Shown: positions 1 to 32,000 of the stretch, piece by piece
Layout: the number at the start of each line of letters is the position of its first letter
Numbering within the stretch: position 1 is the stretch's first letter
Assembly: GCF_004376175.1 (NCBI RefSeq)
Contig: NZ_SNUY01000012.1
Span: 1 to 32,000, forward strand
Length of the DNA: 32,000 nt
Direction: 5' to 3'
From: Halalkalibacterium halodurans
Lineage (GTDB): Bacteria > Bacillota > Bacilli > Bacillales > Bacillaceae_D
The notes under the pieces: generated by a model
Database searches by the model: none
Told to the model about the DNA's origin: nothing
What the model saw: the letters and a program-made list of their open reading frames with translations, nothing else
Made by a program: the position numbers and the translations under genes

Positions 1-166
1 AATCACCAAGCCATGTAGTTACCGAAGAGAGATCAGTTATCCAAAGCTTTTTAATTACTGGCCAATCCTTATTAACAAGGGTAAGAATGCCGCCAGAATA
101 ATGGGCATTTAACTGATTTAGAACGAAGTTTTGATAAGTTTCGTGTGCAATAAACGTTGGTTTCAT
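1..166 (-). CDS. hypothetical protein, 5' part only (continues past the window start)
   Basis: Reverse-strand ORF open to the window edge. ATG at 166-164 has GAGGTG 5 nt upstream. It reads MKPTFIAHETYQNFVLNQLNAHYSGGILTLVNKDWPVIKKLWITDLSSVTTWLGD without stops. No family recognised. Confidence 0.35.
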   Translation of the reverse strand, partial: MKPTFIAHETYQNFVLNQLNAHYSGGILTLVNKDWPVIKKLWITDLSSVTTWLGD

Positions 167-308
167 TTTGGCACCTCAATCACAAGTAGTAAGGGAAAAT
201 AATCCCTTCACCGGCGATTATTGTGGTGTTTTTGAAAAGTCAAGTGTTTCTTGTCGAATTCGAGAAAATATTTTGATAATTAATTTCCAGTTTTAAAAAA
301 TGAACATT

Positions 309-336
309 AAAAAATCCCACCTAAAATAGGAGGGAT
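309..336 (-). terminator. putative intrinsic terminator downstream of the uvsE fragment
   Basis: Read on the - strand: stem 328-336 pairs with 314-322 (ATCCCTCCT/AGGTGGGAT, one mismatch), followed by a T6 run (A6 at 309-314 on +). Confidence 0.45.
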
Positions 337-397
337 GAAATAAATTGGTTTGAGGAAAATCCTTGAACCACAAAGCTCGGCGAATGCCGAGAGTCTA

Positions 398-811
398 TTA
401 ATGATATAGGAGGGTTTGCAACGATCGCCTTGTGATCTCCTTTGCCTCACTATTGAGCACAACAAAATGATCAGGGTGAAAGTCGATCCGCATCTGGTGC
501 TCAGAGGCAAATTCTCCTACGGCTTGAAGCTCTTCCGCAATGGCTAACTCGTACTTCCATCCTTCTGTTAAAGGGTGATTCACGAGTGGTACAAGCTTTG
601 AAGAAAGGCGGAAAAATGAAATCTGGTAGGCAAGGTTGTGTTTGAGCAACCTAAGGCAATTGTGCAAGTTCGTTTTGGCAATCCGTTCGAGTTTTCGCAA
701 ACCTGCCTCGTGATCTTCGATTTTTTCAAACTGAGCAGCTGTCATCGTTTTTGATGGTGAGGCATTGGCAAGTTCCATACTCATGGCGACATAGCCGAAT
801 TGAATGCGCAT
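398..811 (-). pseudogene. uvsE: UV damage endonuclease (UvdE/UvsE family), N-terminal fragment only
   Basis: From ATG 811 it reads MRIQFGYVAMSMELANASPSKTMT...FFRLSSKLVPLVNHP...RIDFHPDHFVVLNS. This matches the first ~140 residues of UvsE-type endonucleases, which are roughly 320 aa in B. subtilis. The frame stops after LQTLLYH and no continuation exists in any frame in 167-397. Confidence 0.65.
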
Positions 812-910
812 TCGACCTTCTCCTTCCAATTGACATTTTAAAGTAGGACATCTATAATTTTTTCCGACTTAACTGAATATAGCTTGTCTATCAAGAAAGG
901 GGATAGCTCC

Positions 911-1684
911 TTGAAGTTTGTCACATTTAATCCATTTCGCACGATCGGAATGGCCAACATTCAATATGTAAAGCCTGAACACATGTTTCAGGAAAGGGAA
1001 AAAATCATCGCAGCCGACGTTTGTTTGTTCCCTGAAAATTGGCAAGTGAACGCACTCGTATACGGGATGAAGAAGCCTATTTTCCCAAGCATTCAATCTA
1101 TACAAATGGGCCATAACAAAATAGAAGTTACTCGAGCACTGTGGAGTGTCTGTCCTGAACATGTCCCTTTTACGCTCATCTTAGGGCGAAACCCAGAAAA
1201 CATTGAAAAGGTGCTAAGTACCTTCACGTTTCCTTTTGTGGCAAAAGAATATCGAAGCTCAATGGGTCGAGGCGTTTTTCTCATTCAATCGGCCGAGGAG
1301 TTTTATGAATATGCGGAGCAAAACCCTTACTTTTACGTTCAAGAATACTTACCGATCGAACGCGACCTCCGTATTTGTGTCATCGGTGATGATGTGGTAG
1401 CCGCTTACTGGCGCCAAAGTGATCATCAATTTAAAAACAATGTGGCTCAAGGTGGGGAGATTTTTTTTAATGACGTGCCAGAGGAAGCGATCACCCTCGT
1501 CAAAAAGGTAGCGGCAGACCTAGGAATTGATCATGCAGGATTTGACATTGCCCTAGTCAACGATCACTTTTATTTTCTCGAGTTTAATACATTATTTGGA
1601 AATCAAGGCTTGCACATGCTCGATGTCCCAATCGTGAAACGAATCGAAGCGTACGTTAAGAAGCGTTATCATCAGGAATCGTAA
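911..1684 (+). CDS. ATP-grasp domain protein (RimK-like ligase family)
   Basis: ORF 884-1684. The likely start is TTG 911, with AAAGGGGA 7 nt upstream. The C-terminal half carries ATP-grasp signatures: YVQEYLPIERDLRICVIGD..AAYWR...FKNNVAQGG...GIDHAGFDIAL...FYFLEFN. Confidence 0.7.
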   Translation: MKFVTFNPFRTIGMANIQYVKPEHMFQEREKIIAADVCLFPENWQVNALVYGMKKPIFPSIQSIQMGHNKIEVTRALWSVCPEHVPFTLILGRNPENIEKVLSTFTFPFVAKEYRSSMGRGVFLIQSAEEFYEYAEQNPYFYVQEYLPIERDLRICVIGDDVVAAYWRQSDHQFKNNVAQGGEIFFNDVPEEAITLVKKVAADLGIDHAGFDIALVNDHFYFLEFNTLFGNQGLHMLDVPIVKRIEAYVKKRYHQES

Positions 1685-2081
1685 ACGTGATCGTTTCCTC
1701 AAGTCCGTAGGGCGCTTGGTCATTTTGTAAGACTTCAACCGTTAATTCATGCTTCCCGGGGTTCAGTCCCCGGACAACGAATCCTTTATGAAAAAGAGCA
1801 CCGACAAATTCTCCATCCACATAGACTCGTAAATGCCCTTCGCCCTCGTGGTGAGGGGTGCCTACGTGTTCCTGCGATAGTTTAAACCCATCCAACATGC
1901 ATTCCACATACACCTCGTCCCCCTTCACTTCATAGCGTACTTCCAATTCATATTCCTCTTGTCCTGATGTGACAGAGATAACGCCAAGACTCTGCATCGG
2001 TTCAATTGATATGGTGCTTGTCCCATCAGCTATTCCAGAAAAGGATAAGTATCCAACAAGAAAGAAAAGTAAAACACGCAT
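1656..2081 (-). CDS. secreted hypothetical protein with N-terminal signal peptide
   Basis: ATG 2081 is preceded by GGGAGTG 6 nt upstream. The hydrophobic N-terminus is MRVLLFFLVGYLSFSG, and the rest is hydrophilic and beta-rich. No family recognised. The 3' end overlaps the convergent ATP-grasp gene by 29 nt. Confidence 0.5.
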   Translation of the reverse strand: MRVLLFFLVGYLSFSGIADGTSTISIEPMQSLGVISVTSGQEEYELEVRYEVKGDEVYVECMLDGFKLSQEHVGTPHHEGEGHLRVYVDGEFVGALFHKGFVVRGLNPGKHELTVEVLQNDQAPYGLEETITFTIPDDNAS

Positions 2082-2171
2082 CCAAATCACTCCCGAAAAA
2101 TTCCTTTGATTGCCTATAGTATTAGTCTGATTGCGAGAATTATGTATAACGGGCGACGGAAAGGCCTTGAG

Positions 2172-2405
2172 CTACCCCCTTGTCGCCCGAAGCATTTCGA
2201 TTAACATCATGATCATACCTAGGTTTTTCTGAACGCGATCAACACGTTGGCCAAAGGTTCGACCAAAAAAGTAGTTAGCTTCTTTTTGTAATTCGGCTAG
2301 CTGTTGGGGATCTCTGCTTAATCGCCGATACCAAATCGGATGCTGGCGGCAAAAACGTTTTAACTCAGGGTTTGTTTCCATAACGTGTATTACTTCACGT
2401 CTCAT
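2172..2405 (-). CDS. YlbE-like small protein
   Basis: 77-aa ORF containing HPIWYRRLSR. Its size and its position next to a YlbD-like gene fit the B. subtilis ylbD-ylbE pair. The assignment rests on remembered family features and synteny. Confidence 0.5.
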   Translation of the reverse strand: MRREVIHVMETNPELKRFCRQHPIWYRRLSRDPQQLAELQKEANYFFGRTFGQRVDRVQKNLGMIMMLIEMLRATRG

Positions 2406-2426
2406 ACGACACTCTCCTTCATACCG

Positions 2427-2846
2427 TTAATCCCGGCGAAACGAAAAAGGATGGTCCTGATCTGACGCCCTACCTTGCCCTCCTGGCTGCTGGAACGATT
2501 GGATCAGTTTTTGTACATTACCAATGACTTCGCTAAATTGCGCAAGATGCCCTTGCAATTCATTCATATTGATGTTTTTCACAAGTTGAAGCAGCTGTCC
2601 GGTGGATTCTTGTTTTTCACCCGTCTTTTCAGCTGGCTGCTCTTCAACCTCTGAATCGGTAGCAACCTCCTCTTGCTTCTTATACGCCTTCCACTTCTCA
2701 TGATCTTCTCCGAGAATCATCCACTCCTCATACACTTCTTGTAGCGGCCTGTTTGATTGTTTTATTTCTCGGATAAGCAATGGATGCTCCTGAACAAACT
2801 TTTTGAACTCCGCGACACTTGGATGGAGACGAGATTCTTTACTCAT
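2427..2846 (-). CDS. YlbD-like protein (putative spore-coat associated family)
   Basis: ORF 2427-2870. The likely start is ATG 2846 (MSKESRLHPSVAEFKKFVQEHPLLIREIK). It has an acidic central region. Syntenic with ylbD. Confidence 0.5.
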   Translation of the reverse strand: MSKESRLHPSVAEFKKFVQEHPLLIREIKQSNRPLQEVYEEWMILGEDHEKWKAYKKQEEVATDSEVEEQPAEKTGEKQESTGQLLQLVKNINMNELQGHLAQFSEVIGNVQKLIQSFQQPGGQGRASDQDHPFSFRRD

Positions 2847-2995
2847 AAGACATCTACCTTTCCTTTCCAACCCTCTTATTTATAGAATAGGGAAATGCCT
2901 AGTCCAATGTGCGCCCAATTCTCGTTGGCCTGTCCATCAATCCTTGGTAAAATAAAGAGGAAAAATGATCAATAAGGGAAAAATGAGGCGATTTT

Positions 2996-3502
2996 ATGGA
3001 CAAACGACTGCAGCAAGATCGAATCGTGGACAAAATGGAGCGTTTTTTGTCCACCGCGAATGAAGAGGAAAAGGACGTTTTATCGTCTATCGTTGATGGG
3101 CTTCTCGCCAAGCAAGAAAGGCGGTACGCGACATACCTTGCAAGCCTTACACAGATAGAAAGTCAAGAGCGAGAAGATGGTCGATTTGAAGTGAGGTTAC
3201 CTATCGGACCGCTCGTAAACAACCCGCTAAATATGGTTCATGGGGGAATCACAGCGACATTATTAGATACGGCGATGGGACAAATGGTCAACAGGCAACT
3301 TCCAGACGGCCAATCGGCTGTTACGAGTGAGTTAAACATTCATTACGTGAAACCAGGGATGGGCACCTATTTACAAGCTGTTGCATCGATCGTTCACCAA
3401 GGAAAACAGCGAATCGTCGTAGAGGGAAAAGTATACACCGACCAGGGGGAAACCGTCGCCATGGGTACAGGATCTTTTTTTGTTCTGCGGAGCCGTGGAT
3501 GA
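2996..3502 (+). CDS. PaaI/4HBT-family hotdog-fold thioesterase
   Basis: 168-aa ORF with the PaaI-type motif NPLNMVHGGITATLLDTAMG and a C-terminal beta-sheet region. Confidence 0.75.
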   Translation: MDKRLQQDRIVDKMERFLSTANEEEKDVLSSIVDGLLAKQERRYATYLASLTQIESQEREDGRFEVRLPIGPLVNNPLNMVHGGITATLLDTAMGQMVNRQLPDGQSAVTSELNIHYVKPGMGTYLQAVASIVHQGKQRIVVEGKVYTDQGETVAMGTGSFFVLRSRG

Positions 3503-3512
3503 GTTATAACGC

Positions 3513-3539
3513 AAAAAAAAGCGGGATTTCCCGCTTTTT

Positions 3540-3541
<2 letters not shown>
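3513..3541. terminator. bidirectional intrinsic terminator between the convergent thioesterase and metY genes
   Basis: GC stem GCGGG/CCCGC (3521-3525 with 3530-3534), flanked by A8 (3513-3520) and T7 (3535-3541). Confidence 0.65.
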
Positions 3542-4910
<1,369 letters not shown>

Positions 4911-4926
4911 TTATTGACTAAAATCG

Positions 4927-4963
4927 TCAAAAAGGAAACTCGCCGATCGGCAAGTTTCCTTTT
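4927..4963 (-). terminator. intrinsic terminator after the CAP-domain gene
   Basis: 14-bp stem 4949-4962 with 4931-4944 (AAAGGAAACTTGCC/GGCGAGTTTCCTTT on the - strand, with G-U pairs), followed by a T run. Confidence 0.6.
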
Positions 4964-4978
4964 CATGTACTTCTTTTT

Positions 4979-6070
4979 TTAATGGCGCAAATGTTCATCC
5001 CATGGGACTAAAAAATTTTGTGTATAATATTTTTCAAACACACCGACACCTAGATGGGTAAATTCATCACTTAATAAAGGAACACGGTGTCCTTCACTAT
5101 TGAGCCATCCCTCTACTGCAGCTGCTCCGTCTACATAATGAGCAGCAATGTTTTCTCCTAACATCCGAAAGAGAATACTTTCGTCCTCAAACCGGTCTCT
5201 TAACTCTCCAGTTGTCGGTGAAGTATGGGAAAAGTACTCATTTTCCGCCATATCACGGCTATGCATGTACGCAACATTCGCAGCAGCCTCATCCCATTCA
5301 TAGGCTGGTAAATCATGACGATGGCGAATGACATTTGTAATATCAAAGATTTGCTGGGCGTTCCCTTGTTCGATTCTTTCTTGAATCTCTGGTGAGGGCA
5401 CTTCATACTCTGGGAGCTCGCCGCGATAAATAATTGAATATGGCCGTTCAAGCAAGAGCGTTTCACCATCTAAAAATCGAATACTCGATAATGTATCTTC
5501 AAACGTATCGAAATAGAGCACCGCATATCCATTACTATATTCGACCAATGGTCTCATCTTGACATCAGAATCGGATAACTCAAACTGATAAGATTGGCCA
5601 TTCGCTTCAAAGTTCACGCGGTTTTCAAATGTGAACTGATGGCCTAAATCATCATATGATGCTCCTAACTCCAATTTCTCCAACCCTAAATCAGAGCCCG
5701 TTAAAAGCAAGGTGACGACAGCTTCATCCTCCACACCCACTTGCATATATTGACCTTCTTGCATAGGATAAATCCACCAATCATACCCGTATGCCGAAGG
5801 GTCTCTTCGCGTTGGCTCTCCAACGAGGTCAACTAACTCTTCACTGGTCATCCCGAGATAAATTCCATCAATCGTTCCTTCAGGCACAAGCATCGGTTCT
5901 TCTTCCTCTGCTTCATCTGCCTCTCCATCCCATGCAATCGTCTCTTGCGCTTCTGTTTCTTCTTTTGTCTTTTCTTCCAATACTTCGTCTTGTTCCGTGT
6001 AAATCATCGCTTCTATATAATAAATAGTCCCTGCTAGTACGATAAATAAAAGAAAGACTAGTTTTTTCAT
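4979..6070 (-). CDS. secreted CAP/SCP-domain protein (YlbC-like)
   Basis: ORF 4979-6139. The likely start is ATG 6070 (MKKLVFLLFIVLAG signal peptide) with a GGGAGAGGGGG SD region. It has an acidic linker. The C-terminal CAP domain contains YMHSRDMAENEYFSHTSP...GENIA...GWLNSEGHR. Confidence 0.7.
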   Translation of the reverse strand: MKKLVFLLFIVLAGTIYYIEAMIYTEQDEVLEEKTKEETEAQETIAWDGEADEAEEEEPMLVPEGTIDGIYLGMTSEELVDLVGEPTRRDPSAYGYDWWIYPMQEGQYMQVGVEDEAVVTLLLTGSDLGLEKLELGASYDDLGHQFTFENRVNFEANGQSYQFELSDSDVKMRPLVEYSNGYAVLYFDTFEDTLSSIRFLDGETLLLERPYSIIYRGELPEYEVPSPEIQERIEQGNAQQIFDITNVIRHRHDLPAYEWDEAAANVAYMHSRDMAENEYFSHTSPTTGELRDRFEDESILFRMLGENIAAHYVDGAAAVEGWLNSEGHRVPLLSDEFTHLGVGVFEKYYTQNFLVPWDEHLRH

Positions 6071-6207
6071 TTTCGTTCCCCCTCTCCCTTTACATTTTCT
6101 TGATGTGACTCTCTTTTCCTTTGTAATAGCTTGCCACATTTTTACCCATTCTGTCGATGAAGAACACTTGCCAATCGGCGAGTCCCACCGTTTGATCCCA
6201 TATAAGA

Positions 6208-6238
6208 TAAAAAAAGCACCTGAACAGTTCAGATGCTT
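6208..6238 (-). terminator. intrinsic terminator after the CBS-domain gene
   Basis: Stem 6227-6237 with 6215-6225. One pair is G-U only when read on the - strand. It is followed on that strand by a T7 run (A-run 6209-6215 on +). Confidence 0.55.
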
Positions 6239-6254
6239 TTATAACAACGTTTTC

Positions 6255-6683
6255 TTAATGATAGACGTTTGACGGCTCCGAAATTTCAGAAAGGGCAATT
6301 CCTGCCTGATGATCAGAAGAATCGCGAACAGCCAAATCACCGAGAGAACAAATGCCGACAAGACGATTGTTTTCAACGACTGGAAGACGGCGAATTTGCT
6401 TTGTCGCCATTAGTTTGGCCGCTTCTTGAACAGTCATATCTGGAGTCGCTGTCACGAGGTGCTCACTCATTACCTCTTTGACCGGTGTGGAATTTGGTTT
6501 TTTCTTCGCAACACTTCGGATCACAATGTCACGATCCGTAACCATTCCTAAAAGTTGCTCTTCTTCACAAATGGGAACCGCCCCTACGTTATCTCGCTCC
6601 ATTTTTACCGCAACTTCGAAAATATTGTCATCAGGTGAACAGTAATCAACATCTGTCGTCATGACATCGCGAATATGTTCCAT
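6255..6683 (-). CDS. CBS-domain pair protein (YlbB-like)
   Basis: ORF 6255-6725. The likely start is ATG 6683 (MEHIRDVMTTDV) with an AAAGGAGG SD. It contains two CBS repeats (..VGAVPI..GMVTDRDIV.. and ..IRRLPVV..LVGICSLGDLA..). Confidence 0.8.
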   Translation of the reverse strand: MEHIRDVMTTDVDYCSPDDNIFEVAVKMERDNVGAVPICEEEQLLGMVTDRDIVIRSVAKKKPNSTPVKEVMSEHLVTATPDMTVQEAAKLMATKQIRRLPVVENNRLVGICSLGDLAVRDSSDHQAGIALSEISEPSNVYH

Positions 6684-6857
6684 ACGATTTCCTCCTTTTG
6701 ATTGGTTCAATGTTACTGTTTGCACAACGATTGTTTTTCATACATACTTTTTCCTTTGTCCATAAAACATTCATGAATCATCCGTTGCATCTTAAGCGTA
6801 TTCATACTATCATTAGATGAGGAAATCTGGTCATGTTGTTAAAAAGGAGGACTTTAC

Positions 6858-7208
6858 GTGAAATTTGAACAGTTTCAGTTTGAAGGACGCGAAGTACGAT
6901 TTGAAAGCTTGCGTCATGCTGCTGAATCAGCGGGCTTTATACATGCTGGTCAATGGGATTATGAACGAGTGACATTTGATTTAAAAATTGTCCATCAAGA
7001 GGACATTTATTATCTTCGTGTCCCAGCCTATGCGATCAAAGGAGACATCCCTCATGATGATTGCGTTGTACGAATGCTCACCCCGATTCTCGGCAAACAT
7101 TATTACCCTCACGGTGTAGAATACGATGGCGAGGACTTTCCTGAACCAATCGTCAATCGCTGTACAAAAAAGCTCGAACAAATCAAAGCGAATCTTGACA
7201 GTGAATAG
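6858..7208 (+). CDS. YugN-like family protein (YlbA-like)
   Basis: GTG 6858 has an AAGGAGG SD 7 nt upstream. The 116-aa product (FEGREVRF..FIHAGQWDYERVTFD..YYLRVPAY..) and its position next to the CBS gene match B. subtilis ylbA. Confidence 0.6.
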   Translation: MKFEQFQFEGREVRFESLRHAAESAGFIHAGQWDYERVTFDLKIVHQEDIYYLRVPAYAIKGDIPHDDCVVRMLTPILGKHYYPHGVEYDGEDFPEPIVNRCTKKLEQIKANLDSE

Positions 7209-7237
7209 GAACGATACATAGTCCTGTCTAAACGTAA

Positions 7238-7273
7238 AGAGACGTGTCATCCTCAGGGATGCTCGTCTTTTTT
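7238..7273 (+). terminator. intrinsic terminator after the YugN-like gene
   Basis: Two-part stem: 7240-7244 with 7264-7268 and 7248-7252 with 7257-7261. It is followed by T6 (7268-7273). Confidence 0.55.
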
Positions 7274-7544
7274 CAATCATCTTCATTTTCGTTGGGATCT
7301 CTTTCATCTCCTAGTTCTTTTACCCATGTTATAGTGCATAGGTTCTAGAAATAACGATCTTTAATGGGGGCCATTTCGGACTTTAAATACGGTAACAGGC
7401 AATCTACGTTCCACCGCTCACCCCTCACATGAATCGTCTGACAATCCCTTAAGATTCAATGAAAAACGAATCGTCCTACTGTTCAATCAACGTGTCCCAT
7501 ACTATAATAAAAGGTAGTTGTTTTTTTCAGAGAGGAGCTTGAAA

Positions 7545-7846
7545 TTGTCTGCCATCTTTACGAAACGTAATGTGCTTATCGCGTTAACCATTCTCATCCT
7601 AGTGATTGCTGCCTACTTCATTTTACCTGTTTCTCTTCCACTTGTTGCAGCATTAATCACAGCTATGATTCTCTCACCTGCAGTTCATTATCTTCATGTG
7701 AAGACGAAGCTCAAACGAAATTTCTCTGTCATGGTCGTGTTCACGCTCTTCGTCTGCCTCATTGGTTTATGTGGCTATTATGTTGTCACAACAGTTATTA
7801 CGCAAGGGGTTACGATTGTTGAAAATATTCCCCAATATATTAATGA
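7545..7846 (+). pseudogene. AI-2E family transporter / YtvI-like integral membrane protein, 5' part (interrupted by IS)
   Basis: TTG 7545 has a GAGAGGAG SD 7 nt upstream. The multi-TM N-terminus is LPVSLPLVAALITAMILSP... The frame runs into the IS terminal repeat and stops 11 nt inside it. Confidence 0.8.
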
Positions 7847-7860
7847 CCTGAATCCGTGAT
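7842..7860. repeat. target-site duplication AATGA (7842-7846) plus IS1380-type terminal inverted repeat CCTGAATCCGTGAT (7847-7860)
   Basis: This is the exact reverse complement of 9443-9456. The same AATGA pentamer follows the other end at 9457-9461. Confidence 0.85.
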
Positions 7861-9456
7861 AAAAAGCAGTGGTTCCATCGATTTTGATAAATCCTAATTT
7901 TCTTTCATTTCATTGCTTTTTAAGTTAAATACGTTCGTTTTTGAGTACACCAAATAAAACCTGCTCAGACATTTTTTTACAGGTCTTATTATCTATTCAG
8001 TTTCCTAGACTTATGTCGAAAATGAAAGATACAGACGCTTAAAAGTGGAAAACCAAGGACTATAGTTCCCGAATTTTAAGTAAACTTTCCGAGAGTGCTT
8101 AACAACTTTTGATGCCAGTGTAATTAAGTTCTGGATTACTGTTTTTACACGGCGACGAAAAACCTTTCTTTTAAGTGGTGCATCTCCTGATTTTAGGCTT
8201 TCTTGGCCAATAACCCGAAGGAGATTGTAGGTTAAACACCCAAGATGTAAGATCAATTCATTGGTGGCAAATTTACCCGAAGGAAAACGTTCTAGGTCTA
8301 AATCTGTTTTTAATTCACTGTGGAATTGTTCACAAGTGCCATGTTCGTGATATAGGCCAATTATTTCCTCTGTTTCATTAGGTAGGCTAGTCCAATAGCT
8401 CTCAAACTCAACATCTGGGACTAAGAGGATTTGTCCGTTTTTATCGATTGTCCTTTCCGTTACCTTATAAACTTGGCGAATGGCTTTTTTCATTCCCTTT
8501 GGAGTTGTTTCTAAAGCACCATAGAATACACGTTTTCCTTCTCGCTCCTGAACGCATTTGCCGAATTGTTCGGCTACCATGAGCCAGTTTTCGGGCTTTT
8601 CACGGCGAGGGTTTCGTTTAATTATAAAATCGGCCTTTTCATTGACACAAACTTTTAGATTTTCGACACTATCGTTTCCTGCGTCCATACGGACTAGTAA
8701 CGATAGGTCCGTAATCATCCGAGAATAGTTAATACTGTTCTCAAGAAATTTCTCAGTATCCTTTTGAACGTGTGTGCTTCCTTCCCGAAGTTCCATATTT
8801 ACAACGTAGCCTTCTAGACCTAAATAGGAAAAGTTAGGGGAATATCCATCACATCCTTTGTATGTGCGACTAACCCCTTCTTTCTTGGTATTTGAGTTAT
8901 CAAATGGCGATACATCAATATCTAAAGGCACGTATGTTTTTTTATCACTAGTTACTGTTGGAGTGACAGGAGAATCAAATTGCCGTATTAGTTTAGCCGA
9001 TTCTTCTAGAACAATGGATTTCCATCCAGTCACCTTGGCAATTTGATCGAGACGTTGCCGTAGTGTGGGACTTGATGGAACCAATTTAATATCCAATGCA
9101 CGATAAAAGAAGGGATCGTCTCGAAATTGTTCGATATGGTCGAAATCATTCTTACCTTGACACAATAGACCCACATAAGAAGTGGTAACATCACCATTAA
9201 GAATCTTCGGAGATGACTTAATTTCTGGAACCTTCAAGGATGAAAAACGTTTGTGAAACTTTGTCTTTGATAAAAGCAAACCTATTAAACCAAGACCTGA
9301 ATGGGTCGTCAATGTATCATCGGAATTTTCTAATATAAACTTAACCAATTTCTACACCTGCCTGGTGAAATAAAATTATCAACATAAATCAGCTGATAAC
9401 ATTATTATAACAGGCTTTGGAGGCAATGTTGGAAATGATTTCATCACGGATTCAGG
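7847..9456 (-). mobile_element. IS1380-family insertion sequence, complete copy
   Basis: Perfect 14-bp terminal IRs begin with CC (17 of 18 if extended). It has a 5-bp direct target duplication and a single 445-aa transposase ORF. Removing the element restores the host reading frame. Confidence 0.85.
8011..9348 (-). CDS. IS1380-family DDE transposase
   Basis: The 445-aa product shares the layout of ISEcp1-type transposases: N-terminal LTTHSGLGLIGLLL, central YKGCDGYSPNF and LLVRMDAGNDS, and a C-terminal motif LYHEHGTCEQFHSELKTDL...FATNE...LTYNLLRVIG (compare ISEcp1 YYEKRGNAENYIKEAKYDM...WANEA...LSYNLFLLF). Confidence 0.85.
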   Translation of the reverse strand: MVKFILENSDDTLTTHSGLGLIGLLLSKTKFHKRFSSLKVPEIKSSPKILNGDVTTSYVGLLCQGKNDFDHIEQFRDDPFFYRALDIKLVPSSPTLRQRLDQIAKVTGWKSIVLEESAKLIRQFDSPVTPTVTSDKKTYVPLDIDVSPFDNSNTKKEGVSRTYKGCDGYSPNFSYLGLEGYVVNMELREGSTHVQKDTEKFLENSINYSRMITDLSLLVRMDAGNDSVENLKVCVNEKADFIIKRNPRREKPENWLMVAEQFGKCVQEREGKRVFYGALETTPKGMKKAIRQVYKVTERTIDKNGQILLVPDVEFESYWTSLPNETEEIIGLYHEHGTCEQFHSELKTDLDLERFPSGKFATNELILHLGCLTYNLLRVIGQESLKSGDAPLKRKVFRRRVKTVIQNLITLASKVVKHSRKVYLKFGNYSPWFSTFKRLYLSFST

Positions 9457-9461
9457 AATGA
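9443..9461. repeat. IS1380-type terminal inverted repeat ATCACGGATTCAGG (9443-9456) plus target-site duplication AATGA (9457-9461)
   Basis: Partner of 7842-7860. Confidence 0.85.
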
Positions 9462-10218
9462 TATTAACAGAGCTTGGCTCCTGTTTCAGCGAGATTTGGA
9501 ACACCGGTATGAAGATTTACCACCAGAATTTGTTTATGAAATTAACCTACAAGTGACCGATACGTTAAACAAACTGCGGCAAGACTTAGCAGACCGTGAT
9601 TGGATCGGTGATATCACATCGCTCGTTACAAGTGTCCCAGGCTATCTAGTCACCATTATCGTCTATTTAATCGCGTTATTTTTGTTTATGTTGGAACTGC
9701 CACGACTAAAAGAAAAAGTCTATTCCTACCTTTCTGAAAAAACACAGGATAAAGTGTCGTTTATGTCCTCACGTCTATCCTATGTGGTTTCAGGGTTTAT
9801 CAAGGCGCAGTTTCTCGTGAGTATTATCATTTTTGTCGTTTCGTTAGTCGGCCTGCTTCTTATCGTTCCTGAATATGCACTACTCATGGCATTCGTCATC
9901 TGGATCATCGATTTTATTCCGATTATCGGTTCGATTGCGATTTTAGGTCCGTGGGCCTTGTTTCAGCTAATCGCCGGAAATGTCGCAGTCGGAACACAAC
10001 TTCTTATCTTAGCAGCGATTCTTTTAATCATCCGCCGTACAGTCGAGCCTAAAGTGATGGGGCAGCATATTGGTTTGTCCCCCCTTGCGACGCTTATTGC
10101 CATGTACATCGGTCTCATGCTGTTTGGCGTTGTCGGTTTTATTGTCGGTCCATTAATTGTCATTGCCTTTCAATCAGCCAAAGAAGCTGGCATCATTAAG
10201 TTGAATTTTAAATTATAA
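9457..10218 (+). pseudogene. AI-2E family transporter / YtvI-like protein, 3' part
   Basis: It is in frame with 7545-7846 once the IS and one TSD copy are removed (..QYIND-INRAWLLFQRDLEHRYEDLPPEF..). The C-terminal family signature is VEPKVMGQHIGLSPLATLIAMYIGLMLFGVVGFIVGP. The restored product would be about 352 aa. Confidence 0.8.
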
Positions 10219-10249
10219 GGAGCATTCCTGTAATGAAGAAATTTGAGGA

Positions 10250-10279
10250 TTGAACAAAAAAGAGCCCTCTTGGTATGAT
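10250..10279 (+). promoter_or_regulatory. putative sigma-A promoter with extended -10 for the IS110 recombinase
   Basis: TTGAAC (10250-10255), an 18-nt spacer ending in TGg, then TATGAT (10274-10279). It lies about 65 nt upstream of the ATG. Confidence 0.45.
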
Positions 10280-10343
10280 ACGAGGTGTCCAAAGCTTCGA
10301 AGCAAAAATGGACCCTTAAATTAGTAACCAAGGAGGACTCGTA

Positions 10344-11627
10344 ATGAATTATACTCAAAATCACAAAATCTCGCAAATCACACCATCAACACTCATTATT
10401 GGCATTGATATTGCCAAAGACAAACATGTCGCACGTGCTCAAGATGATCGTGGATTAGACTTTGGAAAGCGTTTGATCTTTGAAAATCGAATCTTTGGCT
10501 TTGAAGCCCTCGTTGAGTGGGTAAAGCAACACCAAGAAAAACACAAGAAGAATCACGTCATTTTTGGCGTAGAACCAACAGGACATTATTGGAAGAGTCT
10601 TGCTTACTATCTAACGGCAAAAGGTTACGACTTTGTCGTCGTGAACCCAATGCACGTTAAGAAAAGTAAAGAACTTGATGACAATTCTCCAACGAAAAAC
10701 GATACGAAAGACGCAAAAGTGATCGCCCAGTTAATCAAAGATGGGCGATACTCTGTACCAAACCTCTTAGATGGCATATATGCGGAACTAAGAGAATGCG
10801 TAAAAATTCGAGATCAGCTTACTGAACAATTAATGATCACAGAAGGTCGCATTCAAAATGTGATTCAACGCTACTTTCCAGAGTTTTTCGATGTGTTTGG
10901 AGATTGGGAAGGCAAAGCCGCTCTCTGTACCCTAAAGCTGTTTCCGTTCCCCTCTGATATTCATAAAAAGACACCAGAGAGGGTTCTTCAAGAATGGAAA
11001 CCGTATGTCCAACGAGGAGTTGGCATTAAGCGCGCAACGAAGCTTGTAGAAACAGCCAAAAAGAGCATTGGAATTGAAGTAGGCTTGAAATTTGCCAAGT
11101 GTGAACTGAAGAATCTTATTGAGCAGTATGAGCTTTTTAAGCGGCAATTAGAAGAGTTGGATCAGGAATTAGAAGCCATCGTTGAAACATTACCTGGTGC
11201 CCAACAAATGATGAAAATTCCAGGCTTAGGGGCGGTGACTGTTGGATTATTCTTTGCGGAAGTTGGGGACATTTCAAAGTACTCTCATCCTCAACAATTA
11301 GTGAACTTAGCAGGGCTATCATTACGTGAGCACAGTTCAGGTAAATTTAAAGGGCAAACAAGGATTACAAAGCGAGGAAGGAAACGATTACGCCGAGCCT
11401 TATATTTAGCGATTCGTCCCCTTGTCGCCCATAATTCAACATTTAAAGCCCTGCATCACTATTACACCAAACGCCCTGAACGCCCTTTGAAAAAGCAACA
11501 ATCTTTGATTGCCTTGTGTTGTAAGTTACTACGTGTGTTGTTTGTCATTGGTCAAAAACAGTGTGAATTTGATGGTTCAAGATTAATAAAAGATATTCCT
11601 CAAATGGATGGATTACAGGCAGTGTAA
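10344..11627 (+). CDS. IS110-family DEDD (RuvC-like) transposase/recombinase with C-terminal Transposase_20 domain
   Basis: ATG 10344 has an AAGGAGG SD. Motifs present: IGIDIAKDKH, FGVEPTGHYW, KNDTKDAKVIAQL, and C-terminal IPGLGAVTVGLFFAEVGDISKY...LAGLSLREHSSGKFKGQTRITKRGRKRLRRALYLA. Confidence 0.9.
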   Translation: MNYTQNHKISQITPSTLIIGIDIAKDKHVARAQDDRGLDFGKRLIFENRIFGFEALVEWVKQHQEKHKKNHVIFGVEPTGHYWKSLAYYLTAKGYDFVVVNPMHVKKSKELDDNSPTKNDTKDAKVIAQLIKDGRYSVPNLLDGIYAELRECVKIRDQLTEQLMITEGRIQNVIQRYFPEFFDVFGDWEGKAALCTLKLFPFPSDIHKKTPERVLQEWKPYVQRGVGIKRATKLVETAKKSIGIEVGLKFAKCELKNLIEQYELFKRQLEELDQELEAIVETLPGAQQMMKIPGLGAVTVGLFFAEVGDISKYSHPQQLVNLAGLSLREHSSGKFKGQTRITKRGRKRLRRALYLAIRPLVAHNSTFKALHHYYTKRPERPLKKQQSLIALCCKLLRVLFVIGQKQCEFDGSRLIKDIPQMDGLQAV

Positions 11628-12021
11628 CCTTAGAAAGCAGATCACCCAAAGTGGCTTGACACGGAGCCTCTGCGGGCATGGCTCCTTGGCGAAGCGGCGA
11701 GTCATCCAATGATTCGCCCATGGCTAAGGAAGCCTACCATGCCCGCCACTCCATGTAAAGCCGTGCATCATCTGTATACTTACAAATAACAAACACCAAT
11801 AGTGCAGAGTCGGAGTTTATTTTCACCATACGGGCTTATGACCCAGCAAAGGAGCTTATCCGACCTCCACCTCATGGATACGCAGGACGAAGGAAGGTAT
11901 GGATACCAATCCGGAGAGACATGGGAGGGTTAGCGACCGTGAGTAGCGTGGAGATTTATAGGCACGGTCATACTACTCAATTACCAAACTATACCAGTTT
12001 GGACGTTAGGATGGATTATCC
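11628..12021 (+). ncRNA. candidate element-encoded structured RNA (possible bridge/seek-type guide RNA) in the IS110 3' tail
   Basis: No ORF of 60 aa or more on either strand. It contains several nested helices with + strand-specific G-U pairs, an 8-nt direct repeat ATGGATAC (11874-11881, 11899-11906), and hairpins 11935-11941/11963-11969 and 11984-11990/11996-12002. Function is inferred and the ends are unknown. Confidence 0.35.
11653..11762 (+). other. 110-nt rod-like imperfect hairpin directly 3' of the IS110 recombinase stop
   Basis: Helices: 11653-11666/11749-11762 (12 of 14 paired); 11672-11681/11737-11746 (10 Watson-Crick); 11684-11690/11723-11729 (7 bp, G11688-T11725 wobble); 11696-11705/11709-11718 (10 bp, G11701-T11713 wobble, CCA loop). 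On the opposite strand the wobbles become C-A mismatches. Confidence 0.6.
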
Positions 12022-12150
12022 CCTGTAAGAAATTTTAATTCGTTCTACTTCTATCCAGTAGTACTGGTGAGATTACTATTTGGTGTTAGTGAAATTTGGA
12101 GAATACACGAGTATTAGCGAGAAAATTAAACTTTATTGAGGGAGGAAGAA

Positions 12151-12584
12151 TTGGGGATGATTCGCCCTGCCACATTAGAGGATACAGAAAGCCTCATACC
12201 CTTAATGAAAGACTTAGGCTATCCGACAAAAAGAGAGCATCTGTATAAGCGACTAGAGAAGCTCCTTTCCCATCGTGATTATCATTTATGGCTCTATGTG
12301 AGAAAAGATTCATCTCCTATCGGGTTTTTCGGCTTCATCCATCAGCTCGCCTTCGAAAAAATGAATCATACGTTCGAATCGCAGCCTTGGCGGTCAATGC
12401 CAGTGAGCGAGGAAAAGGGACTGGTTCTAAACTTCTTCAAGCGGTAGAAGATAGGGCGATCAAGCATGACATTAGCACCATCGTCCTGAATAGCGGAAAT
12501 CGCCAGGAACGTCAAATAGCCAATCGGTTTTATGAAGCTGCGGGCTTCGTCCCGAAAGCAACGGGCTTTTATAAGCAGCTTTAA
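12151..12584 (+). pseudogene. GNAT-family N-acetyltransferase with a -1 frameshift in an A6 tract
   Basis: Two overlapping ORFs (12136-12447 and 12288-12584) together make one GNAT. The N-part is MIRPATLEDTESLIPLMKDLGY...PIGFFGFIHQLAFEK. The C-part is NESYVRIAALAVNASERGKGTGSKLLQAVE...RFYEAAGF. The frames switch at AAAAAA 12356-12361, and one extra A would give ..AFEKNESYVRI... The start is ATG 12157 or TTG 12151, after GAGGGAGG. Confidence 0.75.
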
Positions 12585-12588
12585 TGAC

Positions 12589-12620
12589 TTAAGCGCCGCC
12601 CATTACGGAACGGCGCTTAT
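12589..12620. terminator. bidirectional terminator hairpin between the convergent GNAT and DUF420 genes
   Basis: Stem AAGCGCCG/CGGCGCTT (12591-12598 with 12611-12618) with a 12-nt loop and T-rich sequence after it on the + strand. Confidence 0.55.
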
Positions 12621-12657
12621 TATCGTATCGTTCTTTTCAGATTCAAAACCTCTTGTT

Positions 12658-13215
12658 CTAATAGTAAGGAGAGATCATCAAATAAACTAATACACCTGTT
12701 AAACTTACGTATAGCCATAAAGGCATGGTCCAGCGGACGATTTTCCGATGTCGCTCATGCTCTTGGTTCCATGCTCGCGCCACGGCAGTTAACGCCAATG
12801 GGACAATCAAAGCGGCAAGGACGATGTGCGTAAACAAAATGAAGTAATAAATCCCCGCCATGATTCCTTCCCCACCATATGGGGTGGAAGGAGAAAGGTA
12901 ATGATAGGTCACATACGTGATTAAAAATAGCGATGTTGTAATAAACGCACTGTAAATGAACCGTTTATGAACAACAGCATTTCCTTTCTTAATGGCAATT
13001 AATGCAGCTAGTAAAAAAAGAAACGTAAAACTATTAAAGATAGCATTCATCATTGGTAAAATATGCACATTAAATGCATCGAAATCTTCCACTCCTGGCA
13101 GTCCAGCCAATACGGCGACAAGTCCGTTGATCACGATCGTTAAAATAATAATCATCGGCCGGTAATTTCGCTTTTTCACTGGTGCCTCGGACAGAACTTG
13201 TCCACTTTGCTTCAT
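12658..13215 (-). CDS. DUF420 membrane protein (CtaM/YozB-like, linked to aa3-type oxidase function)
   Basis: ORF 12658-13251. The likely start is ATG 13215 (MKQSGQ..) with an AAGGAGG SD. It has multiple TM segments and the DUF420-type pattern ..HKRFIY.....YGGEG...YYFILFTHIVLAA...HRKIVRWTMPLWLYVSLTGVLVY. Confidence 0.65.
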   Translation of the reverse strand: MKQSGQVLSEAPVKKRNYRPMIIILTIVINGLVAVLAGLPGVEDFDAFNVHILPMMNAIFNSFTFLFLLAALIAIKKGNAVVHKRFIYSAFITTSLFLITYVTYHYLSPSTPYGGEGIMAGIYYFILFTHIVLAALIVPLALTAVARAWNQEHERHRKIVRWTMPLWLYVSLTGVLVYLMISPYY

Positions 13216-13368
13216 GGAGCTTTCCTCCTTTGCTCTCTCGTCATTCTCCACCGTTCATTATACTACAAATGAAGGAATAGAGCTTAGCTGACCGTTTACA
13301 ATCTAATGAACGAAAAACGGATCTCTCCCCTTTTTTCCTGCTGGTGGGAAACTCCACTGTTTCATAAT

Positions 13369-13405
13369 TAAAAACAACCATCCCTTGCAGAGCAAGAGAT
13401 GGTTG
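13369..13405 (-). terminator. intrinsic terminator after ctaF
   Basis: Read on the - strand: 13-bp stem (13392-13404 with 13376-13388, one T-G wobble) and a 3-nt loop, followed by GTTTTT. Confidence 0.55.
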
Positions 13406-13415
13406 AAACAACAAA

Positions 13416-13760
13416 TTACCATTTCGTTACGCCTAATAAGAGCATGAGCGCAGCAATTGTTGGCACCGTAACAAAAATGCCGGTAATCATAAAGACGTTA
13501 GCCCAGCCATGATCTTTATCCTTCATGTGCATGAAGAATAACAATTGCAACGTGAATTGAATCAAAGCTAATAACAAGACGAACGGAATTGCAAATGTTC
13601 TTGGAACGACATCAGCGGCAACTGTTAGAAACGCAATGATCGTTAGGAAGATCATTAACGCAAAAACAATGAACTGTCTACGGATTTCCTTGCTCGCTTG
13701 ACGTTTCTCTTGTTGTGTCATTGCACTTTTCTCAAATGGTTGACTTAGATTATCTGCCAT
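13416..13760 (-). CDS. ctaF: cytochrome c oxidase (caa3) subunit IV
   Basis: 114-aa three-TM protein immediately after ctaE, with a GGAGG SD. Its position and size match ctaF. Confidence 0.8.
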   Translation of the reverse strand: MADNLSQPFEKSAMTQQEKRQASKEIRRQFIVFALMIFLTIIAFLTVAADVVPRTFAIPFVLLLALIQFTLQLLFFMHMKDKDHGWANVFMITGIFVTVPTIAALMLLLGVTKW

Positions 13761-13772
13761 ATGATCAACCTC

Positions 13773-14393
13773 CTAGCCTAGTACTCCCATGAGATAGACG
13801 ACCGTAAAGATGAATACCCAGACGACGTCGATGAAATGCCAGTACAAGCTTGCTACGTAAAATTTCGGTGCATTGGTTAGTGTAATGCCGGAACGGTTAT
13901 AACGGATCAACAACGTGATGATCCACGAAAGACCGAACGCAACGTGGGCTCCGTGCAAACCTACAAGAGAGTAGAAAGAAGATGCAAATGCACTTGTAGA
14001 GAAGCCAAGCTCATAATGGTGCACATACTCATAGAATTCATAAATCTCAAAGCCAAGGAATCCAAGGCCAAGTAATACTGTAATCCACATCCATAGTTTC
14101 ATGGCACCGAATTTATTTTTCTTCATGGCAGCCATCGCAATAACACTTGTCAAACTACTTGTTAAAAGTAGCATCGTCATAATGAAGACAAGAGGTAGTG
14201 CAAAGATATCCTGTGGTAATGGGCCATCCGCTGTTCCGCTACGAAGACCTAAATAGGTTCCGAAAAACGTGGCAAAAAGGATTGTCTCCCCACCGAGGAA
14301 GAACCAAAAGCCGAGAAACTTATTTTTTCCTTCAAGGGTTGCTCGCTCCGGATGAGAAGGTAGTCCTTTGGATGTATCAACATGTCCAGCCAT
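13773..14393 (-). CDS. ctaE: cytochrome c oxidase subunit III
   Basis: 206 aa with typical subunit III motifs: FWFFLGGE..LFATFF, GLHGAHVAFG, YWHFIDVVWVFIF. Confidence 0.9.
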   Translation of the reverse strand: MAGHVDTSKGLPSHPERATLEGKNKFLGFWFFLGGETILFATFFGTYLGLRSGTADGPLPQDIFALPLVFIMTMLLLTSSLTSVIAMAAMKKNKFGAMKLWMWITVLLGLGFLGFEIYEFYEYVHHYELGFSTSAFASSFYSLVGLHGAHVAFGLSWIITLLIRYNRSGITLTNAPKFYVASLYWHFIDVVWVFIFTVVYLMGVLG

Positions 14394-14394
14394 C

Positions 14395-16257
14395 TTAGTC
14401 TACCTCCTTTTTAATGTCTTCAACAGGAATGTAGTAGCCGTGATCTTCTTTCACTGAACGTGCAAGCATACTACCAAACGTAATGATGAAACCACCGATA
14501 CAGACAATCCACGGATTAATAATCGGGTTTTCCATTTCAAGCATGATCAAACCAAAAGCAGCAAAGAACAATCCGACAGAGATGAGTAACGGTAAAATTG
14601 AACCGTTCGGCATATGGATCGGTTGGATTGGTTCTGCTGGCTTCATCTTTCCATCCCCATGCACCTTCTCATAGAACCAAGGATCGAGAGAACGGACTTG
14701 CGGTGTTTGGGCAAAGTTGTACTCAGGTACAGGTGTTGGCGTTGCCCACTCAAGGGTACGAGCATCCCATGGATCGGCTACCGTTACACGCTCTCCTTTA
14801 TACGCAGAGTAGATGACATTAATGACAAGAATAATCACCCCTGCTGCCATTAAGAACGTTCCGAGCGTACTCACAAAGTTAAATTCATTTAAGCCTTGTC
14901 CGTCAAGGTATGTGTATACCCGGCGCGGCATTCCCATGAGTCCGAGTAAATGTTGAACGAAGAACGTCAAATGGAATCCGATGTAGAAAAGCCAGAAAAA
15001 GATTTTTCCTAAAGTTTCGTTCAGCTTGTGGCCAAACATTTTCGGATACCAATAGAACAGTCCTGCAAATAGGGACGATACGATACCACCGACAATAATG
15101 TAGTGGAAGTGGGCCACGACGAAATACGTATCGTGGTACAAATGGTCAACAGGCGCCATCGCAAGCATAACCCCAGTAACCCCACCAAGAACGAACGTTG
15201 GGACAAAGGAAGATGCAAACAGCATCGCTGTATTAAACGTAATCTTACCGCCCCACATCGTAAATAACCAGTTAAAGATTTTAATACCTGTCGGAACAGC
15301 AATCGTCATCGTTGCAATCGCAAAGATTGAGTTTGCTACCGGACCTAATCCAACCGTAAACATATGGTGGGCCCATACCATAAACCCGAGGAATGCGATA
15401 ATCATTGTAGCAAAGACCATCGCTGTGTAACCGAACAAACGTTTACGAGAGAATGCCGGAATAACCTCAGAAATAATTCCGAATGCTGGTAATACGAGAA
15501 TGTATACTTCAGGGTGACCAAAAATCCAGAAAATATGCTGCCACAGGATGACGTTACCGCCCATCTCTGGGATGAAAAACTGTCCATCAAAAAGACGGTC
15601 TAACATTAGTAACGCAAGTCCAGCGGCAAGTGGTGTAAACGCGAATAAAATAAGCGTTGACGAAATGAACGACGTCCATACGAATAAAGGCAAGCGCATC
15701 ATCGTCATACCAGGTGCACGCATGTTGACGATCGTTACCAAAAAGTTAATCGCTGAAATAAGTGTTCCAATCCCGCTCACCTGTAAGCCAAGGACATAGA
15801 AGTCTAAGCCAAGTCCAGCATAATCACGACTGGAGAGAGGAACATACGCGGTCCACCCTGCATCAGGTGCTCCGCCAAAAAACCAACTCAAGCTTAAAAG
15901 CAGTCCGCCTGAGAAGAAAATCCAAAACCCGAGGGCGTTAACGAACGGAAACGCCACATCACGAGCTCCAATTTGGAGTGGAATGACAAAGTTCATAAAC
16001 GCAAACAATAACGGTGTGGCCGCTAAAAAGAGCATGATCGTTCCATGCATCGTAATGAATTCGTTAAAGGTTTGACCGCTAATAAAATTCATTTGTGGAT
16101 ACATGAGCTGAATCCGCATAAATAGCGCCATAATCCCAGCTTTAACGAAGAATAGCGCGCCAGCGATCAAATACATGATGCCTAGCTTTTTATGGTCAAC
16201 GGTTGTTAGCCAATCCCATAATACGCTTTTTTCTTTCTTTTGCGTAGCCGTAGCCAA
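14395..16257 (-). CDS. ctaD: cytochrome c oxidase subunit I
   Basis: 620 aa starting at TTG with an AGGAGG SD. It has heme-copper oxidase motifs: WFFGHPEVYILVLPAFG, HHMFTVG, VAHFHY. Confidence 0.95.
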   Translation of the reverse strand: MATATQKKEKSVLWDWLTTVDHKKLGIMYLIAGALFFVKAGIMALFMRIQLMYPQMNFISGQTFNEFITMHGTIMLFLAATPLLFAFMNFVIPLQIGARDVAFPFVNALGFWIFFSGGLLLSLSWFFGGAPDAGWTAYVPLSSRDYAGLGLDFYVLGLQVSGIGTLISAINFLVTIVNMRAPGMTMMRLPLFVWTSFISSTLILFAFTPLAAGLALLMLDRLFDGQFFIPEMGGNVILWQHIFWIFGHPEVYILVLPAFGIISEVIPAFSRKRLFGYTAMVFATMIIAFLGFMVWAHHMFTVGLGPVANSIFAIATMTIAVPTGIKIFNWLFTMWGGKITFNTAMLFASSFVPTFVLGGVTGVMLAMAPVDHLYHDTYFVVAHFHYIIVGGIVSSLFAGLFYWYPKMFGHKLNETLGKIFFWLFYIGFHLTFFVQHLLGLMGMPRRVYTYLDGQGLNEFNFVSTLGTFLMAAGVIILVINVIYSAYKGERVTVADPWDARTLEWATPTPVPEYNFAQTPQVRSLDPWFYEKVHGDGKMKPAEPIQPIHMPNGSILPLLISVGLFFAAFGLIMLEMENPIINPWIVCIGGFIITFGSMLARSVKEDHGYYIPVEDIKKEVD

Positions 16258-16282
16258 TTAGGTCTACCTCCTTTAGTCCGGT

Positions 16283-17329
16283 TTACTCATCAAGCTCTCG
16301 AACAGATAGTGATCGCAAGTATGCGATTAATGCTTCCATTTCTTCATCAGTGACATCCGGGAATTCAGGCATGTCATTTCCTTGCTTTAATGCCTTCGGA
16401 TTACGAATCCATTCCTCTAGATTTTCGTCGTTGTTTTCAAGGAAATTGGCTATCGTTGTTCGATCTCCAAAGTTCGTTAGAGTTGGACCAGCTGCTGTTC
16501 CTGACCCGCCAACGGCGTGACAGCCGATACATCCTAGTCCGTCTGCTCCGAATAGTTCATAACCTTGCTGAACAAGGATATCGTCTGTATCCGGCTCTGC
16601 ATCCGCTTCCATCATTCCCTCTACCCACGCATCGTAGTCATCTCGTTCAAGGGCGATCACTTTAAAATCCATCAATCCGTGAGACGCTCCACAGAGCTCG
16701 GCACATTTCCCTTTATAAACGCCTGGTTCTGAAGCTTCCAGCCATAGATGATTTGTAATGCCTGGAATGTTATCGACCTTACCACCTAGAGCCGGTACCC
16801 AGAATGAGTGCATCACATCGGAAGCATGCAATTCGAAAATGACTTTCTCACCGACAGGTATGTACACATCGTTACCTGCAGTAAATCCATCTTCATAATC
16901 AAATTGCCACCAGAATTGGTGTCCTGTAACCGTAATCGTCACCGTTTCTTCCTCAACTTCCGGATCTGGTTCTACATCCGCAAGCATGAACGTACCTATA
17001 ATCGTCGGTACGGCCAAAATCGTTAATAAAATAATCGGAATTACGGTCCAAGTAATCTCCAAAGCTGTGTTTCCATGCACTTGCTTCGGAAGTTCATCAT
17101 CCCCTGGTTTGCGACGAAACCTAGCTAAGATGATAAAAAAGATTGCAAAGACAACAATGCTGACAAACGCCATCACATAAAGTGATAGAAGCATGTTATC
17201 AAATAGCCATTCTGCCTGCGGTCCTTGTGGATCGAGCGCAGTCAGGTTTGTTTCTCCCATACACCCTGCTAAAAACAGGACCACGAGTGATAAAGGAAGA
17301 AAGCGCAACGCTGTTTTCCAAAGTTTCAT
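16283..17329 (-). CDS. ctaC: cytochrome c oxidase subunit II with fused C-terminal cytochrome c domain (caa3 type)
   Basis: Lipobox LAGC in the signal peptide, CuA site CAELCGASHGLM, and C-terminal heme c motif CIGCH. Confidence 0.95.
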   Translation of the reverse strand: MKLWKTALRFLPLSLVVLFLAGCMGETNLTALDPQGPQAEWLFDNMLLSLYVMAFVSIVVFAIFFIILARFRRKPGDDELPKQVHGNTALEITWTVIPIILLTILAVPTIIGTFMLADVEPDPEVEEETVTITVTGHQFWWQFDYEDGFTAGNDVYIPVGEKVIFELHASDVMHSFWVPALGGKVDNIPGITNHLWLEASEPGVYKGKCAELCGASHGLMDFKVIALERDDYDAWVEGMMEADAEPDTDDILVQQGYELFGADGLGCIGCHAVGGSGTAAGPTLTNFGDRTTIANFLENNDENLEEWIRNPKALKQGNDMPEFPDVTDEEMEALIAYLRSLSVRELDE

Positions 17330-17405
17330 CTAACCATCAAACCTCACTTTCTCCTTGTAGCTAAGCACTACAATTGTGAAATTTTATATTATAGCCGTCA
17401 TCCAT

Positions 17406-18344
17406 TTATAAATGGACAACGACCATAAGAACAAAAAGAATCGTTAAATAATTTAACGAATACACGAACATGAGACGTGCCCATTTCACGTCATCCTTCA
17501 TCTTAAATCCAGCGATACCGAGTGCTAACCAGCCAACCCCTAAGATGGCAGCAACCGTAGTATAAATGATGCCGAATGGATAGAGCATCAATGAAACGAT
17601 GGTCAGTGCCACGACGTAGATCACCATTTGTCGCTTTGTCATCTCAAAGCCAGCAACAACAGGTAACATCGGGATTCCTGCTCTTCGATATTCCTCCACA
17701 CGTTTCATGGCAAGCGCTAAAAAATGAGGTGGCTGCCAAAAAAACATAATGAAAAACATCAACCATGCATAGGAATGCAAGCTCCCATCTATGGCTGACC
17801 AACCAATTAATGGAGGCACTGCTCCAGAAATACTACCGACAATGGTGTTGAGCGTCGTTGTTCGCTTCGTCCACATGGAATAGAGCACAACATAAACGAA
17901 CAAACCGATGAATCCGATCACAGCAGCGACAGGCGTCGTTAACAGCAAGAAAAAGATCCCAGCTGCCGATTGCACAAATCCCGTCCATAAAATGTGCTGT
18001 CCGCTAAACCGTCCTGTTACAGACGGACGATCCTTCGTTCGTTCCATTAAATGATCGATGTCCCGATCAATGTAATTGTTTAACGTACAACCACCAGCCA
18101 TCACTAGGGCTGCCCCGACCATTGTCCATACGATCGTCAAGAAATAGTCAGATAAGCTGACACCAATGTATGTTGCAGCCAGAAACAATCCAGCAAAGGT
18201 TGTGATAAGATTCGATGTCACAATCCCCGTTTTAGCCAATGTCAAATAATCTTTCCAAGACTTTTGCTGCACTACCGTCGATGATGCATTCGCTTCAGCT
18301 TCTATTACATCCGCAGCCTCAATGGCCGTATCCGGCTTATTCAT
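17406..18344 (-). CDS. ctaB: heme O synthase (protoheme IX farnesyltransferase)
   Basis: ORF 17406-18347. The likely ATG is 18344, after GGGGGTG. It is a polytopic UbiA-family protein with [18 protein letters not shown]. Confidence 0.9.
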
Positions 18345-18532
18345 CAAACTTTCACCCCCTTTTAACCGTCACCCCAACAAACGAAAAAAGCCAAAACAAG
18401 CAGGCGAACTTTTTCCACCTTATTATGACACAAACACATTATATCTCAAAATCTATCTCGTTTCATCAAAATCCTAAGGTTCACAGGATCTTCACATTTA
18501 GAAACCTCCATTATTTGTTCACTGTTACGAAA

Positions 18533-18561
18533 TTGACTTTTTTTCTTCTACTCCATAAGAT
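18533..18561 (+). promoter_or_regulatory. putative sigma-A promoter of ctaA
   Basis: TTGACT (18533-18538), a 17-nt spacer, then TAAGAT (18556-18561). It lies about 58 nt upstream of the ATG. Confidence 0.4.
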
Positions 18562-18618
18562 CGTTATAGAGTCATTTACTGTTTTTTCTCTATTTTAACT
18601 TTTAGAAAGGTGAGATCC

Positions 18619-19515
18619 ATGCATAGATCATTGAAGATTTTTGGCACGCTCACGTCGATTGGGATGGTGATTGTCCTAATGCAAGGAGCGCTCGTCACCA
18701 AGACAGAGTCCGGTGAAGGCTGTGGCGCCACTTGGCCACTCTGTTTTGGTGAAGTGATTCCTACCAATCCTGCAATCGAAACGATTATTGAATATAGTCA
18801 TCGAATTGTCTCAGGCCTTTTAGGAGCGATGGTCATCATTCTCGCCATTTGGGCATGGCGCAAACTTTCACACATCCGTGAAACGAAAGTCATGGCAATC
18901 TTAGCGGTCTTATTTATTATTTTCCAAGGCTTATTAGGGGCCGGAGCCGTCGTTTTCGGACAGTCCCACGCGATTCTAGCGCTTCACTTTGGGATATCTG
19001 CCATTTCACTTGCTACCGTTGTCTTACTCACAACCTTAGCGTTCGAGGACGGAAAACCAAATCCACCAGCTCCGATTGTCAAAAAAGGGTACAAAGGCTA
19101 CATTCTCGCTGTGTTTGCCTATTGTTACGCTGTCATTTACACCGGTGCCTATGTAAAGCATACACAAGCAACGCTTGCCTGCGGGGATTTCCCACTTTGT
19201 AACGGACAATGGATTCCCATGCTATCAGGTCCGGTCGGAGCCCATTTCTTCCATCGCGTGGCAGGAACACTTCTTCTCATTTTGCTCGTGGTTGCGCTCA
19301 TCTGGACATTGCGAAAATACAGCCATTATCGCTCGCTCGTCTGGACCCATATTCTCTGTGTCATTCTTGTCCTTACCCAATACGCTACAGGCATCTCGAT
19401 CGTGCTTACAGGGAACGAGCTCTTCGTCGCCATGATGCACGCTCTCATTGTTTCTATTCTTTTTACAACCCTTTGTTACATCGTCATGATTTTATCAAGG
19501 AACAAAGCGGTTTAA
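18619..19515 (+). CDS. ctaA: heme A synthase
   Basis: ORF from 18610. The likely ATG is 18619 (MHRSLKIFG), with AAAGGTG 6 nt upstream. It has paired cysteine motifs GEGCGATWPLCFG and LACGDFPLCNG and conserved His in TM helices. It is divergent from ctaB, as in B. subtilis. Confidence 0.9.
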   Translation: MHRSLKIFGTLTSIGMVIVLMQGALVTKTESGEGCGATWPLCFGEVIPTNPAIETIIEYSHRIVSGLLGAMVIILAIWAWRKLSHIRETKVMAILAVLFIIFQGLLGAGAVVFGQSHAILALHFGISAISLATVVLLTTLAFEDGKPNPPAPIVKKGYKGYILAVFAYCYAVIYTGAYVKHTQATLACGDFPLCNGQWIPMLSGPVGAHFFHRVAGTLLLILLVVALIWTLRKYSHYRSLVWTHILCVILVLTQYATGISIVLTGNELFVAMMHALIVSILFTTLCYIVMILSRNKAV

Positions 19516-19525
19516 CCTATTGCGA

Positions 19526-19560
19526 GAAAAAGTGGCAGCTGCTTTAACTGCCACTTTTTA
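19526..19560. terminator. bidirectional intrinsic terminator after ctaA
   Basis: Stem AGTGGCAG/CTGCCACT (19531-19538 with 19548-19555), flanked by an A run (19527-19531) and a T run (19556-19559). Confidence 0.65.
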
Positions 19561-19831
19561 TTATGGGAGTTCTACTAGGTCTTTAAACATGCACAGCGTG
19601 CTTACCATACTGAAAAGACGAGATGTTCCTCATGACACCCCGCCTTCCCTTAATCTATTTACGTAAGTACACTTTTATCCCAATTAACTAGCGCTAAGAC
19701 TTCTACTTCAAGACTTTGAGGCAACAAGAAGACGAGGTAAGCGTGAATCAACACAGACTGCATTCGCCACATCGTGTGGGCTTAGGCTAACATTCAACGA
19801 GAGGATGAAAGTCTCCACTGAATGAAGCTTC

Positions 19832-21637
19832 TTATTGTTTGATTGTTGTTGTCACTTGATGAAGCGCATTGGTCACCGTTCCGTGCTCACTCGCATGTGG
19901 GCGATCCCCATCATCCTCATATCCGTAATCAAACATCCGATTTCGGTTCAACGTTAGCTTCGTGAATTCCGGTCTCAACAAGTCAAACAACTCAAACCGC
20001 TCAGCTAATTGAGGAAATCTCTGTTGATAGGTGAGAATCGTCTCCCGAACAATCTTCCAAAAATCATACTCTGAAAAGCCCAACTGGTCTTCTAAAATGT
20101 TACTTAAATAGCGGAAGTGACAAATAAACAAGCCGGTCAGAATAAATTGTGTTAATCCTTCGGGCGGCTCGCTCCGCAGCACTTTCTTTAACTCGGGGGA
20201 GAGTGCCTGTAACTCCTGAATCGGCTGATCACTAATATTCACATCATCGACAAAATCTTTCATGATGATTCTCTCTGGCTGATAATCTTTCAACACTAAA
20301 ACGGTATTTTGACCATGAGGAGAAAAGACCGTACCATACTGATATAAATAATGAAGCAATGGATTTAAAATGGCCGACGATAACTTTTTCACCCACTGCT
20401 CGACGGTAAGCTCAGATTTTTCAATGTACGTTTGGACGAGTGATGTCCCTTCACTGTCTTCATGGAGCAAGGCAGCTAAAGTAATCGGCTGTTCACCATC
20501 TTCCAATTCTTGATAAATACTTTCTCGCCAAATGACACCGAGCATTTCTAAGTATTGATAGGGAGCTCCTTTTAGCTTTGTAAACGTTCGATGATCGACA
20601 TTCATTGTAGCTACTTCCCCTAGTAAACCGAGACGGCATTCGTCCTTCAAAAAATTATCCTGTTCGTGAATTCCTTTCATAAATGCCGTTACCTCAGGCG
20701 CAATCACGGTTCGTTCACTCGGCAATCCCCGGTATACAAGAGTGTTCAAAATGCTCATCGGTAGCTTCACATGATATTTTTTCTTATTAGATACATTCAC
20801 AAACGTGCGAATCGATTGTTGTGGAAGGTATTGATCATCACCTTCTCCTAGAGGGATGATCTCTTTTCCCGCTATTTCCGCAGCAAATAGAGAGACGATC
20901 ACATGATCCCATTGCCACAAGTGAATCGGCAAGAAATAATAATTTGAAGGTTCAACGCCCGCCCGCTCAAGCTCGTTGACAAATTGGGCCCGCGTCTTTT
21001 CATTCAATTCTCCTGTGATGACATTATCATAGGAGAGCCCTTCAATGGAGTGAAATGAGCTGATTTGCCGATGCACGGCAATCCAAGATAATTTCACTTT
21101 CTTTTGCTGTTCTGGCGCATAGCTAACATAATCATCGTAGCTAAAGCCTATTCGTCCTTTGTTATAGGTGATCCAAGGATGACCGGTCATTTCTCCTTCA
21201 AGCTCTGCGTAATCCAATGACGCCAGCTCCCCAGCCCGCTTTGATTTTTCTCGTAAATGAGTGTCAGCGACCAACGTATGTAAATATTCTTTAACTAAAT
21301 GCCCGGCTGTTGAGCTTGTCATTTGTCCCTCTTGTTGGATGCTTACTAGCAATAACAGCGATTTAGGAATGTCAATCTCACTAGCTGAAACAACTTCAAT
21401 ACGATCAGCTACCACCATATAACTATCAAATAATCGTTTCTTTGCTTCAAATCGGTAAACCGTCCCCTGTTTATCTGTCCATTCATACGTATGAATATCT
21501 CCCGATTGATATACCACTGTCGGGGAAATGATGTTTTCATACATAAATTCTTGCAACATTTTCGCGAGCAGCTTTTGATCTACTATTTCCCAATGGTTAT
21601 TCGTTAACATATGGATTGGTGTGTTACATATTGTCAC
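19832..21637 (-). CDS. rhbF: IucA/IucC-family NIS siderophore synthetase (RhbF-like)
   Basis: 601 aa starting at GTG 21637, after GGGAGTGG. It overlaps the MFS stop by 14 nt. IucA/IucC and FhuF-like C-terminal regions are present (..PHGQNTVLVLKD....IMKDF..). Confidence 0.8.
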   Translation of the reverse strand: MTICNTPIHMLTNNHWEIVDQKLLAKMLQEFMYENIISPTVVYQSGDIHTYEWTDKQGTVYRFEAKKRLFDSYMVVADRIEVVSASEIDIPKSLLLLVSIQQEGQMTSSTAGHLVKEYLHTLVADTHLREKSKRAGELASLDYAELEGEMTGHPWITYNKGRIGFSYDDYVSYAPEQQKKVKLSWIAVHRQISSFHSIEGLSYDNVITGELNEKTRAQFVNELERAGVEPSNYYFLPIHLWQWDHVIVSLFAAEIAGKEIIPLGEGDDQYLPQQSIRTFVNVSNKKKYHVKLPMSILNTLVYRGLPSERTVIAPEVTAFMKGIHEQDNFLKDECRLGLLGEVATMNVDHRTFTKLKGAPYQYLEMLGVIWRESIYQELEDGEQPITLAALLHEDSEGTSLVQTYIEKSELTVEQWVKKLSSAILNPLLHYLYQYGTVFSPHGQNTVLVLKDYQPERIIMKDFVDDVNISDQPIQELQALSPELKKVLRSEPPEGLTQFILTGLFICHFRYLSNILEDQLGFSEYDFWKIVRETILTYQQRFPQLAERFELFDLLRPEFTKLTLNRNRMFDYGYEDDGDRPHASEHGTVTNALHQVTTTIKQ

Positions 21638-22829
21638 GCTGTTCCACTCCCTTTTTCAGATGATAAATTTCCGCTTTATTGAATTGAACCGCTAACAGGG
21701 CGACGCATAATGCCGAGCTGAACAACAGCATACCGCTTAGAATAAATGGCCCTGCGATTCCTTGACGTTCCACCATTAAAACGGCTGCCATTGGCGCGAA
21801 AAGTAAGGCGATATTTTGCACCGACGTGACAAGGCTAAACGACAAGGGAGAGGACCTCCCAATTCTCGTTTGAAAAAAAAGAAGGTCGATCGCCGCGAGG
21901 CTAATAAAGAAACAGATACCGTAAAGGATGCGTATGACGGTAAACCACCCGATGCTTTCAACGACCACTTGTAGAAGGAGGAGAATACCCGTAACCGCTG
22001 TGAGGCAAAGAAGGCTCATATGAAGACGGGCCTTAAGTGATTCCTTCGGTAAAAAAGGCTGAAGGCCAATCGCCACGAGACTTGGCATCACATAAAGCAC
22101 ACTCATTACTTGTTCCGACGTGTCATAGCTATATTCAACAAAAATGGTGAAGTAGGGGCGAATCATATGGTGGCCAGTATAAAACAGAAAGACGAGCAAG
22201 GAATATAGGGCAAAACCCAATTTCCACACACTTTCCTTTCCTCCCATTTCCGTTCGTTCACTTGAAAACTCAGCACCTTTTGTTGAAAAGATGAACCAGC
22301 AAATGACGATCAGGATGAGATCCACTAGGCCGAACAAGTAATAGACATGTAACGGGAACGGTTGGGTGATGATATAGCTTCCAGCAATGCCCGACACGAT
22401 GACACTCCCATGAAACATAAACAAATAGCGAGTTGTCGCCGATATTTTTCCCGCTCCTTGTTTGCTAGCTGCAACGACCATCGGATAAAGGACATACATG
22501 CTACTTTGAAACACGAGCAAAGCAAGGGAAATCGTCAAAAACTGTTGAAAGCTAGCACTTGTCGGTAAAAGCACCTTGCCTACCGCCATACCTGATAAAC
22601 CTACAACAACGAACGTCCGGATGGACCAACGTTTTGCTAATAATGCCCACAGCGGCGTTAATAAAATGACGACGAGACGACAACAGCTAATGAATAAGCT
22701 CGTTGCTTGCACCCCGTCCACTTGAAAAAAACGAGAAAACAACTGGGGATAAAAGGGCGATAGCAACATTTCTGATATGAAGGTTAATAGTAGACAGCTA
22801 TAGATGAACCCTTTTTCCTGCTTGGTCAT
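21624..22829 (-). CDS. MFS transporter (probable siderophore exporter)
   Basis: 401 aa of hydrophobic helices throughout, about 12 TM segments, embedded in the siderophore operon. Confidence 0.75.
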   Translation of the reverse strand: MTKQEKGFIYSCLLLTFISEMLLSPFYPQLFSRFFQVDGVQATSLFISCCRLVVILLTPLWALLAKRWSIRTFVVVGLSGMAVGKVLLPTSASFQQFLTISLALLVFQSSMYVLYPMVVAASKQGAGKISATTRYLFMFHGSVIVSGIAGSYIITQPFPLHVYYLFGLVDLILIVICWFIFSTKGAEFSSERTEMGGKESVWKLGFALYSLLVFLFYTGHHMIRPYFTIFVEYSYDTSEQVMSVLYVMPSLVAIGLQPFLPKESLKARLHMSLLCLTAVTGILLLLQVVVESIGWFTVIRILYGICFFISLAAIDLLFFQTRIGRSSPLSFSLVTSVQNIALLFAPMAAVLMVERQGIAGPFILSGMLLFSSALCVALLAVQFNKAEIYHLKKGVEQRDNM

Positions 22830-22838
22830 ACCGTTCCT

Positions 22839-24140
22839 CTATAGGCCAAACTGCTGAAATACGTTGTAAGCTGGCGTCCGATATCGTTCTTCCCCGATCA
22901 GCTGATTTACAATCGCTGCATTTCGCTGCGCCCCGAGCCCCAAGTCAGGGGCACCGACACCGTGAGTATGGAGCTCCCCATTTTGGACGAAAAGATGGTG
23001 CTCCCCTTCCTTTTGCTGTTTGACTCGATAATGTTCTTCAATTACTAATTGGCCCTCCTCATCCCATATTAGTTGGTCTCTGATGCCGTCTAAACAACTT
23101 GGAATCGCTGGACGATAACCAGTCGCCAAAATCACGACCTCACTTTTCACCTGCTTCTCCTTGTTTTGTTCCGTTTGATGTAACAATAGGTCAAAGGCAC
23201 CGCCCGCTGCTTCCAGCGATACAAGCTCAGTCAATGCCTGCAAATGAACCTTCGGCTTCACGCCTCCGACTGTTCGTTCATACAACAGATCATAAATATC
23301 GGCAATCGTTTGAAAGCTAATTCCTTTGTAAAGTAAGTCTTGTTTTTGTAAAACCGCTTTTTTCTTCTCTTTCGGTAGCTGATAAAAATAGCGCGTATAG
23401 TCTGGTGAAAAATGCTCTAACCCGAGCTTGGAATATTCCATCGGATAAAAGCCTTTAGAGCGTGTGAACCATGACAACTCGTATCCTTGTTCTTGCTGAC
23501 CCTTCAAGAGGTCATAAAAAATCTCAGCTGCGCTCTGCCCCGAACCAATTACTGTGACGGAGCCGGCATTAAGTACTTCTTCTTTTCTATTTAAATAGTC
23601 GCCAGAATGAAAGATTCGCTCACCTAAAATCGGACGAAAATCAGCCGGAACGTACGGTTTCGTACCAACGCCAAGTACGATATGATTCGCCTCATATGTT
23701 GATCGCCTGTTTTGTTCACGCTCAAACACGGTCACAACATAGCGCCCATTTGCTGACTGCTCAATATTTTCCACTTCGGCCCCAAATTGGAGAGTAGGAA
23801 GCTGTCCGGCTACCCATTGGCAATAATGATTGTACTCCGTCCGTGGGATATGGAATTTTTCATAAAAATAGAAATGATACAAACGTCTGTGCTCATGTAG
23901 GTAATTTAAATAAGTATATGGGCTCGTCGGATCTACCATAGTCACTAAATCAGCTAGAAACGGAACTTGTAATGTGGTTCCTTCTAAAAGCATACCTGGA
24001 TGCCAGTCAAACTGAGATTTTAGATCGAAAAACAGGGACTTACATTTTGTCTGATCGAGTAAGGCTGCCAATCCTAAATTAAAAGGACCAATTCCGACCC
24101 CAAACACATCTAAAACTTGTTCATTTTCCAATCGGACCAC
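22839..24140 (-). CDS. rhbE: FAD-dependent amine N-hydroxylase (IucD/RhbE lysine-ornithine monooxygenase family)
   Basis: N-terminal dinucleotide fold VFGVGIGPFNLGLAA and a second fold VIGSGQSAAEI. The start is GTG 24140 or TTG 24131 (AGAGGTG 6 nt upstream). Confidence 0.85.
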   Translation of the reverse strand: MVRLENEQVLDVFGVGIGPFNLGLAALLDQTKCKSLFFDLKSQFDWHPGMLLEGTTLQVPFLADLVTMVDPTSPYTYLNYLHEHRRLYHFYFYEKFHIPRTEYNHYCQWVAGQLPTLQFGAEVENIEQSANGRYVVTVFEREQNRRSTYEANHIVLGVGTKPYVPADFRPILGERIFHSGDYLNRKEEVLNAGSVTVIGSGQSAAEIFYDLLKGQQEQGYELSWFTRSKGFYPMEYSKLGLEHFSPDYTRYFYQLPKEKKKAVLQKQDLLYKGISFQTIADIYDLLYERTVGGVKPKVHLQALTELVSLEAAGGAFDLLLHQTEQNKEKQVKSEVVILATGYRPAIPSCLDGIRDQLIWDEEGQLVIEEHYRVKQQKEGEHHLFVQNGELHTHGVGAPDLGLGAQRNAAIVNQLIGEERYRTPAYNVFQQFGL

Positions 24141-24703
24141 CTCTTCTCAAATACATTCTGTTCACATTTCATAAGCAACCCTATTTTGTCAGGAAGCTCT
24201 ACTTCTTTTACAGGCTGAAAACCACATTTTTTAAAGACATGAATCATTTTTTTATTTCTTCGGTCAGGCTCGGCCACAATTGTGTTCGTATCAGGCTCTT
24301 GAAACTTTTGCTGCATAATGGCAAGCAGCAGCGGATAGATCAGGCCTTGTCCAAGATATTCCTGCGGTCCTATGAGCAAATGGATCCCTTGATCGTGTTC
24401 CTCAAACGGATAATAATTGGCAATGATGTCTTCTTTTACCCAATACGACTCCCAATAGCTCATTGGGACACCATTTATTGCCCCAACCATTAATGTTTGG
24501 TGGTCATCGTTAAGAAACGTTTGTAAGTGCTTTTTATAGTCGACCAGAGGTATATTTAGCTTCCAGTATGGAATGACGTGTTCTTCGTGCATCCAGCTAT
24601 GGAGCATGTCCACATCGTCCATGGTCACATGACGAAAGGAAAGCTTCTTATTGACTACATGATCGAACACTTCAAACGGTACAAGCTTATCGTTACATTT
24701 CAT
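24110..24703 (-). CDS. rhbD: siderophore N-acetyltransferase (IucB/RhbD family)
   Basis: ORF 24110-24748. The likely ATG is 24703, overlapping the rhbC stop (ATGAAATGTAA). Family features: HVTMDDVDMLHSWM, YWE...IGPQEYLGQG, VAEPD..N..MIHVFKKCGF. Confidence 0.8.
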   Translation of the reverse strand: MKCNDKLVPFEVFDHVVNKKLSFRHVTMDDVDMLHSWMHEEHVIPYWKLNIPLVDYKKHLQTFLNDDHQTLMVGAINGVPMSYWESYWVKEDIIANYYPFEEHDQGIHLLIGPQEYLGQGLIYPLLLAIMQQKFQEPDTNTIVAEPDRRNKKMIHVFKKCGFQPVKEVELPDKIGLLMKCEQNVFEKRWSDWKMNKF

Positions 24704-26489
24704 GAAGCTCACCGGCCATAACAACGAGTGGATTCGGCACAGGAACATATACCGATTGGGTAGCCAACGATCCTTCTAACTCATCCATATCGTGAATTCT
24801 TGTGAGCAAATTGGCTTTGCACGGGAGCATTTCTTCGTGCAATAATGAATTTACGAGATTCGTCGGGTCTCCAAACTGCTGGCGTAAGAGGGTAAGCTCC
24901 TCTCTCAAGATGTGAAGCAGCTGCTCTTCATCGATCAAACGATTCGTACCGAAAGCATTAACCAAACCGAACAAATGGTTAAAGAACACATAGTAACGGA
25001 AGCGCTCTTCTGCTACTGCATCGGAACATATCGTATCACTTTGCTCATTTAATGTAGGAACAAATTGTTTCAACGTCTCAGCCTTTGATTGCATAAAGTA
25101 GTAGCCTTGATTGTCCCGATAATAGAAAAGAGATGGTAGCCCTTTGGCGTCTAGCTTAATAATGGAATTTTGCTGGTGTGCCTCTAATGCGATACCATGT
25201 GTAGCATATAACCAATACAACGGTCGCAAGCTTACGTTTAAATAGCGGGAAAACCACCATTTGCTTGCCTCTGTAACGGAAATCTTCTTCTGCTTCGCTA
25301 GCTCTACCATTAGATTCGTTAAGTGGGAATTTCCTTGGATCGAATCTTGACAAAGCGCGGCTAGTAAGGTAGTACGCTCTTCTCCTCCTTGGCGAAAGGG
25401 GTTTTCTCTAATGACCGTTTCAAGCCCAGATTCTTCTGAGTCTAGCGACAACGTGATGTACGCAGGATCTTGCACGATGTTGAAGGCTGGGTGCTCAGCT
25501 TTAAGCTGATCATACAGTCCATTTTTCAACAGTTCACTTACCTCCACCCCGCGCGCCAACTCTTTTCGCTTGTTCACCCGAAGCGAGTTTGTAATTTTCA
25601 CAGGGATGGAAAACTTGTACATATACTCAGCCTCTGGATGATAGACAGTTCTTAGAGAAGACGTAGGATAAAACGCCCTTCCTTGTGGACCAAGGTAAGA
25701 AAGCTTTCCTGCTTGAATGAGGTCGGCTATCTCTTTTTTCCCTAGCAGCTTTCTTGCTTGTAGCGGATGAACCGGGAGCAAGACATAATCGTCCGCTTGA
25801 CAATAGGATGCTTTAAATGAATCTTGCACGTTCGGATCATGCAATAGATCGTGTTTAATTAGCTCGGAGGCACTGTCTGCCAAAGCAGACTTCTCATCTA
25901 CAAGCTCGCAAGCCACCCGGAAGTAATGTAATTGAAAGCTTCCTTTCCGCTCTGGAGTAAACAACAGTTCTTCATCTTCATCGATCCCTTGCCGGCTTTT
26001 CGGCGTCGGATGGAGTTGATGCCCGATAAGCAGCGATTGTTCCGATTGGAGAAACGTTTTTTCCACTTGATAGCACTCTGTCATACTGTCTGTTCGATGA
26101 GTGAAAATTCGCTTTAAGGCTTGATTGCTAAGCACCGTTCGAACCAATAATTCATCCCCATCCACCGGGTGTTCAGATGTTTCAGAAAGCTCCTTTTGCA
26201 TGAACGATAAAAATGTAACGTAATCGAGGGTTTTTACTCTACCATCCACTTGATAAAACATCTCAGACGAAAACAAGTGTCGTCCAGTTGGCGATTGGTA
26301 GCGGGCTGGTATGTAAAGCGTAATTCCTTGCTGACGAAAGGAAATAACTAACACTTGCGAGAGATCCTTCTCCTTCAAAGGAAACGGGAGGTGATCAATG
26401 CCTTTCCACTCCCCTTCCCCCGTTTCCTTCACATAGCAATTGATTAAGTTTTGCAGTGTTACGTGATTAGCTATGGATGACATGTTCAT
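24693..26489 (-). CDS. rhbC: IucA/IucC-family NIS siderophore synthetase (RhbC-like)
   Basis: ORF 24693-26516. The likely ATG is 26489, with AAGGAG 9 nt upstream. IucA/IucC core: ..GHQLHPTPKSR.., ..SLRT.., ..EAHQQNSII... Confidence 0.85.
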   Translation of the reverse strand: MNMSSIANHVTLQNLINCYVKETGEGEWKGIDHLPFPLKEKDLSQVLVISFRQQGITLYIPARYQSPTGRHLFSSEMFYQVDGRVKTLDYVTFLSFMQKELSETSEHPVDGDELLVRTVLSNQALKRIFTHRTDSMTECYQVEKTFLQSEQSLLIGHQLHPTPKSRQGIDEDEELLFTPERKGSFQLHYFRVACELVDEKSALADSASELIKHDLLHDPNVQDSFKASYCQADDYVLLPVHPLQARKLLGKKEIADLIQAGKLSYLGPQGRAFYPTSSLRTVYHPEAEYMYKFSIPVKITNSLRVNKRKELARGVEVSELLKNGLYDQLKAEHPAFNIVQDPAYITLSLDSEESGLETVIRENPFRQGGEERTTLLAALCQDSIQGNSHLTNLMVELAKQKKISVTEASKWWFSRYLNVSLRPLYWLYATHGIALEAHQQNSIIKLDAKGLPSLFYYRDNQGYYFMQSKAETLKQFVPTLNEQSDTICSDAVAEERFRYYVFFNHLFGLVNAFGTNRLIDEEQLLHILREELTLLRQQFGDPTNLVNSLLHEEMLPCKANLLTRIHDMDELEGSLATQSVYVPVPNPLVVMAGELHEM

Positions 26490-27996
26490 GGCGAATCGCT
26501 CCTTGTGTTTTCTCAAATTCGATTCCTGCTTTCTTCACTTTTTGGATCTGCGTCTTCATGTTCTCAATCGTGTTTAACGGATTCAGCATTGTAAATTTTA
26601 AGTACACATGGCCTCTCTGTTTCGTTTTCGCCATAATGAGATCTCCCCGCTCATAAAAATGGCGTTGAAGAGTAAGGTTGAGCTGATCAACATAGCTCTG
26701 ATCGTCACGATGGCACTCTGGTACATAACGAAACACGACAGCATTTAATTCTGGGTCATTTAATACGTCAAATCCGTATCGTCTAAGCAGCTCGCCTGTC
26801 TCCTTGGCAAGCTGGATCGTGTAATCGATCATTTGCCCAAACTGTTCGGTCCCCATCCATTTAAAGGTCACCAATAACTTCAAAGCATCGAAGCGTTTCG
26901 TCGTTTGCACACTTTTCTCGACCAAATTAATAATGTCCGCTTCTTTGTCCTCTTCCGGATTTAAGTAGTCGGCGTGAAAACGAATCCGTTCAAACTCGTG
27001 CCTGTCTTTGACAAAGAAAGCACCACAACTAATCGATTGATAATAAAATTTGTGAAAATCGATCGTAATCGAGTCAGCCAAATGTAGACCGTTTAGCAAG
27101 TGGCCATATTGCCGGGAAAACAACAATGCCCCACCATATGCGGCATCCACATGTAGCCAAAGCTCTTGCTCTCTCGCAAGTTCAGCGATCTCTCTAAGCT
27201 TATCGGTGCTACCAAAATCGGTCGTTCCGGCTGTCGCAACGATCATAAATGGGATAAGCCCTTTCAGCCTCAGCTCATTGATTGTCTGCCTTGTTTCATT
27301 CACGCAAAGTTGCTGCCGCTCATTTGTCGCTACTTGGACGACAGCGTTAGCCCCTAAGCCGAGTTGGGCAGCAGATTTTTGTACAGAGAAATGAGCTTCT
27401 TGCGAACAAAGAATCCGCAATTTTCGCGCGTCAACTGGGAGTCCTTCCTCTTGCACGTTTGTAGCAAAGGCTGACTCGCATATTTTGTTTCGTGCGAGGA
27501 GCATGCCCATGTAGTTGGACTGTGTACCACCACTCGTAAACACGCCATCTCCTAAGTCAGAATAACCGATCGACCTCGTAAAGAAGCGGAGCAATTCTGT
27601 TTCCACATAGGTGGCGGATGGACTTTGATCCCAAGAATCCATCGATTGATTTAGCGCATTGATTACGACTTCTGCTACTAGCGATGGTAAGAGCGGTGGA
27701 CAATGTAAATGCGCCATTGCGGAAGGATGGGAAATCCATAGAGAATGCTTCATGACCCCTTCTTGAATCGCTCGGATCACTCCGTCAATTGGTTCGCCAG
27801 AATAGGATATAAATGCAGCGTCCTTCACCGCTTGTTGGATCGAGTGACGATCAGCCCCAGAAAAAGGATTTGCCGCTTCCTTCATATGCTCTACGACTAG
27901 TGTGAGTGCTCGTTGCATGACCGTCTCATACATTTGCGCACTTTCTTTACTCGGCTGGAGAAACCATTTTGAAAAGTTCGTATCGATTGTCATCAC
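26467..27996 (-). CDS. rhbB: PLP-dependent L-2,4-diaminobutyrate decarboxylase (group II decarboxylase, RhbB/Ddc-like)
   Basis: 509 aa with the PLP-lysine motif SITIDFHKFYYQ and the HVDAAYGG motif. It sits directly after the aminotransferase gene. Confidence 0.85.
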   Translation of the reverse strand: MMTIDTNFSKWFLQPSKESAQMYETVMQRALTLVVEHMKEAANPFSGADRHSIQQAVKDAAFISYSGEPIDGVIRAIQEGVMKHSLWISHPSAMAHLHCPPLLPSLVAEVVINALNQSMDSWDQSPSATYVETELLRFFTRSIGYSDLGDGVFTSGGTQSNYMGMLLARNKICESAFATNVQEEGLPVDARKLRILCSQEAHFSVQKSAAQLGLGANAVVQVATNERQQLCVNETRQTINELRLKGLIPFMIVATAGTTDFGSTDKLREIAELAREQELWLHVDAAYGGALLFSRQYGHLLNGLHLADSITIDFHKFYYQSISCGAFFVKDRHEFERIRFHADYLNPEEDKEADIINLVEKSVQTTKRFDALKLLVTFKWMGTEQFGQMIDYTIQLAKETGELLRRYGFDVLNDPELNAVVFRYVPECHRDDQSYVDQLNLTLQRHFYERGDLIMAKTKQRGHVYLKFTMLNPLNTIENMKTQIQKVKKAGIEFEKTQGAIRHEHVIHS

Positions 27997-27999
27997 CTT

Positions 28000-29364
28000 C
28001 TATCTTATTCCGAACTCTATTTCTGCTTGAACCGTAGCATCATAGAAACGCTCCAGGACATCGTCGAGTTGTTCTCTCGTAATGATCAATGGCGGTAAGA
28101 AACGAATAACGCTACTAAACCGTCCACCTACTTCTAAAATTAGTCCCCGTTCAAAGCAATGACGCTGGATCGCCTTTGCTAACTCGCCATAAGCAGGATA
28201 ACTCCCAATTGCATTTGGTTGTATTCGTGGATCAATGATTTCAACACCGATCATAAGACCACGCCCTCTCACATCACCAATAGAGCGCATGCTTGATTGG
28301 ATCGACGAAAGCTGATCCTTCACATATTGCCCCAACTCATGCACATGCTTTGGTACTTGGTTCTCTTTGATATATTGTAGTGTCGCCCGTCCTGTTGCCA
28401 TTGCCATTTGGTTGCCTCTAAAGGTTCCAATATGGGCACCTGGCTCCCATTGATCAAGCTTGCGATCATAAAGGACCACGGAAAGAGGAAGACTTCCGCC
28501 AATGGCTTTCGATAAAACTAAAACATCTGGCTCAATTCCAGCATGTTCAAAGGCAAACATTTTCCCAGTACGGCCGATACCAGTCTGGACTTCATCAATA
28601 ATAAGTGGAATGTTGCGCTCTGATGTCATCCGGCGTAATTCCTTTAACCATTCAACTGGTGCTGGGATCGATCCCCCTTCCCCTTGTACAACTTCCACAA
28701 TGATGCCAGCTGGTTTGACCAGTCCACTTTCTGGGTCATCGAGAAGGGATTCGAGATATGTACTGTTGACACGATGTCCGTCCTTCCCGATTCCAAACGG
28801 GCAGCGGTATTCATATGGATAAGGAAGAAAATGCGTATCTGGAATTAGAGCATGGATGCGCTTTTTCGGATCAGTCGTCCCGGTCAAGCTAAGGGCACCG
28901 TGTGTAGAGCCGTGGTAGCCGCCTTGAAATGACAGCATCGCTCTATTCCCTGTCGCTGTCTTTACGAGCTTAACGGCCGCTTCAACAGCGTCTGCCCCCG
29001 TTGGTCCACAAAAATGAATCTTTGCTTTTTTCGCAAATGACTCAGGCAACGAAGCGAATACTTCATCGACGAAAGCTTCCTTCACTGGTGTCGTTAGATC
29101 AAGTGAATGTAAAGGGACATATGATGCTAACACTCCTTCAATCGCTTGGCGAATCACCGGATGATTATGACCAAGCGCAAGCGTTCCTGCACCTGCTAAG
29201 CAATCGATGAATTGCTTGCCGTTCATATCGGTTACGCAAATCCCTTCCGCTTTTTGAATCGCAAGTGGTAACCGTCTTGGATAAGACCTTGCACTTGACT
29301 CCCGTTTCTCTTGTTGCGATAAGAATTGTTGATTTGTAGCTGTTACTTGAGCGATTACATCCAT
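28000..29364 (-). CDS. rhbA: diaminobutyrate--2-oxoglutarate transaminase (class III aminotransferase, RhbA/Dat/EctB-like)
   Basis: 454 aa. ATG 29364 follows AAAGGGGTG. Motifs present: GAGTLALGHNHP, EVVQGEGG, IIDEVQTGIGRTG, LSKAIGG. Confidence 0.9.
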   Translation of the reverse strand: MDVIAQVTATNQQFLSQQEKRESSARSYPRRLPLAIQKAEGICVTDMNGKQFIDCLAGAGTLALGHNHPVIRQAIEGVLASYVPLHSLDLTTPVKEAFVDEVFASLPESFAKKAKIHFCGPTGADAVEAAVKLVKTATGNRAMLSFQGGYHGSTHGALSLTGTTDPKKRIHALIPDTHFLPYPYEYRCPFGIGKDGHRVNSTYLESLLDDPESGLVKPAGIIVEVVQGEGGSIPAPVEWLKELRRMTSERNIPLIIDEVQTGIGRTGKMFAFEHAGIEPDVLVLSKAIGGSLPLSVVLYDRKLDQWEPGAHIGTFRGNQMAMATGRATLQYIKENQVPKHVHELGQYVKDQLSSIQSSMRSIGDVRGRGLMIGVEIIDPRIQPNAIGSYPAYGELAKAIQRHCFERGLILEVGGRFSSVIRFLPPLIITREQLDDVLERFYDATVQAEIEFGIR

Positions 29365-29406
29365 TTGCGTACACCCCTTTATATCATGCTATGTTGATAA
29401 ACCTAG

Positions 29407-29421
29407 TGATAATGATTATCA
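29407..29421. promoter_or_regulatory. Fur box (perfect 7-1-7 TGATAATGATTATCA)
   Basis: Exact match to the Bacillus 7-1-7 Fur operator TGATAATnATTATCA. It lies 43 nt upstream of the rhbA start. Confidence 0.75.
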
Positions 29422-29439
29422 TTACCAACTCACATACAT

Positions 29440-29469
29440 ACTTTAATTGATAATGATAATCATCGTCAA
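29440..29469 (-). promoter_or_regulatory. putative sigma-A promoter of the siderophore operon
   Basis: Read on the - strand: TTGACG (29469-29464), an 18-nt spacer, then TAAAGT (29445-29440). The spacer is occupied by the second Fur box. Confidence 0.4.
29448..29462. promoter_or_regulatory. second Fur box (TGATAATGATAATCA, one mismatch to 7-1-7)
   Basis: 14 of 15 positions match TGATAATnATTATCA. It overlaps the predicted promoter spacer. Confidence 0.65.
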
Positions 29470-29830
29470 TGATGTTCCCAATAAATATGAAAATAAACCT
29501 ATATTTCTTTATAGAATAGGGAGCAATAGTTTCAGAAAACCTCCTAGTTATTTGCAACTCTCCCTACTTCGACACTTAAAAAATTCTCAGCATTTGGAGA
29601 AAAAACAGATCCCCCTGACAATTGTCACATTTCCTTTCATAATTAGGCTACACGTCAGGACAGTCCCAAATCCGTTTTCCTAGCATGTAAACGCATCAGT
29701 TCATCCTAAAGGTGCGAAATACAACCTTTCTTATAAATCGTTTTACCTATCGCTTGCCATCCTTTATCCAAACCTTTATGCGAGAAGCACGTTCTTCTCC
29801 TTTGTCCCCTTTTAAAGAAAGGGAACACAA

Positions 29831-29872
29831 ACAGCCCCCTTATCCTAACGAATGCTAGGATAAGGGGGCTGT
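29831..29872. terminator. strong terminator hairpin downstream of pyc
   Basis: 17-bp perfect stem ACAGCCCCCTTATCCTA/TAGGATAAGGGGGCTGT (29831-29847 with 29856-29872). TCTTTTAT follows on the + strand and TTGTGTT on the - strand. Confidence 0.65.
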
Positions 29873-29885
29873 TCTTTTATAAAGC

Positions 29886-32000
29886 TTATAGCTCTTTCAC
29901 TTCGATTAGTAAATCACCTGTTTGAATCGCATCTCCGTCTTTCACATGCAAGGCAACAACTTCTCCATCAAATGGGGCTTGTACAGTCGTTTCCATCTTC
30001 ATAGCTTCCGTGATCATGAGATGATCTCCTTGCTTCACTTTGTCACCCTTTTCAACAAGAGCCTTCACAACCGTTCCTGGCATGGACGCTCCGATATGAT
30101 TAGGATTTGATTTATCGGCCTTTGGACGAGAAATAATGCTCGTCTTCACGCTTTGGTCTTTAATCAACACTTCCCGTGGTTGACCGTTCAATTCAAAGTA
30201 AACGATCCGGTTTCCATCATCCTGTGGCTTGGAAAGGGAAATAAATTTTACAATTAATGTTTTCCCTTGTTCGATTTCCACTTCAATTTCCTCACCTGGA
30301 CGTAAACCATAGAAGAAGGTAGGTGTATCAAGAACCGAGACATCTCCGAATGTTTGACGGAACCGTTCAAATTCCATAAAGACTTTTGGATAAAGAGCAT
30401 ATGATAGAATGTCATGGCTCGTCACTTGACGATCCAACTTGTTATATAGCTCTTCTTTAATCGCCTCAAATTGGATTGGCTCCATATTTTCACCAGGGCG
30501 ATTCGTAATTGGTTTCCGTCCTTTCAGGATGATTTCCTGCAATTTCTTTGGAAACCCTTGGTACGGTTGACCTAGCTGTCCTTCAAAAAACTCAACAACT
30601 GAATCAGGGAAGTCAAGCTTATGACCATTCTCATAAACCTCTTCCTCGGTCAGGTCGTTTTGCACCATGTACAAGGCCATATCACCGACTACTTTAGATG
30701 ATGGCGTTACTTTGACGACATCTCCAAACATGTCGTTCACCGTCCGGTACATTTTCTTCACTTCGTTCCAACGATGACCGAGACCTACTGCTTTCGCTTG
30801 CTGCTGTAGGTTACTATACTGTCCACCTGGCATTTCATGCTCGTATACCTCAGTGTGTGGTGCGTTCATACCACTTTCGAATCCAGCATAAAACTTCCGC
30901 GTCTCTTCCCAGAATTCAGCTAATTGCTCTAGTGCGGTAATGTTCACATTCGGTTGACGTTCAGAGTCCGCTAGTGCATAGTATAAGCTATTCGCGCTCG
31001 GCTGTGATGTGAGACCTGCCATTGAACTTACAGCCACGTCAACGATATCGACGCCCGCTTCAATGGCCCGAGCATACGTAAAGATACCATTACCGCTCGT
31101 ATCATGTGTATGAAGGTGAACGGGGATCGTCACCGTATCCTTTAATTCTGCCACTAGTTGGTAAGCAGCTTCTGGCTTTAAGAGTCCTGCCATATCTTTA
31201 ATTCCAAGAATGTGTGCACCTGCTGCTTCTAGTTCTTTCGCTAATTTTTTATAGTACGCCAAATCGTACTTCGGTCTGCTCGAATCTAAAATGTCACCCG
31301 TATAACAAATCGTAGCTTCAGCAATTTTATTTGCTTCCCCAACCGCTTCAATGGCTAACTTCATACCTTCAACCCAGTTTAAACTATCGAAGATACGGAA
31401 CACATCAATCCCAGCATTCGCTGACTTATCGACAAATTCACGGATCAAATTGTCTGGATAATTTTTGTATCCGACTGCGTTGGAGGCGCGAAGCAACATT
31501 TGAAACAAAACATTAGGTGCTTTTTTCCTCAAGATTAACAGACGCTCCCACGGATCTTCATGAAGGAAACGCATGGCCACATCAAACGTCGCGCCTCCCC
31601 ACATTTCCATGGAAAACAAGTTTGGCAGTAGCCTTGCTGTCGGTTCTGCAATTTGTTTTAAATCATAAGTCCGAACGCGCGTTGCTAAGAGCGACTGATG
31701 GGCGTCGCGGAACGTCGTATCCGTCAACAGAACATGCTTTTGTTCCTTGACCCACTTCGCCAATCCTTCTGGCCCGTGCTGATCAAGTATTTGCTTCGTT
31801 CCGTCTGGTATCGGTTCAGATAGCTTTAACTTTGGAACCGGAGGCTTGTCAAACACCGGTTTTTTCGTTTTTTCAAGCCCAGGATACCCGTTGACAATCG
31901 TCTCACCAATAAATGAAAGCATCTTCGTCCCCCGGTCTTTCCGTTTAGGGAACACAAACAGTTCAGGAGTTTGGTCAATAAAGGACGTATTGTATTCACC
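29886..32000 (-). CDS. pyc: pyruvate carboxylase, C-terminal ~700 residues (5' part beyond the window end)
   Basis: The frame stays open to position 32000 (..GEYNTSFIDQTPELFVFPKRKDRGTKML..). It includes the carboxyltransferase TIM-barrel region (LLTDTTFRDAHQSLLATR, HLHTHDTSG) and the biotinyl domain with EAMKMET. Confidence 0.95.
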   Translation of the reverse strand, partial: GEYNTSFIDQTPELFVFPKRKDRGTKMLSFIGETIVNGYPGLEKTKKPVFDKPPVPKLKLSEPIPDGTKQILDQHGPEGLAKWVKEQKHVLLTDTTFRDAHQSLLATRVRTYDLKQIAEPTARLLPNLFSMEMWGGATFDVAMRFLHEDPWERLLILRKKAPNVLFQMLLRASNAVGYKNYPDNLIREFVDKSANAGIDVFRIFDSLNWVEGMKLAIEAVGEANKIAEATICYTGDILDSSRPKYDLAYYKKLAKELEAAGAHILGIKDMAGLLKPEAAYQLVAELKDTVTIPVHLHTHDTSGNGIFTYARAIEAGVDIVDVAVSSMAGLTSQPSANSLYYALADSERQPNVNITALEQLAEFWEETRKFYAGFESGMNAPHTEVYEHEMPGGQYSNLQQQAKAVGLGHRWNEVKKMYRTVNDMFGDVVKVTPSSKVVGDMALYMVQNDLTEEEVYENGHKLDFPDSVVEFFEGQLGQPYQGFPKKLQEIILKGRKPITNRPGENMEPIQFEAIKEELYNKLDRQVTSHDILSYALYPKVFMEFERFRQTFGDVSVLDTPTFFYGLRPGEEIEVEIEQGKTLIVKFISLSKPQDDGNRIVYFELNGQPREVLIKDQSVKTSIISRPKADKSNPNHIGASMPGTVVKALVEKGDKVKQGDHLMITEAMKMETTVQAPFDGEVVALHVKDGDAIQTGDLLIEVKEL

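What the first reader, a model, noticed from the sequence alone, without database searches (positions are those of the whole stretch)
11628..12021. Long, structured, ORF-free 3' tail of the IS110-family element: candidate element-encoded guide RNA (bridge/seek type)
Seen in the sequence: the recombinase gene (10344-11627) has at most ~110 nt of element DNA upstream. It is followed by roughly 400-500 nt with no ORF of 60 aa or more on either strand before the next host gene (12151). By eye the tail is more GC-rich than its surroundings. It starts with a 110-nt rod of four nested helices: 11653-11666/11749-11762, 11672-11681/11737-11746, 11684-11690/11723-11729 and 11696-11705/11709-11718. The two non-Watson-Crick pairs inside otherwise perfect helices are G-U on the + strand and would be C-A on the other strand. 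That argues for selection at the RNA level, in the same sense as the recombinase. If the 7-bp third helix opens, the rod has an internal loop of 14 and 18 nt (11682-11695 and 11719-11736). Further 3' there is an exact 8-nt direct repeat ATGGATAC (11874-11881, 11899-11906), a hairpin with a 21-nt loop (11935-11969) and another hairpin (11984-12002). Established knowledge: IS110-family recombinases (IS621 bridge RNA, IS1111-type seekRNA) are programmed by a non-coding RNA encoded in the element's long non-coding end. Internal loops of that RNA pair with target and donor DNA, and in IS1111-type elements the RNA lies 3' of the recombinase gene. Inference: this tail is the guide RNA of this element. 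Limit: I could not convincingly assign target-binding and donor-binding loops by eye. I found only weak partial matches to the flanks, for example TAAGGAAGC at 11725-11733 versus TAAGGAGC at 10217-10224.
Basis: partly seen in the sequence, partly recalled or inferred. Interest (0 to 1): 0.75.

Follow-up and report, generated by a model that had tools for sequence, protein, structure and literature searches.

The report
Bridge-type guide RNA in IS650-like tail

Summary
The element spans about 10223-12144, so the whole 518-nt tail is element DNA. Its recombinase is a 427-aa IS110-family DEDD enzyme, 93% identical to the IS650 transposase.

The 110-nt rod (11653-11762) is real. It is absent from about 50 relatives at 55-84% protein identity, so it is not the conserved guide.

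The conserved RNA is 11795-11968, with a 3' hairpin reaching about 12015. Eight helices are 99.3% paired across 36 sequences, and seven pairs show compensatory change. They enclose two internal loops.

- Loop 1, 3' side (AAAGGAG, 11848-11854), repeats the left flank plus an AG core of each insertion. Over 45 insertions there were 245 matches, against 162±9 after permutation.
- Loop 2 carries GGGAG (right end plus core) and AGGAAGG (AGGAAUG in most relatives, the complement of the left end CATTCCT). Evidence here is weaker.

The main clade lands in Shine-Dalgarno sites (TAAGG-AG-G) and rebuilds one at its right end. A 56%-identity clade has a changed guide and a matching changed target.

Durrant et al. 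2024 already list IS650 with a bridge RNA in its right end, so this is a new member of a known kind.

The rod belongs to a widespread hairpin family found beside transposase genes of unrelated IS families. Its function is unexplained.

The parts
10216..10222 (+). Left half of the target (TAAGG) plus the first copy of the AG core (10221-10222). It contains the stop codon of the upstream AI-2E transporter ORF.
   Evidence: Junction comparison with L001 and with multi-copy genomes. Flank positions -5 to -1 match the RNA guide in 33, 40, 43, 45 and 45 of 45 insertions.
10223..10343 (+). Left end of the element (121 nt). CATTCCT (10223-10229) is the right-donor sequence and is invariant in all clades. 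A promoter-like site TTGAAC-18-TATGAT with an upstream TG lies at 10250-10279.
10344..11627 (+). IS110-family DEDD recombinase gene (427 aa).
   Evidence: Pfam PF01548 (5.5e-34) and PF02371 (1.7e-22). 93% identical to the IS650 transposase. Homologous to the IS621 transposase in PDB entry 8wt6 (E = 1e-18), and its sequence keeps the motifs that surround the IS621 catalytic residues (GIDxAK, TG.Y, DT.DA, SSG); residue-by-residue correspondence is read by eye.
11653..11762 (+). The rod: a 110-nt GC-rich hairpin inserted into the spacer (11628-11794) between the stop codon and the guide RNA. It is a separate module and not part of the conserved guide.
   Evidence: Present only in the IS650 lineage (window, L001, L002, L003, L008, L060, L011). 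Relatives have a 26-61 nt AT-rich spacer instead. The same arms occur in 2 plasmids and more than 120 metagenome contigs, next to IS3, IS256 and other IS110 transposase genes.
11795..11968 (+). Conserved core of the bridge/seek-type guide RNA. Helices: H0 11795-97/11966-68 and 11802-05/11962-65; H1 11809-14/11859-64; H2 11832-35/11840-44; H3 11865-70/11948-53; H4 11872-77/11937-42; H5 11881-83/11933-35; apical hairpin 11901-03/11910-12.
   Evidence: RNAalifold on 36 sequences. Pair counts: 99.3% paired, 7 pairs and 38 cells with changes on both sides, 0 of 500 shuffles reach this. The 56% clade independently folds into H0, H1, H2, H4 and H5 with different sequences. Coordinates.
11848..11854 (+). 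Left-target guide (AAAGG + AG) on the 3' side of loop 1 (11845-11858). It has the same sense as the left flank plus core, so it would pair with the bottom strand.
   Evidence: Covaries with the left flank. 245 matches against 162±8.8 after permutation (0 of 20000); in the main clade alone 177 against 140.7±3.9. Examples: AUCGUAG/ATCGTAG, UAGAAAG/TAGAAAG, CAGCGGAG/CAGCGGAG, CGGGCAG/CGGGCAG.
11820..11827 (+). Candidate right-target guide (UUUUCACC) on the 5' side of loop 1 (11815-11831), complementary to the top strand just right of the core.
   Evidence: In the 56% clade the equivalent CAAC(U/A)A(A/U) pairs with flank positions +2 to +9 (69 of 108 Watson-Crick cells, against 30 of 108 one register away). 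In the main clade mainly CC pairs with GG. Single cases: L033 UUUUAACC/GGTTAAAA and L065 UUAUUCC/GGAATGA. Within-clade permutation is not significant.
11891..11897 (+). Candidate right-donor guide on the 5' side of loop 2 (11884-11900). It reads AGGAAGG here and AGGAAUG in most relatives, the reverse complement of the left-end CATTCCT.
   Evidence: A 7-nt antisense match in L071, L032, L056 and L059, and 6 nt in the 56% clade. Both partners are nearly invariant, so no covariation is available. The window variant has G opposite A at one position.
11923..11927 (+). Candidate left-donor guide (GGG + AG) on the 3' side of loop 2 (11913-11932), same sense as the right-end terminus.
   Evidence: L013 and L032 carry AGGAG in the RNA and GAAGGAG at the right end, while all others have GGGAG in both places. 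Only 5 nt long.
11984..12015 (+). 3' hairpin CCAAAC/GUUUGG followed by the conserved UAGGAUGG. Probably the 3' extension of the RNA.
   Evidence: Compensatory changes CG:24 and UA:9. Invariant columns TAGGATG.
12016..12144 (+). Distal right end. The stretch 12016-12084 is variable and 12085-12144 is conserved. It ends in TTGAGGG + AG, the second copy of the core (12143-12144).
12145..12159 (+). Right half of the target. G at +1, then the spacer and start codon (TTG 12151 or ATG 12157) of the downstream GNAT acetyltransferase gene. The element's GGGAG plus this G rebuilds a Shine-Dalgarno sequence.
   Evidence: 20 of 34 non-redundant main-clade insertions have an ORF of 50 aa or more starting 3-13 nt after the element, against 7.5% at random positions.

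Best explanation
The window carries an intact copy of an IS650-like IS110-family insertion sequence at about 10223-12144.

Shown:
- Its 3' non-coding end encodes a plus-strand RNA of roughly 175-220 nt (11795-11968, probably extending to about 12015).
- The RNA folds into a closing helix (H0) that holds two stem-loop arms. Each arm has a large internal loop capped by a small hairpin.
- Loop 1 is the target-binding loop. [quoted passage not shown]

Supported only at the level of clades:
- The 5' strand of loop 1 would pair with the top strand to the right of the core.

Inferred, by analogy with IS621 and from sequence matches:
- Loop 2 is the donor-binding loop.
- Its 5' strand (AGGAAGG here, AGGAAUG in most relatives) complements the left-end sequence CATTCCT.
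- Its 3' strand (GGGAG) repeats the right-end terminus plus core.
- The recombinase-RNA complex would bring the joined ends of an excised circle together with a target and exchange strands at the AG core. That leaves AG at both junctions and no other duplication.

Within each loop the order of strands is the reverse of IS621: the top-strand binder is 5' and the bottom-strand binder is 3'. This is the order reported for IS1111-type seekRNAs.

Because the left-target guide reads like a Shine-Dalgarno sequence, the main clade homes to ribosome-binding sites (TAAGG-AG-G) in the orientation of the downstream gene. Its right end (GAGGGAG) rebuilds the site.

The RNA is probably cut out of read-through transcripts from the promoter in the left end. 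No promoter-like site was found on the plus strand between 11115 and 12300 (the last lies inside the recombinase gene at 11085-11114), and no terminator-like site anywhere in 10100-12300.

The 110-nt rod is not part of this machine.
For: Boundaries. An independent insertion (L001) and a collapsed repeat contig (L002) share window 10215/10217-12145. Junctions in multi-copy genomes place AG at both ends.

Conservation. Relatives at 68-84% protein identity align only from about 11785 onward, at 74-85% nucleotide identity. The stretch 11862-11955 is still recognisable at 56% protein identity.

Structure. 41 pairs are 99.3% paired, with 7 pairs and 38 cells showing changes on both sides. None of 500 shuffles reaches this, and slid controls give 27-39% paired. 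The 56% clade keeps H0, H1, H4, H5 and the apical hairpin with different bases: GUGC/GCAC becomes GCAC/GUGC, GUCGGA/UCCGAC becomes GUCAGU/ACUGAC, CGC/GCG becomes GGU/ACC, and GGAU/AUCC becomes AGAG/CUCU.

Strand. There are 42 G.U cells against 7 A.C cells in the helices.

Guide and target. The clade with a changed guide has a correspondingly changed target, GGGC-AG.

Shine-Dalgarno homing. 20 of 34 against 7.5% at random, and 0 of 12 in the retargeted clade.

Non-coding. One- and two-nt indels break the 43-aa ORF.

Protein. Pfam domains, and homology to IS621 with its catalytic motifs kept.

Literature. IS650 and IS653 are listed with 'Detected Bridge RNA End = RE, group IS110' (PMC11208160, Supplementary Table 5). 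The reversed order in IS1111 seekRNAs, and the existence of IS110-type elements with a downstream non-coding region, are in PMC11187229.
Against: - No expression data exist, so transcription, RNA ends and processing are inferred.
- Rfam has no matching family.
- The donor-loop assignment rests on short matches of 5 and 7 nt with almost no variation. Only one co-change was seen (L013, L032), and these two may share ancestry.
- In the window lineage the right-donor guide has a G opposite A.
- The right-target guide shows no significant covariation within clades: 156 against 148±4.3 (216 of 5000 permutations as high) and 69 against 64.3±3.2 (528 of 5000).
- Neither top-strand guide appears to cover the core, unlike in IS621.
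- Helices H3 and H5 never vary within the main clade, and H3 is replaced by another pairing in the 56% clade fold.
- The sequences are related, so permutation counts overstate the number of independent events.
- Position -5 of the guide (A) does not match the T found at all three flanks of the 99-100% copies.
Confidence: 0.85

Rival explanations
1. The 110-nt rod (11653-11762) is the guide RNA, or its target- and donor-binding part. Its internal loop of 14 and 18 nt would carry the guides.
For: The rod is very stable (-59.5 kcal/mol for the hairpin alone). It lies in the tail and is GC-rich. It contains TAAGGAAGC, which resembles the left junction.
Against: The rod is absent from about 50 related elements that have the same ends and the same type of target. 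It is replaced by unrelated hairpins in L034, L035 and L056. Its apical half differs completely in L011 although the target is the same. The same module sits next to IS3 and IS256 transposase genes and in plasmid DNA with no IS110 gene nearby. The covarying guide lies elsewhere.
Confidence: 0.03
2. The conserved block 11795-12015 acts as DNA, for example as recombinase binding sites or subterminal repeats used in synapsis, and not as an RNA.
For: It lies in the non-coding end of a mobile element, where cis-acting DNA sites are expected. There are no expression data. An 8-nt direct repeat GAAATTTG occurs in both ends.
Against: Compensatory changes preserve long-range helices up to 170 nt apart. 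The helices hold 42 G.U cells against 7 A.C cells, an asymmetry that has meaning only for a plus-strand transcript. The block lies 130-350 nt from the right terminus. An internal copy of the left flank that changes together with the target has no role in a protein-DNA model.
Confidence: 0.05
3. The tail is an ordinary 3' untranslated region (terminator or mRNA stabiliser), and the matches to the flanks arise because the flanking bases really belong to the element.
For: The RNA follows the gene directly. The AGGAG-like sequences are common motifs.
Against: Copies within one genome differ immediately upstream of AGGAG and downstream of GGGAG, so these bases are flank. No terminator-like site was found. 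Rare guide variants (CGUAG, GAAAG, GCGAAG, GGGCAG) are mirrored in single flanks.
Confidence: 0.05

Closest known systems
IS650 / IS653 of Halalkalibacterium halodurans (ISfinder, IS110 family)
   Same: The recombinase is 93% identical to the IS650 transposase and has the same length of 427 aa. The shared element block of 1929-1931 nt gives a short left end and a long right end. Durrant et al. list both elements with the bridge RNA detected in the right end.
   Different: The hosts are different (Alkalihalobacillus alcalophilus, Halalkalibacter oceani and others). I found no description of the guides, the AG core or the Shine-Dalgarno target in the papers searched.
IS621 bridge RNA (Durrant et al. 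2024; Hiraizumi et al. 2024)
   Same: A homologous DEDD and Tnp-domain recombinase. One RNA with two internal loops. Each loop has one strand that reads like the left half plus core, and one strand complementary to the right half. There is a 2-nt core.
   Different: - The RNA lies in the right end, not the left end.
- The strand order in each loop is reversed.
- The core is AG, not CT.
- The top-strand guides seem not to cover the core.
- The donor guides are shorter (5 and 7 nt).
- The protein is 427 aa, against 326-328 aa.
- There is no detectable sequence similarity between the RNAs, and no Rfam hit.
seekRNA of IS1111-type elements (ISEc11, ISPa11, ISKpn4; Siddiquee et al. 2024)
   Same: The RNA is encoded downstream of the recombinase gene. 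The top-strand match lies 5' of the bottom-strand match. The RNA is probably processed from a longer transcript.
   Different: No subterminal inverted repeats. The recombinase has IS110-group size and sequence. The targets are ribosome-binding sites rather than REP, attC or transposon ends.
ISPpu9 with its Ssr9 small-RNA module (Pseudomonas putida; PMC12288879, abstract seen)
   Same: An IS110-family element that carries an extra structured-RNA module downstream of the recombinase gene, with further copies of the module elsewhere. This is the nearest analogy for the rod.
   Different: The sequence and host are unrelated. The rod sits between the gene and the guide RNA. Only the abstract of that paper was read.

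Membership tests
IS110 family (DEDD recombinase elements) | N-terminal RuvC-like DEDD domain and C-terminal Tnp domain with a catalytic serine | tested here: met
   PF01548 at 5.5e-34 and PF02371 at 1.7e-22. In the alignment to IS621 (8wt6, E = 1e-18) the query reads IGIDIAKD, VEPTGHY, KNDTKDA and EHSSGK where IS621 has the motifs around its catalytic D11, E60, D102/D105 and S241. The residue correspondence is read by eye from that alignment.
IS110 family (DEDD recombinase elements) | No long terminal inverted repeats, and no target duplication beyond the short core | tested here: met
   No inverted match of 7 nt or more between the first and last 90 nt. Only AG is common to both junctions in the 56% clade.
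Bridge RNA (IS621 type) | A structured non-coding RNA with two internal loops, supported by covariation | tested here: met
Bridge RNA (IS621 type) | Loop nucleotides covary with the target flanks | tested here: met
   The left-target guide covaries with the left flank, 0 of 20000 permutations. The right-target guide is supported only by differences between clades.
Bridge RNA (IS621 type) | Second loop complementary to the donor (the joined element ends) | tested here: inconclusive
   AGGAAUG matches CATTCCT and GGGAG matches the right end plus core, with one co-change (L013, L032). The partners hardly vary.
Bridge RNA (IS621 type) | [quoted passage not shown] | tested here: not met
   The RNA is in the right end, the strand order is reversed, and the core is seen only in the two sense guides. 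It works like a bridge RNA but has a different layout.
Bridge RNA (IS621 type) | The RNA is expressed, binds the recombinase and is required for recombination | not testable with these tools
   Needs RNA-seq, co-purification and recombination assays.
IS1111 group / seekRNA | Long non-coding region downstream of the gene, with the top-strand match 5' of the bottom-strand match | tested here: met
   A 517-nt right end (11628-12144) against a 121-nt left end. The rule is from PMC11187229.
IS1111 group / seekRNA | Subterminal inverted repeats of 7-17 bp, and a transposase of about 330-350 aa related to IS1111 over its full length | tested here: not met
   No inverted repeat of 7 nt or more. The protein is 427 aa. 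Durrant et al. place IS650 in the IS110 group.
IS650 (same insertion sequence) | Near-identity to the ISfinder IS650 entry in protein and DNA | tested here: inconclusive
   Protein identity is 93%. IS650 DNA was not at hand, so this is either a sister element or a divergent isoform.

The most novel reading that the evidence does not exclude
The rod may be a member of an undescribed, widely spread family of about 105-nt structured elements.

What was seen:
- The arms are GCTTGACAYGGAGCCTC...CTCCATRTAAAGC, with a conserved G.A mismatch, an asymmetric internal loop and a variable tip.
- It lies within about 50 nt of the stop codons of transposase genes from at least three unrelated IS families (IS3, IS256, IS110).
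- It has an intrinsic strand polarity.
- It has no Rfam match.

It could be a mobile hairpin cassette or an RNA processing or stability signal that insertion sequences exchange. In IS650 it might mark the 5' end of the guide RNA.

Separately, this family's guide RNA homes the element to ribosome-binding sites and rebuilds them, a target choice I did not find described.
Probability: 0.3. Interest if true: 0.6.

Novelty: new member of a known kind. Interest (0 to 1): 0.35.

Why it matters
For the finding as stated, little is new. RNA-guided IS110 recombination is established, and IS650 is already tabulated as carrying its bridge RNA in the right end.

What this analysis adds:
- A worked anatomy for that clade: helices, two loops, an AG core and a 7-nt left-target guide.
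- Natural retargeting across about 45 insertions.
- The observation that the main clade is guided to Shine-Dalgarno sites in the orientation of the downstream gene, and restores the site.

This gives a compact, naturally diverse set of right-end bridge RNAs from Bacillaceae with reversed loop polarity. Such a set could be useful for comparing mechanisms and for engineering.

It also bears on genome annotation, because these elements sit exactly at gene starts and may change the expression of the downstream gene.

The rod family is the more open question. It is a conserved structured module that recurs beside unrelated transposase genes.

Tried and rejected
- Rfam at gathering and at permissive thresholds gave nothing but noise.
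- I looked for other copies inside the window and found none.
- The short contigs ending at 11728-11810 could have marked the true element end. I rejected this because L001 and L002 continue to 12145.
- GGAG as a 4-nt core was rejected. The 56% clade shares only AG between its junctions.
- CCUCCACCUC (11864-11873) looked like a right-target guide. I rejected it because it forms helices H3 and H4.
- An alternative register for the left-donor guide (GAGGG) was rejected by the L013 and L032 co-change.
- A search for subterminal inverted repeats found none.
- The scan showed no promoter-like site on the plus strand between 11115 and 12300, and no terminator-like site anywhere in 10100-12300.
- The 43-aa ORF 11802-11933 as a small protein was rejected because of frame-breaking indels.
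- Within-clade permutation for the right-target guide was not significant.
- The rod as a sigma-70 promoter (TTGACA, 15 nt, CATGAT) is weak in the consensus and poor in the window copy (CATGGC). I did not pursue it.
- The odd right junction of L008 (TTGAGG|TTGG) was not informative.
- A literature search for IS110 together with Shine-Dalgarno targets, and one for IS650, found nothing relevant.
- I did not build a covariance model.
Full report
**What is in the window.** The ORF 10344-11627 encodes a 427-aa protein with the two Pfam domains of IS110-family recombinases (PF01548 at 5.5e-34, PF02371 at 1.7e-22). It aligns to the IS621 transposase of PDB entry 8wt6 (E = 1e-18). Its sequence keeps the motifs that surround the IS621 catalytic residues; I read that correspondence by eye from the alignment. 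It is 93% identical to the 'Transposase of IS650' of Halalkalibacterium halodurans. Upstream lies the 3' part of an AI-2E transporter gene and downstream a GNAT acetyltransferase gene. Rfam finds nothing in the window, even at permissive thresholds.

**Element boundaries.** The identical protein is encoded on six other public contigs. L001 is a different insertion site on a 66-kb contig and shares window 10215-12145 at 99.7% identity. L002 is a 1929-nt collapsed repeat contig that equals 10217-12145. Four shorter contigs stop at 11728-11810, inside or just after the rod. They are assembly breaks at a long palindrome, not element ends.

Multi-copy genomes (Bacillus sp. WMMC1349, B. methanolicus PB1, B. 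alkalicola) and 80 loci from a genome scan give the same junctions. On the left it is flank, then AGGAG, then CATTCCTGTAATGAAG. On the right it is TTTAT(T/A)GAGGGAG followed by flank. In a clade with only 56% protein identity the left junction reads ...GGGC-AG|CATTCC, while the right junction is still ...GAGGG-AG|. Only AG is common to both ends, so AG is the likely core. The element is 10223-12144 with one copy of the core.

**The rod.** The C.A would be a G.U pair on the other strand, so the strand argument from two G.U pairs is weak.

More importantly, a BLAST of the tail against the tails of homologues shows the rod only in the closest relatives (99-100% copies, L060 at 93%, L011 at 88%). 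About 50 relatives at 55-84% protein identity start to align only at window position about 11785. Their spacer between the stop codon and the conserved block is 26-61 nt and AT-rich. Three other lineages (L034, L035, L056) carry unrelated long hairpins at the same place. The rod is therefore a lineage-specific insert and cannot be the conserved guide.

**The conserved RNA.** I aligned 36 non-redundant main-clade sequences over window 11795-12022 (A1). RNAalifold gave these helices (coordinates):
- a closing helix H0 (11795-97/11966-68 and 11802-05/11962-65);
- an arm closed by H1 (11809-14/11859-64) and capped by hairpin H2 (11832-35/11840-44);
- a second arm made of H3 (11865-70/11948-53), H4 (11872-77/11937-42) and H5 (11881-83/11933-35), capped by a small hairpin (11901-03/11910-12);
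- a 3' hairpin H9 (11984-89/11997-12002).

Across 41 pairs, 99.3% of cells are paired. Seven pairs and 38 cells show changes on both sides. None of 500 column shuffles reaches these values, and sliding the partners gives only 27-39% pairing.

The 56% clade, folded on its own, recovers H0, H1, H2, H4 and H5. Read by eye from A2, its helices use different bases: GUGC/GCAC becomes GCAC/GUGC, GUCGGA/UCCGAC becomes GUCAGU/ACUGAC, CGC/GCG becomes GGU/ACC, and the apical GGAU/AUCC becomes AGAG/CUCU.

The helices contain 42 G.U cells against 7 A.C cells, so the RNA is read from the plus strand. Indels of one or two nucleotides rule out the 43-aa ORF.

**Guides.**

[quoted passage not shown] Siddiquee et al. 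reported the reverse order for IS1111 seekRNAs (PMC11187229).

*Loop 1, 3' strand.* Here it reads AGCAAAGGAGCUUA (11845-11858). The seven bases 11848-11854 repeat the left flank plus AG. Across 45 non-redundant insertions, flank positions -5 to -1 equal the RNA in 33, 40, 43, 45 and 45 cases. Total matches over 9 nt are 245, against 162±8.8 when flanks are permuted (0 of 20000). Within the main clade alone the figures are 177 against 140.7±3.9. Rare guide variants are mirrored in their flanks:
- CCGAGGAG with GCGAGGAG and ACGAGGAG, in two of four B. methanolicus copies;
- AUCGUAG with ATCGTAG;
- UAGAAAG with TAGAAAG;
- CAGCGGAG with CAGCGGAG;
- AAGGGAG with AAGGGAG;
- CGGGCAG with CGGGCAG, in the 56% clade.

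Copies within one genome differ at these flank positions, so these bases are target and not element.

*Loop 1, 5' strand.* In the 56% clade it is complementary to the right flank: CAAC(U/A)A(A/U) against (A/T)T(A/T)GTTG at +2 to +9, with 69 of 108 Watson-Crick cells against 30 of 108 one register away. In the main clade little more than CC pairs with GG, although L033 (UUUUAACC/GGTTAAAA) and L065 (UUAUUCC/GGAATGA) match well. Within-clade permutation is not significant.

*Loop 2, 5' strand.* It carries AGGAAUG (AGGAAGG in the window, 11891-97), the reverse complement of the invariant left end CATTCCT.

*Loop 2, 3' strand.* It carries GGGAG (11923-27), equal to the right terminus plus core. In L013 and L032 both the RNA and the right end have A at the same position.

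The donor loop is thus plausible but weakly tested.

**Target biology.** The main-clade target is (T/A)AAGG-AG-G. In 20 of 34 non-redundant insertions an ORF of 50 aa or more starts 3-13 nt after the element. The figure is 7.5% at random positions and 0 of 12 in the retargeted clade. The right end GAGGGAG plus the flanking G restores a Shine-Dalgarno sequence at the original distance. In the window this lies 6-12 nt before the GNAT gene start. A promoter-like site lies in the left end (10250-10279). The scan shows no promoter-like site on the plus strand between 11115 and 12300, and no terminator-like site anywhere in 10100-12300. The RNA is therefore probably processed from read-through transcripts, and transcription may continue into the downstream gene. 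Both of these are inferences.

**Comparison with what is known.** Supplementary Table 5 of Durrant et al. lists IS650 and IS653 with 'Detected Bridge RNA End: RE' and group IS110. Siddiquee et al. note that some IS110-type elements have the non-coding region downstream, and they include IS650 in their protein set. The existence of a right-end guide RNA in this lineage is therefore already catalogued.

The element is not IS1111-type. It has no subterminal inverted repeat of 7 nt or more and its protein is 427 aa. It works like a bridge RNA but differs from the IS621 layout in four ways: the end that encodes it, the strand order within the loops, the core sequence, and apparently the coverage of the core by the top-strand guides. 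I found no description of the guide assignment or the Shine-Dalgarno target in the papers searched. That is absence from a limited library, not proof of novelty.

**The rod as a separate object.**

*Where it occurs.* Sequences about 76-78% identical to the rod occur on two Bacillales plasmids with no IS110 gene nearby, and they carry compensatory changes in the GCGGGCAUG/CAUGCCCGC stem. In 54 of 121 cases the partner arm lies 96-113 nt downstream.

*Shape of the family.* It has conserved arms, a conserved G.A mismatch, an asymmetric internal loop and a variable tip.

*Neighbouring genes.* Nearby ORFs are transposases of the IS3 (rve), IS256 (Transposase_mut) and other IS110 families. Those of IS3 and IS256 end from 3 nt inside the rod to 30 nt from it, in either orientation; the IS110-type ORF ends 235 nt away.

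*Strand polarity.* The strand opposite to the TTGACA-first orientation folds more stably in 38 of 43 members (130 against 53 G.U pairs, Wilcoxon p = 1.6e-7). This holds whichever way the neighbouring gene points.

*Open points.* In the window the rod sits in the less favoured orientation relative to the recombinase gene. Its function was not resolved, nor whether it lies inside those other elements or marks their insertion sites.

**Verdict.** Confidence that 11795-11968 is the guide RNA of this element is about 0.85. Confidence is high for the left-target guide and moderate to low for the other three guides.

Noticed in passing
window 11653-11762; L087 2503-2608; L088 2508-2613; L089-L207: The rod belongs to a widespread family of about 105-nt hairpins. 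Shared features are the arms GCTTGACAYGGAGCCTC...CTCCATRTAAAGC, a conserved G.A mismatch, an asymmetric internal loop and a variable tip. Members lie within about 50 nt of the stop codons of IS3 and IS256 transposase genes, and one lies 235 nt from an IS110-type gene. The strand opposite to the TTGACA-first orientation is more stable in 38 of 43 members. There is no Rfam match.
   Followed up: partly
L034 (about 1386-1575), L035 (about 3784-4087), L056 (about 3745-3917): Three other lineages of the same IS family carry unrelated long GC-rich hairpins at the same spot, between the stop codon and the guide RNA. L034 and L056 share a GTCAAGG...CTTGAC tip. The spacer seems to be a recurrent landing or acquisition site for hairpin modules.
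   Followed up: no
L068-L086 (56% clade), e.g. L080 and L074 junctions: A sister clade has the guide CGGGCAG and inserts into a different conserved site, (T/A)A(C/T)GGGC-AG-G(T/A)T(A/T)GTTGAA. The left flanks are similar across genera (..CTTTTTTCTTATTGAAGTAAC..). The site is not followed by a gene start, and I did not identify what it is.
   Followed up: partly
L009, L062 and L069 right junctions: The right-end terminus is tandemly duplicated in three independent elements. L009 and L062 have TATATAGAGGGAG twice, and L069 repeats about 25 nt. The origin is unexplained; it may come from aberrant recombination at the target-like right end.
   Followed up: no
L008 right junction (locus position about 4298): A 99.5% identical copy in Halalkalibacter oceani ends TTGAGG|TTGGCATC and lacks the final GAG. 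GGTTGG occurs in both of its flanks. This may be an adjacent deletion or an off-target event.
   Followed up: partly
window 10238-10245 and 12091-12098: The direct 8-nt repeat GAAATTTG sits near both element ends. The wider motif GAAATTT(K)GAG is conserved in both ends in all clades. It may be a recombinase binding site.
   Followed up: no
window 8011-9348 (-) and 9496-10218 (+): A second, unrelated transposase gene (DDE_Tnp_1_4, 445 aa) lies upstream. The AI-2E transporter ORF matches only positions 110-325 of the 327-position Pfam model, so the gene appears truncated at its 5' end, probably by that other element. Its stop codon TAA (10216-10218) lies in the target half-site of the IS650-like element.
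   Followed up: no
window 12136-12584: The GNAT acetyltransferase gene downstream of the element is split into two overlapping ORFs in different frames (12136-12447 and 12288-12584). This is a frameshift or a sequencing error.
   Followed up: no
window 11855-11857 and 11928; alignment A1 columns 65-68: Both sense guides run on into the sequence that follows the core after recombination. CAU or CUU follows the left-target guide and matches the left-end CAT. G follows GGGAG and matches flank position +1. This may be a handshake-like feature on the bottom-strand guides.
   Followed up: no
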